In this document: piece after piece, positions 1-64,000 of the stretch
Layout of the letters: each line of letters begins with the position of its first letter
Position numbering within the stretch: position 1 is the first letter of the stretch
Position numbers and translations under genes: made by a program
The notes under the pieces: generated by a model
Databases searched by the model: none
Told to the model about the DNA's origin: nothing
The model's input: the letters and a program-made list of their open reading frames with translations, nothing else
Origin: Guillardia theta CCMP2712
Taxonomy: Eukaryota > Protista > Cryptophyta
NCBI RefSeq assembly: GCF_000315625.1
Contig: NW_005434635.1
Coordinates: 372,001-436,000 of the forward strand
DNA: 64,000 nucleotides
Direction: 5' to 3'

Positions 1-125
1 GGGAGGAGGAGGAGGAGGAGGAGGAGGAGGAGGAGGAGGAGGAGGGAGGAAGCCGCTGACCCATGAAGATGTGGTAGTTAGTCAGGTCTGCACTGCTGTC
101 CTCTTGCCCATCTGACTGCTTGCAG

Positions 126-387
126 TCGGATTTTCTCGAAGCTCAAGCAGCTATCGCTCCCAGCATCACTGACGAGATGCTTGCAAGGTAAACGACCTTC
201 TGCTTCTCTTGTCCTCAGCTCTTCGTACCTCTGACTACACTCGGATCATGACTTCTAATTGTCTTGCACGTCCCATCCCATCCCATCCCCATCCCTCCCC
301 TTCCTTGCGTCGCAACTGTCGCTGACTTTCTGCTGATTCAGCTACGACGATCTGCGCGTTAAGTTCTCAGCAAAGCCGAAAAGATGA
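126..387 (+). CDS. 3' end (last two exons) of an AAA+ ATPase, PEX6-like; gene begins upstream of the window
   Basis: Exons 126-187 and 342-387 (GT..AG intron) give SDFLEAQAAIAPSITDEMLASYDDLRVKFSAKPKR*, resembling the PEX6/CDC48-family C-terminus (DF..A...PS.S...L..Y......F). Confidence 0.6.
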
Positions 388-1197
388 CTCATCGAGGAGA
401 GGAGGGGAATGCAGCATCATAGTAAATACAAGTAACTCCCAGACCTTGCCCAAGGTCCACCGGCGGCCATCCGGGCCCACACGGTGCCGGTGGGCCCGGG
501 GGGGATGTTCGGTGGCACTCAGAGCTGTGGCTCCCGGCCCGGCCGGGTCCGTTACTCACTGGCACCTTTGAGTAAAGAGGCACCGGAGGGCCCGGCTCAG
601 CTGTGACGGTGACGGTTACAGTATGATTGATTAGATGTAACGTTTTCAACGTCCGTCCAGGCAGTTGGTTGAGTGAACTTTCAGGATTGCAAATCGGGGG
701 GGTTGTGAATGAGAATTGGGGGGTAGGGGTAGTTCTTGTACCGTACTCTGAAACTGAGAAACAATGGGTGATTGTTAATTTTCAATGAGGTCCTGTCTCT
801 GTAAATGGGGTAGGGTACCCAATGGGGGGTGGGGTAGGTTATGTTCCCCGACGGACAAATCAGGGCTCTTGCCAGCTTTCCCTCTCCTTCCCCTCCTCCC
901 TTCCTACCCAAACACACAGTAACATACCCTCCTCCCTTGTCCTCCTCCTCCTCCCCCTCCCCGCTTCCTCTCCTCTCTCATCCTTCTCCTTCCTTCTCCT
1001 CCTTCCCCTCCTCCCTTATCCTCCTCCTTCAATTTCTTTTCCGTCTCCTCAAACATTTCAACTCCACCAGACTCATATCTGGACGCCAAGTACTCTCCCT
1101 TATTCTCTCCTAAACTCTCCTCTCTCCTGTCTTCTCTGTTCACTGTCTTGTCTCCCAACCATCTACCTGTCAAGATCTTAGCCTAGCTCACGGAGAA

Positions 1198-2540
1198 ATG
1201 TCCATTCGAATGCGGCGGCAGAGCCCTCGGAAGGAGCTTCACGCTGTTGATTCCAGCTCACCTGGTCCTGGCATGTACAACGTCGGCACTGACCGCGATA
1301 TTGGGAGGACCAAGAGCAGAATGCAGGAGTGGAAGTCGCCGATGCGAAAGGTGGAGTGGTGAGCGAGAGGAGGGGAGCGGGATGGTAGGAGGTTGACCGG
1401 CTCCCCTTGACCTTCAGGTTTCTGAGGAAGACAGAATCTGCAGATGTATCGTTCCCGCAGATGATGGACCACAACGGGATCGCGAGGTTGTCAGCAGATG
1501 ATCTTATCGTTTGTGTGTGTTGAGCGTGAAGGCTGTGATCCACGTGCTCTTTGTACGGTAGTTGTATGTGTCGTTGACAACATCAACGTTTGTGTGATTG
1601 TGTGCGAGTCAAGAATCAGTATGAATATTGTCAGTTTGATGGATTGCAATGGTGCAGTTGATCACAGTTGTTGTCAGAGAATGAGAATCACTGTAATGAT
1701 CATCCATCTACCAATCTCGCGTGCTGCGCTGATCTGGACGGGGCAGGACGATCATCAGGTCGGAGCAACGGCTCAAAACGACGATGGGGACGAGGAGCAG
1801 TCGCTCACCCCCGACGTGCTGGGACGGCAGGAGGCCGTCGGAGAAAATCAACTATCAGGTTGCTGGACTGTGCTGGGGGAGAGCAGGGAGTTTCAGTCTT
1901 TCTCACTTGTCTGCTTCTGCCGTCAGATCTTCCAAGTGATCCCTCCCTACTTCGCCAGCTACAACCTCGGCCCGGGGTCCTACGTGGTCCAAGACGACAG
2001 GGAGATCGGCAAGACCAAGAGCAGGATGCAGGAGTGGTACGACACTGAGGTCAACGTGAGGGTGAGGTGACGGGGATGGCAGGAAGTCGCCGCTGAGAGA
2101 GACGAGCTGGTTCAACAGGACGAGCGATGCTCCTTCCGACTTGTTCGCCTTCTCGCCCTTGAAGTGCGTTGACCCCTTCATACTCTTCGGAGAAGCAGCG
2201 GAAGGGGCGGGGGGGAGGGGGAGCGGGTTGGTGGGCAGGTGGGGGGGGGGAACACACACATCCATCCTTGAAGTTGTTACTATTCGCTCAATTTGATGCT
2301 TCAGTTCTCCCTCGCGAAACAGGACGGGCGGGAGGCACTCGCATGAAAGAGAAAGGGGCAAAGGGCATGTAGGAAGGCAACCTACCACTCTCTTCCACAG
2401 GGAGAGCAGGGAGCGACGTCATTCCCGGCAGAGTTTTCCTCAAGCTGGACCACGTCAGCGTTGGCAGCATGACCTCCGTTGGACCTGATTCGCAGAAGTC
2501 GCCGTCCGTCATGAAAGTCTTTCAACTCCAATCCAATGAG
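1198..2540 (+). CDS. PG-rich (PGPGxY, STPG/SHIPPO/ODF3-like) repeat protein, probably flagellar; 3' end uncertain because of the gap at 2578
   Basis: Spliced product has two ~40-aa repeats: SPGPGMYNVGTDRDIGRTKSRMQEWKSPMRKVEWFLR and LGPGSYVVQDDREIGKTKSRMQEWKSPLRETSWFNR; introns join in consistent phase. Confidence 0.6.
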
Positions 2541-2577
2541 TCTTCGTTGTTGACCACTGATGTGGGGTTAGATGGGC

Positions 2578-2677
2578 NNNNNNNNNNNNNNNNNNNNNNN
2601 NNNNNNNNNNNNNNNNNNNNNNNNNNNNNNNNNNNNNNNNNNNNNNNNNNNNNNNNNNNNNNNNNNNNNNNNNNNNN
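2578..2677. other. Assembly gap (100 N)
   Basis: Run of N. Confidence 1.
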
Positions 2678-3297
2678 GAGGGAGGGGGGGGAGAAAGGGA
2701 ATCCCCGGGAAAGGGTGGTAACCATATCTCGCATCAAATGGGGGGGCTGCAGGTTCCCCCTCGCGAGAAAACAAGAGAGGGGGGGGGAGGGCATCTGGCA
2801 GGGCGGATAGGGACTTTTAGAATTCCCCCCCCCCCCCCCCCTTTTTTCCCTTTTTCCCCTCCCAAACTTCTTTTTCTTCTTTCCCCCCCCAATTCTTCTT
2901 CTCCCTTCCCCCCCCGCTTTTTTTTCCTCCCATTTTTTTTTAATTTTTTCCCTTCCCCCCGCCCTCCCTGCCTGTTAACCCCCCCCCCCCCCCCCTCCTT
3001 GCGTTCTCACATTTCACCCTCCTCCTCCTCCCTCTGTCCCAACATGTTTGTCTAACTGTGTCTGGTCAGTGGCCTACTGTTGAAGACGATGGAAACTTTC
3101 GGAGAAAGAGAGGAGGCACCAATACATAAACTCCCTCCTCTCTTTCTCTTCCCTCCCCCTCCTCCCTCCTCCCTCCTCCCTCCTCCCTCCTCCCTCCTCC
3201 CTCCTTGCGCTCTGCCTCCTTTCCATACTCTTGCAACTCTCCCCTCGCTTCTCATAGGACGGAGTTTCTAATGAATACCATGCAGCTTGAGCTTGTG

Positions 3298-6200
3298 CTA
3301 ACTAGGGGAGGGCAGCTTGAAGGCTCTGCACGTGCTATCGTCTGATCCCGTCAGCACGAATTTCGCGTCTCTGGTGATGGCGATACTGAGAATCGCCTGG
3401 GAGACAAGTTAGGAAAGGAGATGGAAGGGGGGGGGGAGCAAGTGGGGAAAGGGAGTGGAAGGAGCACGGAGAGGGAGAACAGAGAAGAAGATGCGAGTAC
3501 AGGAGAGAATGAAGAACAAATGTCGATCGAATGACAAACAGCAGCGCAAGAAGACAAAAAAAAATGGAAGGAGATCAACAACAATCCACAGCAGCAGCAG
3601 CAGCAACAACAACAACATGAGCAGCAGCAGCAGCAACAACAGGAGCAGCAGCAGCAGCAACAACAACAACAGGAGCAGCAGCAGCAGCAACAACAACAGG
3701 AGCAGGAGCGCACGTGCAGCCAGACCTTATGGTGCCCCCGGAAGACTTTGATGAGGGAGCCGTCGAGGATGCTCCAGACGTAGAGGTTTCCCTTGGCTCC
3801 AGCTGAGAAGAGCATCGGAGATGAGACATGCATCAGCAGCTTCGTCGCCCCCTCGTGCTGCGGCACTCCATGCTCGTTCGTTCGTCGCGTCTGGTAGCAG
3901 CACGCTCGCTCGCGGCCGTTGGCTGTGGAGGATGAGTGAAGACAGTGAGAACAAGCACGCAAGTGAAGAGCAGGAACAGGAGCAAGAGCAAGAGCAGGTG
4001 CAGGTGCAGGTGCAGGTGCAGGTGCAGGTGCAGGTGCAGGTGCAGGTGCAGGTGCAGGTGCAGGTGCAGGTGCAGGTGCAGGTGCAGGAGCAGGAGAGAG
4101 AAGGAGTGGGGAACAACCTATCTCCCATATCCTTACGGAGCCATCCATGCTGGCGGTGATGGCGATATCGGGGTAGTACTTGGAGATGAGAATGTCTTCA
4201 ACTTAGCCAACAGTCAGAGAGGAGAAGATGAGCAGATCAAAGATAGAAGAGGTGGCAAGGAAAGAGCCTGGATGATGTGGAGCATTGCAAGGGACTTACT
4301 CGATGCTGTGTGCCCTGACGTGGCGAAAAGAGGAAATTTGTTGATGATCCTGGCAAAGGGTTGAGAAGGAGAAGTAGAACAAGACAAGATGTGAAGAAGG
4401 AGGGGAGAAGAAAAGAGATCATATCAAGACGGAAGAAGAGACACATGTCAGCCAGAACAAGAAGCTAAAACATGCAGGCGAGAAAATTTGATTTCACATG
4501 TTCCCTTCCTCCCTCGTCACTCACTTTCCCGTCTGCGAGTGGAACAGGATGACCCGCCCGTTCTTGTCGCCGCTCACACAAACAGGATCAGAGGGATGGC
4601 ATGCAAGAGCCGTAACGACGTCAGCATGTGCGTTCACGGGATCATTGATACCTGAGGAACGTTAGGAAGAGAAGAGGAGGAGAGGGTCGATTGTGATCAA
4701 ATTGGATAATAAATTGAATATCAAGGGCAGCGCAATCAGGCAGGACGAGAGACAAACGGAATAGAAAGAAGAAAGAAGATGAATGATTCAGGAATGCAGC
4801 AGGCTGAGGACGAGGACAAGGACAAGGACAAGGACGCAGGGGGACAGGAGGAGGTGGAGCAGCGCGGGTCCTACTGCGGAGGAGGGAGCCTGTCTTAGGG
4901 CAGAAGATCTGTGGAGGATTCGAACGTGAGCGAAACGAGTTTGACCAGCTGGAAGTAGCAGCACCCGGAGAACTCCGTCAATGCAGCCGGTGACGACAAG
5001 CTTTCCTCCTGCTCGATCGCGTCACGGCAAAAGAAAGCAGGAGGATGAAGAAGTAGATGACGACGAGGAAGAGAAGTAGCAACAAGCAGCAGGTGCGAGA
5101 GAGAAAAGGGGAGAAGACTGTCAAAGTGCTCGGTGAGCAAACAGTGAGCAACCTGCTGCAAAACCTCCGCATGTGACAGAACCAGGATGACTGCAAGAGA
5201 AAAAAACTTCAGAAGAGAGCTTCTCCTCCCTCCCTCTCCCTCTCCCTCTCTCTCTCACCTTGTAAATACTTGCAGACAGGTGCCATAGTAGGATTGTTGG
5301 GGCTCTGCTCCACAGACAAGTCATCCTTCCTCACGCAGAAAAGAAATTTCGCTTTCCTCCCTCCCTTGAGCTGCTCGAGATCTCCCACATGAAGCAGTTG
5401 CCATCGTCTGAACCTGCATGATCCCCACAGATCAGCGACTGAACTGCCAGGACGTGACGGCGTACCAGCGAGAATGACCGATCCTCTCGGGTGCCACTCC
5501 ATCCAGTTCATAGTCCCCGATCCCTCCTGCCATGGCAGGGCATCACGTCAGACTCTTGCGAGACTTGCTGCTTGCTCCACCAGGCTCGTAACCAGCTCTC
5601 CCGTGTCTGCCATCCTTGAAGCAGTTCAACAACAGCACATGGCGGCATAGCAAGCATATACCAGACTTTGATGACTCCATCCATGGCGGCGGCGGCGATG
5701 AACCTGTCAAGCATGTCAAGACAAGAACTTTCTCCCATCCGCATGACTCACGTCCCCTCGTGACTGAAGCGGACATCTATCACAGAGTCCTGCCCTCAAA
5801 CAGTCAGCAAACAATTTGATATTTTCATCTGGCATCCAGTACCGTGAAAGTGCTGTTTTCGACTTTCATCTCCTTCAGGCCTCCTCTTTCTTTGTATTGC
5901 CATAGCGACAGACTGTCATCTCCTCCGCCACACGCAAACTTGGAGCTGTCATATGGACTTGTGCTCAGACTGTAAACCCTGTGCAAGCAAGGTCACCAGA
6001 AGAAGCTTGTGTTGCGGTACTTACGGTCCTGCTCTTGCTATGCATGCAGCTGCATCGTCTTCGAGAGTCTTGAGGACACCAACATCGTCATCGTCGTCAG
6101 TCTCTTGCTCAACACCGTCGTCTTGCTCGTCAAACATGTCCACCCTGTATGTGGTGTTGGGGTCCGAAGGCTCGGACCCATCCACCAACACCTTGGGAGT

Positions 6201-6750
6201 GACGTCAATGACGCGTCAAGGAATCGGATTCTACCAGAGACCTCATCGGATTTCAAGAAGATGATGTCTGAGTCGTCATACATCTGCTGCAAATTTTCTC
6301 TCGAGGCCTCTTTCTTCTGCCTGTCCTCCCCGTCCTCTTCCTCTCCTTTCCCCCCATTACATGATTTTTCGCCTTGATCGCCTGCATGCACAAATCATTC
6401 AGACTGGTGACTGAAGCTTGCGCGACACATGTTAAACCAGTTTCTCCTCCTGATTCTCCTCCTCTCAGGCCCACAAAGTTGTTCACATGAAGATCCCTCC
6501 GTGTCTGCAGCAGAAGTCTCCTGTAACATGCACCATGTAAGGACGTGCAGGTAAGGACAATGTGAACAGAAGGAGGGGACAAAAACCTTAGGAGTGTATG
6601 CGCATGTAGTTCAAGGAGTTGAGAGGTAAGACCATGCTCGCACTTGCACGTGGCTCCATGGTGCTCGAGCAGAGCACCTTGAGCAACCACGATGAAGGAG
6701 GCCCACAGGCAAAGGAGGAGAGTAGAAATTTGAATGAGCATCATCATCAT
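3298..6750 (-). CDS. AAMP: WD40 protein AAMP/Sqt1 (uL16 chaperone family) with N-terminal signal peptide and LRGG-containing leader; multi-exon
   Basis: Spliced motifs: acidic region then EDDAAACIARAGPVYSLSTSPYDSSKFACGGGDDSLSLW; AAAMDGVIKVW; NWMEWHPRGSVILAG; MDGSVRIWE; FRGHHKAILSIAITRDAKFVLTGSDDSTCRAF; N-terminus MMMMLIQISTLLLCLWASFIVVAQG. Confidence 0.8.
3588..3707. repeat. (CAG/CAA)n trinucleotide array in an AAMP intron
   Basis: Interleaved cagcagcag/caacaacaa blocks. Confidence 0.9.
3995..4084. repeat. (CAGGTG)15 hexanucleotide microsatellite in an AAMP intron
   Basis: Perfect tandem copies. Confidence 0.95.
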
Positions 6751-6974
6751 ATCACGCTCTTTCTTGATCTATGGAGACGCCATGGACGTCATCGCCTCAA
6801 CAGCTCAACTCCGTCGCATCATCGCTCATCGCGGCTCCTCCGCCATGTTCGCCCCTTCTCCCCAACGCCCTCGTTTCTCCCGAATCCCACTGGCCGCATT
6901 GTTTCCCCCTTGTTTCCCCTCATCCCCGCTCATTCACCCCACTCCCGAAAAAGGAGCCGACCACAGAGCCGACC

Positions 6975-7190
6975 ATGTTCGGAACCATCCGGCAAGCGCG
7001 CATGGCGCTGATGCTGTTGAGCACGGAGACGACCGATGCTCTGATCTCTGTGGCCGAGGCCATCGACAAGACGTCAGTGGATGATCCTGCTCCTCCAGCC
7101 GTCGACCCCTCCATCACTGCAGAGGTGGCAGATGCGCAAAAGGAGGTGGACGAAGAGCAGAAGGCGCTAAAGGCGGTGTATTCAGCGTGA
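6975..7190 (+). CDS. Small (71 aa) protein of unknown function, MFGTIRQARMALMLL...
   Basis: ATG in gaccATG context, GC3-rich codons, acidic Ala-rich C-terminal half; divergent from AAMP. Confidence 0.5.
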   Translation: MFGTIRQARMALMLLSTETTDALISVAEAIDKTSVDDPAPPAVDPSITAEVADAQKEVDEEQKALKAVYSA

Positions 7191-7259
7191 GCATGCGTGC
7201 TGGTTCGGTTTGAATGTGCCGTGGTGGATATATTCAGACAGATTTCATCGATAAATGTT

Positions 7260-8250
7260 TCATGTATCACCCTGCTGCTATAGAGCCTGTCCATAACTCC
7301 CGATGCAAAAGTTCGCCCAGATCACCGGCCTTACCTTGAAGCTGCCAAGGTGACCGAAGACTTGTAGAGGTTGAGATGAGATGGACACGCATCGTGAATG
7401 ATGTACGTGACATGATAGCTCCTCGTGGAGTTCGCACCCCTTGCTCTAACCGAGTCCACAAGTCGAGTTTCTCCCCCAGTCTGTAGCTTCGATCGAGCAG
7501 GAGCCACGCAAGGGACGGAAGGTACTCGGAAGGTTTGAGTGTGCCGAATCTCGATTACTGGCTGAGTGTGAGAGGAGGGGAGGAAGGGGGAATGAGAGGT
7601 ACAGCGAGGGCAGATAGACGAAGACGAAAAGGGGGAGGGAGTGGAACAGGATATATAGCGTGGACGAGAAACGCTGCTTCGTTTCTTTCTTGGCTGACGG
7701 CGCCATATCTCATCGAAAGAATGAATGCTGGAGTATGTGAGATGGAGATGAAGGCATAAGAACTACATGAAAGAGGAGATCACATGATCAAATTTACAGA
7801 TATTCGCATTCATCGCAGCTTCTTGTTGCTGTTGTACATGTTCACGATACTGTGACGTCAGTGCCGGATGGCAGACTTCATGAAAAACCAACAGTTGTTT
7901 GTTGATTGAGGAACGATGGTGTTCTCAAACAGCAGATAGCCCACGATATCTCGGCCATACACGCAGTCTTGTATTGGGGTTGTCTTCTAGCCAATTTCAG
8001 ATCTCGTTACACTTCGGTTCCAAAGCAACAATGGATTGGAGTAGTCCCTTCCAGCTCCTAGGAAATTCCTGCTCCCCGCCCCCTTTCCCCCTCCCCCTCG
8101 TCCCCCTGATCTCTCCGCCTCTTTCACCTCCTCTTCTCATCTCCCCTCCTCCCCAGCACGCTGATACCTCACCGACTCCGCAGTGCATCTGATTTTGACC
8201 TCTAAAGTTGGTCCTCAGACTCATACCCAGCTCCTCCCAGCAGCTCATGA
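7260..8250 (-). CDS. Probable multi-exon hypothetical gene; frame not resolved
   Basis: Series of GT..AG intron-like segments separating short open exons; no recognisable motif. Confidence 0.25.
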
Positions 8251-8292
8251 CATCTAACGCCTTGCTGCTCCACACCTCCCACTAGCATACCG

Positions 8293-9654
8293 ATGTTCAG
8301 TCGAAGACAGGGGTCCCTCCTCCTGGTCTACAGCACCATCGCCATCTCCATGATAGTCTGGTACAAGTACGAACAGAGCAGAGACGTTGCCCGACTGTCA
8401 GAGCTGCCAGCGAGCTTGTTCACGGACAAGAATCGGCCCTTCAGCATCGCGTCCTCTCCTCCTCCTCGGTCCTCCCATAGCTCACGATCCTGCACAGGGG
8501 TGGATTGGAAGTCGCGCTCCTGTGCCTACCGCAACCTCTGCGGACGGGGTGATAGAGGGAGGAAGGTTCCTCTACTTCCAGCATCCGGACGACGTCTCCT
8601 CCCTCTCCTTAGACTGGGCTGTCTCCCTTCAGAGCGGACATGGCGGCTACGGCCCTCGTTGGAGCCCCGTCACAGTCAACGGGACGGTGCCAGGGAACGC
8701 CACGTGGGTCGACCTGGGAGGGGACGCTGCTGTGTTTGTCACGGAGTACAACTGGGCCAACCCGAGCCTGCTGGTGGCCGACTCGTTCTTCCCGTGGTAT
8801 GCGCTGCTGGCGAGCTTCATGCAGTCCTCCACCTCCTCGCTCGGCATCAAGATCAGGCTGGTCAGCCCCCTCCCCTGGTCCTGCGACTGGCAGCGGAGCC
8901 ACAACACTTCGTGGGCCCACTGGTGCGACAAGATCTGGAACAAGTTCTGCCCTGGCAACGTCCCATTCATGATGACCTCTCGTCGCCTGCTCGACTTGTC
9001 CGACCTCGCAGCTCACAACCGATCCCTCCTATGCTTTCCTCGCGTCCTCGCTGGGGTCGGGCGTTGGACGGATCACTGCAGTGACTCTTACGTCCATGGG
9101 GAGAGCCAAGCATGGACCCGCAGGGCCCTGGACGACCTGGACGTGAACGCGTACTGTAACGCGGGGCGATCCCTGCTCTACCATAATTTCCGAGAGTTTG
9201 TGCGATCCAACCTCAACATCCAGCCTTCCATCACAGCAAGACAGGTCCTCCTGGGCAACTTCCATGTGGAGGACAACTTTCAACTGAGGTTGACAAGTTG
9301 CTGCGGTACCTGCCCTCTGTTGCCAGCCATCTGAGAGAATGGGGATTTCATCCCTTGCTTGCAGACCTCCCTAAGATGAGCTTGAAGGAACAAGTTGCTG
9401 CTGCCATGAGGAGCGAGGGATATGTCGGAGTTTGCGGGGGAGGCTCTACCTTCGTTGCCCTCTTCCTGTCACGGTTCGCTCTCTTCCTCGTTGCCTGCTC
9501 CAGCCCCAAGATCCTCGACTACGAGCTCTTGCTCAACATCGGCTTCCTGCGAGTCGAGTACCTGAACAGCCTTCCTCCCTCCCCAGCTGACTTGGCTGGT
9601 CACGTCCAAAGGCTCCTCCAGGTCTCTCAGCTTGCTAGGGGGCGTCGCCGGTGA
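8293..9654 (+). CDS. Type II membrane glycosyltransferase, GT61-like; intronless, with two apparent frameshifts (~8545, ~9280)
   Basis: N-terminal TM segment; RSCAYRNLC; C-terminal MSLKEQVAAAMRSEGYVGVCGGGSTFVALFL resembling GT61 'S..EQ......G.HGAG....FL'; split over three frames. Confidence 0.6.
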
Positions 9655-9995
9655 CTCGTGAGTCTCGGAGGCCGCGGCGTCGCTAACTTGGAGTTCTAAA
9701 TACTACTGTACCATATCATCCGCGGTCTCTCAGTCGACGGACTCCCTCCCCGGGCCGCGGCCCGGCGGCGGGGCCCGGCCGGCGCCGCCGGCCCGAGTCG
9801 GCCGCCGGTCTCGGGGGGGCCCGCCGTTCAGAGTCAGGCCTCGTCGGGCCACGCCGGGTGCCAACGGTCAGGCCCGACCGGGAGCAGGGCCGGGACCCCG
9901 GCGGACCGGACCCGGTCCGTCTTACTTGGTAGCGGTACTACGGTACGGTACTCCGTAGGCCGCCGGGCCGCGCCCGGCTCCGGCGGCGATCGGAG
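9655..9995. repeat. GC-rich palindromic intergenic island
   Basis: cccgggccgcggcccgg, ggcccggccggcgccgccggccc, cggtactacggtacggtac. Confidence 0.7.
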
Positions 9996-10030
9996 AGCGA
10001 AGGTAATAAAAGGCAGAGGAGTAGCAGGTT

Positions 10031-12238
<2,208 letters not shown>

Positions 12239-12302
12239 GAGAAGCAATGCGGAGGAAGCAGAGGAGAGGAGAGAAGTTTGATGTTGAGTGAATTCAAGTC
12301 CT

Positions 12303-13415
12303 TCACAACCTCCAAGCAAACATGGTCTCCTCTCTGCTGCTCTTCGGCTTGTAGCAGAATCTGAAGGATAGAGGTCAGGGAGGATAAACAGTGGGAGGGA
12401 GGGGGGCGGAGGATGGATGGATTGAGGGAGGGAGGGAGGGAGGGAGGGAGGAAGCATTGGGGTGAGTGGGGGCGGTGGAGAGAAAGGGAGGGAGGGAGAT
12501 GGGGGCAGGGGAGGAGGAGGAGGGACAGTATTACGGGATGCGAATGATTTCTCGTAGTCCTTCAGATTCTTGAGGCTCCTGGAAATCATTCTGCCGCTTG
12601 TGAGCGAGGCAAGAGCAGCAGATCAATGCAGAGAGGAAGTGAAGAGAAAAGAAGGCGAAGAGGGGGACTGGTGGGGAGGAGGAGAGGAAGAAGAAGAAGA
12701 AGAGGAAGAGGAAGAGGTAGAGGTAGAGGTAGAGGTAGAGGAAGAGCGGGGGGTGGTATACCTTAAAGTTGTGGAAGACGTGTGGAGGGATGGGTGAGAT
12801 ATTCGTTCGAGCCATTGAACGGATCTGCCATCAAGGAGATGAGAAGAGCAAAGGGGAGGAAGGAGCTGGTGAACGTGAAACATGGAAGGTGGAGACTTGA
12901 GGGGAGGAGGGAGGGGACGGAAGGACAGGAGGAAGGAGACGACGCAGGGGAGGACGGAGAGGGGGACGGAGGAAGGGACCTTGTTGAGATGCAGAGCAAC
13001 TTCCATCGGCGTGTCCATCCACACGCATCGAGCCTCAGCCTGCAACCGAGTGAGACGGGAGGAAGAGAACGAAAAGAAGTGGACTATCCGCCGGGAGGGG
13101 TTGGAGAGGGGGGGTGGAGGAGCAGGAGGGGCAGGAGGAGGAGCAGGGAGACAGAGGGGGGAAAGGAGTGTGTGGCAGTATAGTTGGGGATACAACCTTG
13201 TTCCTTTGAGCAAGTTGAATCCATGGTCGTCGGTCCTGCACAGAGAAGGATTACAAAAAGAGTTACTCGCTGCTCCCTCCTCCTCGTCCTCCTCACCTCT
13301 TCTTTGGGATTGAGCTTGTCGATGACCACCGAGCTAATGAACTAGAATTTAGCTGCTTTCCTTCCAATGATTCCCACAACCACCATCACCATCACCATCA
13401 CCATCACCATCACCA

Positions 13416-13448
<33 letters not shown>

Positions 13449-16389
13449 CACCATCACCATCACTCCATCACCATCACCATCACTCCATCACCATCACCAT
13501 CCCCTCTGCTTCATCTTCATCATTCCGATTCTTCCTCTCCTCACCAGCCCTCATCCAGTGCCTGCTGAGCGACTGACGCACATTTTTGCTTCGTGCCGAG
13601 CTCATCTTGGTTGACCCACTTGTATCCTCTACTCTCCATCTCTACGATTACAATCAGACGACACCAGGATCTCTCTCTCTCTCTCATCCCCTCTCCCCAT
13701 CCCCCCACTCTCGCTCGCTCGCTCCCTCCCTCCCTCGCTCCTCTCCTCCCCTCGCTCTCTCGCTCCCTCCCTTCGTCTCCCTCGCCAGCTCTTCCACCTC
13801 TCCTTGCAAAGGTGGATTTGCCAGAAGCAGGGAAGCCGACCATGATGACGACTTCCTTTGAGGAGGGAAAGTTCAAGACTGGTGTAGCCCTGCTGAGCAA
13901 GTGAGAAGGGAGGAGGAGGAGAGAGGAGGAGAAGATGACAACAAGAGAGGACATTGACGGGAAGGATGGAGAGTGAGGGGGGGAGGACAAGAAGAGCAGA
14001 GCAGAGCGCAGGACAGGACAGGACAGGACAGGACAGGACAGGACAGAGGAGAGAGCAGCAGAGGAAGAGAGGAAAAGAAGAGAGGAGGAGGATGGAGGTG
14101 TGAGGATGGTCTGACGTTGGCTGCATCACGTCGGCAGGGTTGAAGCCAGAGAATGTGAACTCCTGGAGGCAAAAGGGAGACCATGAGCCACGAAGACAGC
14201 AGAGGGCGAAGAGGAGGAGCAGGGGGAGGAGGCAGAGGGTGAAGAGGCTGAGGAGGAGCAAGAGGAGGAGAAAGCAGAGCAGAAGGAGGAAGAGAAACAG
14301 GAGGATGAGGAGGAGGAGGAGGAGGAGGAGGAGGAGGAGGACGGAAACGTTGCAGCGAGGAGGAGGATTTTCATGCCTCTAACGGACGTCCCATGAAGAA
14401 TTCTTCCGGGGTATGGAAATCGATACCTGCATTGAGGGCAAACTGAAAGAGGGAAATGTGAGTTTTGAAGGGAGGAACACAGCAGCGCCAAGGAGAGGAG
14501 TAGAGGAGTAGAGGAGTAGAGGAGGAGAGGAGGAGAGGAGGAGAGGAAGAGAGGAGTAGAGGAGTAGAGGAAGAGAGGAAGAGAGGAAGAGAGGAAGAGA
14601 GGAGGAGAGGGGGAGCAAGTCAAAAGGAGATAACAAGAGTAAGAGTCCGAGGAAACAAGAGGAGATAAGCATCAACACTAGCAGACTAACCTTGCGATCG
14701 CTGTCGGAAAAATCTTTCTCCCTTGCTTCAATCCATGGCCTCTCACTGTTCCTAGTTGATCAACACCTCCCTCCTCTCCTCCCCGTCAATCCAACGTACC
14801 CGAGGGGCCGACCGGCTGCGTCCCCGACGTAGAAAGAGCCTTTGACGTTGACTTCGCAGCCCTGAAGGCAAGAGATGAACGTGTGAATGTCAACGACAAC
14901 GGCTCTGATCTCGCCTTGAGCTCTTTCATCTTCTCCACTGTCTTGAACCACATCCCTGCATACAGATGTTCAGTCAGGATGCTGCTCAAATATGCTTCGC
15001 CCCTCATAGCGTGCGCGCTCTTGAACGGTTCGCTAGATCGCCATCAAAGTTCAATGTGCAGCAGTCATGCATCGAATAGAGAAACATCCCCATCATCAAC
15101 ATCGAACTGACAACAACTTTCAGAGTGCAACGTCATCACACCGGGAGCTGGCTTTCGGTTCTCGTCCGAGCCATAGCAGGCAAAGAAGATCAGAGGGCAG
15201 CCAAGGGCCGAGTGGATCGACGAGATCTGAGAGATCGGAATCAACAAGGAGCACAGACCATGAGATTCTTTTACCTTATGCTCGACCCCTGCCTCGTAAT
15301 CTGGATTCTTGTCGATCCTTTTCTGGTTGCTGATGATCACAATGCAAAATCCATCCTTGACGAGCGATTGCAACTTCGGTTTGAGAATAGAAGGACGGAT
15401 CAAGCACCTTCAGTCATCATCATCGTTGTCGTTTTCTTCCTCCTTCTCCCATTTAACCACCAACAGGTTTCAACACACCCCAGCCGAGTAACAACAACAA
15501 GTCCAACCCCATCTATTGTCAATGGTTGCATCATTTCCATCATCATCTCCATCTCGATCATCTCTCTCGTCGTAACCGATTCAGCAGCCAGCATGTTATT
15601 ACCAGTCGTCGAAGTTCTGAGGAAATTTCTTTCTGCTCTTTGTCCTGATCAAAGTGCCATCGAGGTCGAACGCAGCAATCTGCCATGAGCCTCTTTCAGA
15701 CTTGTTTCCCGCGTCTCAACGCAGACAACAACAACCTTCTCAGCTCCTTGAAAGTCACAAGACTTCCACATGAGCAGGCTTGCTTGCTTGTCGTTGACCA
15801 GGTCCTTTGCCGTCTTCTTGGGCCCAAAGATCGGCGCTAACTGCAACACAACAATCAAATCTCCCAGCCATGGCGCACAAGTAGACTTACTTTGACAGCC
15901 TTCTGCTGCACCCTTTCCTCCTGATCCCCCTCTTTCCCTTGATCCTCCTCCTTCCTCCTCTTCCCACACACCTGCCATGGGCACGGGGACTTAAACAGCT
16001 CAGAATGAGGCAGCGCAGGCAACCTTGTCCGACGCGCCCTCCTCCTTGCCCTTACAAGCAGCTTCCTCTTCTACAAGGATGAAAGGGTTCCAGTCGATCC
16101 TTTCTTTCTGCTTCAAGCATGCATACAGCCACTTGACACTGACGGCACGCACCCCCTCCTTCTGCAGCCTCCCCTCCAGCTCTGCCCCTGAGCATTCCCC
16201 GAAGCGCAGGGACAGGATCTCATCTCTCTTCTTGTCCGCTTCGCAGCACACGATATTCGCGTCTTCCCCTGCCTCCACCACCTTCCCGCCATTCTCCGCC
16301 ACCTGCGCTTTGAGAATGCACTGCTGCATCGGGCCCTTACACTGGATGATCATGCTCAGCCCATGAAACATGGCGGCGCTCTCGACCAT
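12303..16389 (-). CDS. PNKP: Bifunctional polynucleotide kinase/3'-phosphatase with N-terminal BRCT-like domain (multi-exon)
   Basis: HAD motif [15 protein letters not shown]...DW; IVIISNQ; RKPAPGMW; [10 protein letters not shown]; P-loop [13 protein letters not shown]; [10 protein letters not shown]; C-terminus [16 protein letters not shown]; N-terminal ..NGGKVV...[11 protein letters not shown]. Confidence 0.9.
13381..13500. repeat. (CACCAT)n microsatellite in a PNKP intron
   Basis: Tandem caccat with cactcc variants. Confidence 0.9.
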
Positions 16390-16595
16390 GTCGCTCCTTC
16401 CTCCTGCTGCCGTCACTTTCGCTCCTCCTATCACTGCCACCACCAGCATGACCACCCCCGCCATCCCCCCCCCGCCATATCCTGACTTCACTTTTTCGCC
16501 CCGACAGATTTCGGTACCCTCAGTAGCAATGGGGTAGAGGCGCCGACATGCGCTGTTGGCTCCTCCCGCATCTCTCCCGCCCGCATCGCCCGCCG

Positions 16596-18369
16596 ATGCT
16601 CTCCTCCGCTCTCCTCCTGCTCCTCCTGCTCCTCCTGCTCTCCGCTGCTTGTGAAGGAGCTGGGGAGGGGGGTAGGGATGGGGAGGGACGAGGCTACATG
16701 ACAAGCTCGTTGCCCGGTCTCCTCGGAAACCTCATGTTCGATTATGCCGCTCTCATAGGACTGGCCGACTTCTATGGCTTCCGCCCGCTGCTCACGCTCA
16801 ACAACTCCTTCATGCGGGAGGAGGGAGGGGCAAGGAGAGTCGATGACCTCAGCAGGAGACGGATCGAGGCGTTTGCCCGCTGGTTCAGGCTGGACATTGA
16901 GGACGAGGTCGCGAATTCGATGCCATGGAGGGACTACAAGAAGCAGAAGGGATGGGGGAGGTACGACGAGTCACTGTGCATGATCTCCAACCAGACGCAC
17001 GTCCGCGTGGAGACCTCTTTCTCCTTCAAGTACTTCGAGGGGCTGGGGCGAGGGAAGCTCAGGGGTGAGGTGTTCGTGTTTCCCTCTACTGTGCGAGAGA
17101 AAGGAGAAGCCTTCCTGCTAGACCTCAGGCGCAAACACCAGCAGATCGTAGGGATACACGTGAGGCGAGGCGACAAGACATGGGAATTTCACATGTTCGA
17201 CTCCTGGTCCCATGACGCAGGTCAGTGGTTTTCTCCTTCCTCGCACCTGCAGGAGTGACATCGAGGATGCTTGCAGGGTACATCAGTCGAGCTGTGCAGA
17301 CGCTGAGGAGAGTGCTCCGAGGAGCTGTTGCATTCCTTGTCGTCACAGACGATCCCCAGTACCCTCCTCCTGAGTTTGTCTCAGTGTGATTGGCTGCAGT
17401 TGGGCACAAGGAGCTTTCAGGGGATTCGAGAACGTTCACTTCTCTCCTTTCCACACATCGCCAGCCTGTAAGGTGGAGCTTGTGAAACAATCAGCCATGT
17501 ACTGTGAGATCACAGTATTACTAGATGGACATCACATGCGACGAGCCGCTGGTCGACATGTACCTCCTGTCACGCTGCGATGCGATCGTTGTCAGAGCTT
17601 GTCTATAGCTACTCTCTCCTCTGACTGGCCGTGCGCAGATCTCGGGAAGCAGCACATTCAGCTGGTGGGCAGCGTATCTAGCGTCCGATCAAACTTTGAC
17701 GGTCGCTCCTCGAGCGCCTGTGAACCCTGGTGACGAGGCCGGTATGATGTGATCCAGGGGATAATCTCTTGCAGACGGCCCGTTCGGACCGTGCGAGCAG
17801 GGAGGAAAGGAGGAAAACAGGAATGTCTGCGCCTCTACAAACACGTCCTACATATCGAGAGTGAACTACCACGTACAGTGCAAGGAGTACAGCTCGCATG
17901 TCGCTCTCAAGTAGCCTGAGGACACTTGTCGGGGTTGACGAGGTTGGCAGGATTACTACCCTTCGGATTGGATCTTGTTGGACAAGAATCCGAGACTTGA
18001 CATTTATCCTGAGTGGTGGGGGCCAACGGTCAAGCATGCCAGCTTGCACACAACGGCGGTCCAATTGCCAAGGACCCTAGATGTGGAGGTCTCCGAATTT
18101 CCTGCCGGTGGCTTTCTGTGCCTGTACAGTCAGGGTACATTGATTCTTCAACTCCCAAATCACGAGGGAAGAATCTTTTCCGGTCAGTTTATGCAACAAT
18201 TGTGGAGTGCCACATACCTGATTTGTTATCAGGAACAATTCTGCTCAAAGAAACCTCTCACAACCCTTTTAACGAGGCTTCGGTTGTTTGCCTCAGTGAA
18301 GATGCATGTGTAGCTGAAAATCCGTTCAAGAGTCCAGACTGCTGGATGTCCCACAGGAATGTCGAGTAA
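16596..18369 (+). CDS. Alpha-1,2-fucosyltransferase-like, glycosyltransferase family 11 (multi-exon; 3' end approximate)
   Basis: Leu-rich signal/anchor; GLLGNLMFDYAAL; VGIHVRRGD; FLVVTDDP; DMYLLSRCD; STFSWWAAYL; DYYPSDWI. Confidence 0.85.
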
Positions 18370-18685
18370 AATCTTGAAATCAACATGACATGGGCCGTGA
18401 CGGAATTGAACCGTCATCGCACACACCAGCGCAGCCCGGAGAGGGTTTACCTCCCCCCCATCAATCTATCATCATAGCAGTAGATGAATAGAATGCTGGG
18501 ATATATACATCAAAGAATGTTGAACCATTAATCAACCCTTATCCAGTAAAAATTGACATTTTCCATGCTTAATGTTTGATGTCATGTAAAAAGAGCAGCG
18601 TTTGTACCTTCATGGCAGAAAATTCAATATTTACAACAGAGAATTCCATCTTCGCGCTCCAATGTGTAGTTCACATATATTGCAT

Positions 18686-20136
18686 TTAAGCGCAATACAA
18701 TCCCTTGTCGATTGCAGGAGGAATAGGCTTGATTTCCGTTCCCAACTCTTGTTCCACCTTGTACAAATTGAACCTATCATCGTAGGTGATCAAATTGATC
18801 GCAAGACCCAAGTGACCGAAGCGACCACTCCTACCCACTCTGTGCAAGTAAGTCTCGGAGTTCTTCGGGAAGTCGAAGTTGATCACGACATTGACAGACT
18901 GAATATCAATTCCACGTGTAAAAAGATCAGAAGACACCAGATTTCTGCACGCTCCGTTCCTGAAGTCATGGAAAACACGGTTGCGATGTGCCTGTTGCAT
19001 TTTGGAATGGATGTAGAAACAAGAATATCCCAACTCAGTGATTTTCTTGGCAAGAAGCTCTACCCTGTTGAAGGAGTTGCAGAAAATAATGCTCTGGTTG
19101 ATTTGAAGCTTCGAGAAAAGGGTGTTCAAGCAGTGGACTTTGGCCTTTTCTTCCACATAGGCATAAAATTGAGTAATACCTTTCAAAGTCAATTCCTCCA
19201 TGAGATTGATCTCAAAGGGCTCTCGCATGTACTTGTCCTTGAACTGCGCAACAGTGACTGGGAAAGTCGCTGAGTAGAGCATCTTCTGGCAGTTCCTTGG
19301 CATATATTTGGTCACGAGCTCCTCACAAATAGGCATGAAATCATGAGAAAGCAGCTTGTCTGCTTCATCCAGAACCATAATGTTGCACTTGCTCAGGTCA
19401 GCAACACCTTTGTTCGCCAGATCCACCACACGCCCAGGAGTAGCTACCAAAACATGCACGGTAGAATACAAACGCATAATGTCGTCCTTCAGACTGGTTC
19501 CGCCAGTCGTAACCATAACCTCGATCCCCAAATGTTTCCCCAATTCTTTGCACACTTGTGCTGTTTGAAGAGCAAGCTCGCGAGTAGGAACAAGAAGGAG
19601 CGCCTGAATTGCCTCCAGCTTCGAGTCAATCCTCTCCAACGTAGGAATGGTGAAAGCACCCGTTTTCCCCGTACCATTCTTGGCCCTGTACTCAGATGAG
19701 CATCTACTTCAGATAAAATTCGCAAAGGCACCTAGCAAGAATATCTCTTCCCACCAAAGCAACGGGAATGCTCTCCTCCTGGATGGGAGATGGATTTTCC
19801 CAGCCCTTCTCGAAAATGCCCATAAGAAGTTCACGCTTCAAATAATAGTCCTCGAAGCTGTTTCCTTTGGTCGCCGTGACATCCTGCCATGTTGTCGTCA
19901 GAACAAGGCATCTCGAAAATTGGCGAGCATACTGTGGTTTTTAATCGGTTGTCCCTGGGCGGGGCTTGCAATTGGTTCCTCCAATCTTCGCCACGATTCT
20001 GCATTGCATGCATTTGCTGCATTTGTTGAGGAGGCATCTGTTGTGGATGATGCTGCATCTGGTGTGGATGCATAGCCTGTGGGTTTTGTGGTGGGAGCTT
20101 TGCAGCCGCGGCATAGTTTATGGCCGGTGTTGCCAT
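18686..20136 (-). CDS. DDX6: DEAD-box RNA helicase DDX6/Dhh1
   Basis: [62 protein letters not shown]; Q/P-rich N-terminus; two short introns. Confidence 0.97.
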
Positions 20137-20689
20137 TGTAGAGTACAAATTGTCCTGACCCAGCTGATTGATGTAGGTAGCACCTGATAGGAAGACTGAA
20201 CTGTTTACAACAGCAGTCGCTTCTTCAGATCTCACGCGTTCCTGTTCATTAAGGATCAGAAAAAATCTCACAATAGAGGACAAAAACGAGTACGAAACAA
20301 TAAAATAAGCACTTTCAAAGAATAACCTTTTCCAAAGAGAAAGGTCATAATGGAACACATCTCATTGCGATGAGGTGATGGTAAGAAGAAGAGAGGAAGG
20401 TGAAACAACAAACAATTCGAATCCAGCGAAATTCAAATTTTGAGCAGTGTTGTTGCACTGATCGTATTCATACATACACGATCGATACATCAAGCAAAGA
20501 AATAGCCAACACAGCAAGTATGGGATCATCGACTGTGAATCTGCATTTTGTGATTCCAATTCCTTTCAAACCAGAAGAGGAACACGAAAACCGCATCACA
20601 AATGCCGCTGCATTACCGCGAGGAGTTTGGAGAGGAGTGGCGCGTGGAAGGGTCAACGGGTCAATACATTCCTAGGGCTTTTCCAATAG

Positions 20690-21830
20690 ATTGGGTCATA
20701 CGCACCCCTACGACCGAGACATTCAATCAATGGGGTGGGTACCTTTATGCGATTCTTGCCTATGAGGGCAGAGCTGATCTAATCCCTATCTAGCATGCAA
20801 AACGACAAGGCTATATATCTTCGCTAAAGGGTACTGTACTTGTTCGATGTTCCAGAGGGTAGGGTGGTTGAAATAATGTGGGTCAACGTTCCGCTGTGCG
20901 GGGAAAAAGGGTTTGTTGAAACTAGGTGGGGTGGTATTTCAAAAGTGACAGGGTGGGTACAGCGAAATACTTCGGTTGAAATATAATTAAAATTTGAAAT
21001 ATTTACGATTGCACCGGTCGATTTTAAATGATATCGTCTAATGGATGTACGGGTTTGGGTTCAAATCATTCTGAGTTGTGATGAAATTTGATGGACTTGG
21101 TACCACATGGATGGGTTAAATAGTAATTCGGAACATTTGTAATATGAGGGTGGGGTCCTGGAATTGAATCAGGCGGGGTAGGGTGTCCTCTCAGTCATCA
21201 GCTATTATAAACTCTAGGGGTGGTGGCTGACAGAGGGTGGTACAACTGTTTCAAAAAAACTTTTGCTACGCGGCAAAGCCTTGATCACCGGTGAAATAAC
21301 CTATGAATGAGGGGGGTGAATGGTCTCACCACCCCCACCGAATTCACTGGAGCCTAGAAGTTGTGACCCCAGATTTCTCGACCAATTTGGGGTACTCCAA
21401 AAAAAAAATTGCGGGGGTGGGCCGGAGGATTTTTATTTGTGTTCGCCGAACATGTTGGGGCAGATCAGGGTAGGGTAGATAGTCAGGGTAGGGTGATCTA
21501 CCCTACCCTAAATTTCTAAATGATTTCAGTGGTCTGCAGTGCACGAGACCTTTGCCACCCCTGATATGATATGTATGCACCCCTGCCATACCATGCTCCA
21601 TCCCCACCCTTGGTTCGACCACTCCTCATCCTCTACTACCCTACCCATCTCTAAGGGAGTGACTTTGCCTACCACCCATTCAGTCCTTACAACAAAGCAC
21701 CTCATACGAATTTCGGACCACCCACCCACCCTGCATTGACGGAAACGACTAAGAGAACAACAGTCGCGGCCTCCTCTTGACCACCCCTGTGTCATCCCAT
21801 CAAGGCATACAAGACCACCCCACCCTGTCG
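20690..21830. promoter_or_regulatory. GGGTA/TACCC-rich tract with an AT-rich segment between divergently oriented genes
   Basis: Repeated gggtagggt/accctaccc; 14-bp inverted repeat 21467-21480 / 21496-21509. Confidence 0.45.
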
Positions 21831-21961
21831 CACTCCGGAGCGACAGAGGATTCGACTCGGAGAAGTACGGGCCCGCGCCGTCTTGAAATCAGGTTGAACG
21901 AGGCGGGTTTGACAGCAATGTATTTGAGTGAAAGCATCACACCGCCGTGAGAGAAGAAAAA

Positions 21962-22640
21962 ATGGCAGCGGCGTCGCTTACGGTCGGGCGATGCGCGCAG
22001 GCCTCCTCCCTCCGAATGAGTTATTTTGTTCTGTCTTCAGCGCTCGATGCTGTAAGAAGTGTCCCGAGCATCAAGTTTGCTTCGACCATGAAGGCCGTGG
22101 GCTTTGTTGGCAGCTGGCTGGGCTCCCTCACAGCTTTTGGAACTGGGATCGCCTCCGGGTTGCAATCAAACTGTAAGCGTTCGACTGACGTTGTTTTGTT
22201 TTCTTGATTCAAATATCCGCAGATCTTTGGGGACGGCATGATAGGCGAACAAAGAAGGGCAAGATTCATATTGGTATTCCAATTATTGAATCACAGTGAA
22301 AGGAAATTCACTGGTTGCTTTTTACAGGAAGTTATGGAGTGTGTAGAAGAAGAAAGCCAGAACCAGGGCCATACTCTCGGGATTTCAACGGGTATGACTT
22401 CTCAAAGACTCCTCCGAATCGTGCAAAACCTCCTAGGAATGACCAATAGAACCAGCCTCAAATGATTCAACCAAGAGGTTTGGGAATAAAAGAAATTAGC
22501 AGATCATCATCGTATTCTGAGGTGAAAGCATCGAAAGCTTTAGTTGATATCAGATTATGTGATGCATTCATTGGGAAACTTTCCGTGTTTCGACTTTCAG
22601 GCTGCTTCAGGAAGCAAAGCAGAAAGGTCAAATCTATTTA
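21962..22640 (+). CDS. Hypothetical multi-exon protein
   Basis: aaaATGGCAGCG start; open segments (ALDAVRSVPSIKFASTMKAVGFVGSWLG...) bounded by GT/AG; no family recognised. Confidence 0.3.
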
Positions 22641-22979
22641 CAGGTGCTCTGTACTGAGGCATAGACTATGGGCTCAAAGGATACGACAGCAAGAGATGTG
22701 TTCTAAAATCGATCCACACTCAGTCCTTCTTGTTGAAATTTGCAGCTCCCTAGACAGATGCCAGACCAATGTCAGTCAGAAGCCCGGTGGAATGTGATTC
22801 GCTCAGTAGTGGACCGGGAAGAAAGTTTTTGATGTACGGTATGCAGCAGCGACCTGATGCTGAAATAATCAACAGCGCGGCGGTGCATAGCACGCTGAGT
22901 GATTCAATCTTGTCAAGAAAATCTTTAGCAGCCGCTAGTATGTCCGACTCGCGAGGCACGCCGAATAAACGGTGAGCCT

Positions 22980-23800
22980 CACCGTCGGTGACTATGATGG
23001 TCGTGGCAGCCTGCCACAGTTGGCCGCGTGACTGCCAGTTGCCCAGGACGGCACGGCCGTGCGTCGGGAGTCAGCCTGAGTGCCCGACTTGCCCACTGCT
23101 GGGGCCTGTGGCACCGGGCAGCGTACTAGATACTAATTGAGTCAATCACATGATCGTAGTCATTGAGGCCACTGACATCAAACTCAGGCTCAGGCTGAGG
23201 GAGGCCCGCCTTGCACTGTAACTTAGTAAAGTTCAAGTTGGCAGGCCGCCGCGCCGCCGCGCCGGAAGTTCCAACGCTGCCGTTGACCGTGTCGGGGGCC
23301 GACTCCCGGCATCATTGATCATCGGCCTTCCTCGGAGGCTTTACTCAAAGCCAGAACTTGGACAATCAGCGGCGGCCTCGGAGACTTGCCAAGTTGGGCG
23401 AGGAGGCTTGACCCTGACACTCTGTCGCACAGGCCACGCGGCGAGAAGAGAACTGTCCCGGCCCCAACTTTCACTCCGGCAGCCTGAACTACTATGATAT
23501 CCAAGTTTACTTAACTAGTACGGTACGGTAAGGCTGCGCGCAGGACAATGATTCCCGGAAGTCCGATCCCCCCGGCGCGCCGCATGCCAGCGACTCTGGC
23601 ATTTCGCTGTGGCCGCCGCCGAAGGAATGAGACGCATACCGGAATGCACCCGCGATGATGGCAGCGAAGGACAGGGAGGCCTTCGGAGTTCATCATCGGA
23701 TACTAAAGCCGGGGCCCGGGGGCCGGCTGTCCCGGCGACTACCGTCCGATCGGTACGGCCACCGGCAGTGACGATGCGATGGTCATGATCCGTTGGCCGC
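22980..23800. repeat. GC-rich palindromic intergenic island
   Basis: ccggggcccgggggccgg, gtacggtacggta (23518-23530), aagttcaagtt (23229-23239), many tgagtc/gactc. Confidence 0.65.
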
Positions 23801-24096
23801 GAATTCGTTCAATCTGAAACATTTCAAAATGTTTCAGAGATTTTCAAGGTTGAGAATGACTAGTTCAAATCTTGCAGGGATAGGAGGGCTGGAGCTCGGA
23901 TGTAGGGGTACAGCCTGTCACTACCCACCCTTCACGTATCGGAAGTCCCGCTGTTCCAAAGTCAAAGCTGAAGCAGAACAATTTCTAATTGGACTGATAG
24001 GTAAATAGAGGGAACAAGGCACCATGAAGTAGTTGCAGACCCTTGGGTGGTCATCTGGATTGAGATTCGCTCTAGGGGGTAGGGGTGGTTTTGGTT

Positions 24097-27000
24097 ATGG
24101 CGGGAATGGCGGAAAGGAGCCAGGAGCAACACGTCCAGGTGGAAGAAACTGAAGGTGAGCACAAACATGTCGGCGTGCATGCATGCAGAGAATTTAATCG
24201 ATGTTGTTATGATCACATGCATACTCGTGGGGTGTATTTGCGTTGCTGATCGCTGACCCGACAGGATCCCCTGTTGACAACCTGAAATTCTTCAAATCTT
24301 CAAGCCCACCTTCAGCCAATCCCTTCTGCAGCCCTGCAACGTCATGCTCGACCGCGGATGGATCCCCTGGCAACCCTCTGGACTTCAACACATTCTTCCA
24401 GAGCTTCAAGGACGGCGGGGGTCAGCTCTCGTTCAAAGTATCAAATGAGAATTCAACTCCCAACGTAGGACCACAGAACGGTTCAGCTGAACCTCCTGCC
24501 GAGGGAGAAACTGATGCTGGGTCAAGTCAGACATTCTTCACTTCTCCTCATGCTTCGAACATTCCGGGTGACAAGCACTCTGAAGAGGAAATAAGCCCTA
24601 AGAGGAAGAAGCGAGGTGCCGCCAACTCTTCTTCATCCAGGACCAGCGCAAGTCGTAAGGATGAAACTCAGAGCAAGACAAAGCCTGTAAGCGAGCAAGA
24701 GGACAACGGGAGCTCAAAGGAGTCCCCAAAGTCTTCCTCTGAACAGAAGCAATCAGAGAGAAAGGGCAAATCACCGACCCTCGTGTTCACTGGTAATGCG
24801 AAGCAGCACCGTGTCTGGAACGAAGAAGAAGAGGCATGGGAGTACGTTGAAGCCATCTATGCTCTGCAGGAGGCTGAAGAAATCAGGATAAGAGGAAATT
24901 TTTCGTTTGAGATGGGAGCGTATGAGCTCGCAAAGCGTCTGTATTCTGCCTCAGGGGACTATTTGGAAAATGCAATTTATTTAGAGAAAGATGAAGAGCA
25001 GACTATCCCTGGCTACAAAGAGAAGAAGCAAGAAGTATCAGAAAAGGCTAAACTGAATCTTGCTCTGTGCATGATGAAGCTGAATGAATTCCACGACTGT
25101 ATCAAAACTTGCAATGAAGTTTTGAAGGTTGCTGGATGTAGGGTTCTGAACTGCTGCCTTACTTGATATTGGTAGGTGGACCCAAACTGTGTGAAGGCAC
25201 TATATAGAGCAGGTACTTGATGATGGGACATGTTCCTCTCTTTCACCTGCATTCAACGTTCTGCGACTTTCTTATATCTAGACGGACCCGGATCGAATTA
25301 CCTGGTAACTCCAGTGCAGGGATTGCGCACATGAAGCTATCGAGCTACAGAGAAGCTTTGAAATACCTTCAGAAGGTATGTCAATATCAGCAAATGCATA
25401 GATTGACTGCTTGGCATTTCTGGTTGATATACAGGCTTCTAAGTTGCAGCCTTCGGACGAGGCCATTAGAAAAGGGATACTGGACTGTTTGACGTATGTC
25501 AGGTTTGATGAGGTTTGTTCATAACACTTCCTGTGCATCCATTCCTTTTTGATTTGTGGTATTACAGGCCGATCCAGATTTTGGTGAAGATTTTCAATCC
25601 TCTGCCTTCCCTTCGGCATCTGCTCGTGATGACCAGGACGATGAGGAGGAGGAGGAGGAGGAGGAGGAGGAACACAATGATGAGGAAGAGTATGAAACAG
25701 ACGGCGATCACGAGAGTGAAGCAACGACATCTTGGGTCACTACCGATGAGGTGGGAATACTCCCCAACCCACTATGCTCTCGCTAATCTGAGACCTTCAA
25801 TCTAAGGATACGGAGTCTGACGAAGATCATCACGATGAGCCTGACTCACAAAGCTTTCATTTCGTGGAGTCAGATGCCGCAATGGCTGCTCGCAAGGATA
25901 CTGAGGTAGATTTCTTCATCTGAATTGAATTAGGCTGATAAGGTGCAGGACGGTGTCCCCAAGGAATCTTTGCCACAGAAGCCCGAGGCTAATCAAGATC
26001 CAAGCAAGAAAAATTTTCCTTCAGAGTCTTTCCTCTCTAAATTCGAGAAGGATTTCCTTCTGAAAGAGCTAGAAAAGTCCAGAAATTTCTCTCAGAATTC
26101 ACCCAAATGGGAGAAGTTGGATAGCGGCTCTGCTCAACCAAGTAGTCAGCCTGCTCCGAAAAAGGAAACGACTGATTCCAAACTTACTCTGGTTGAAAAG
26201 TCTGCGGAAGACGCAAAAGATAGAGGCAACGAATACTTCAAGAGGCAACAATGGGAAGCGGCTATGCGAGAATATTCTTCCTCAATCCACCTTTCAAAGC
26301 TGTCAAGCTTCAAAAAGCAGCATTTGGCTGCCGTGTATTGGAGTAATCGGGCCGCGTGTCTTATCAGACTTGAAAGATTCGCTGAGGCGCTAGATGACTG
26401 CGAGAAAGCGATGTCTCTGAACGACAAGTTCTGGAAAGCAGCCGCTCGAGGCGCCAGAGCAGCGATGGCGTTGGGTCAGTTTACCAAAGCTCTGCAGCTG
26501 CTCGAGGAAGCAGAAACCATTTCAGGGAGTTCACTGGAAGATACTCCTAAAGCCCGAAAACTGTGCGATTCTGTGCGCTTATTCGATCAGCTTTTGGCTA
26601 ATGGAGAAGCTGACCGTGCCCTTGCATGCATCCGGTCAGTCTTGACAGAGTGCTCCGATGGCACACATCTTAAACTCAAGCTATGCCGGGCACTGCTTGC
26701 TTGCGGCCGACACGACGAGCTGTTCAAGACATGCACAGATTTGCAAGCAAAGAAGGACTTGTCAGAGCAATTCAAATCTGAAGTAGAGCACATGTTGGCA
26801 AAGGCATTGACACACAAGGGGAAGATTGTAGAGGCAATCACTCGCTTCCGCGAGCTTCTTCGCAAAGACCCGGATAATGCTGAGTACCAAAGTGACTGCA
26901 AGAAATTGAAGGCGATGTACGCAAAGCTCCAAGAAGGAGATCAGTTGCTGTCGAAAACAAATTTCTCGCAAGCAAGAAGTCTGTACACCGAAGCACTTGA

Positions 27001-28522
27001 TATGGATCCCACGAATGATGGATTTACCGCAACAATCCTTAGCAGGCGAGCAGAAACCTTCCATAAACAGAGGGAAGAGGTTTCTTCTTGTACGGAATCG
27101 CTGAATAAGTAGGGGGAATATGCCCATGGTTTTTGTGTACTGAATGACACTGCAGAGCTGAAAAGGAAGTTGAACAGGCACAGAAGGAGTTGGAGTTGGC
27201 GAAGATGCGCTTGGTAAGCATCAGTTGAATATCTCTACTTGGGTTGAAGAGGGGAATATCATAGAGGGAAAGATGGGAACAAAGATGACGTTGAGGTGTA
27301 GGAGCGAGCTCAGCAGAGGCTCAAGGACAGCCGCGCCTCGAATGAGAGGGTCTTGAAAAGCTTCAGACAAGACGAGTGTCCAACATCGGACGCTCCTGAC
27401 CCTACGTCGCCGTACTTCGAGGCAAGAATATGCCTGCCTGCAATCAATCGAATAACATGAGGTTTTGTAGCAGACGAAATCAAAGGACTTTGTTGGGAAG
27501 TAAGAGTTTATTCCTCTCTTTCTTCTTCATCACTTTTGATAACAGGTGGGCAATCTTCAAAGCAATCGATGATTCCTGCAATGCTCTGGATAGAGACTCG
27601 TTCTGTGTCAGGGCACTTGTGTGCCGAGCAAGATGCTATGTGCTGGTAGAAGCATCACTTGCATGTTAGTCCTTCTGACCGCCATAGATCGAGGAATTTA
27701 GCGAAGCCATCCTTGACTACGAACGGGCCCTTGCTTCACCGCAAGTGAACGAGAACCCTGTGATGAATCGATTTTCGTTGACTTGGCAACAAACTGACCG
27801 AATCAACTAGTTGGCAGTGAACTCGATCTGCATCAAGGAAGAGCTCAGAGTCGCGCAACAGAAGCAGAACTCGGCGAAGATTGACCATTACCAGGTACGT
27901 GCCATTGGGATGTTCTTGTGCTCAACTCTCCTACCAGGCACTGGGACTTCGTCAAGGAGGCAGCAACGTAACAGCAGATGACATCAAGAAAGCGTACAGG
28001 AAGCTCGCGATCAAGTATCATCCCGATAAACTTGGTCACCTTGGAGGCGAAGCAAGAGAGAGGATGGAGAGGAAATTCAAGCAGGTATTTTTTCTTCGCG
28101 CGTGTTCTTGCCCTACCTTCCTGATGTTCTACAGATCACTGAAGCCAACGCCATTCTGTCCAATCCAACTGAGCGCAGAATGTATGACATCAAGAACACT
28201 TCGGTGAGCTCTTTCTTGCCCTACAACACTCACCTTAATGTTTCTTTCCCTACAACGCTCACCCTATTGCCAGTATTCTCGAAGTTCGGGCAGATATAAT
28301 GACTACGCCTACTTCGGTGTCAAATGGATTTCCGGTTCTGAGGCTAACGTCACCCTGCAGGATCGTCGTATCGACCCTCCCACCACAACCCTTACGCAGG
28401 AGGAGGATATCCCTTCAACAGCTCGAGGTGAAGACTTTGACTGTCAGCACGCGACGCTGATGTTGATTCGCAGAAGCTCATTCTTCAATCACGACGACGA
28501 TGATGAGTATGACTCGATGTAA
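24097..28522 (+). CDS. Large TPR-repeat co-chaperone with C-terminal J domain (DNAJC7/TPR2-like), multi-exon
   Basis: First TPR block ([35 protein letters not shown]); second TPR block ([16 protein letters not shown]..); J domain [38 protein letters not shown]. Confidence 0.85.
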
Positions 28523-28937
28523 ACAAGTCCAAGTGAGCTCAGCCTTGAAGAATCGACTTGCCCAGTCGTTCTGCGAGGAGAAGACGTGTTTATTCTTTGC
28601 TTTCACCAGTATCACGATACATCTCTCAGTAGATTTTCTTGAGATCAGCTGCTGACTGACCAGTGGGAAATCCGTTGCATCCTGTCTCATCAATGTGGTT
28701 GCAAATCTTCATCTGCCATCAGGAATTACGAAGCGGCACGTGAAGAGGGGGAGAGGATTATGCTTCTCCTTCTGCTCCTTCCCGTGTCTCTCCCTCCACC
28801 ACCACCATCAACACATCCTCCTACCTCCTCCTATCGCTTCTTTCAGCTCTGTCTGTCTGACTGACTGACTCCTTCCTGCATCTGTCTGCTCGTTCCTCCT
28901 AGTTCACCTCCCACCCTCTCCGCGATTGTCACTCACT

Positions 28938-29177
28938 GTATCTCCCCAGAACTCGTTGTCCCACATGTGGCCGAATGCTCCCCAGTGACAATGATAATGC
29001 CCGATGGCGTCTGTCGTGCAGAAGTTGTCGTAGGCCTTGTCCCAATAGTCGTCCAACCCCTCCAAGTTCGCATCAGCGACAAGACAAGGTCATGCACAGG
29101 TCATGCACCTTCGCGTCATCAGCGTCTTGATCCTCCCATGAGTATAATCTCGACAACTTGCGGATCAAGGCAAACAT
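28938..29177 (-). CDS. Small Trp/Asp/His-rich protein MFALIRKLSRLYSWEDQDADDAK|GLDDYWDKAYDNFCTTDAIGHYHCHWGAFGHMWDNEFWGDT...; last exon not located
   Basis: ATG follows an intron acceptor; phase-0 intron 29108-29061; GC3-biased codons; gtgagt donor after the second exon. Confidence 0.5.
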
Positions 29178-29524
29178 CTGCAGACAAAATCTTCTCGTCA
29201 TGCAGCGCCACCTCCTTACTATTTTTGTTCACTCCTTCAACCTGACAGTCAGGCTAGTGAATGAGTGTCTCCCTGCGCTCTGCCCTCTGCTACTCCTCTT
29301 TGCATGTGCTTGCTCTTGGTAACTTAGTAACCTGGTGGTGCCTTTGCTGGCCCCTCTTACCATCTTTCATGCTCTGCTCTGAGTTACTCTATGTTGCTCC
29401 GCTGGTTCCTCCATTTCTCTCATCTTCAACCACAAATTTCTCGAGTCTCCTCCCCCCCCCCCACCCCGCCATCGCTCTGCACAAAAATAGATTTGACAAC
29501 CAATCAAATCCTTTTTTTTAAAAG

Positions 29525-29850
29525 GCAACTGAGTCCGACGCGGTACTACCGTACACGGCACTGCGGCATGGCCTGAGTCCGGGCGGGCCGCCCCGCGCCG
29601 GGCCCAAAGTGCCCTCCGACTGGCCCGGACTGAGGCGGTGGGCGCCGCTAGTACTTTCCGCCGGGCGCCCGGCCCGACGGGGTGGGGGGTGCCGCCGGCT
29701 CGGAACTTCTAGGATCACCTGGCAAGTTAATTGTACCGTACGGTAATATTTGGGTCCCCCCCGGATGATCATGGCATTCGGAAGCCGTGACTCTAGCACC
29801 AGTTCAAAGTTTGGTCCGAGGCTTCGGGCGCAATTCGCCGGGAAACTTCG
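29525..29850. repeat. GC-rich palindromic intergenic island
   Basis: cggtactaccgtac (29541-29554), gtaccgtacggta (29733-29745), ccgggcgcccggcccg. Confidence 0.65.
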
Positions 29851-30013
29851 GACTCAAAGGCTGGAGTGAAACAGCTCAGTGGTAGTCTTCACTGTTTGAC
29901 AGAATAAGATGAGAGTGCTAGAAATCTTTAAGCGAACTCAAGATTATTTCCAATCAACGGATTCAATTCAACGATCTCATCACGCAAGCTTCAGCTGAGC
30001 TACTCAAGGAAAA

Positions 30014-33000
30014 TTAGCGTCGCCACTGATTGCTGAGAGGAGCGTAAGGGTTGTTAGATCCCTGCCCTCCCCTCGACTGGTCTGGATGCCCTCCGTACTG
30101 CTGCCCTCCGTCCCTTCCTCCATAAGGTGGATAACCGCCTGGCGCTCTGTTGTCGTTGCCAAACATTTCCAGCAGACTTACTCCTCTCCCTCCAGGGCGG
30201 TCAGCACGCGGAGGACCCGGAGGACCTCCACCGAACTGGTCGAGCAGTCTCATCCCCTGCCCTGGTTCGCCGTATGGCGCTGCGGGCGGCATCGAGTAAG
30301 GGTTACCTTGGGGGGGAGGAGCGTAACCCCCGCCGCCGCGGTTGTATCCTCCGTGCTGCTGGTTTGGGTGGTAGCCTTGTCCTCCTTGATACATGGGCCC
30401 ACCCTGCTGGCGGAAGTTATTTGGAGGGCCTCCATGCTGATTGCCAGGTCCACACAAGCCCATAGCGAGCATCCTGCCAACGGGGGTCTGACCCACATAA
30501 TTGCCACCGGGGTTCTGCCTGACGTGCTGACTGCTTGAGCGATACTGATTGGCGCCACCGTCGTAACCATAGTACTTGCCTCCTCCTCCTCCTCCTCCTC
30601 CTCTTCCACGCGGCCCGTCAAGGATGCTTCGCCCCTCAACGATGAGGTCCTGGTCCGTGAGCTCAGGATCTGGAAGAATGACTCCCTTCAAAAGCTTCGG
30701 AATATGCTCGACGAAAGGCGGAGTCTTGTACCGACAGCACACACACTTGTTGCATACGATTCCATCCAATCGTTTGGACATGCCTTCGATCTTGTCATCC
30801 AGCTTCCACGCGTGCGGCCAACGAGCGATGGTTCCAAACAAGTTATCGTTGATGTAGTCGCCATTAGCAGTTTCCGTCCGGCTGCTCACTTCGAGCTTAA
30901 ATTCACCATTGATGCTTGACATGATGTCAGCGAGCTGGGCATGATTTTGCTCAGCGCCAACAAAGAGCAGGTCGCAGCCTCTGGAGTTCTGTGCCCTTTC
31001 ATCCTCATTCAGAGTCTGCTCCAGCGGCTTCACAACTTTTAGCAGCCTCTCCTCGTCAATGAAGGGCAGGAGAGCAACGCCCAGCCATGCCATCTTCTTG
31101 CCGTTCATATCCACTCGAAACTGTTTCGGATAGAAGTCAATGATGGGTGACTTGGGGTTGACCATGAGGTCTTGGTATTGCTCAGGCAACGCATGCTTGC
31201 TCAAGGGGGGCAGGCAAGCCATGAGCTGTTCGAAAGGCAAGAAAGGCTGAGTGTTCTCCGGAAAGACGATCTCCAAGTCAGCTAGGCCAACAAAGTCCGA
31301 GGCGAACGGCGCATAGTGGTAGGGATAATACCAGATCCATGATGGACACCCGCGATAGTAGTATAGCAGAGTCCAGCAGATGCCCTCCATGAAGCTCTTG
31401 ACGACTTTGCGAGGAAAGGAAGGGTCTTTGTTGATGTTGATCCCGAACTTGCTCTGGTAGTATCTCTCTTTCCAGCCAGACTCATGCAACTTGACCTTAT
31501 CTTCTTCGTCCACCATGTTTTTCTTCTCCATTGAGGCCTTCAAAGCAGCATTGAACTCCTCCATGCTCGTGTCGTCGCCATTCTCTTTGTTGTCGGTATC
31601 GGTGGCAGCATCTCCAGAAGCAGTCTTCATCTTCTTGTTTGTATGGCCGAGCATCTCATCCCGGAGAGCTTTGGCGGCTGACTTGTTTGCCTCCTGTGCT
31701 CTGGGACCACCAGGGTCCGACCTGAAGGTCTCACGGACGGCTTCAGTGTTTCTCCTGGAAACTGCATCTCTCTCACGCTGCTCTCTCTCCCGCCTGGCCT
31801 TGCTGGCTGCGATGCCCTCTTCTTTCTGCTTCCTACGTCGGAAGATTTCGTCTTCAAGTTTTCCAAGTTCTTGCAATATGATCCCACAACGTTCGAGATT
31901 ACAATTTCCACGGCTTGACAAGTATCCGGTGATAGTACCCGAAGACACGGCTTCCTTGTAGATTCGAATCATTTCGCCGATAGCTCCTTCATGAATGTCC
32001 AGAGACGGAAGATGCGGAAGAAAATCGTTGCCAGCGAAAAAGCAGAACAGCACAAAGTCGTCAATAACTTGTTCGAGATCGTAGGGGAAGCAAAATGGAA
32101 CGTCTCTGAAATCTTTGTCTAGATACTCGCGCACAATGTGCATCTGAATAAATTTGAAAGGAGGGCAGCTTATAGCAGGCCCTCGTTCGTCTGCCTCGCC
32201 AAGTCGAATCATGGCTTGGTCTTCCTCATGCTTCTGCTTCAGCTGCTCACTCGTCATTCCTCGGTTGTGGGGATTCAAATCCAATTCACGCAAAATCGAG
32301 AAGTGGGGCTCGTGGGTAGCTAGCGCAAGCATGATGAGATCAGCATCTTTTCCATGGATAGCATGGCGAGTGTTGGGATCATAGCCTTTCTGCTGCCTCT
32401 GCAACCTGATGAACTCCATCACCTTGTGCTCTCCTTCGCCAGGGACGCTTGCATCGGAAAGAACTACTTTCACGTTCTTCCATCCCGGGTCGTTGGTGAT
32501 ACGATTGTGAATGTAGTATCTCAGGAATTTCGAGAGCCGATGCATGAAGGCAGTACCGGGGGTGATGACGTTGTGATCCCAGGTCGGGGCCTTCTTTGGG
32601 GGAAGTTTCTTCCCGTTGACAGACCATTCACTCCTCAGCCTCTCTTCCTCAGCCTTCTTGTCTTCAATGTCCTTGGCAGATCTGTACCTACGTGATCGCT
32701 GCTGATTCATCTTGGCCCTTGGCGCAACTCCATCAATGGCCATGTAGAGCATTTTTCGTGGCCTGATGATGTTGAAGACACGGTCGATGTACTTGTAGAT
32801 GGCAAGGTACATCTCCTCTTCAGTGACTGGTGCAGGAAGATCTTCAGGATGGCATGCAGGGTGAATAATCCCGTTCATATCCAGATACAAGTTGTCATAC
32901 TCAACACCGTTCGGATTGGGCAAGCTGGTATCAGGATCCACACGTACACCTCCGATGTATTGCGGAAGCTTCTCCTGCGCATCAACGACAGACTTGGGGT

Positions 33001-33040
33001 AACGAGCACACAACCAGCGATAGAGTCCGGGGACACCCAT
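30014..33040 (-). CDS. XRN2: 5'-3' exoribonuclease XRN2/Rat1-type, intronless CDS, G/Q/Y/P-rich tail
   Basis: MGVPGLYRWL; YDNLYLDMNGIIH; AIDGVAPRAKMNQQRSRR; VPGEGEHK; GNDFLPHLPSL; GWKERYY..KF; YPYHYAPFASD. Confidence 0.93.
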   Translation of the reverse strand: MGVPGLYRWLCARYPKSVVDAQEKLPQYIGGVRVDPDTSLPNPNGVEYDNLYLDMNGIIHPACHPEDLPAPVTEEEMYLAIYKYIDRVFNIIRPRKMLYMAIDGVAPRAKMNQQRSRRYRSAKDIEDKKAEEERLRSEWSVNGKKLPPKKAPTWDHNVITPGTAFMHRLSKFLRYYIHNRITNDPGWKNVKVVLSDASVPGEGEHKVMEFIRLQRQQKGYDPNTRHAIHGKDADLIMLALATHEPHFSILRELDLNPHNRGMTSEQLKQKHEEDQAMIRLGEADERGPAISCPPFKFIQMHIVREYLDKDFRDVPFCFPYDLEQVIDDFVLFCFFAGNDFLPHLPSLDIHEGAIGEMIRIYKEAVSSGTITGYLSSRGNCNLERCGIILQELGKLEDEIFRRRKQKEEGIAASKARREREQRERDAVSRRNTEAVRETFRSDPGGPRAQEANKSAAKALRDEMLGHTNKKMKTASGDAATDTDNKENGDDTSMEEFNAALKASMEKKNMVDEEDKVKLHESGWKERYYQSKFGININKDPSFPRKVVKSFMEGICWTLLYYYRGCPSWIWYYPYHYAPFASDFVGLADLEIVFPENTQPFLPFEQLMACLPPLSKHALPEQYQDLMVNPKSPIIDFYPKQFRVDMNGKKMAWLGVALLPFIDEERLLKVVKPLEQTLNEDERAQNSRGCDLLFVGAEQNHAQLADIMSSINGEFKLEVSSRTETANGDYINDNLFGTIARWPHAWKLDDKIEGMSKRLDGIVCNKCVCCRYKTPPFVEHIPKLLKGVILPDPELTDQDLIVEGRSILDGPRGRGGGGGGGGKYYGYDGGANQYRSSSQHVRQNPGGNYVGQTPVGRMLAMGLCGPGNQHGGPPNNFRQQGGPMYQGGQGYHPNQQHGGYNRGGGGYAPPPQGNPYSMPPAAPYGEPGQGMRLLDQFGGGPPGPPRADRPGGRGVSLLEMFGNDNRAPGGYPPYGGRDGGQQYGGHPDQSRGGQGSNNPYAPLSNQWRR

Positions 33041-34320
33041 GCTGGAAAGGAAGACCTCTTTGGACCGCGAGGCACTGACTTGCAAACGCGGGTGAAATCT
33101 CTAGAACGATATACTCCTGGTGCACAAAAAGGTCAGCGAAGGGAGATGAAAGCACTTATCGGTAATTTATGGTGATAGGTCACAATCAACAATCTTCATC
33201 TTGAAATAGAAATATGAAATTGTGATGCGTGACGAATCTGAGTTTGCGACTAGGCTGCAAGTACAGTGTAAGTCTATCCGTTCCTGACCCTATCTGCTAG
33301 AGCAACATGCCAGCACCCGATAGTCTATGATTACGAGGAATCGTTGTGCCCTGGCATGTTCGGCTTGCGCGTTACGCTTTGCTGCCACTGAGCAACATCT
33401 ACTATCAGCTGGTCCGAACTTGATCAAACCGGCCAAAGACAACACTCGATGCTACAACGCAAGTATGCACCCTGTAACATGCCTTCGAGGCTTTCATCCA
33501 CAGGCAGTATCTGTTAGAGCGCCATGCGCGTCATTCCTATCTACACTCCTCTCCCTGCATGGCGCGATGGCCAGGGGGACCCGCGCCGCCGCCATGCCTG
33601 CAGTCTGCAGGGGGGGCGAGGTGAAGCTCGTGGATAATGGGGGTAGGTAGTGAATGAGAGGGGTACTTGATAGATCATGTACTGGGGAATTTCTGGGTGG
33701 GGTCATGTCTTCAGGTGCTCGGGGTGGGGTCTACCATCCGTTTCAACTCTGTACCCGTCCGAGTTTCTTGAAATTTGAAATCAATGAGCAGCATTTCTAG
33801 AATCGGACCAAACCTAAACCTTAAAAATATTTATATTTATCAGCCAGGTAATCCTTTAAAAACAATATAATTAGTACTATTGGAACAGATCTTACAATGC
33901 AAAAAAGAAACCATTTTAAAGGTCCGTCATGTCGGGTGAACGTATGACGAGGACCAGGATAGTCAGGAGGAGAGGAGGAGAGGAGGAGAGGAGGAGAGGA
34001 GGAGGGTTAGCGAGGAGAGGATTGTTCAAAAGGATACATCACAGGCCTAGGAAACTTATTCAAGCCCGCGCCATGAATCCCTCAATGCACTGGCTCGGAC
34101 CCAATCTAGGAAATTCCTTGTTCGCAAATGAGGGGATTTTTATTGAGACGATAGAAATGTAGCCTGATAAGATATCACAGCAACGTTATAGATTGGGCTT
34201 GATGTTCTTGATGCTGTCGAATATCCCAATTCTTTTTGGCAATGACCAAATGATCTATTCGCATGTGACTGAGAGTAGTGGAGCGCAAACTTGGTCTAAG
34301 CTAACATGTCTAGAATTCAG

Positions 34321-36118
34321 ATGAGTTCGGCAGCAGCGAGGAGATCAATCCTGCTAGCCGCATGCATCTTGTTCTTCAGCTTGGGACTTCTTGACTCGTC
34401 CCTCGTGCTGAAAGACTCTCTGTTGCCGAAAGGAGCTTTGAACCTTGTTGGTATGTAAGCCCTTGCTTTTTTAGGAAAATCTTTGTGTAGATATGCTGAC
34501 CCTGCAGCAGCACATCACAAACTTGGATTCATTCGACTCAGAGGAGGATCGTCACACGAGGCACACGAACAAGGGGCAGGAGGTTTGATATCTCATGCCT
34601 GTCGCTTGTTTTTTCTCGAGAACAACTGAACGTTCAGTGACTGTCTGCCTTGCACGCAGAAAGCTACGAGGAGGAAGAGGAGGAGGAGGAAAGTAACGAT
34701 GTCCCTGAAGATGCGCCGGAAGGTTGCCCAGGCACGACATCAGAAATGGCAGGCAAGTCGTCGACATGCGTGGGATGTCCCAACCAAGCAGCATGCGCCT
34801 CTGGCCAGTCGTCTGCCCCTGATCCAGCCATAGAAGAGATCAAAGCGAGAATGTCGCTCGTGAAACACAAAATCCTCGTGCTGAGCGGGAAGGGAGGAGT
34901 GGGAAAATCGACAGTCGCATCTCAAGTTGCGATGGCGTTGAGCGGAGGAGGCAACGTGACTGGTTTGCTTGACATCGATGTCTGTGGGCCTAGTGCGCCT
35001 AGAATGCTCGGCGTTGAGGACATGGACGTGCATCAGTCAGGGTCAGGGTGGCAGCCTGTTTGGGTGGATGAGAACTTGTGCGTGATGTCTATCGGCTTCA
35101 TGCTCCCCTCACGAGATGACGCGGTCGTATGGAGGGGGGTAAGGAAGATTGGTCTGATCAAACAGGTGAAGTTGACACTCGCTCTTGCCTCCCCTTTTCT
35201 CATTGTCAAGTTCAGTTCCTCAAGGATGTGAACTGGGAGAAGCTTGACTACCTCGTCATCGATGCTCCTCCGGGCACATCAGATGAACACATCACAATCG
35301 CCCAGTGCCTCAACCAAACGTCAAACGTCGGAGCCGTCATCGTCACTACCCCACAGGTTGTTTCTTTGCCTGACCGAGTTCTCTTGCTCTCTTTTACGCT
35401 AAGAGAGCATGTGCTTCTGCTGTACCCGTTCCTCCTCTTCCTCACATCTTCTCATTGACCAGGAGGTCGCACTGTTGGACGTCAGGAAGGAGATCAACTT
35501 CTGCAGGAAAGCAGGAGTCAAAATCCTTGGGGTCATAGAGAACATGGCCGGTTTTGTCTGCCCTCACTGCGGAAACTCCTCAGAGATCTTCGTTCCGAGC
35601 GAAGCTGACTCAGGTCGTGAACGAATTCATGTCACTGACTTCACCTGTGCCTCACTCCAGCTTGCTCTTTTCAGTCCAAGGACCCAGCGCGGTCCTCCGG
35701 GGAGCGGAGGCGATGGCCAAGAAGCATGGTATTCCCTTCCTGGTAATGCACGTGCACTTTTCCTGCCACCTGCAAACACGCTGCATGCTATTCATCCACC
35801 AGTTCACTCTGCCCAACACCTCCCATGCTCTCAACCCGATCCCCTTCAAACAACCTCTCCTCCTCCTCATCCTCCTCCTTTATTTCCCGCCATGCTCTTG
35901 TATCCCATTCACACTGTGAACAAAGGGAAGGATTCCTCTAGACCCGAAGCTAGGTATCGCGTCAGAACGAGGGGTAAGCACAACCCACAGCTCCTTCTCC
36001 ACCTCGCTGCTCCTCACTCACGAACTCCCAACAGGAAGCGCTCAAGAATTCTCTTGCGTTGCAGTCTCTACAGTCAGCTGTCCAGAATCTCCGAATCAAC
36101 TGCAAAGGAAACACCTGA
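34321..36118 (+). CDS. NUBP1: Cytosolic-type Fe-S scaffold NUBP1/Nbp35 with signal peptide and RLRGG leader (multi-exon)
   Basis: CX13CX2CX5C ([24 protein letters not shown]); GKGGVGKST; DIDVCGPS; [13 protein letters not shown]; VTTPQEVA; [11 protein letters not shown]; GKIPLDP; leader [26 protein letters not shown]...GFIRLRGG. Confidence 0.93.
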
Positions 36119-36353
36119 GCAGCGTAAGTTTGAAGTGTGGGGTCATGTGTAAGCAGCTGGGGCTGGTACATCAGTACATCCTTTCATTCATCGTCTGCCT
36201 CTGCTGCTGCCCTCTCCTCCTCTCTTCTTCTCTCCTCTCTCTCCCTCCTCCAAGGACGACGTGGTCGCTTGTCCCCATACCAGCCCGGAGCTCCGCAGCC
36301 CTTGTGTCCTGCGTTGCGGGAGCACGGGGAGGGGTCGACCAGGCAGGAGCAGC

Positions 36354-37325
36354 TCACTGAGGGACAGGCGCGGCGGTCAGCTGGCTGGTGCTGCTCGGCT
36401 GCCCGGCCGGGACGGACTTGAGGGAGACGAGGAGGCTCCAGGCTCCCTGCTCGCTCTGCATGAGAGACGCGCAGAGGCCGCCGAGGGGGTCGGCGGGCTC
36501 CATGCCGATGTCGTCGAGCATGTTCTCGAAGGTCTTGAGGGGACCAGCGTCACCTCGGAGCTTGGTACCGGGCCTGGCGAGGCGAATGATGGCGATGAGC
36601 TGGCGCTGCAGCTGGAGCATGTCGGGGGGCTGATGGGCATTGTAGTCGAGATCCCAGGCCATGGCGTTGATGAGGTACTGGCCGCTGGCTGGAGGGCGAA
36701 GGCTGAACTGGAAGCATTCGTTGTCTGCGGGGCCGGCGTGGAGGCAGAAGAGCTGGGAGGCAGGGCGGCGCATGACGGTGTCGAGGACGGCGAGGCAGAG
36801 CTGGCCCTTGGCGGAGGCAGCGTAAGCGCTTGTCCGGTTGCACGTGAGGAACCCTGTGGAGAACGAGGAGCGGTCGACGATCATGTCGGAGAACTCGAGG
36901 AGGACGCCGAGCTTGACCTGGACGAGCGACGGAAGAGGGGAGGGGGAGCGAGGGTCCGAGTCGAGGTCAGGGAAGGCGGAGGACAAGGACGGGGAGGGGT
37001 CGTGGGTGGAGAGGGACGCGACGGGCTTCTGCCATTGGGAGGGAAGGTCGGCAATGAAGGCGTTGTCGATGTCGAGGGTGTCGGCGACGTCAGAGCTGGG
37101 GATCTCCTGGGGCCTGAGGAGCTTGAGGGCGCGGGCGGTGGTATGCTGCAAGTGCTCGAGCGCGTCTGAGGAGGTACGCTTGTGTCCAGGAGAGCCAGGG
37201 GTGGGAGGGGGAGGGGGAGGCGGAAGGAGGCAGGAGGGGTCGTCCTGCGGGAGGGAGGGGAGGGCAAAGTTAGAGGGAGGAGGAGGAGGAGGAGGAGAAG
37301 GATGTTTGGAGGTATGGGATGACAT
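36354..37325 (-). CDS. Orphan protein, left copy (323 aa, intronless)
   Basis: MSSHTSKHP...TAAPVPQ*, strong GC3 bias; paralog of 38417-39430. Confidence 0.7.
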   Translation of the reverse strand: MSSHTSKHPSPPPPPPPSNFALPSLPQDDPSCLLPPPPPPPTPGSPGHKRTSSDALEHLQHTTARALKLLRPQEIPSSDVADTLDIDNAFIADLPSQWQKPVASLSTHDPSPSLSSAFPDLDSDPRSPSPLPSLVQVKLGVLLEFSDMIVDRSSFSTGFLTCNRTSAYAASAKGQLCLAVLDTVMRRPASQLFCLHAGPADNECFQFSLRPPASGQYLINAMAWDLDYNAHQPPDMLQLQRQLIAIIRLARPGTKLRGDAGPLKTFENMLDDIGMEPADPLGGLCASLMQSEQGAWSLLVSLKSVPAGQPSSTSQLTAAPVPQ

Positions 37326-38416
37326 GAGGGGAAGGGTAGAGGAAAGAAGGGGATGGGAGCTTGGTGCGAGTGGGAGGAACAAGCCTCCTCTAAAGAAGGG
37401 AAGGGCGGGGGGGCTGGTTGTCTTTTCTTTGGGGGTAGGGGGTTCTTTTGTACCGGTACTTTTGTTTTGTTGGTTGAGCTGGGTACCATTGAGAGGGTAG
37501 TTTAATAGGTAAAATTGGGGTTGATGATATGACCCGTACATGAGTGGAACTTTCCTATCGGGTGGTAGAACAACACGGGGTAGGGTGAACCAGGGGGGTT
37601 GCAGGGGTGGTATGCTCATCCTGCAAACTGGTTTGTGATCACCCTACCCCCAATAATCGTCTGAAAATTTGGAAAAAGAAGGGGTACTTGAAATTGGTGT
37701 GCAGTACCCCGTGTTGGTTGATGATTTTACTCTAGACGGGTAGGGTTTGGAAAGAACGAGGGTAGGGGTTATTACCCACCCTGTACACTTCCATCAACTC
37801 ATCTATCAAAGTAGGGGTGGACAATGATAAGTTCATCACCCTACCCACACATGGGGTACGAGACCGGGAACAACACGGAGTCTATGGCACACAGAGCGAA
37901 AGAATGTACGAAAACAAGCGAATGAGGGGAGAAAAGAGAAGGAGAGCAGAGCAAAAGACAGGAAAGATGTCAAAAAGAAGAAAAGAGACGAGAAACAAGA
38001 GTAGAAACAACAGCTAACAAAGAATTCAGCGATGAAGTATTTCAATGCCAAAATAGGCAGGGTAGAAGTGATGTGCAAAAAAGAGCGTGAAAATAAGAAG
38101 GAAGGAAGAAGCATAAGACAAAAGAAATCAATGTCAGACAAAGACGGCGAACAGCAAAAACAAAAAAGAAAAGAGAGATAACATAGGCCAAAAAAACCAA
38201 ACATGCTAGCAAGAACACGGAAATACACAGACAGACACATCATAATTATACATGAGGAAGAATATCTCAAATGAGAGCGCACCAAGTCTGACCAAACCAT
38301 AAGACAAAGAATGTGCAATTCAAACAAAACCTCCACAATCACCAAAACAACATGCTTATTCTCCTCCCACTCGCACCAAGCTCTCATCCCTCCTTCTTTC
38401 CTCTACCCTTCCCCTC

Positions 38417-39430
38417 ATGTCATCCCATACTTCCAAACATCCTCCTCCTCCTCCTCCTCCCTCTAACTTTGCCATTCCAGAAATGACATTCCTGCCCCAT
38501 CTGCTCTTCCAGCCCATGGAATACCCTTCCATTCCCCAGGACGACCCCTCCGGCCTCCTTCCACCTCCCCCTCCCCCTCCCACCCCTGGCTCTCCTGGAC
38601 ACAAGCGTACCTCCTCAGACGCGCTCGAGCACTTGCAGCATACCACCGCCCGCGCCCTCAAGCTCCTCAGGCCCCAGGAGATCCCCAGCCCTGACGTCGC
38701 CGACACCCTCGACATCGACAACGTCTTCATTGCCGACTTTCCCTCCCAATGGCAGAAGCCCGTCGCGTCCCTCTCCACCCACGACCCCTCCCCGTCCTCG
38801 TCCTCCGCCTCCCCTTACCTCGACTCGGACCCTCGCTCCCCCTCCCCTCTTCCGTCGCTCGTCCAGGTCAAGCTCGGCGTGCTCCTCGAGTTCTCCGACA
38901 TGATCGTCGACCGCTCCTCGTTCTCCACAGGGTTCCTCACGTGCAACCGGACAAGCGCTTACGCTGCCTCCGCAAAGGGCCAGCTCTGCCTCGCCGTCCT
39001 TGACACCGTCATGCGCCGCCCTGCCTCCCAGCTCTTCTGCCTCCACGCCGGCCCCGCAGACAACGAATGCTTCCAGTTCAGCCTTCGCCCTCCAGCCAGC
39101 GGCCAGTACCTCATCAACGCCATGGCCTGGGATCTCGACTACAATGCCCATCAGCCCCCCGACATGCTCCAGCTGCAGCACCAGCTCATCGCCATCATTC
39201 GCCTCGCCAGGCCCGGTACCAAGCTCCGAGGTGACGCTGGTCCCCTCAAGACCTTCGAGAACATGCTCGACGACATCGGCATGGAGCCCGCCGACCCCCT
39301 CGGCGGCCTCTGCGCGTCTCTCATGCAGAGCGAGCAGGGAGCCTGGAGCCTCCTCGTCTCCCTCAAGTCCGTCCCGGCCGGGCAGCCGAGCAGCACCAGC
39401 CAGCTGACCGCCGCGCCTGTCCCTCAGTGA
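38417..39430 (+). CDS. Orphan protein, right copy (337 aa, intronless)
   Basis: Pro/Ser-rich N-terminus plus ~180-aa globular-looking C-terminal region; ORF intact in both copies. Confidence 0.7.
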   Translation: MSSHTSKHPPPPPPPSNFAIPEMTFLPHLLFQPMEYPSIPQDDPSGLLPPPPPPPTPGSPGHKRTSSDALEHLQHTTARALKLLRPQEIPSPDVADTLDIDNVFIADFPSQWQKPVASLSTHDPSPSSSSASPYLDSDPRSPSPLPSLVQVKLGVLLEFSDMIVDRSSFSTGFLTCNRTSAYAASAKGQLCLAVLDTVMRRPASQLFCLHAGPADNECFQFSLRPPASGQYLINAMAWDLDYNAHQPPDMLQLQHQLIAIIRLARPGTKLRGDAGPLKTFENMLDDIGMEPADPLGGLCASLMQSEQGAWSLLVSLKSVPAGQPSSTSQLTAAPVPQ

Positions 39431-40202
39431 GCTGCTCCTGCCTGGTCGACCCCTCCCCGTGCTCCCGCAAGGCGGGACTCAGGCGCTGCGGAGCTCCGGG
39501 CTGGTATGGGGACAAGCGACGACGTCGTCCTTGGAGGAGGGGGAGAGAGGAGAGAAGAAGAGAGGAGAAGAGGGCAGCAGCAGAGGCAGACGATGAATGA
39601 AAGGATGTACTGATGTACCAGCCCCAGCTGCATTCACGTAGAATTTGCCTCCTCTTTCCCTCTCTCCCGTATTTCATCCTCCTTTTGAAGCAAATTTCCC
39701 TCTCCGACTGGTTGCATCAACACTGCTCATAAACATGCCCTGCAATCACTTCACTGAGCATGTAACCATGCTTGTCTCTGCCATCATCGCTGTATTTCTT
39801 CTCGCCTCCATGTCGTCTCAGGTTGATCCTGTCTCCTTCATCCATTCAGCTTCTGTTCTCACCCTCAGCCCCGTCCCGTCCTGTCGCTTCCCCTCCCTCC
39901 TCCTGTTCCTCCCCTGCCATAACGAGCGGGTTTTTTTCTAATCCCGTTTTTCGATCCCCCGCCTCCCCGTCCTGAAAAAATTTCCACCGCCCCCACCGCC
40001 GCCTAACCTCCTTCCCTCCCTCCTCGCTCTTCCTCTCTTCCTCCCTCTCTCCCTCCCCCTCTCTCTCTCTCCCTCCTGTCTCTCTCCCTCCCTGCCTCCC
40101 TCCCTCCTGTCTCCCTCCCTCCCACCCTTTCCTCCCCCCCTCCCCCCTCCCCCCTCCCTCCCTCCCCTCCCCTCTCTCCCTCCCTCCCTGACTTCTCGCA
40201 CC

Positions 40203-40909
40203 ATGAAAGCGAGAGACAGGATCCTGCTTGCACTGGCGCTCGTCGTCGCGGGTTCCTGCAAGGAGACGCCTAGTGAGAGCTCATACTGGTCTTGCTCTTC
40301 CGCATCCTCCCCTTGCTTCCTCCGTTTCTCCCTCGCTGACAGCATCGCTACCCGCACTCCCCGTGGACTGCGCGCCATGCAACAGCTGGCATGCCTGACA
40401 AGACCGTCCAGAGTTTCGTGGAGGGGATCCGAGCATGCGGTTCTCTCGTCCCTCGAGGATCCATGCCGACAACTGTCTCCAGGGATCTACACGCGAGCAT
40501 GGCAGGATCACGACGTGGAGAATGAGGAGTGGATGAGCCTGATGAGACGCTTCCATGGGGAGAGGAGAGGAGGGGACAGGGAGGAGGAGGAGGAGGAGGA
40601 GGAGAGTATGTCCCGCTCCGCGAGGGTGCCTCCCTCTTCGAATTTGACGTTCTCGTTCCCTCCCATTGGATCTGAGACCCTCGTGGGAGTTGAGAACACT
40701 TTGAGCCAGCAGCCGTCAAGATTCTCCTATGTGCCCTTGCGTGAGGGGAGCGGTCGGAGGATCGCAGATGGGAGCCTGCTGGGATGGAGCGAGCAAGTCA
40801 GGAGGATGATCAGGCAGTCGCAAGGGATCGACAAGTCGGAGGGGGGAGGAGCATTCTCTTGATAGCAAGCAGCCTGACAGCAAAATTCGACGATTGCTCC
40901 AATCCTCCT

Positions 40910-40967
<58 letters not shown>

Positions 40968-42181
40968 ACGAACATTGCACTATCCACTACGAGTACACAA
41001 CGTTCTTTCTCATCCAGCGCCGTTCAGACGTCAAGGAAATTTATCAAGACCTCGGGAAGCGAGTCGAAGATCATGAAGTTCGTGGGCAAGGAAACACTCC
41101 ATCAAGGGTACCTCTTGCCTCCTTTTCCTCCTCCTCCTCCTCCTCCTCCTCCTCCTCCTCCACCACGACCTACTTCGTCCTCGTCTTCCTCTTGTTCTGA
41201 GGAGGATTATCAGGGGGTGGTTTTTTTTCTTTCGGGGGAAAGGGATACTCATCCCCCCCGGGGCAGAGGGGCACCATCAGCAGCCGCACACGCAGACTAC
41301 CACCTCATCCTCCTCCTCCTACACCAGCAGGTCGAGGTNNNNNNNNNNNNNNNNNNNNNNNNNNNNNNNNNNNNNNNNNNNNNNNNNNNNNNNNNNNNNN
41401 NNNNNNNNNNNNNNNNNNNNNNNNNNNNNNNNNNNNNNGGATTCGTTCCAAGTGAGCGAAGAGGCTCGCTTCGGAGGGAACGGTCAGTCTCCCTCCTCCT
41501 GCTCCTCTCTCCCTTCCGCTCCCTTCCCCCCCCCCCTTCCCCAGTTCCTCCTTCATGTTGTTGACGCTCCAACTCCCTCCTTGTTTGCTTCCTACTACTA
41601 CGGCGTCGTCTTCCCCCTCAACCCCGCTGCCCCGTCCTCCCCCTATCCCCCTCCACCTCTCTCTCTCCCTCTCCTCCCTCCTTGCAGCAATCTTTCCGCC
41701 CTGACGCTATCGAGAGTAACTTTCTCATGCAGACACCAGACTGATGGAACTCGCGGACCTCGAAGTTCCATCCTCCTCCCCGCATGCCAGGCAGTGTCTC
41801 TCCTCCTCCTACATCCCCATCAGGCAGGGTGAGACGAGCTACGTCGTCGTCCTCCCAGTCCACAGCAGATATCAACGTCCTTCCACCTCCCAGACGTCCC
41901 GTCCTGTCCTCGTCCCTGCTCCTCTGCTGAGCGTGCACTGCCCGGGGCAGGCAGCGGTGTCTCTTCCTACCTCAGTGAAGAAGCAGCAGCAGCACCAGCG
42001 CGAGGAGGAGGATGAAGATTCTTTCCTGCGCTGGCAGATCCCTGTCGGAAGAACAGGCGACCTCGGCCTCACCATCGCCTTCACCCTCCTTATCACGAGC
42101 GTCGGGACGACGTTGGCCATGGCGGTCATGGCGCGCCCACTAGGGGCCTCGGACGTGGTGAGGAGGATCGTCAGGGCATGA
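40203..42181 (+). CDS. PIGX: GPI mannosyltransferase I subunit PIG-X/PBN1-like (multi-exon, spans a gap)
   Basis: Signal peptide MKARDRILLALALVVAG; C-terminal DLEVPS..LPVHSRYQRP..PAPLLSVHC..WQIPVG..DL..TLLIT followed by a TM helix. Confidence 0.7.
40912..40967. repeat. (CCTGCT)n microsatellite
   Basis: Tandem copies. Confidence 0.9.
41339..41438. other. Assembly gap (100 N)
   Basis: Run of N. Confidence 1.
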
Positions 42182-42280
42182 GAGGAGAGTAAAGTACACC
42201 TTGTTGTATCACGAGCAGGAAGGGAGAGGAGGAGAGGAGCTGCAGGAGGAAGGGAGGAGCACCTGGGCAGGTGGGAGCGC

Positions 42281-45117
42281 TCACGGGACTCCTGCTCCTC
42301 CTGATCTCTTGCCAATCCCCGTCACCTTGAGCGTTCCGTCTTTGGTGAGGACAGCAGTGCACGAGTCCATGGAGATGTATCCGCCGTTCCTCAGATTCTG
42401 CGGTCACGATGTGAGGAGTAGGAGGAGAAGGAAGTTGTGGTGGCTGAAGGAAAGCAGAGAAAGGACCGGGGGGAGGTGGTCAGGATAAGTTGCTAGAGGA
42501 GATGATGATTATGAGGAGAGGTAAAAGGACCTTGGCAAAGTAGGTCTGAGAGACGTTGAATGTGGCTGACGGGTTGTTGATGGCAAACGTGTTGCCCTGA
42601 GCCTCGGGGAAGATCCGCTTGAAAAGCTCCTCGTCCACGTTGGCGGAAGATGCAGAGATGTTCCTCGGAGCTGCCTTGACGTCTACAAACCAGTGAGAGG
42701 AGGAGACACAGGAAACCAGGAAGTGGACAGAGGAACGCGAGGGGCAGAGCGAGGGTGGTTCGAGGAGGAGGGCAGTGGGAACGAGAACGAGCAGCAGGAG
42801 GAGGAGAGGGGAGGAGCTGGAGAGGTGGGAGGGAAACTAGAGCAAGAAATGAGAAGCATCAGAAGCTCACGTGGCAAGTGAATGATCTGTTCTCTTAGCG
42901 CCTTCGCCAGCGCCTTCTTGACCGTCTTGACCTGCACCTCACTCTGCTGGTGCTTCTGCTGCGTCTCCTGCGCCATGCGGTGCCCCTGCCTTGCCTTGTC
43001 GTCCCAAAGTCTCCCGATCTCCTGGATGAGCCCAACGCAGGTCTCCACGCACTCCCTGTACTCCCGAGCATGCGCGAGCAGCTCGTCGTCCTTCCTCGAC
43101 TTCGCCATCCTCCGAAGTTCATGGCAGAGCCGCCGGTCGGCCTCGTCCCCCTCCAGTCGTTTCTGCAAGCTCGCAGCAGCGTCGATCGCTGCCTCTAACT
43201 CCTGCGACTTGTCCATCGCCCCAGCACGCAGGACAGCCCCGTACTTGCGGTTGAAGACTTCACACGAGGCCAACACCCGTCTCAGCTCGTCGAGGTCCTG
43301 CAGGTACGCTGCTCGCCGAAGCTTCTCCAGCACCACCCCTGACTCATGCGCTCCTGCCTGCAGCGTGAGGGATCGGGAGATGTGGGTGGCCGACTGTAGG
43401 CAGCTAGAGAGCTCCTGGAAGGACTGAGCGAGGTTGTCGGACGTGTCATACTGCAGGGCCTCGGGGGAGTAGTGAAGCTTCTGCCCCGGCTGCACTTTGC
43501 GCTGGACCTCCTCGATGAGCAGCCGCAGAGGCTCTTCTGCTCCGTCGTCAACAGCCTGCCGCAGCCTGTTCGAGTAGTCCTGCATCTCCCACAAAGCGAC
43601 CTCCCTCATCTGATCAGCGTAGATCTCACTCTCCCGCGCGTATCGGTTCGCGTCCTCCCTCGCCGCATGCTCCCACCGCCTGTGGAGATCGCTCTCGCAA
43701 CCAGCTCGATCCCACTCGGCCCTCGCGTGCCTCCCTGCCTCTCCTGGATTTCTTCCCTCGGCTTTCGCCTGGTCCATGCAGAACTCTTTGTACATGATGT
43801 AGGGCGAGCGAGCAGGTTCCGGCGCCTTGGGCTCGGGAGGCTTCGGTCCCATGCTTGACCATCGCGGGCGCTTGTTCAGCTCGTCGTGATAGGCATGTCC
43901 ATGAGGCTCCAGCTGCAGCTCATCCATCCTCCGCTTCCCGCTGTCCATTAGGACGGACGAGGCTCCTCCCATCATGGGATCTCGCTGCGACGCGAAGAGA
44001 GCGTGCGCAAAGGAGCCCGGGCCCGGAGCAGGACCGAGCATGTTGTTCGAAGGGTTCGGCTGCGGCGGCATCGCGTGGTTGAAGCCAAAGGGAATCGAGG
44101 GGAGATTGGCACTGACACTGAGAGGAAGGTTTGGGAGGATGGGGCCGTTGGAGCCGCCCTGCCATCCACCGTATCCGCCTTGAGCAGAGGGGCACGCCTC
44201 AAACTTGAGAGAGTTCGTCCCTGCTACTGCTGAAGATTGTAAACTTGCAAAGGCCGCTGGAAGGTTGTCCCTGGCCAGGTTGACAAACTCCGCAAGCTTT
44301 TCCAGGAGTCCCAGGATCTGAGGAGAAGGTGAGAGGAGGGGAAAGAAGAGGAGGGAGGAGGGAGGAGGGAGGAGGGAGGAGGGAGGAGGGAGGAGGGAGG
44401 AGGAGAAAGCTTCACCTGTCTCCTTTCAGTGGGTGTGAAGTTGGGGCTACAGATTGAAGACGGCATCAGCATTCCATTCTGCCACAGGTACCAACCTCAT
44501 TAGGTAGGGGGAGCTCTAACAAGCGCACGAGGACGAACCTGGAGGTGAAGCTTCCGCAGCCCATCTACATCTATCAGCTCCCACCTGCAGCAACTCTCAG
44601 AACACCGTAGGATTCCAACGACAAGCCGAAACCTGCTCTCCTTCCTCTTCTTCTTGAGCCACTCCCTCACGGACCCATCGGGGTAGTAGGAGGCCGGAAC
44701 CTCTCCTACTTCGACGAGGTTCTCTGATATTCCTGCGGTCCTCCTGATGTTCCTCCATGACGGGGATCCCCCCTGACTCCCGAGGAAGTCAACAAGCGGC
44801 TGGATGGCCACGAAGGAGCGCTGGGTAACTCGGCTCTCGAGTACAGGGGGCACGTACGCCGAGATGATGGGGAGGCGGTGAGCGCCAACTGAGAAGGAGA
44901 AAGGAACAAGTCGCAGCTCTCTCCAATGGTACTTCCTGTAGGACAGGTCCATCATCCCGTCGTCTGCGTCGACTCGTCCACTCCGATCATGCGAGCCGTC
45001 ATGCACAACGTCGGTGTCGTGATCCATGCCTCCATGGTGCCCATCGACGTCGAGGCCGCCAGAAGCATCTACGTGTTGTCCCTCGAGAGAGACGGGACCT
45101 GCTCCTCCTGCCTCCAT
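42281..45117 (-). CDS. HMG-box protein with helical/coiled-coil C-terminal region and possible antirepressor-like N-terminal domain (multi-exon)
   Basis: HMG-box-like PEPARSPYIMYKEFCMDQAKAEGRNPGEAGRHARAEWDRA...RRWEHAAREDANRYARESEIY; last exon NLRNGGYISMDSCTAVLTKDGTLKVTGIGKRSGGAGVP*. Confidence 0.65.
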
Positions 45118-45801
45118 CTCTTGTTCAATCTTCTTCCTCACACCCTACCATCCACAAGCTCCCTGGCCTGTTCAAATTGTCAATGGCGGGAACACCCAGG
45201 GTGCGATGGGGCGGCAGAGCAAGCACAGGCAGTGACAAGGAGCGGTCAAGGGAGCATGGATGTTGTCTTGTCGCATCATCTTCATCGTCGTCGTGTCATC
45301 ATTATCAACATCAACCGCGTACACATGTAGCGACGTACTGACCTGGTCCCCTCCCACCATGGTGCCCTGTCTCTGAGGCGGATTGTTCTTGAACAAACCC
45401 TACCCCCATGACCCCTTTCATCCAGGAATATGGCATGACACCCCTCCCTTTGTCACAAAATTATCCTAGAAGTGACCCGGTAATGAAACCCATTTATGGA
45501 CCCCTACCCCCTGCAGAAGGTCAGCTAAAAACGATGTACAAAGTTGTACTGGCATCCTCTTTGTACCCAAATATCAAATACTTATAACTGTTTCATATAT
45601 ACTTTTAAACTGATACTAATTTTTATCATATATATTATCTTATTTAATTATGTTGTAGCAAATGTTGGAAGTATATATTCAAAGTAACAGAATTCATCGT
45701 ACATAAATATTAGTATTAAAAAACAAACATTACAAATATTAAAACAAATTTTTATGTTTACAAGTAGAGAGATCAGCGGAAGACGAGCTCCGCGATCAGC
45801 C

Positions 45802-46922
45802 ATGGAGGTAAGCGGGAAGGAACGGGGGAGGGGACTGGGCGGAGGATCAGGAGAAGCTGGGGGAGATTAGGAGGAAGAAAGAATTTTATGTGGGAGTGAG
45901 GCAGGAATGGTGAGCATAACATGCGAAATACAACACATTAGACCAGTTCAGCTTTGGTTCCCTGTATTGAGACAAAGGTTGTAATGAGCCTATTTCCCAC
46001 TTCAACACCATAGTCGATGCGATGAGCGAACAGAAGACTTGACCTTTCTGTATGAAACTATTTGTTGTTGCTGCCTCCATGCACATGGTTGATCTCGTGA
46101 ATTCTGCTACTCTATCTCAATTTGGGAGAAAAGGTGTATCCTGTGAAACGTTGAAATGATCGCAATTTGTTGCGTTTTGACACAGTCAGTCACCTGTGTT
46201 CGCTGCCTCTGATCGCACAAAACTCACTCAGTCTAAAAATTTCTGTTTTTCACCCAAGAATACTTGATGCCACCAGGCAGTCTCTGACAAATTCTTCCCT
46301 TGTGAAACTTCTTCAATTTTTTTCTGAATGACAATTGTTGCAGTACGACGATGGGACTAAGGCAAGAGCAAGAGACGGATCCGCGTTGCTTGTGGGTCCT
46401 GTCCTCTATGCAACCAACAAGTGATATTCATCATCTATGCTTTTGGATGCAATCTTGACTCGCTGTAAGGCACATTGAGGAGAGCTGCAATCTGTGAACA
46501 AGTTCTTCATGCAGTGCAAGCAAGATGATAGAAATCCCAGTGAGTATTGTCTGTTGATCGGATGGATTTCCTTCATTTCACTTTCCAAAACTTTCATCAA
46601 ACTGCTGTCTCTCTGAATTTATTCTGCCTTCAGGATCTTGTTTGAATCAAGGCAAGGAGGTCATTGATTGTGTCAATAGAGTGAGTGTTGTATGGCGTGT
46701 TGGTCTGGCTGACATGACTTCTCAGGTAGTGCGCAGTGTCGATGCAAAATGTCCAGCTCAGCTCACGGCATATGCTCGTTGTATGGATAAAAACCACTGC
46801 CATTTTGAAAAGGTATGTTTGCTTGCTACTGCTGCACTTGTGTTGCATAATAGGGTATGACGATGGTGTCACAGTGTCGTGAAGAGCAAGCAGCCTTGGA
46901 AAGTTGCATGCCGCTCAACTGA
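45802..46922 (+). CDS. NDUFA8: NADH dehydrogenase 1 alpha subcomplex subunit 8 (twin CX9C); apparent 1-nt frameshift near 46490
   Basis: Spliced: ME|YDDGTKARARDGSALLVGPVLYATNKHIEESC(x)SVNKFFMQCKQDDRNP.SCLNQGKEVIDCVNRVVRSVDAKCPAQLTAYARCMDKNHCHFEKCREEQAALESCMPLN*; not in the ORF track; first exon tentative. Confidence 0.8.
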
Positions 46923-46969
46923 GCAAAACTAAATGGATCTGTTGGAGTTTCTTCGGCAGTGGCATGGCA

Positions 46970-47824
46970 TCGTCAGGAATGGTCTACATCGCCCAGGCGG
47001 CACCTGCTCAAACATGCACGGATCGAGTGAGCGAGCCTACAACATTACTTCAATCATGGAACTCGTATAGATGTTGTTCGAGTGTCGGATTTGAAGCACC
47101 CCATCTTTTGCTTGTCACATTTTCTTTTCTGATAAGTGAATTTAGCTGTTTTCTACAAGGGTCGAGATGATCTGATCGAAGAGACATGTCGCGCGTAACC
47201 TTGATTATGACGTATTGAGCTTCTGAGACCGTCAATCTCCTCCTCCACCTCTTTACACTTGTTCTGTAGGGACGTTGACTTCAGTTGGCTTTCATGGGCC
47301 CGAGCTTCAAGTGTAGTCCTTCGCAAGTCCAAACGTTTGAGCTTGAGAGTGCACAGTCTGATCCTTTCCTTTACCTGCTCAGACTCGCTCTCCACAGACA
47401 CGATAGTGTGCTCTGCAGAGTCAATGTCCTCCATCAACCTCTTGTTGGCCTGTTCGGTCTGGCTGACCGAGGCCTTGCACGCATCGTGCTCGCTCCGAAC
47501 CTCATGAGCTTTGGTTCGTAGCTCGTCATGCATGCTATCACAATCTCTTGCGTGTAGTTCGTTCAAGCCCTTGTAAATCTCAGCAAACCGACCCTTCACT
47601 TGACTTGTTCTCTGTTCGTGCTCCAACTCCAGCATCCCACGTTGAAATTCGCTCATGCATAGCGATGCTCGCAGACGATCGCAGTCCTGTTGCAACTCTT
47701 TCATGATGAGTTGGAGCCTTCGTATCTGCCATGCATGCTCCTCGCCCACTAGCTCATCGTCCTCGTCCTCGTCCTCGCCATCGGCTCGCGTCCCTGCTCT
47801 CCTCGATTCGCACACCTCCATCAT
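46970..47824 (-). CDS. Coiled-coil protein of unknown function (3' end approximate)
   Basis: Long heptad-rich E/Q/K/R/L ORF (47153-47896). Confidence 0.55.
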
Positions 47825-48039
47825 CAGTCCGTTGAAAGCACCATCAACCCTACTACCCCTCCATACAAATATTTTCTCACCCCAACTCGAACACAAAAAC
47901 TGCCCTTAGACTTATCACCCCCTCCATGCAGAAGCAAATCCCTACAAAACAAGGGGATCAAACACACCATCATGTCAGATAACCCCTGTTCAAAGTACCC
48001 TACCCCGGTGTACCAGCAAGGAGCTGAGCCCGCATCCCT

Positions 48040-48700
48040 ACTACGGGCTGGCGGCGCAGACTCGGCGGCCCCCGGCCCCGGGCCGCCCGCCGGCGGGCCG
48101 GGCGGCGGTGCCGCTGCACTGCGAGCGGCGCAGTGCCGGACTCGGCGTCCGGGGCCGGCGGCCGCTATGCCTGCGGGGGCGGCCGGCGGCGTGCGGCCGC
48201 CAGGCCCGCGTGCGGCGGCGGGCCCGGTCACCCGGGCCCGGTGCGGCCGCCCGCCGCAGGCCGGCCGGGGCCCGGCCCGCGGCTGAGCCCAGGCTCCGGG
48301 AATCCTGAGTGCGGGGCCCCAGTGGCAACCTGGACAGTACAGTACTACGGTACCGGCGGTTAGAATTTATTATCCTGAGACCGTGGCACGCCGGGTGAAA
48401 CTTCAACTTGATTAAACTTTTGCTGCGGCCCTCTGTGCCGGCTCCCGGGTCGGTCAGGGCCTTCGGAAGGTACGGCCCGGTCTGTGCCACTGAGCGGCCG
48501 GCCCGGCCGGTCCGACTGCGGCGGCCCGGCCCGGGCCTCCGAGCGGCCCGGGGCCCGGCCGCGCCCGCCGCGGGAGCCTGCAGTGCGGCCGGGCGCTCAG
48601 GCACTGAGTGCCCGGCCCCCCGGCGCTGAACTTCCCGGCGAAAATTCAATCGCCCCGCCGTTTGAACGGTCAAGTTGGTAAGATCACTGCACTTTGATCA
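48040..48700. repeat. GC-rich palindromic intergenic island
   Basis: Dense ccggcc/gggccc/gcggccgc, agtactacggtaccg (48341-48355), aacttcaactt. Confidence 0.7.
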
Positions 48701-48713
48701 GCCGCTGAGCCGC

Positions 48714-49830
48714 ATGCCATGCCGCCATGATGACCCGGCGTACAGTCACGACGTCTCCTCACCGTCACGAGCCTGTTGCGCCGAGCCTCGCCTGGAGTTG
48801 TCTTCGAGGCTCTGCAGGCCTTGTGCAAGCCCTCCAGGTGCGAGGAACCAGCGGGAGAATGGTAGGCAGCGCTTAGGAGGTCCTAGAACCTCCTACGAGC
48901 TGGAAGGAGCAACAAAAAACGTCAATGGTTGCCAGCTGGGGATGTGGTGGGGAATTCAACCTTGTCTCTGTATCTCTCGGCGATCTCGAGCTCTGTCATC
49001 TGGCAAAGAGTCTCACTGATCTGCTGGAAAAGAGCTGGGCAAGGCTCGAAAGCTACCTTAGATCCTTCAACCTTCCTGTCGGACCTCACAAGCTCGACGG
49101 TGTAGACGCGCTCGAGCACTGGCAGAGGGTGAGGAGGAGGCGAGCAGAGGCGTGAGAAGGTACCCTGCCCCCCAGACGAGGTCTGCTGCACTGCCGCTCT
49201 CTTGAGGGTCATACTAACTGAGAAAGGAGATGAGAGGTAGACGGCCAACAAGGAGACAAGAAGAGGGACGAGGAGAAGAGGGGGGGAGGCGCGGGAGGGA
49301 GGAGCTAAGGAGCCAAAGAGAAAGAGGAGCGGAGGCGTGAGCTACCTTTGGAGCCTCTTGGGCCGAGCACGGCGTCTGCCAGCTCCTGGGGCGTCATGTC
49401 GACCACAGCGTTGCCTGCATCAAGTTGACCCTGCGTTCACTCGTTGGCTGCTCGTCACCTCCGACAGCCAGCAGGATGTCTCCTTTCTCGACATTCCCCT
49501 GCAGAAACGAATGGGAACGTCAGTCCAGTCCATGAGCTGCTGCTGCTGCTGCATGGGAGGGAGAGGGAAAAGTTGGATAGGGTGAGCAAGAGCGAAGACC
49601 TCGATGCTCGCGGGAGATCCAGGTATGATCGTTGCCACCTACAGAGAAGCTCTTAACATGCCGCGCGGAGGAGGAGGCGATCATACTTCATACTCCCTGA
49701 AGCTATTCTTCTTGACCATGATCCCAACCCCCTCCATCCTGACATCATCATCACTCACGCTCAACCCCAACAGACGCGTTGACCCACTTCATGACTCGAC
49801 GGAGAGCTACTTTAGCCTCGTTCATCAAGG
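48714..49830 (+). CDS. Hypothetical multi-exon protein
   Basis: Open coding-like segments (e.g. FNLVSVSLGDLELCHLAKSLTDLLEKSWARLESYLRSF) flanked by GT/AG; frame not fully resolved. Confidence 0.35.
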
Positions 49831-49957
49831 TTGGGTCAACCTGCAACATCATCACAACCACTGCAATCTCCCTCCTCCTCTTGCTCCCCCTCCTCGTCTT
49901 CGTCCTGGTCTTCCTCGTCCTCTTCCTCTTCCTCTTCCTCTTCCTCCTCTTCGTGTC

Positions 49958-51638
49958 TCAAAACTTCACCGGCTCCGCGTTGAATCCCAGGTTGGCGAAA
50001 GGAAACATGCTTCTCTTGAGCTGTAAGACTCTTTACACAACCCCAGGAAAGGATCGAGGCGAACAAACCTGACGTTTGTCTTCATCAAGCAACTCGATTC
50101 TTGTCAGGTCGTTGCGAAATTTCGCCTGGGGAACTACATGAGGCCGGCTTCAAGTTCCCCTCGCTCCCTTCTCCTCATTCCCAACACCAGCGTTCTCTCC
50201 TGTTTCTCCCCTCCTCTCAACTTCCTCATCCCTTCTCCTCATCTATCTTCCCTCTTCCCTTCTCTGTTAGCCTTCCCTTCCCCCCCTCCATTCCCTGCTC
50301 GCCCCTGCTCACCTTGTACCACTTCGCCAGGATCCGACCGAAGTGTGGTTCCTGCAGGCGGGAGGGTCACCCGGGATGGCATTGCAGGAGGACTCACAGA
50401 AAAACTTGGCTCCTTCTCGGCGAAGGGAAAATTCTTAATGAACTCCGAGTAGAGCTCCCGGAACGTGACGTTGCCTTGGTCGGTCAACCGACAGTTGGCA
50501 AACGCTTCAACGCAGTACGTCAGGATCTCCTTCACTTCCTTCCTGTCGTCCTGAGGTGCTGCAGACCTCTTCGACTTCCCTGCGCTCATCCCTGCATCCT
50601 TTCCCTTCAACATCTTACCCTTCCTGGCCTTCCCTTCGCTCCTCTCCTGCTTCGCCTTCACCGCCTGCCCACCACTCTTAGCGGATGAGCGAACGACGTT
50701 CAGTCCCAGCTTGGCAAAAGACTTGTCCATCTCTTTGTCGTAGAGCGCCTGGACGGTGCGGAGGGGCGTCAAGTCCGACTCAGTGTAGTGCGGGTTGATG
50801 AGCGACATGCCGATATACGAGCCGCTCCTGCTCTTCTTCAACGGCTTCCCCGTCTTGGTCTCGTACCAGGCCTGGATGCTCCGCCCGAGTGTCACGTTGG
50901 GCAGGACGTCCTCGGAGGCGAAGGAGGGGAACTCCTCTCTGAAGACTCTGCTGATGGTAGCGAACCTCACACGGCCCTTGAGCCGCAGCAGACTGCTGGC
51001 AAACGCCTCAAACGCTCCATTGACTTGCGACACTTTGAGCGGAGCTGGAGAGTCTCCTGCGAGGAAGAAGAAAACTCATCAGGTAAGACAAGGAAGATGG
51101 CGCAAGAGAATGAGGAGAAGAACTCGTTGTCTCTTCACCTTTCTTGCTCTCGGCTGCCTCCTTTCCTCCTTGATCCAAGTCCGTGACAGCAGTCTCTGCA
51201 TGGCAACGCTTACAACATGCAAGTTGGCAGGAGATTAGGACCTGTTGAACCTTGTGACATGAGCAGAGAGCAAACTCTTCTTGCAGGCTGAGATGCTGCA
51301 AAGGAAAACTGAAAGGATACCATCAATCAGTCGAAAGCTCTCCACTCCTAACCGCATCCTCCTCTGCCCTCCCCCTCCTCCCCCTCTCTTCATTCTCACT
51401 GGAATTTTCAGTATGTTCTCACCGCAGGGCTGCAGATCCCCGAGCAGCGAACGGGATGGCGCGGGTGCAGGGATGCAATGCCGCCAGCATGGAGGAGAGG
51501 ACTGAACCCATCGGCAGGATGAGGAGCCAGAAGGAGAGACAGAACAAGGAAGCTAAGGCTCAGAGGGGGGGAGGAGGAGGAGGAGGAGGAGGAGGAGGAA
51601 CGAGCGGGGGGTGGAGGAGGAGCGCCCATTCCCTGCAT
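49958..51638 (-). CDS. Predicted plastid-targeted protein with two winged-helix-like repeats (multi-exon)
   Basis: Hydrophobic signal LSLSFLVLSLLLAPHPADG-FSP, then basic/Ser-rich transit-like region; repeats FEAFAS..GRVRFATISRVF..LGRSIQAWY..SYIGMSL and VEAFAN..GNVTFRELYSEF..FGRILAKWY..PFANLGF. Confidence 0.6.
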
Positions 51639-51748
51639 CTCTGATATAAGCGCCTTTAGACTTGCTTACCTTCTCCATGTGGGGGTAGTCCCAATAGGTT
51701 GATGGGGGTAGTTGTTGGGAAAGGTGGGGTAGTCGAGACTCCTTTATG

Positions 51749-52113
51749 ACAAAAATTGAAGCCGACCAGGGTCAGGGAGAGCCAGGGAAGCGATGAGGAA
51801 GAAGAGGAGGGTAGAGGAGGCGGGAAGAGGAGGAGGGGAGGGGAGGGGAGGCAGAGAGGGAGGCAGAGAGGGGAGAAGGGGAGGGGAAGAGGGGAGGGGA
51901 TGTGGGGGAGGGAGGACAATTCGTGGGAAGGGGGAGAGGTAGGGGGAGGACGGAAGAGGTGTGAAGGAGGAGGGAGGGTGAGGCGAACACCACAGTTGAT
52001 CAGATGAAAGGTCCTCTACCTTTCCCTCATCACTCAAGTGCTGAATCGTCGAGAGAGGACACAACGTACTACAAAGAACAAAAATTGAAGCCGACCAGGG
52101 TCAGGGAGAGCCA
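51749..52113. repeat. 36-bp exact direct repeat (51749-51784, 52078-52113)
   Basis: acaaaaattgaagccgaccagggtcagggagagcca occurs twice. Confidence 0.9.
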
Positions 52114-52133
52114 TGTGGCGATCGATGAATGGG

Positions 52134-52246
52134 CAGGACAGGACAGGACAGGACAGGACAGGACAGGACAGGACAGGACAGGACAGGACAGGACAGGACA
52201 GGACAGGACAGGACAGGACAGGACAGGACAGGACAGGACAGGACAG
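52134..52246. repeat. (GACAG)n pentanucleotide microsatellite; a shorter copy lies at ~14009-14046
   Basis: Perfect tandem copies. Confidence 0.95.
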
Positions 52247-53929
52247 CCAAGGAGAGGGAAGGACAGCCAAGGAGAGGAAAGGAGAGGAAACGTGGCCATT
52301 TAGAGTGGGGAGAATGACAACAGGATCACGACTGGACCGAAAGCAAAAATGTCAGAAGGAAGGAGACGACGGAAGATTAGGGAGGGCAGGAATAAGCTAT
52401 GTTTTCACTTGTCATTGAATAATAAGAGGACGCTCAGAGCAGCAGCAAAACAACTCTACACATTTGCAAGTTTTGTCCCACATGGCATAAGATCGGCAGG
52501 TGAATCGGAGGCAGAACTAGGAAATGGAGGAATCTAGGCAGGAAGAATGTTCATACGATACATGGTAGGGGATTAGAGGAGATTGAGAAGGAAGGAGTGA
52601 CTTCTATAGGGCTACCTTGTCTCCTCTGACCTGCTACATCTGCGAGTTTAGGAGAAGAGGCTGGAAGTCAGGCATGGCTGCTCATGTTGGAACAGAAGTA
52701 GCAGAAGCCGACTAAGTCACTCTGAGTGTTCAGGTGACGGTGATATTGACTGATAGGTGTAATGAATCTCTCTGAATACCTCTGCTGATCTCATCGGCTA
52801 TGCCCGATTCCCTGCTGCTGCACAACTGCCCTTGCAGAACTCCGAAAGCGGGGCTGCTGTCCAGTCAGCCTCCCTCCACAGCCGGGCAGCATACCCACAC
52901 TGCACTCGCATGTCCTCTGCTCGAGCCCTCTCCCGTCCGTGGTTAAGATTCTGAAGTTTCAAGCTCAAGAGGGCCATCATGAATCGATGAGAAGAGACGA
53001 AGAAATCGCCTTCGATTCCTGGACGGACTTGTTCTGATCTTTATGGAGATGGATCTGAAGGGCGGTACTCTGAAGAGATAGAACTTTTGCATAAGAGTGC
53101 ATCGCTCAAAGATGAATGTGAAAGAATGGAGCGATCAAAGATGAAAGCGACAGATTGCTCAAAAATCACCTTGAAACACCACAGAGGTGTCATTGAGTTT
53201 GAAACTCAGGAACTCGAACAACGCGAAATAGCATTTTACCGAGGCAACTATACAAGCAGTGCAATAGCAGGGCCCTGGGCTGGTCGGGAAGAAGGAGGTT
53301 GGTGGCTCCTCTCAGCAAAAAGCAACTCAGGTGTTTATCTTTGACAGAGACCCTTGTACTGTTGTGAGTAAGGCCGTAAGGTCTGTGACATAGACCCTTG
53401 TAGGTCTAGAAGCGTTGAAGGCGAGAGGGACATGACTAGATAGAACGTGGAGAAAAGGTGCGTCATAATGCATTTATTTCCGCCTGTCTTACGTCAATCC
53501 GGCATCTCGAGGCCTGCAGCAGCCAAGTCTGTCTGATCAGTCCTCCCAATCATGGAAAACGTAGCGCGATTTTGATCCCTTGGGTCCCTTCACCAATAAC
53601 AATCAGCTGCCTGTAGGTTGCAAGGCTCTCAGCCCATCGACCAATGAGAGCTATAGCAAGAGCGAGGGCTCGTTGACCTCATTGCTCACGAGCATGTTCC
53701 AGCAGGTTAAACGAGGTTGGCAGGAAAGGAAGGAAGGCCCGTCGAATTAGGGAAGGTCTGAGGCTGGAAGAGGAGGCGAGGATGAGGAGCGGAGCATAAT
53801 CGAACTCAGAGAGGCAGAGGAGGCTCTCCAGGGCTCCTCCCTCCCCTCATGTTTCTACAGCTCAGCATGCGCGGCCATTGTTGAGCGACGCAACTGCGAC
53901 TAGCAAACAGGTCACGGCCGGTACGAACG

Positions 53930-54800
53930 CTGTTTAAAACTATTTACAACACTTACATGCTTTTAAAATCACTGAAAAAAGGTAATTCAAGTTCCTATAA
54001 CTATTTTATATAACTTTTAACCGTTATTGTACATATTTCGTTACAAGTAAAATGACATCTTCGATAACCCGTCCTCTCCACATCAATTTATGGGGTGGTC
54101 ATTTTAAGACACACTGGGTCTGCACGAGATCCGTCCCAAGGGGTAGTAGTGTCAGTTACAGTGGGAAGGGGGGTCAAGTAGACTATAGGGGGTGGTGGAG
54201 TGTACAATAGAGGGTGGGGGTTCCCGTCAGTACTCACGTGCTTTTAATACAAAGCAAGGTACCCCACCCCCTTTGATTTGTTGTTGACTACCCCGCATGC
54301 CCCCCATTTTGCATGGTTAATCTCCAGGTGGGTACCCTTTACAACCCCCTGTGGGGATATACGACCCTCCGATTTTGAAACCCACCCCACCTACTCAGAC
54401 ACATATGACCCCACCCCACTTGCTCAAATAACCAACCCACCCCTTGACTGGTCCAGTCCTACCAGCGCAAATTCTTGTACCACCGTACTGAAGTCCTGTA
54501 CCCACCCCACCCCTTACAGCCAAATCTCGTGTAAATGAAGGATACCCTCTCATCGCCATGGATCCATTTTTAGAATCTTTCCAAATATTCTATGACAATT
54601 TCAAATTAACATTCAAAGATTGTGTTTTCAGTGTTGAAAGTTTGTCTTGAAAAGGTCTTTTGCAAGGCTATCAGCTACTACCCCCTTCGCGGTCAAACCC
54701 AAAAAGGACCCTACCCAGCTTCAATCGTAAAACACAAAGTAGTACCCACCCTTGCAATATCCCGTACCCCCCACCCCCCGTGGGTGATCTTTTCCCTCTC
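53930..54800. promoter_or_regulatory. AT-rich segment followed by a GGGGT/TACCC-rich tract upstream of the symporter gene
   Basis: Repeated ggggtag, accccaccc, ctaccc. Confidence 0.4.
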
Positions 54801-55688
54801 GCATCCCTCTACTTCTTGCTCACTGCAGCAGAGGAGGCCACAGCAGGGGAGGGAGGACGAGGACACGGTGGAGGGGAGGGAAGAAGATGGGATGATGAGG
54901 AGAGGAGGGAGAAGATGAGGGGGCTGTGATGAGAGCAGGCGAGAGCGGAAGAATCAGAGGCTATCATGAGGAGCGACCGGCAAGACCTGGTTGAGTTGAT
55001 GACCAAGACAGTGCGCAGACAAGTCGAAGAGAGCGAAAGGAGAGTAGATTTTCGTGGACGAGTAGAAGTCGGCTATGATGATGATGGAGTTCAAGACGGC
55101 TGTATGTGCAAACTGTGTGACAGTGTGCGGGTCGTCTACTGATTATGCTTACAGGCGTCACAAAGTTTCATTTGACCTGAGCTACTCGTTTCGTACGGAC
55201 GGGGGTGCTGCAAGGCTTAATTCGCTTTGTGGCTGAGAAAGACCCTTTGAACTTGATCAGGTGATGATGAATGAAGTCTGAGTTGGATGCATATGGTTGA
55301 AAACGTTGTCTTGGGGCTTCATGATGAATGATGTGCTGCTCTATGTAGTGTTTCAAATCAAACACCTCTCATCATGAACTTGTTTGTGCTGTTGGGGGCT
55401 CTGTTCCTCATACCCTCAAAATTCCGTCATGAGTGTTTCTTGATCAAAACGAAACACGTAGGCGCTGTCGTGGCACCAGCGCGATACAAGCTAAAACACG
55501 GCATTCTTTGCCTCCCCATTCTCATTCTTCAGGTTCTTCATGTTGTCTGTGTCGATGACAAAGATCAACATGGAAGTGAGCCTGAGCGCCTTTCCTGACG
55601 CCTCCTCAGGTTAATCCCTGCGCAAGGAGTCCGTGCACCCGTTCGTTCCGCGCTGTTACCCGCCGAAGTTTAAACATCTGTCAAGACA

Positions 55689-57726
55689 ATGACCGACTGG
55701 ATCGCCCTGTCTTACTCCCTGACCATCATTTGTTTGGTGGCGATTGCAATTTATGCAATCATCTACACCAAGTTCTTCACACAGAAGAACGAGAATGTGA
55801 AGCACGTTCTGGAGACATCTGAAGGCTTCATCACTGCCAGGAAAACACAAGGCATGTGGAGGATCGCGTGGAGCTTCTACGCTGGAAGTGTTGGTTCTTG
55901 GGTCATCACCAGTACCGCAAGCTATGCCTCGTATGCAGGTTACCTGGGCGTGATATTCTATGCCGTTGCTACAGGCATTCCCATCATCATGCAGGCATAT
56001 TTTGGTGACATTGTGCAAACTAAGTTTCCGAATGCAAACTCCTTGGGTGATTTCATCCTGCTGCGATTTGGGCCCACTGCGAAGTTGGCAACCATCATCG
56101 TGACTCTCATCAACATGTCAATCTTCATGCTCGCTGAGTTCACAACTGTCGGTGGCCTGTTCAGTGACTTTGTTGGTTCTGTGAGCTACCCGATCATCAT
56201 CATTGTTGCAGTTCTCACCACTGTAAGCCAAAAATCTTTGAATTTATTCCCTGATTGACCGTTGAGTTGGCAGATCTACACGGTTTATGGTGGTTTGCTG
56301 GTATCGATCGTGACAGATCAGGTTCAGGGTATCATCAGTGTTCTCCTCACGATCATTCTCACCATCTACGTCGCTGCAACATTTCGTAGAGATCTCCCTG
56401 CAAACTTTGGTCCGTATGAGCCGATGCTTGGTCCGAATCTCTCAGGCTACAGCTCCATTTTCACCATGCCGATATCTCTTGCCGCCGCTACAGTCTTCAA
56501 CGAAGGCATGTGGCAAAGAGTTTGGGCAGCTGAAGACCACACAGCTCTCAAAAGAGGAGGCATCATCGCCTGCTTTGCAATAGTGTTTGTTGTGTTCATC
56601 TTTGGTTTCGGTGGACTCCTTGCTGTGTGGGGTGGGTTGGTCGATTACGAGAATACCAATCCCAACCTATACATCTTCCAGCTGTTCAAGTCAGATCCGT
56701 CAGCGCCGAATGCTCATGTCGAGAACTTCATTGAAGTCTTGGTACTGGTTCTCGCGGCTGTGATGAATGAGTCGGCCATCGACAGCTTGCAGAACGGTCT
56801 GGCTGCGACCATCTCATCACATTTCCTGCGAGGGAAGCCTTTGCTGTGGGCCCGTATCTGTGTGCTGCTCATCAACATTATCATCGTGCCATTTGCTCTG
56901 GCGAACTACAGTGTTCTTTCCATCTTCCTGCTCGGCAATATGCTGGGAGTCTGCTGGTTCCCTCCTGTCATAATGGGAGGTATCTGGGACAGTGAGCTCG
57001 GGAAACGTGTAGTCTGCGAGTCGAGCATGCTGTTCGGCGGCGTCATCGCCGTGATCGCCTCCACTGTCTATGGCATCGCTGCTGGCCCTTCCCAATGTAT
57101 CCAGATGTGGAACGACGGAGCACTGTATCCGCCTGCTCCCGACATCTGCAGTTGCGCTAGTGACGCGGCTTTGTACAATTTGACCAACCCAGGAGTGAAT
57201 TGCGCAACAGCTGGCGCCTACTGGACGTGGCTGGGACAGCCCTACATGTGGCAGTACTTCCTTATTGCGCTCGGTGTGTGGCAAACTGCTTTGTGGGGGG
57301 TGACTGATGCTGACTACAGGCGTCTCGACGGCTGGAACTCTCGCCTTCGGCCTGTTGCACGAGCTCTTCTACAGGTTGAACATCCACTTCATGGGGGTCA
57401 CAGAGCTCCTCCTCAAGGTCCCCGGATACGCGGAACTTGCTGGCCTCACGGTAGATCACGCTGAACTGCAGAGGAAGCAGGATGATGATGCAGCGAAGCC
57501 GCAATTCAACGGCGACGATCAAGGCATGCAGCAGGTGAATGGCTCGCAGGACTCACAGATGTTCATGGCTGTGTCCCCGAGCATTCCTGTCGTGCATCCG
57601 TACCCAGCCGTGGTCCCCATGCAGCCTCAGCTGTTCGCCCAGCCCGTTGTGATGGTTCCGGCAGCTGAAGGAGGAAACGTGGCACTTCCAGGAAGCCTCC
57701 AGCAGGGCCAGCAGGGGCTCGCGTAG
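55689..57726 (+). CDS. Sodium:solute symporter family transporter (DUR3-like), two introns
   Basis: Many TM helices; EGFITAR; YTVYGGLLVSIVTDQVQG; GMWQRVWAA; SAIDSLQNGL; introns ~56223-56273 and ~57274-57320. Confidence 0.88.
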
Positions 57727-57948
57727 CTTCTTTGTGCTTCCAACGAGTCAGGAGAGTCCCGGGGCGAGAGTGTACTCTAGCTAACCGGCGACCCTAAAGT
57801 CGTTAGGAAATGAAAAGGTTCGAATTTTAACAAGTCAAGCGATCGAAGCACGCGGATGAAGCGTGCGACTCGTCTAGCATCTCTCGTCTAGTGAGCGAGG
57901 CTCCTTCATCGTCCTCGGGTTATCAACTGCGGGATGAATCGCCACTGC

Positions 57949-59723
57949 TCAACTGCTGGAGCCCTTGAGGGTGGCCATCAACTCCGTGCCCACGGCGAGT
58001 TCACCAGAGTCAGCAAGCGCCTTCAGCTGAGCTCCGAACTTCTCCTCCTCCGGGTCGTTGGGGTTGTAGGCTGTGAACCTGGCATGCTGGTCAGCCCTCA
58101 TCCTCTCCTTTCATCGGTTCCTACTTGCAGATCTTGCAGCGCCATGAGAGCGGGTCGTTGGGGACGACCTTCTCGAACAGCTTGGTCTGCCACGCTTGGC
58201 CGCGCTCGTCCCTCTCCTTCTTGCCCGCACGCTTTCTTGTACGTCAGAGAGAGAGGGGAAAGAGGAAAGCGCCAAACCTGTCCGTCCTCGAGTTTCGTCT
58301 TGTGCTCCGTGGCAAAGTCGAGATTTTGAGTCTTCAAGCCTCTCGTGACTTGACTCCACACTCTGCGAGACTCGTAGTACTTCTGCTTGTCTTCAGGGTC
58401 GACGTTCTGCAATAAGGTTGGAGGAGAACATGGGTGAGAGCGATCATTACCAGAGGCATGAAGCTCTTCTGCTTCTCAGCTTCAACATCCAAGAAAACAT
58501 TTGACGCACCCGTCTTCTTATCTAGTTCGAAAACCCTCGTGAGAGACTCAACAATCAAATGAAACCATCTCAACATGGCCCGGAACAATCAAAGAAGCAA
58601 TCAAGACAATCAAGAGCACGGGGAGTTCCATCATGCTGTAAGACGTTACCTGTAATCTTGATCACACGATCCCAACGACCGTCGATTTTGCAGATTGTGT
58701 CTTTGCTGCCGATCCTTGTGACTTTGCCGCTCACTGAATTGTTTTCTCCCTTGAAATAACCCCTGTTCGTGAACGAAGCGGTCCATTGAAAACCCGTTTC
58801 CTTGCAAGAAATTTGAACATCCCCCGCGATCTCCATGCGCATGACACCAATCAAGAGCCCTCGAACGTAATAAGAAGGAAAATTGAACGTGTAGGTTTCG
58901 CCTGCAAGTACACAAGTTACTCTTACATCTTCAGACGCTGAAGTGTTAAAGTGTATAACCGAGTGCCAGAATATGCAGTGAAGCTTGTCCGTCCATGATA
59001 GAAGCAGCACTGTTGCCCAAGAATTTGCTCTTGGGATTAATCGCTGCATTCAGTATCCATCCAGCCTTTCTGTTAACGAAATGGAACGCCGAGATAGGCG
59101 GATGATGAGAAACCTAACAATATTTTGTCACGAAGAAAACTCCAGCAGAGATTCACGAGACAGCAATCGCTCGATCTCACCTGCTCCGCGAGGTAATAAG
59201 TTGTTCCACCGTCACCATAATCCCATTTGCAGTGAAACACTTCTCCGAGGATCGGATTGTACGGCTTTTTCACACCCTGTTCCACATCATAACGTCATCG
59301 ACTCCCATGACGAAAGAAAGAAAAAGAAAGAATGAGACGAGAAAGGACAATCCTTTGACTCACCGGTGGCTTGAAATGCCAACCACACAGATACCATCGA
59401 GTAACGGTGAGAAAGCGCTCAAGGGGGTCAGATGTTGTAGCAATGCTGCAGAACATTGAGATGAGAAACTCGTGTCTGCTCACAGAACAATAGAGTCCTC
59501 ACTCTTGAATTAATCTCCCGTGAGCCATGAAGTCTGAGCATTTCTCGAGGAAGGATCTAGGTTCAAGGATGAAAGTCGGAAGAGTGACGCGCGAGAGGTC
59601 CATCCCCGTTTTCAGCTGACGAATCATGGCCATCAAGATGCTCTTCGGCTGCTCGTCCAGCTTCTCTTCGTATTCTGGCTCTTCGCCCGCGACAACGTCG
59701 GCCTCGCCATCAATGGAAGACAT
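57949..59723 (-). CDS. Oxysterol-binding protein-related lipid transfer protein (ORD only; ORP8/Osh6-7-like), multi-exon
   Basis: GMDLSRVTLPTFILEPRSFLE; KKPYNPILGE; EQVSHHPP; YESRRVWSQVT..ATEHKTKLEDGQR. Confidence 0.92.
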
Positions 59724-60639
59724 CTCGTGATTTCCAAAGAAAGCTGGGAAAGAAATGACTTAGATTCAAAGATGGCGAAGTGTCTTAGGGAGGGAGGGAG
59801 GGAGGGAGGGAGGGAGGGAGGGAGGGAAGGAGGTGAAAGATTCTACAGAATAAAAACCACACGAATCAAATTCTAAAAGGGATGCAAACAATCAAAGAGA
59901 GCCAAACACGCAGAAAAACATTCTCAAAGTGAAGGCAACCGCAAATGCCATTAGGTGCTTCAAATCGCTCAGTTCGAAGATGATTACAATACAAGAAATG
60001 ATGCAGACCATTGACTCTACTACAGAATAATACGAAAGAAAGGTATGATCCTTAAATGGCATCTTCTCTCCAAATTCAATGTAGGCTGCCTCGCATCGAT
60101 CCTGCTTGGCACTCGCTTGCGGTTGCTCATTTCACATCGCACACGATGAAAGACAGCTTCAACCATCACAAAAGCAAAACGCTTCGAAATGTTTTTCTAA
60201 GGTTCTATTCTCAATCATTTTCACTCATGAGAATCAGTTCCAACTGCCCGTGGCGTTCCTCTCTCTGACAGGGAGCCATTGCAGGCAGATCACAACAACA
60301 GGTGTCTCATCTTTCTTCTGGCTTATCTGCAAAAACATTTTCGCTTCGCATCTTTCTCTTCACGCTATCTTTGAATAAAAATCTCTCCTCTCTTCATGCA
60401 AACAGCATCTCTCACAAATTTCGATCTGTCCAGATCTGCATTCCTCGCTCCCTCTCTTTCTCCGGTTACCACTCATCCCACGATTGTTTTCAACTTCGTC
60501 AACATCGCAGCATGACTTGATTTTCATTTCCTTGTTCATCTTGCCCCTTCCACTCCTCCATTTGATCGTCTTTCATTCCCATGGATGCCTCTGCCGCATT
60601 CCAGCGCATACTTATGGGGCTATGCGCAACATTTGGAGT

Positions 60640-62160
60640 TACAGGAGGGTAGGGTAGGTAAATGTTTGGGGTAGGGTAGATGTTGGTTGTGGTGGGGGTA
60701 TCACGACACTGAGGTAGGGTGGTCGAATGACCCAGATATAGCAGGGTAATCCCAGGTTGATAAGCCCGGTAGCATTGAAATTACCAGGGGTGGGGGTTCC
60801 ATATCGGGAGGGTAAATATTTTTTTTGAGGATTCAAATGACGGGTAGGGGCACTCTTGCTCTGTGGTGGGGTAATAGAGGAAGTTCAGGAGGAGGGTACT
60901 AGTGGGGTAGGAGTCAGGGGTAGGAGACGATAAGGTGGGGTGATGATCCATGGTGGGTAGGGGTGGTAAATGATGTGTATAGGGGTCATCAAAACGATAA
61001 AACAGGGGTGGTTGATCACCCTTCCCTGATTGAACAACATACCAAATCAGAATTGGGGTCCTTGTTGCAATGAGGGGTGGGGTACTCAAGAGACGGATTA
61101 TTAGGGGGTCACGATGCCGCATGGCTATGAGGACAGGGTGGACCCCCACCCCCGTCATTCATGTTGACAACCCCACCCTCATGTGCGAGCCTTTTTCTCC
61201 CTACCCCATCGGGCATGACAACCACCACAACCCTACCCTGTAGATTACAATGTTGACAAAGTGCAGTACAGGGGTAGGGTCAGTCTACACTCCTGGAATA
61301 CGGTGGGGTAGTGGAGGGTAAATCGGTGGGTACTGAAGTTACTGGGGTGGTCTGGAGTCACCCACAAAGTATGAACGGAGGGGTACTCCAGAACTTTTGT
61401 GAAGCGGGGGGCGGTTTGAATCTCCGAGAGGGGGGGGGTCCCTGCAAGGGGCGTTGTCATAGTAATCTGCAGGGTAGTGGTAGGAAACGGGAAGTTGTTC
61501 GGAGGGGTGGATGAACGAGGGGTAGTGTATGGGGAAAGGTAATTACAAATACGTTCAAAGTGGGGTACAACAAGCCATAGAGGTGGGTAGGGGTAGTGAG
61601 ATGAAGAGGGGTAGGGTGGGACCGATTGACTACTTAAGTTGGGGACAAGGGAGACCAAATCCCTAACATCGGAGTTGCATGGGTAGGGTAGTAAGTCTGA
61701 CAGGGTACCAAATAGATAGGGTACATTCAAATTGAGGTATAGATAAATTTATTTGAAGATTCCTATGATAAAACCTATCATATGGTGTCTAGAGAGAATC
61801 GTTGTTCATTTTGGGGGTGGGTAGTGACGTGAAGGGGGTACGTGATGATCTGTAATCGGTTTGGGGGCAGGGAACCAGGGGAATGACAAGCTGGGGCTGG
61901 ACAGGTCTTGTGCAGTGTTCAGAGTAGGTGGGGGTAGTCAAATTAGTCAAATTGTTGCTTCCCAGGGCAAATCTCACCACCGGATGGTAGGGGTCCCCGA
62001 AAGTCAGGACAAGTACCACAAGCCTCATATGAGTTTTGCATTCAAAGTAGGGGTGGGTATACTCGGTCGGGGTATATTGACGGGTACTTGTTTAACTTTG
62101 AGTAAAAGGTTTCGATGTGGGGAGGGTGTGCAGTTGATTGAAAACTGGGGGTAGGGGGCC
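60640..62160. promoter_or_regulatory. Long GGGTAGGG/GGGGT-rich tract between divergent OSBP-related and SAP-GNAT genes
   Basis: Dozens of gggtag/ggggt words, strongly G-skewed; no credible ORF. Confidence 0.45.
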
Positions 62161-62720
62161 GGGGCGTAGCCGATGAAACTTGAACTTAATTCAGTCACTG
62201 AGTTCCGGCCCGCCCGGCCGTTGACCGCCGTTACTACCGTGACTGCGCCGGCTGGCCGCGGCCGCAGGCTGCCACCGTGACACTTGCCCCGGCGGCCGCC
62301 ACCCGGTGACCGGCCGGCGGCCCGCCGGGCCGCGCCGCCGCGCGTCGGACGGTCACCGTGGCAGTGTCCGAATCACCGGTACTGAGTCATGTGACAGTGC
62401 ACTGGCACCCGGCGGTGATCGGACCGCTGCCGCAGGCTCGCCGAGTCGCGGCCCCGGGGGGCCACGGCGCCCGGGCGGGGCGCGGCCCGCGNNNNNNNNN
62501 NNNNNNNNNNNNNNNNNNNNNNNNNNNNNNNNNNNNNNNNNNNNNNNNNNNNNNNNNNNNNNNNNNNNNNNNNNNNNNNNNNNNNNNNNNNGGATCGGCC
62601 GTCAGGACCGGACCGCCGGGACCCGGCCGGCCCGGGCCCGGAGTCGTACTGAGTCGCGGCCAGTCACTGAGTGACGGTGCTCAGTCACTCAGTACCGTAC
62701 AATTTGCGACGCGTCAACTT
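62160..62720. repeat. GC-rich palindromic intergenic island (contains gap 62492-62591)
   Basis: aacttgaactt (62177-62187), agtaccgtac (62691-62700), cagtcactgagtgac. Confidence 0.65.
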
Positions 62721-62902
62721 TCAGGGCGGTTTCGGATCCACTACCCACCCCCTCGGAGTATGGAGTGACTTCTGCTCCATAAAGTACCCCTGTATTTACT
62801 ATTAAAGTACCCCTAGTTTCATATCAGCGAGATTGAAAGTGTCTACCCAACCCCCCCTTTCAACCCGATGAGCAGAGTCTCTCAGGGTTCAGTCTCGACG
62901 CA

Positions 62903-64000
62903 ATGGCGGCGCCTGCTCGGGTCGTGGGCGCCTGCCTGGCATGGGCGAGCAGCCGCGGCCTGCCGTCTCAGCTGTCATGTCACAGGAGCTGTGAAGCAGC
63001 CCTCTCTTCCATGAAGAAGGAGGAGCTGCGTGCTCTCTGCTCCAGTCTTGGGCTCAATCACGATGGCAGTACTGCTCAGCTCATCTTGTCGGTGGTGGAA
63101 ACGATCGTGGCGAGGAGAGTTCCGCTTCCTCCCGAGTACCCGTCTCTCAACTATGTCTCATCCCTCTCAGCCCATAGCGTTGACGTTCTGCCCTCCTTGC
63201 GCTGCTGGAAGTGTGGGGCTTCAGTGGAGCCCTGCGTCAAGAACATCGCAGACTTCCAAGTCGGTAGCTGGCCGCCGGGAGACAGCAGGAGATGGCAGAA
63301 CTGCGAGTCAGTTGTAATCCCGTCCTTGATCTGCCATGCTGAATGCGCCCGAGAGGAACTCGAGGAGGCGGGCAGGAGGGGCGAAACCGCCCGGCCACCA
63401 TCGAATCAGCAGTCCACCAGGCGCCGCTCTTGTAGGGTAGGAGACTTTGCAACGATCGTGGGGCTCCGATGGGAGGAGAGGTGGATCGGCCTGCAGGAGA
63501 TCCTCATGCTGGAGAGAGGAGGGAGCCTTGCTGACGGCCTCATCGACGTTCCTACTGGTCCCTGCATCGAGCGCGTTGCACTTCAGCTCTTGAACTGGTT
63601 CTCAATGTCTTGTGAGTCCTGGGGGGAGAAGAGCTACCTGCCTGCGCGCGTGTACCTGACGAGGAGGACGAAGCTCTGCTGCCGTGGGGGGTCGATAGTC
63701 GGGTTCATGACCTTCACAGACTCGCCCGACAAACACTTCGTCCTCCCCAGCCTCAATGCGATCTTTGTGTTGCCCGGGGCGAGGAGGAAAGGAGCGTGCA
63801 GGGAGATGGTACAAGATTTTGTGAGAGGGGTAGAGGAGAGGGAGAGGGGAAGCAACAGAGCAAGGAGAGAGGGAGAGGGAGGGAGGGAGGGGGGGGAAGG
63901 GGAAGGGGAAGGGGAAGGGGATTGGAAAGGAGATAAAGATTCTGGAGACTCTGCCAGCAACTTGCGCAAGCTGATGGGGATCGAGGTGAGGAGAGTCTGT
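62903..64000 (+). CDS. SAP domain + GNAT-like (FAM169-like) protein; runs off the window end
   Basis: Open frame from ATG 62903 (absent from the ORF track because it has no stop): MKKEELRALCSSLGLNHDGSTAQLI (SAP); IVGFMTF..LPSLNAIFVLPGARRKGACREMVQDF (GNAT motif A); LMGIE. Confidence 0.65.
   Translation, partial: MAAPARVVGACLAWASSRGLPSQLSCHRSCEAALSSMKKEELRALCSSLGLNHDGSTAQLILSVVETIVARRVPLPPEYPSLNYVSSLSAHSVDVLPSLRCWKCGASVEPCVKNIADFQVGSWPPGDSRRWQNCESVVIPSLICHAECAREELEEAGRRGETARPPSNQQSTRRRSCRVGDFATIVGLRWEERWIGLQEILMLERGGSLADGLIDVPTGPCIERVALQLLNWFSMSCESWGEKSYLPARVYLTRRTKLCCRGGSIVGFMTFTDSPDKHFVLPSLNAIFVLPGARRKGACREMVQDFVRGVEERERGSNRARREGEGGREGGEGEGEGEGDWKGDKDSGDSASNLRKLMGIEVRRVC

What the first reader, a model, noticed from the sequence alone, without database searches (positions are those of the whole stretch)
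6440..6750. Ribosome-assembly chaperone Sqt1/AAMP with a signal peptide followed by a ubiquitin-like LRGG motif
Seen: in-frame hydrophobic signal peptide (MMMMLIQISTLLLCLWASFIVVAQG-A), a basic leader, then FVGLRGG (LRGG at 6468-6457) immediately before the acidic AAMP N-terminus. Known: Sqt1/AAMP is a cytosolic uL16 chaperone; LRGG is the ubiquitin C-terminal cleavage motif; in complex red plastids, bipartite leaders lacking +1 Phe direct proteins to the periplastid compartment. Inference: a host-encoded factor for nucleomorph 80S ribosome assembly, with its leader removed by a deubiquitinase-like protease.
Basis: partly seen in the sequence, partly recalled or inferred. Interest (0 to 1): 0.75.

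Follow-up and report, generated by a model that had tools for sequence, protein, structure and literature searches.

The report
LRGG-ended import leader on algal Sqt1/AAMP
In the alga Guillardia theta, a divergent copy of the ribosome-assembly chaperone Sqt1/AAMP is expressed with a secretion signal and a spacer ending in ubiquitin's last residues (LRGG), so it is probably sent into the remnant cytoplasm of the alga's red-algal endosymbiont.

Summary
The window is Guillardia theta CCMP2712. RNA contigs from three runs give a minus-strand gene of 19 coding exons and 546 aa. It starts at the ATG at 6750 and encodes a hydrophobic signal-like segment, an Arg/His-rich spacer and GLRGG (LRGG at 6468-6457), all in frame. 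A 66-nt in-frame intron (6586-6521) is spliced out.

The public model GUITHDRAFT_109462 (369 aa) starts at Met116, so it lacks the whole leader; it also skips four exons and reads through two introns.

The protein belongs to the AAMP/Sqt1 family but sits in a divergent clade. Its one full-length relative, from marine metagenomes (taxon unknown), also has a signal peptide, an unalignable spacer and GLRGG.

A second gene in this window, Nbp35-like, has the same kind of leader (...IRLRGG). The leader of G. theta's periplastid Nbp35 is published as periplastid-targeting.

Periplastid targeting is therefore likely. Cleavage after GG by a ubiquitin-type protease is plausible but untested. No paper found mentions the motif. 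This scan has already noted LRGG-ended leaders on many other stretches of this genome.

I could not search for a leaderless cytosolic paralogue.

The parts
3209..6901 (-). Whole transcribed gene as covered by RNA contigs: 19 coding exons giving a 546-aa AAMP/Sqt1-family protein.
   Evidence: Spliced contigs of runs X1, X2 and X3; splice sites refined and the open reading frame checked.
6751..6901 (-). 5' untranslated part of exon 1 as seen in contigs. It holds seven upstream ATGs with short ORFs of 4-26 codons.
   Evidence: The true transcript start is not resolved, because contigs cannot show starts.
6676..6750 (-). Signal-peptide-like segment, aa 1-25. The hydrophobic core is LLCLWASFIVV, with A-Q-G before the likely cut.
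   Evidence: Kyte-Doolittle 11-residue maximum 2.70 at aa 12-22; small residues at -3 and -1. This is a heuristic only; SignalP was not available.
6587..6675 (-). Rest of exon 1: first part of the transit-peptide-like spacer (aa 26-55).
6521..6586 (-). Intron 1: 66 nt, GT..AG, open and in frame, spliced out in RNA.
   Evidence: (record positions of X2 record 7 and X3 record 9).
6438..6520 (-). Exon 2: Arg-rich end of the spacer, then GLRGG, then ESGGET.
6457..6468 (-). The LRGG motif (aa 73-76).
   Evidence: GLRGG is also present in relative P0152 at aa 46-50.
6242..6381 (-). Exon 3: acidic extension. It contains Met116 (ATG at 6283-6281), where the public model GUITHDRAFT_109462 starts.
3298..6191 (-). 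Exons 4-19: acidic N-terminal region and WD40 propeller, with the stop codon at 3300-3298.
   Evidence: colinear alignment with Sqt1/AAMP proteins.
5305..5356 (-). Non-canonical GA..AG intron (52 nt), spliced in all three RNA runs.
   Evidence: joint 5304/5357, ends CT..TC on the + strand; one search found no GT..AG placement; the frame stays open only if it is removed.
34323..34548 (+). Comparator in the same window: leader of an Nbp35-like gene, with a signal-like start, an intron, then ...[10 protein letters not shown] (LRGG at 34537-34548).
   Evidence: A downstream ORF (35409-36149) has a ParA/NUBPL P-loop domain at E 1e-15.

Best explanation
The stretch encodes the N-terminal import leader of a divergent, nucleus-encoded AAMP/Sqt1-family protein of Guillardia theta.

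Shown here: the gene is expressed. The leader exons are spliced in frame onto an acidic extension and a WD40 propeller that is colinear with Sqt1/AAMP. The leader has a signal-peptide-like segment, a basic and poorly conserved spacer, and GLRGG. The one full-length relative keeps this layout and the GLRGG.

Inferred: the signal peptide takes the nascent protein into the ER lumen that surrounds the complex plastid. The spacer acts as a transit-peptide-like signal for passage through the ERAD-derived SELMA translocon into the periplastid compartment. There the protein would chaperone the endosymbiont-type ribosomal protein uL16 (Rpl10) for assembly of the compartment's own 60S subunits. LRGG marks the end of the leader and is most likely a processing site. 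A ubiquitin-type protease of the periplastid ubiquitin system could cut after GG, because it must already cut ubiquitin fusions there.

Rough odds: real translated leader 0.9; periplastid destination 0.7; cut after GG by a ubiquitin-type protease 0.35.
For: - RNA contigs of three runs (two organism labels, three studies) carry exon 1 with the ATG at 6750 and every splice joint. The spliced frame is open for 546 aa.
- Exact match to G. theta CCMP2712 protein GUITHDRAFT_109462.
- The best named relatives are Sqt1 ('60S ribosomal subunit assembly or modification protein') and AAMP. The Atlas nearest clusters, by features and by structure, are all AAMP/Sqt1.
- The alignment with Sqt1/AAMP proteins is colinear.
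- The model of relative P0152 is an eight-bladed propeller whose best VIA matches are Sqt1 (Z 46.1, rmsd 1.9 A, 346 residues aligned).
- P0152 has a signal peptide, a 24-residue spacer and GLRGG. Spacer similarity to G. theta is at shuffle level, score 10 against a mean of 11.9. The two proteins form a clade with 100/100 support.
- A second LRGG-ended leader sits on an Nbp35-like gene in this window. The leader of G. theta's periplastid Nbp35, fused to GFP, localised to the periplastid compartment in Phaeodactylum (PMC6105332).
- 80S ribosomes, some assembly factors, a 26S proteasome and a ubiquitin system are reported for the cryptophyte periplastid compartment (PMC6559170). Nucleomorph genomes carry rpl40 (PMC3017389); that this is the ubiquitin-L40 fusion gene is from my own knowledge.
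Against: - There is no localisation or N-terminal protein data for this protein.
- The signal-peptide call rests on heuristics only.
- The contig 5' ends include up to seven upstream ATGs, so translation from 6750 may be inefficient, or the true transcript start may lie closer to the ATG.
- The raw-read RNA run gave no cover over the 5' exons, so shorter transcripts cannot be excluded.
- The relative P0152 comes from an unidentified marine eukaryote with an intron-poor genome of 60% GC, unlike G. theta. If that organism has no periplastid ribosomes, the proposed function would need rethinking.
- Ubiquitin-specific proteases normally also recognise ubiquitin's folded body, which these leaders lack.
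- ptDUP has no cryptophyte member (PMC12412216).
- The four Rpl10-binding acidic residues of Sqt1 were not checked.
Confidence: 0.6

Rival explanations
1. LRGG is functional but is not a deubiquitinase site. It could be recognised by another periplastid processing peptidase, or act as a sorting or retention mark that stops the protein from going on into the plastid stroma.
For: The motif is kept between two very divergent relatives while the rest of the leader is unalignable. The leaders have no ubiquitin fold. No ptDUP-type enzyme is known in cryptophytes (PMC12412216).
Against: The match to the last residues of ubiquitin and NEDD8 is exact (RLRGG in the Nbp35-like leader). A ubiquitin system with enzymes that cut after GG is expected in the compartment (PMC6559170). 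That rpl40 in PMC3017389 is the ubiquitin-L40 fusion is my own knowledge.
Confidence: 0.25
2. One gene serves two compartments. Translation from Met1 gives the periplastid form, and translation from Met116 gives a leaderless host-cytosolic AAMP, either by leaky scanning past a start weakened by upstream ORFs or from a downstream transcript start.
For: The public model starts at Met116, just before the FL.SDE motif where canonical AAMP N-termini begin. There are seven upstream ATGs in the longest 5' end. No second G. theta AAMP appeared among the hits.
Against: The word search needs shared 5-residue words and a set length range, so a missing paralogue means little. The protein sits on a long branch away from canonical AAMPs, which is unexpected for the chaperone of the conserved host uL16. 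No RNA evidence for a short 5' end was seen.
Confidence: 0.12
3. The protein enters the secretory pathway but stays in the ER or is secreted. LRGG would then be incidental.
For: A signal-like N-terminus alone does not specify the periplastid compartment. The spacer is not a textbook Ser/Thr-rich transit peptide in G. theta (5 Ser/Thr in 47 residues, 6 His).
Against: A ribosomal-protein chaperone has no known role in the ER lumen. The same leader type sits on an Nbp35-like gene, and the leader of G. theta's periplastid Nbp35 targets the periplastid compartment (PMC6105332). GLRGG is conserved in the relative.
Confidence: 0.08
4. LRGG is a chance tetrapeptide in a Gly/Arg-rich leader, with no function.
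For: Seven LRGG strings occur in the six-frame translation of this 64-kb window, several of them in GGA-rich low-complexity DNA.
Against: The chance in a 100-residue leader is about 0.5%. It recurs as GLRGG in the divergent relative, and as RLRGG on a second signal-bearing gene in the window, each time at the end of the spacer.
Confidence: 0.05

Closest known systems
Sqt1 (yeast, Chaetomium) / AAMP (animals, plants): dedicated chaperone of ribosomal protein uL16/Rpl10 (PMC4491177)
   Same: An acidic, disordered N-terminal extension followed by a WD40 propeller. The alignment is colinear, including the W.WHP..V.LAGS.DG..WMW signature. The best named sequence, feature and structure matches are Sqt1/AAMP. 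The relative folds as an eight-bladed propeller.
   Different: A 76-residue leader (signal, spacer, LRGG) and about 40 further residues precede the canonical start. The protein lies in a divergent two-member clade on a long branch. That clade shares inserts in the region of Gt model residues ~300-315 and in the large insert at ~452-475. Binding of uL16 and conservation of the four binding residues were not tested.
Bipartite targeting sequences of nucleus-encoded periplastid proteins of cryptophytes and diatoms (signal peptide plus transit-peptide-like region without aromatic or Leu at +1; PMC6105332 citing Gruber 2007 and Patron and Waller 2007)
   Same: A signal-like start and a basic spacer. 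The +1 residue is Ala (or Gln with the alternative cut). The cargo is a housekeeping, cytosolic-type protein. The same design is seen on the Nbp35-like gene in this window.
   Different: The spacer ends in a conserved LRGG, a feature I found in no paper. The processing site of periplastid-resident proteins has not been defined in the papers read.
Ubiquitin, NEDD8 and ubiquitin-fusion precursors cut after ...LRGG by ubiquitin C-terminal hydrolases
   Same: The last four residues (five in the Nbp35-like leader) are identical and are followed directly by the cargo.
   Different: No beta-grasp domain precedes the motif: no Pfam ubiquitin hit, a spacer of only 24 residues in P0152, and pLDDT below 50 across it. 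That 76 residues precede the cut in G. theta, equal to ubiquitin's length, looks like coincidence.
ptDUP, the periplastid deubiquitinase proposed for SELMA import in diatoms (Hempel 2010, as cited in PMC12412216)
   Same: It would act in the same compartment, at the same import step, on imported precursors.
   Different: The ptDUP clade is present in haptophytes, stramenopiles and chromerids but not in cryptophytes (PMC12412216). It is thought to remove ubiquitin from lysines, not to cut a linear leader.

Membership tests
AAMP/Sqt1 (uL16 chaperone) | Closest sequence relatives are Sqt1/AAMP proteins over most of the length | tested here: met
   after self and P0152, the named hits are Sqt1-annotated fungal proteins (E 5e-42 and 1e-32) and fish AAMP (E 9e-26), covering 80-93% of the query; all ten nearest Atlas clusters are AAMP/Sqt1 (scores 0.95-0.98); colinear alignment of the 546-aa model.
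AAMP/Sqt1 (uL16 chaperone) | Eight-bladed WD-repeat propeller (PMC4491177) | tested here: met
   Tested on the relative P0152, because the joined G. theta model could not be submitted. AlphaFold model residues 188-563 have high confidence. The top Foldseek and VIA matches are eight-bladed propellers, with Sqt1 first (Z 46.1), although within 2 Z of TBLR1 and Rsa4. The G. theta model aligns across all blades.
AAMP/Sqt1 (uL16 chaperone) | Non-essential acidic N-terminal extension before the propeller | tested here: met
   Residues 77-185 carry net charge about -25. The equivalent part of P0152 is predicted to be disordered.
AAMP/Sqt1 (uL16 chaperone) | Conserved acidic top-surface residues that bind Rpl10 Arg3/4/7/10 (yeast E110, E156, E315, D420) | not tested
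   I could not obtain a residue-level alignment to yeast Sqt1. PDB sequence searches were swamped by designed and generic WD40 proteins.
AAMP/Sqt1 (uL16 chaperone) | Binds nascent uL16 and supports 60S assembly | not testable with these tools
   Needs pull-down or two-hybrid assays with nucleomorph-type and host-type uL16 N-termini.
Cryptophyte periplastid-directed bipartite leader | N-terminal signal peptide | tested here: inconclusive
   The hydrophobic core (KD 2.70) and A-x-G before the likely cut fit a signal peptide. There is no positive n-region, and no dedicated predictor was available.
Cryptophyte periplastid-directed bipartite leader | Transit-peptide-like region whose first residue is not aromatic or Leu | tested here: met
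   The +1 residue is Ala26 (cut after AQG) or Gln24 (cut after VVA). The spacer has net charge +1 and is Arg/His-rich. Criterion as stated in PMC6105332.
Cryptophyte periplastid-directed bipartite leader | Localisation in the periplastid compartment | not testable with these tools
   Support is by analogy only: the leader of G. theta's periplastid Nbp35 localised to the periplastid compartment in Phaeodactylum (PMC6105332), and the Nbp35-like gene in this window carries the same leader type.
Ubiquitin-like proteins | Beta-grasp fold ending in LRGG | tested here: not met
   LRGG is present, but no Pfam ubiquitin match at E up to 10 on leader exons or on P0152 residues 1-190. The leader is disordered in the model, and the spacer is only 24 residues in P0152.

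The most novel reading that the evidence does not exclude
LRGG-ended leaders are a general processing code for proteins imported into the cryptophyte periplastid compartment and nucleomorph. A resident ubiquitin-type hydrolase, standing in for the ptDUP that cryptophytes lack, would cut the leader after GG as if it were a linear ubiquitin fusion. This AAMP/Sqt1 copy would be one of a set of imported factors that build the endosymbiont's own 80S ribosomes.
Probability: 0.3. Interest if true: 0.8.

Novelty: new variant of a known kind. Interest (0 to 1): 0.6.

Why it matters
How proteins that stay in the periplastid compartment lose their transit-peptide-like leader is not known, and cryptophytes lack the deubiquitinase proposed for this step in other algae (PMC12412216). 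A short, conserved motif identical to ubiquitin's tail at the end of such leaders gives a directly testable cut site. It would also give a simple sequence mark for finding periplastid and nucleomorph proteins that current gene models miss. This gene's public model lacks the whole leader, so any prediction based on it would place the protein in the cytosol.

The gene also suggests that the endosymbiont's 60S assembly depends on an imported, dedicated uL16 chaperone, which adds to the picture of how far the nucleomorph has outsourced ribosome biogenesis.

Tried and rejected
**Searches that gave nothing useful**
- Exon-by-exon PDB and Pfam searches gave only generic WD40 matches.
- PDB sequence searches with P0151, with a family profile and with a fungal Sqt1 homologue were swamped by designed or generic WD40 chains. 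As a result the Rpl10-binding residues could not be mapped.
It yielded only an 84-aa Hanusia phi fragment.
- A word search with the unspliced 165-aa leader ORF found nothing.
- Exact look-ups of window ORFs and of the 71-aa neighbour found nothing.
- The first metagenome scan, with the acidic exon, found nothing. The second found three contigs of one organism that cover only the middle of the gene, not the leader.

**Ideas rejected**
- An intron right after the signal peptide (CAAG|GT at 6678) is wrong. That splice would hit a stop, and RNA shows the donor at 6587/6586.
- The leader is not a degenerate ubiquitin, even though exactly 76 residues precede the cut. It has no profile match and shows almost no positional identity on inspection.
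- A third LRGG at 51559 lies in GGA-rich low-complexity DNA with no signal peptide upstream, and is probably chance.
- Apparent synteny between the metagenome contig and this window rests only on a repeat-rich PG-motif protein.

**Steps not possible or left out**
- The taxon of P0152 could not be fixed.
- The joined spliced model was used only in local scripts and was not sent to any search tool. The public model P0151 and single exons were searched instead.
- The Curtis 2012 genome paper is not held.

Full report
**What is in the sequence**

On the minus strand an ATG at 6750 opens a reading frame. The region is eukaryotic, with many short introns.

RNA contigs from three public runs (two organism labels, three studies) were laid on 3000-7400 and give the splice pattern. 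I refined each joint to GT..AG and added the two joints that the output did not list: one from a loose end at 5527 and one from sequence (5258-5191). I then checked that the spliced frame is open.

The result is a minus-strand gene of 19 coding exons:
- The contigs begin at 6901, 6896 and 6841, all upstream of the ATG.
- The coding sequence runs from 6750 to a stop at 3300-3298 and gives 546 residues.
- The first intron (6586-6521) is 66 nt, open and in frame. The unspliced ORF therefore also reads through, but the mRNA lacks those 22 codons.
- One intron (5356-5305) has GA..AG ends in all three runs.

The raw-read RNA run gave almost no cover here, so transcript starts and strand come only from the contigs and the splice-site orientation.

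**Organism and public model**

A word search restricted to one 65-aa exon returned a 100% match to 'hypothetical protein GUITHDRAFT_109462 [Guillardia theta CCMP2712]' (P0151, 369 aa). This confirms the organism that earlier notes of this scan had named.

The public model differs from the RNA-based one. It starts at Met116 (ATG 6283-6281) and so lacks the entire leader. It also reads through the GA..AG intron (5356-5305), skips exon 5304-5259 and reads on through the intron at 5258-5191, and it skips three further exons (5008-4965, 4908-4875, 4201-4118). All four skipped exons align with conserved propeller strands of relatives. A localisation prediction based on the public model would call this protein cytosolic.

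**What the protein is**

Single exons give only generic WD40 matches. With P0151 as query the picture is clear:
- After self and a metagenomic relative, the best named hits are fungal proteins annotated '60S ribosomal subunit assembly or modification protein' (the Sqt1 annotation) and fish 'angio-associated migratory cell protein'.
- The ten nearest ESM Atlas clusters are AAMP or Sqt1 for both P0151 and the relative P0152, and also by predicted structure for P0151.
- My 546-aa model aligns colinearly with these proteins from the FL.SDE motif near the canonical N-terminus to the C-terminus.

The joined model could not be handed to the structure tools, so I folded the relative P0152 with a 16-row alignment:
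- Residues 188-563 form a confident propeller.
- The best Foldseek matches are eight-bladed propellers.
- The VIA re-ranking puts Chaetomium Sqt1 first (Z 46.1, rmsd 1.9 A, 346 residues), though other eight-bladed propellers lie within 2 Z.

Sqt1 is defined as an eight-bladed propeller with a dispensable acidic N-terminal extension that binds the first residues of Rpl10 on an acidic top surface (PMC4491177). The first two features are met. The four binding residues could not be mapped, and binding itself cannot be tested here.

**A divergent subfamily with the same leader design**

P0152 (563 aa) comes from Tara Oceans and other marine metagenome assemblies. It is encoded without introns on gene-dense contigs of 60% GC, and I could not identify the organism. 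With the G. theta protein it forms a clade with 100/100 support on a long stem, apart from fungal, plant, animal, amoebozoan and haptophyte AAMPs. The two share inserts that the others lack.

P0152's N-terminus has the same layout: a signal-like segment, a 24-residue Ser/Thr/Pro/Gly-rich spacer, then GLRGG at 46-50.
- The spacers of the two proteins are no more alike than shuffled sequences (score 10 against a mean of 11.9).
- The 50-100 residues after GG are only marginally alike (z about 2-3) until the FL.SDE motif.
- GLRGG is therefore the one element kept in the first roughly 100 residues, across a distance of about 1.45 changes per site.
- The chance of LRGG in 100 residues of this composition is about 0.5%.

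Other relatives are fragments. A third organism in JGI metagenomes carries the same subfamily, but its contigs do not reach the leader. A Hanusia phi transcript fragment shows that the gene exists in a sister genus.

**A second case in this window, and the wider pattern**

At 34323-34548 on the plus strand another gene starts with a signal-like segment, an intron, and then ...[10 protein letters not shown] followed by SSHE. A downstream ORF has a ParA/NUBPL P-loop domain, so this is an Nbp35-type protein. Grosche et al. reported that G. theta has a periplastid Nbp35 besides the host one, and that its leader fused to GFP goes to the periplastid compartment in Phaeodactylum (PMC6105332). If that is this gene, and a signal-bearing Nbp35 fits, then an LRGG-ended leader has already been localised experimentally, without the motif being remarked on.

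Earlier notes of this scan report LRGG or LRLRGG at the end of many other G. theta leaders, including other ribosome-assembly factors. I did not check those. I mention them as leads, and to state plainly that the scan has found this pattern before on other DNA of this genome. Full-text searches found no paper that combines LRGG with periplastid, nucleomorph, Guillardia or cryptophyte terms.

**How it most likely works**

Established background:
- Cryptophytes keep 80S ribosomes, a 26S proteasome and a ubiquitin system in the periplastid compartment, and only some ribosome-assembly factors are nucleomorph-encoded (PMC6559170).
- Nucleus-encoded periplastid proteins use a signal peptide plus a transit-peptide-like region without an aromatic residue or Leu at +1 (PMC6105332).
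- Passage across the second membrane uses the ubiquitin-dependent SELMA machinery (PMC12412216).

This leader fits that scheme. The likely cut is after AQG, the +1 residue is Ala, the spacer is basic, and composition flips to strongly acidic right after GG. I infer import into the periplastid compartment and a role as chaperone of the endosymbiont-type uL16.

For LRGG the simplest reading is a processing site. A compartment that expresses ubiquitin fusions must hold an enzyme that cuts after LRGG; nucleomorphs carry rpl40 (PMC3017389), and that this is the ubiquitin-L40 fusion gene is my own knowledge. Also from my own knowledge, LRGG peptides are standard, if poor, substrates of such enzymes.

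There are points against a simple deubiquitinase model:
- The leaders have no ubiquitin fold.
- The ptDUP clade is absent from cryptophytes (PMC12412216).

Another peptidase, or a sorting role for the motif, remains possible.

**Open points**

A dual-use gene, with Met1 and Met116 as alternative starts, is a live rival.
- The longest 5' ends contain seven upstream ATGs. Either the real start lies nearer the ATG, or translation is regulated.
- The unknown identity of P0152's organism is the main caveat on the cross-species argument.

The joined spliced protein was built and used only in local scripts.

**Verdict**

The AAMP/Sqt1 identity and a periplastid-type leader are supported. The deubiquitinase cut is a reasonable but untested hypothesis. 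As a kind, this is a known class (a nucleus-encoded periplastid protein with a bipartite leader) with an undescribed conserved feature (the LRGG end).

Noticed in passing
window 5305-5356 (-): A 52-nt intron with GA..AG ends is spliced in all three RNA runs. No GT..AG or GC..AG placement fits. The public gene model reads through it.
   Followed up: partly
window 3298-6750 (-): The public model GUITHDRAFT_109462 (369 aa) lacks the first 115 residues, skips four exons and reads through two introns. The RNA-based protein has 546 aa.
   Followed up: yes
window 6909-7269 (+): A head-to-head neighbour gene lies here. Unspliced RNA contigs cover 6909-7269 and hold a 71-aa ORF (6975-7190) with no Pfam match and no exact match in the protein collection. 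Its contigs start only 8 nt from the 5' end of the AAMP contigs.
   Followed up: partly
window 34323-36150 (+): An Nbp35-like gene (ParA/NUBPL domain) has a signal-like start and a spacer ending in RLRGG. In both this gene and the AAMP gene, LRGG lies in exon 2, 6-12 codons before the next intron, and uses the same codons AGA GGA GGA.
   Followed up: partly
window 4764-4910: RNA contig depth jumps to 390-9700 in this bin, against about 2-185 around it, and many contigs run off into unlike sequence at 4805-4836. This is a short GTCCTT/GTCCTC-type repeat in an intron that is shared with abundant transcripts elsewhere.
   Followed up: no
window 3397-4117 (-): Two introns hold long microsatellites, (CA)n-like at about 3960-4100 and (GCA/CTG)n at about 3580-3710. 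They stay open in frame and create long false ORFs.
   Followed up: no
L006:96-3149 (also L005, L007): In JGI metagenome contigs of an unidentified relative (GC about 45%), the roughly 2.7-kb intron before the WMEWHPRG exon holds several decayed copies of that exon.
   Followed up: no
L002:1-19868: The contig carrying relative P0152 is intron-poor and gene-dense (about one gene per 1.3 kb, GC 60%). It encodes MLH1, NCBP3, zf-CCCH and DUF268 proteins. It is abundant in Tara Oceans assemblies, and its taxon is not identified.
   Followed up: partly
window 1198-2134 (+): The gene downstream of AAMP encodes repeats of the PG-rich 'VPGPGQY' type (sperm-tail PG-rich repeat-like). A similar protein lies 6 kb from the AAMP relative in L002, which is probably coincidence.
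   Followed up: no

Follow-up and report, generated by a model that had tools for sequence, protein, structure and literature searches.

A conserved LRGG motif in the leader of the periplastid Nbp35 of Guillardia theta, a candidate processing site that matches the ubiquitin tail

The gene for the Fe-S scaffold protein Nbp35 that we describe here, from the cryptophyte Guillardia theta CCMP2712, encodes a signal-peptide-like start and a basic linker that end in RLRGG, directly ahead of an acidic stretch and the conserved domain. The LRGG leader motif is real and selected, and apparently undescribed in the searchable literature. It is almost certainly functional. We lean towards a model in which the bipartite leader ends in LRGG and a deubiquitinase-type protease of the periplastid compartment (PPC) cuts after GG and releases the mature Nbp35, a reading to which we give a modest preference. 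What is new is the occurrence of LRGG in the Nbp35 leader, its RNA support and the codon-level test; the PPC copy of Nbp35 and the periplastid CIA pathway have already been published (Grosche et al., 2018; PMC6105332) and add little by themselves.

Structure and transcript of the Nbp35 gene

The gene lies at 34321-36118 on the plus strand of the window, by which we mean the whole analysed stretch of 64,000 nucleotides. Direct reading and exon assembly gave eight exons and a product of 400 amino acids. The seven introns measure 50-183 nt each, all are bounded by GT..AG, and the frame is kept throughout. The features of the gene are as follows, with the basis of each in brackets:

34321-34450, plus strand: exon 1, with the ATG at 34321, n-region, h-region and first part of the basic transit-peptide-like linker (reading, hydropathy, RNA piece 34319-34449/50)
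34348-34392, plus strand: hydrophobic core of 15 residues (reading, hydropathy)
34451-34510, plus strand: intron 1, 60 nt, GT..AG, with a NAGNAG acceptor at 34505-34510 (RNA joint 34449 to 34510, cut +1)
34511-34582, plus strand: exon 2, with the linker end, RLRGG and the first post-motif residues (reading, RNA)
34534-34548, plus strand: RLRGG motif, CGA CTC AGA GGA GGA, residues 52-56 (reading, ortholog comparison)
34660-35165, plus strand: exon 3, with the acidic tract, CX13CX2CX5C and Walker A (reading, Pfam)
34668-34691, plus strand: tract of eight glutamates, E8 (translation)
34725-34796, plus strand: ferredoxin-like CX13CX2CX5C, residues 90-113 (translation)
34887-34910, plus strand: deviant Walker A, GKGGVGKS (translation)
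35216-35356, 35463-35613, 35675-35742, 35926-35973 and 36035-36118, plus strand: exons 4-8 (RNA joints, translation)
35559-35570, plus strand: CPHC (translation)
36116-36118, plus strand: stop codon TGA (translation)

From the N-terminus onward, the product consists of the signal-peptide-like start, a net-positive linker, RLRGG, the residues from SSHEAHEQ onward, the eight glutamates, the Cys motif, Walker A and CPHC. The start combines a basic n-region (MSSAAARRS) with the hydrophobic core, whose mean Kyte-Doolittle value reaches up to 2.85. F, Y and W are absent from residues 20-49, and L is a possible +1 residue. An earlier reading of this DNA, made from the sequence alone, had placed the motif at the same position and had described the acidic stretch and CX13CX2CX5C after it, and direct reading bears it out. 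Its in-frame splicing also stands, with the start of exon 2 corrected from 34508 to 34511 by the RNA.

A contig of 1276 nt assembled from RNA (run X3) is intron-free and spans 34319-36192, with all seven introns removed. Aligned to 34100-36300, it makes six of the splice joints explicit, and the exon 2/3 junction falls inside a masked GAG repeat, where its sole support is the length of 37 unplaced contig letters, which corresponds exactly to 34660-34696. Since the contig crosses both the leader exons and the Nbp35 domain with the introns gone, the two stand on one RNA. The sequence-only reading had made its case depend on such a joint between leader exons and domain, and the X3 contig joins them. 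Further, 11 RNA runs contain about half of the words sampled over these 2 kb, the share that one expects of spliced RNA.

Two details of the transcript may affect the N-terminus. At the tandem acceptor of intron 1 (CAGCAG) the X3 contig takes the distal CAG, which makes exon 2 begin at 34511 with one alanine fewer, and the protein may be one alanine longer or shorter through the use of this acceptor. A second in-frame ATG at 34306 may serve as an alternative start; the 5' end of the X3 contig lies 2 nt before the ATG at 34321. A word search with exon 3 identified the G. theta CCMP2712 protein GUITHDRAFT_109471 (P0002), which is 100% identical to the gene product. This NCBI model begins at an internal Met (MAGKSST) and is without the leader, the acidic tract and the first Cys of CX13CX2CX5C.

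Family, clade and source of the orthologs

The protein belongs to Pfam PF10609 (ParA/NUBPL), with E values of 2e-89 for P0002 and 9.5e-36 for exon 3 alone. It carries the features of Nbp35, which are the N-terminal CX13CX2CX5C, the deviant Walker A GKGGVGKS and the C-terminal CPxC cluster-bridging motif (here CPHC). The first of these is used to tell Nbp35 from Cfd1 (PMC6105332). In a maximum-likelihood tree, the G. theta protein and seven environmental leader-bearing sequences form one clade (support 97/95), which is nested in a red-algal group with Galdieria and Chondrus (100/98) and stands apart from the opisthokont-type and green-type Nbp35.

In G. theta, the host Nbp35 is of the opisthokont type and the PPC Nbp35 of the red-algal type (Grosche et al., 2018; PMC6105332). 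Since the gene belongs to the red-algal clade of Nbp35, to which Grosche et al. (2018) assign the PPC copy, its phylogenetic placement supports its assignment as the PPC copy of Nbp35, with an origin in the red-algal endosymbiont. By the same clade membership it would correspond to JGI model 186667, which was localised by Grosche et al. PPC copies of Nbp35, Nar1, Dre2, Tah18 and Grx3 have been reported for G. theta, and their leaders carry GFP into the diatom PPC (PMC6105332); the presence of PPC CIA copies is repeated by Pyrih et al. (2021; PMC7980591). Periplastid targeting of Nbp35 and a CIA pathway in that compartment, both proposed in the sequence-only reading, are therefore supported by the red-algal clade and the published localisation (PMC6105332), and were already known.

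The orthologs were found on environmental contigs. Those of the P0075/P0213 type lie on 14-kb Tara Oceans contigs with 60% GC, adjoining a gene for a 433-residue Oscp1. The best named matches of this Oscp1 are from Rhodomonas lens and Rhodomonas sp. CCMP768 (55% and 52% identity, full length, 424-430 bits), and its other named matches reach at most 277 bits. The environmental orthologs thus probably belong to uncultured cryptophytes, for which this one neighbouring gene, in one lineage only, provides moderate evidence. A metagenome scan with exon 3 returned 15 loci and no new leader-bearing lineage.

The PPC Nbp35 gene of two environmental lineages has a head-to-head neighbour about 180-230 bp upstream, which encodes a RING-finger protein of 200-205 residues (zf-RING_2, weak ARMET_C). 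Upstream of the G. theta copy we saw no counterpart. The RING-finger genes are located as follows:

L002, 2204-2821, minus strand: RING-finger gene
L003, 1781-2398, minus strand: RING-finger gene
L004, 1317-1934, minus strand: RING-finger gene
L010, 4153-4755, minus strand: RING-finger gene
L011, 163-765, minus strand: RING-finger gene

A further environmental Nbp35, of the WSPVY type (L017, 195-1310), falls outside the PPC clade and has an in-frame VLRGG four residues before the canonical Met, with a Ser/Phe-rich frame upstream. This VLRGG is either due to chance or represents another lineage with such a leader.

Conservation of LRGG among Nbp35 leaders

The conservation of the motif was examined in one gene family, Nbp35, with orthologs from environmental contigs. 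Among 209 Nbp35 sequences with the Cys motif, 12 have at least 50 residues ahead of it, and within these 12, LRGG occurs in all seven leaders of the PPC clade (7/7) and in none of the five long N-termini outside the clade (0/5). It reads LRLRGG in P0121 and P0075, RLRGG in P0013 and P0128, GLRGG in P0122, and CLRGG in P0024 and P0015. In the environmental orthologs, leader and domain form one open frame on genomic contigs, with no splicing assumption involved. When the leaders are aligned on the motif, the L, R, G and G columns are invariant (7/7) and R at -1 is found in 5/7, with every other column between -12 and +12 at 3/7 or below. Ahead of the motif, identity among the leaders averages 32%, where shuffled leaders reach 27 +/- 5%. 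Over the 150 residues that begin with the Cys motif, the orthologs are 65-92% identical.

The charge of the flanking segments is conserved in character. In all eight leaders, including that of G. theta, the part ahead of the motif contains 5-10 K+R and 0-3 D+E, and the part between the motif and the Cys domain contains 11-17 D+E and 0-3 K+R. The motif thus sits at a switch from basic to acidic in every leader examined; a separation of a neutral or basic leader from an acidic mature start had first been claimed for this gene and AAMP. Directly after GG the leaders have S, N, E, V, R, I, G or T, and never proline.

About 40 further variants from the 90% clusters retain LRGG. The one exception, P0243 of the P0013 cluster, stems from a single contig of 1258 nt and has HRHPGG in place of HRLRGG and differs at several further positions close by, a variant that may represent either a misassembly or an allele in decay. 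In composition-matched shuffles, LRGG arose in 0.45% of trials for the G. theta leader and in 0.3-2.7% per leader (0.003-0.027) overall, and the product of the per-leader chance probabilities is about 5e-15. Within about 45 kb of environmental contigs, no open frame outside the Nbp35 genes has a hydrophobic N-terminus followed by [LIVM]RGG, and the one other frame that was flagged is without a hydrophobic start.

The codons for the motif are CTC AGA GGA GGA in G. theta, CTG AGG GGA GGC in L001, CTC CGC GGC GGG in L002 and CTG CGG GGT GGC in L005. Because the four residues are kept while the codons differ synonymously and the remaining leader stays at the shuffle level, we conclude from the sequence comparison that LRGG is selected at the protein level and is not a by-product of GGA repeats.

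A second leader with this motif is found in the window, in a gene that the sequence-only reading had named AAMP:

6437-6750, minus strand: leader of a WD40-repeat gene (candidate AAMP/Sqt1), with the start at 6750 and LRGG at 6468-6457 (reading)

The minus-strand frame from 6750 opens with MMMMLIQISTLLLCLWASFIVVAQG and comprises a stretch of 94 residues with a signal-peptide-like start, then LRGG, and then ESGGE and putative acidic exons. Its predicted later exons are WD40-like, with generic WD40 similarity only in a phmmer search of PDB, and Pfam searches on the single exons of this gene (about 15-55 residues each) gave no match. As sequence, this second LRGG leader is real. No further signal-peptide-like start in the window has [LIVM]RGG after it, including those at 16548 (plus strand) and 40203 (plus strand) and the Phe-type one at 51638 (minus strand). 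The earlier statement that the leaders of the secretory proteins (cathepsin H, GT11, PIG-X) and the Phe-type plastid leader are without the motif holds in this limited sense, gene identities aside. Of the shared leader class proposed at the same time, the conserved and selected element is strongly supported, on the grounds of the 7/7 orthologs, the codon test and the second leader in the window, and its cleavage by a ubiquitin-type protease is what we infer.

An RLRGG at 51559 on the plus strand was considered as a third instance and rejected, as it is the antisense of a serine tract in the minus-strand Phe-type leader. The latter (51399-51638, minus strand) combines an n-region of poly-Ser/Pro with a hydrophobic core and ADG followed by F, as in Phe-type stromal plastid leaders, and its antisense reads RLRLRGGEEEE, a false match to LRGG. 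Several other features of the window were recorded. At 13954 on the minus strand, a signal-peptide-like start is followed in the same frame by the P-loop GFPASGKST; the protein is kinase-like and of cytosolic type, and its first exon is free of LRGG. Near-identical open frames beginning M..QLGLVHQYILSFIVCLCCCPLLL... lie in inverted orientation at 36145-36360 (plus strand) and 39633-39425 (minus strand), which fits the palindromic duplication noted earlier at 36153-39631. A run of N (assembly gap) at about 2575-2680 appears as X in the open reading frames, and a long (CAGGA)n microsatellite occupies 52130-52250.

LRGG as a putative processing site

According to our analysis, LRGG is quite likely a cut site, since a strict tetrapeptide ends a freely evolving leader at the basic/acidic switch, just before the part that is homologous to the mature protein. 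LRGG also constitutes the last four residues, the C-terminal tail, of ubiquitin and NEDD8. As the motif equals this tail, extends to LRLRGG in two lineages and has R at -1 in most, it suggests an enzyme whose usual activity is cleavage after LRGG. Since proteins enter the PPC through the ubiquitin-dependent SELMA, ubiquitin and its processing enzymes must be present there. Whether the cut would be made by a deubiquitinase-type enzyme we regard as evenly balanced.

Under the model that we favour, the signal peptide would deliver Nbp35 to the lumen of the ER that surrounds the plastid, and passage into the PPC by way of the SELMA translocon, which is derived from ERAD, would then be the task of the short, basic and otherwise freely evolving transit-peptide-like linker. 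There, a ubiquitin-tail-specific (deubiquitinase-type) protease would cut after GG, as in ubiquitin precursors, and the mature Nbp35 would begin at the residue after GG, with an acidic N-terminal extension. We speculate that the conserved acidic tract may help to keep the protein off the stromal import route. SELMA import has been described as ubiquitin-dependent, and the nucleus of G. theta encodes a ubiquitin that carries a targeting leader (PMC12412216). The deubiquitinase clade ptDUP is missing from cryptophytes, for which 'an alternative enzyme' is expected (PMC12412216), and a putative deubiquitinase that contains a Ufm1-specific-peptidase domain is encoded in each of the four nucleomorphs sequenced (PMC6559170).

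The structural context of the motif differs from that of ubiquitin. In the AlphaFold model of the ortholog P0122, LRGG lies within a low-confidence segment of 100 residues between the signal-peptide helix and the fold, with pLDDT below 50 for residues 16-114. The leaders have no beta-grasp ubiquitin fold before the motif, and the roughly 27-55 residues between signal peptide and motif are predicted to be disordered. The LRGG leader is thus a mimic of the ubiquitin tail and not a ubiquitin-like domain. Efficient recognition by deubiquitinases ordinarily depends on the folded body of ubiquitin, and its absence here is the weak point of the deubiquitinase model.

It is less likely that LRGG is a selected sorting or recognition element and not a cut site, and we would assign this explanation a minor share. 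The motif might then act as a tail mimic that engages ubiquitin-binding parts of SELMA (Cdc48-Ufd1-Npl4, E1/E2/E3), or, together with the acidic tract, as a mark for retention in the PPC. Conservation and position at the charge switch fit such a role equally well, the acidic character of the tract that follows the motif is likewise conserved, and SELMA import depends on ubiquitin (PMC12412216). However, where a variable leader closes with a fixed tetrapeptide that abuts the mature-aligned part, a processing site is the usual explanation. Moreover, it is the surface of ubiquitin, mainly the Ile44 patch, and not its tail that ubiquitin-binding domains recognise.

Equally improbable to us is a cut by a protease unrelated to deubiquitinases, for example a dedicated PPC presequence peptidase, in which case the identity with the ubiquitin tail would be convergent. 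Organelle presequence peptidases do use short Arg-containing motifs, such as the R-2/R-3 rule followed by the mitochondrial processing peptidase (MPP), and the motif has no ubiquitin fold ahead of it. Against this, the match exceeds four residues, with R at -1 in 5/7 and LRLRGG in two lineages, proline is never found at P1', and the PPC runs a ubiquitin system and must already contain enzymes that cut after LRGG.

Two further explanations fare worse. The leader could direct Nbp35 to the ER and the secretory route instead of the PPC, and what is directly seen is the signal-peptide-like start alone. We know of no secretory role for Nbp35. As Nbp35 is a cytosolic-type Fe-S scaffold whose red-algal-clade copy has been placed in the PPC by a GFP fusion (PMC6105332), this route is very unlikely. 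Finally, an origin of LRGG as a functionless by-product of purine-rich (GGA/GAG)n tracts, to which the AGAGGAGGA-rich DNA that encodes the G. theta motif and the plentiful GGA/GAG repeats nearby would point, is ruled out, as is chance, by the ortholog, codon and shuffle tests: the orthologs encode LRGG by other codons in genomes of 60-73% GC, the motif is invariant within leaders that are otherwise at the shuffle level, the combined chance probability is minute, and a hydrophobic start with [LIVM]RGG is confined to the Nbp35 genes of the environmental contigs.

The deubiquitinase-type processing that we favour can be compared with several known systems. The bipartite PPC targeting sequences of cryptophytes and diatoms have the same layout of signal peptide, basic linker and cytosolic-type red-algal housekeeping protein (PMC6105332), but the searchable literature tells such linkers apart by the +1 residue only and makes no mention of an invariant LRGG end like the one seen here. 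PPC targeting peptides have been called 'not conserved and poorly characterized' (Moog et al., 2011; PMC3101018). In the precursors of ubiquitin, NEDD8 and ISG15 and in ubiquitin fusions, which are processed by the UCH, USP and related families, the same (L-R-)L-R-G-G stands directly before a downstream polypeptide. Deubiquitinases tolerate any residue but proline after GG. Ubiquitin precursors have the beta-grasp fold before this tail, whereas the Nbp35 leader has a short disordered linker, and its cleavage is what the model proposes. The papain-like protease of coronaviruses, which has a deubiquitinase fold, cuts linear LXGG in polyproteins, outside a ubiquitin fold. This enzyme is viral and its P3 is variable, while the Nbp35 leaders have an invariant R at P3 and belong to organelle import.

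Within the plastid field, ptDUP has been proposed as the PPC deubiquitinase of the diatom SELMA (Hempel et al., 2010, as cited in PMC12412216). According to that account, it carries a targeting leader and acts as a deubiquitinase on pre-proteins imported into the PPC, but it is proposed to remove ubiquitin and not the leader, and its clade is reported as absent from cryptophytes (PMC12412216). The motifs of MPP (R-2/R-3) and of the stromal processing peptidase are likewise short and located at the border between targeting and mature parts; they are, however, loose and read by metalloproteases, whereas LRGG is strict and identical to the ubiquitin tail. In the searchable full-text literature on Guillardia, cryptophytes and transit peptides, a scope that leaves many subscription papers outside, we found no mention of an LRGG leader motif. 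The closest match was an unrelated LRGGG remark on Omp85, and the papers on ASAFind 2.0 and by Gile (2015) and Moog (2011) contain neither LRGG nor RGG.

The recognition and maturation of PPC-resident proteins is an open point of complex-plastid biology, and to our knowledge no processing peptidase has been reported for PPC targeting peptides. The deubiquitinase that is expected for SELMA in cryptophytes is still missing, and LRGG points to the class of this missing enzyme. A strict LRGG provides a sequence rule by which the periplastid and nucleomorph proteome can be predicted, and this rule predicts the exact mature N-terminus. It also reveals truncated gene models; those that are truncated at the 5' end, such as GUITHDRAFT_109471, would conceal LRGG leaders in proteome-wide screens. 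Extending the reading beyond Nbp35, we tentatively propose, with somewhat less than even confidence, that the PPC leaders of cryptophytes terminate in a mimic of the ubiquitin tail and that a protease of the deubiquitinase type cleaves it, which would couple the removal of the leader to SELMA import. If true, the deubiquitinase class would thereby gain its first organelle presequence peptidase, and the protease may be the 'alternative enzyme' that replaces ptDUP, with the nucleomorph protein with the Ufm1-specific-peptidase domain as one candidate.
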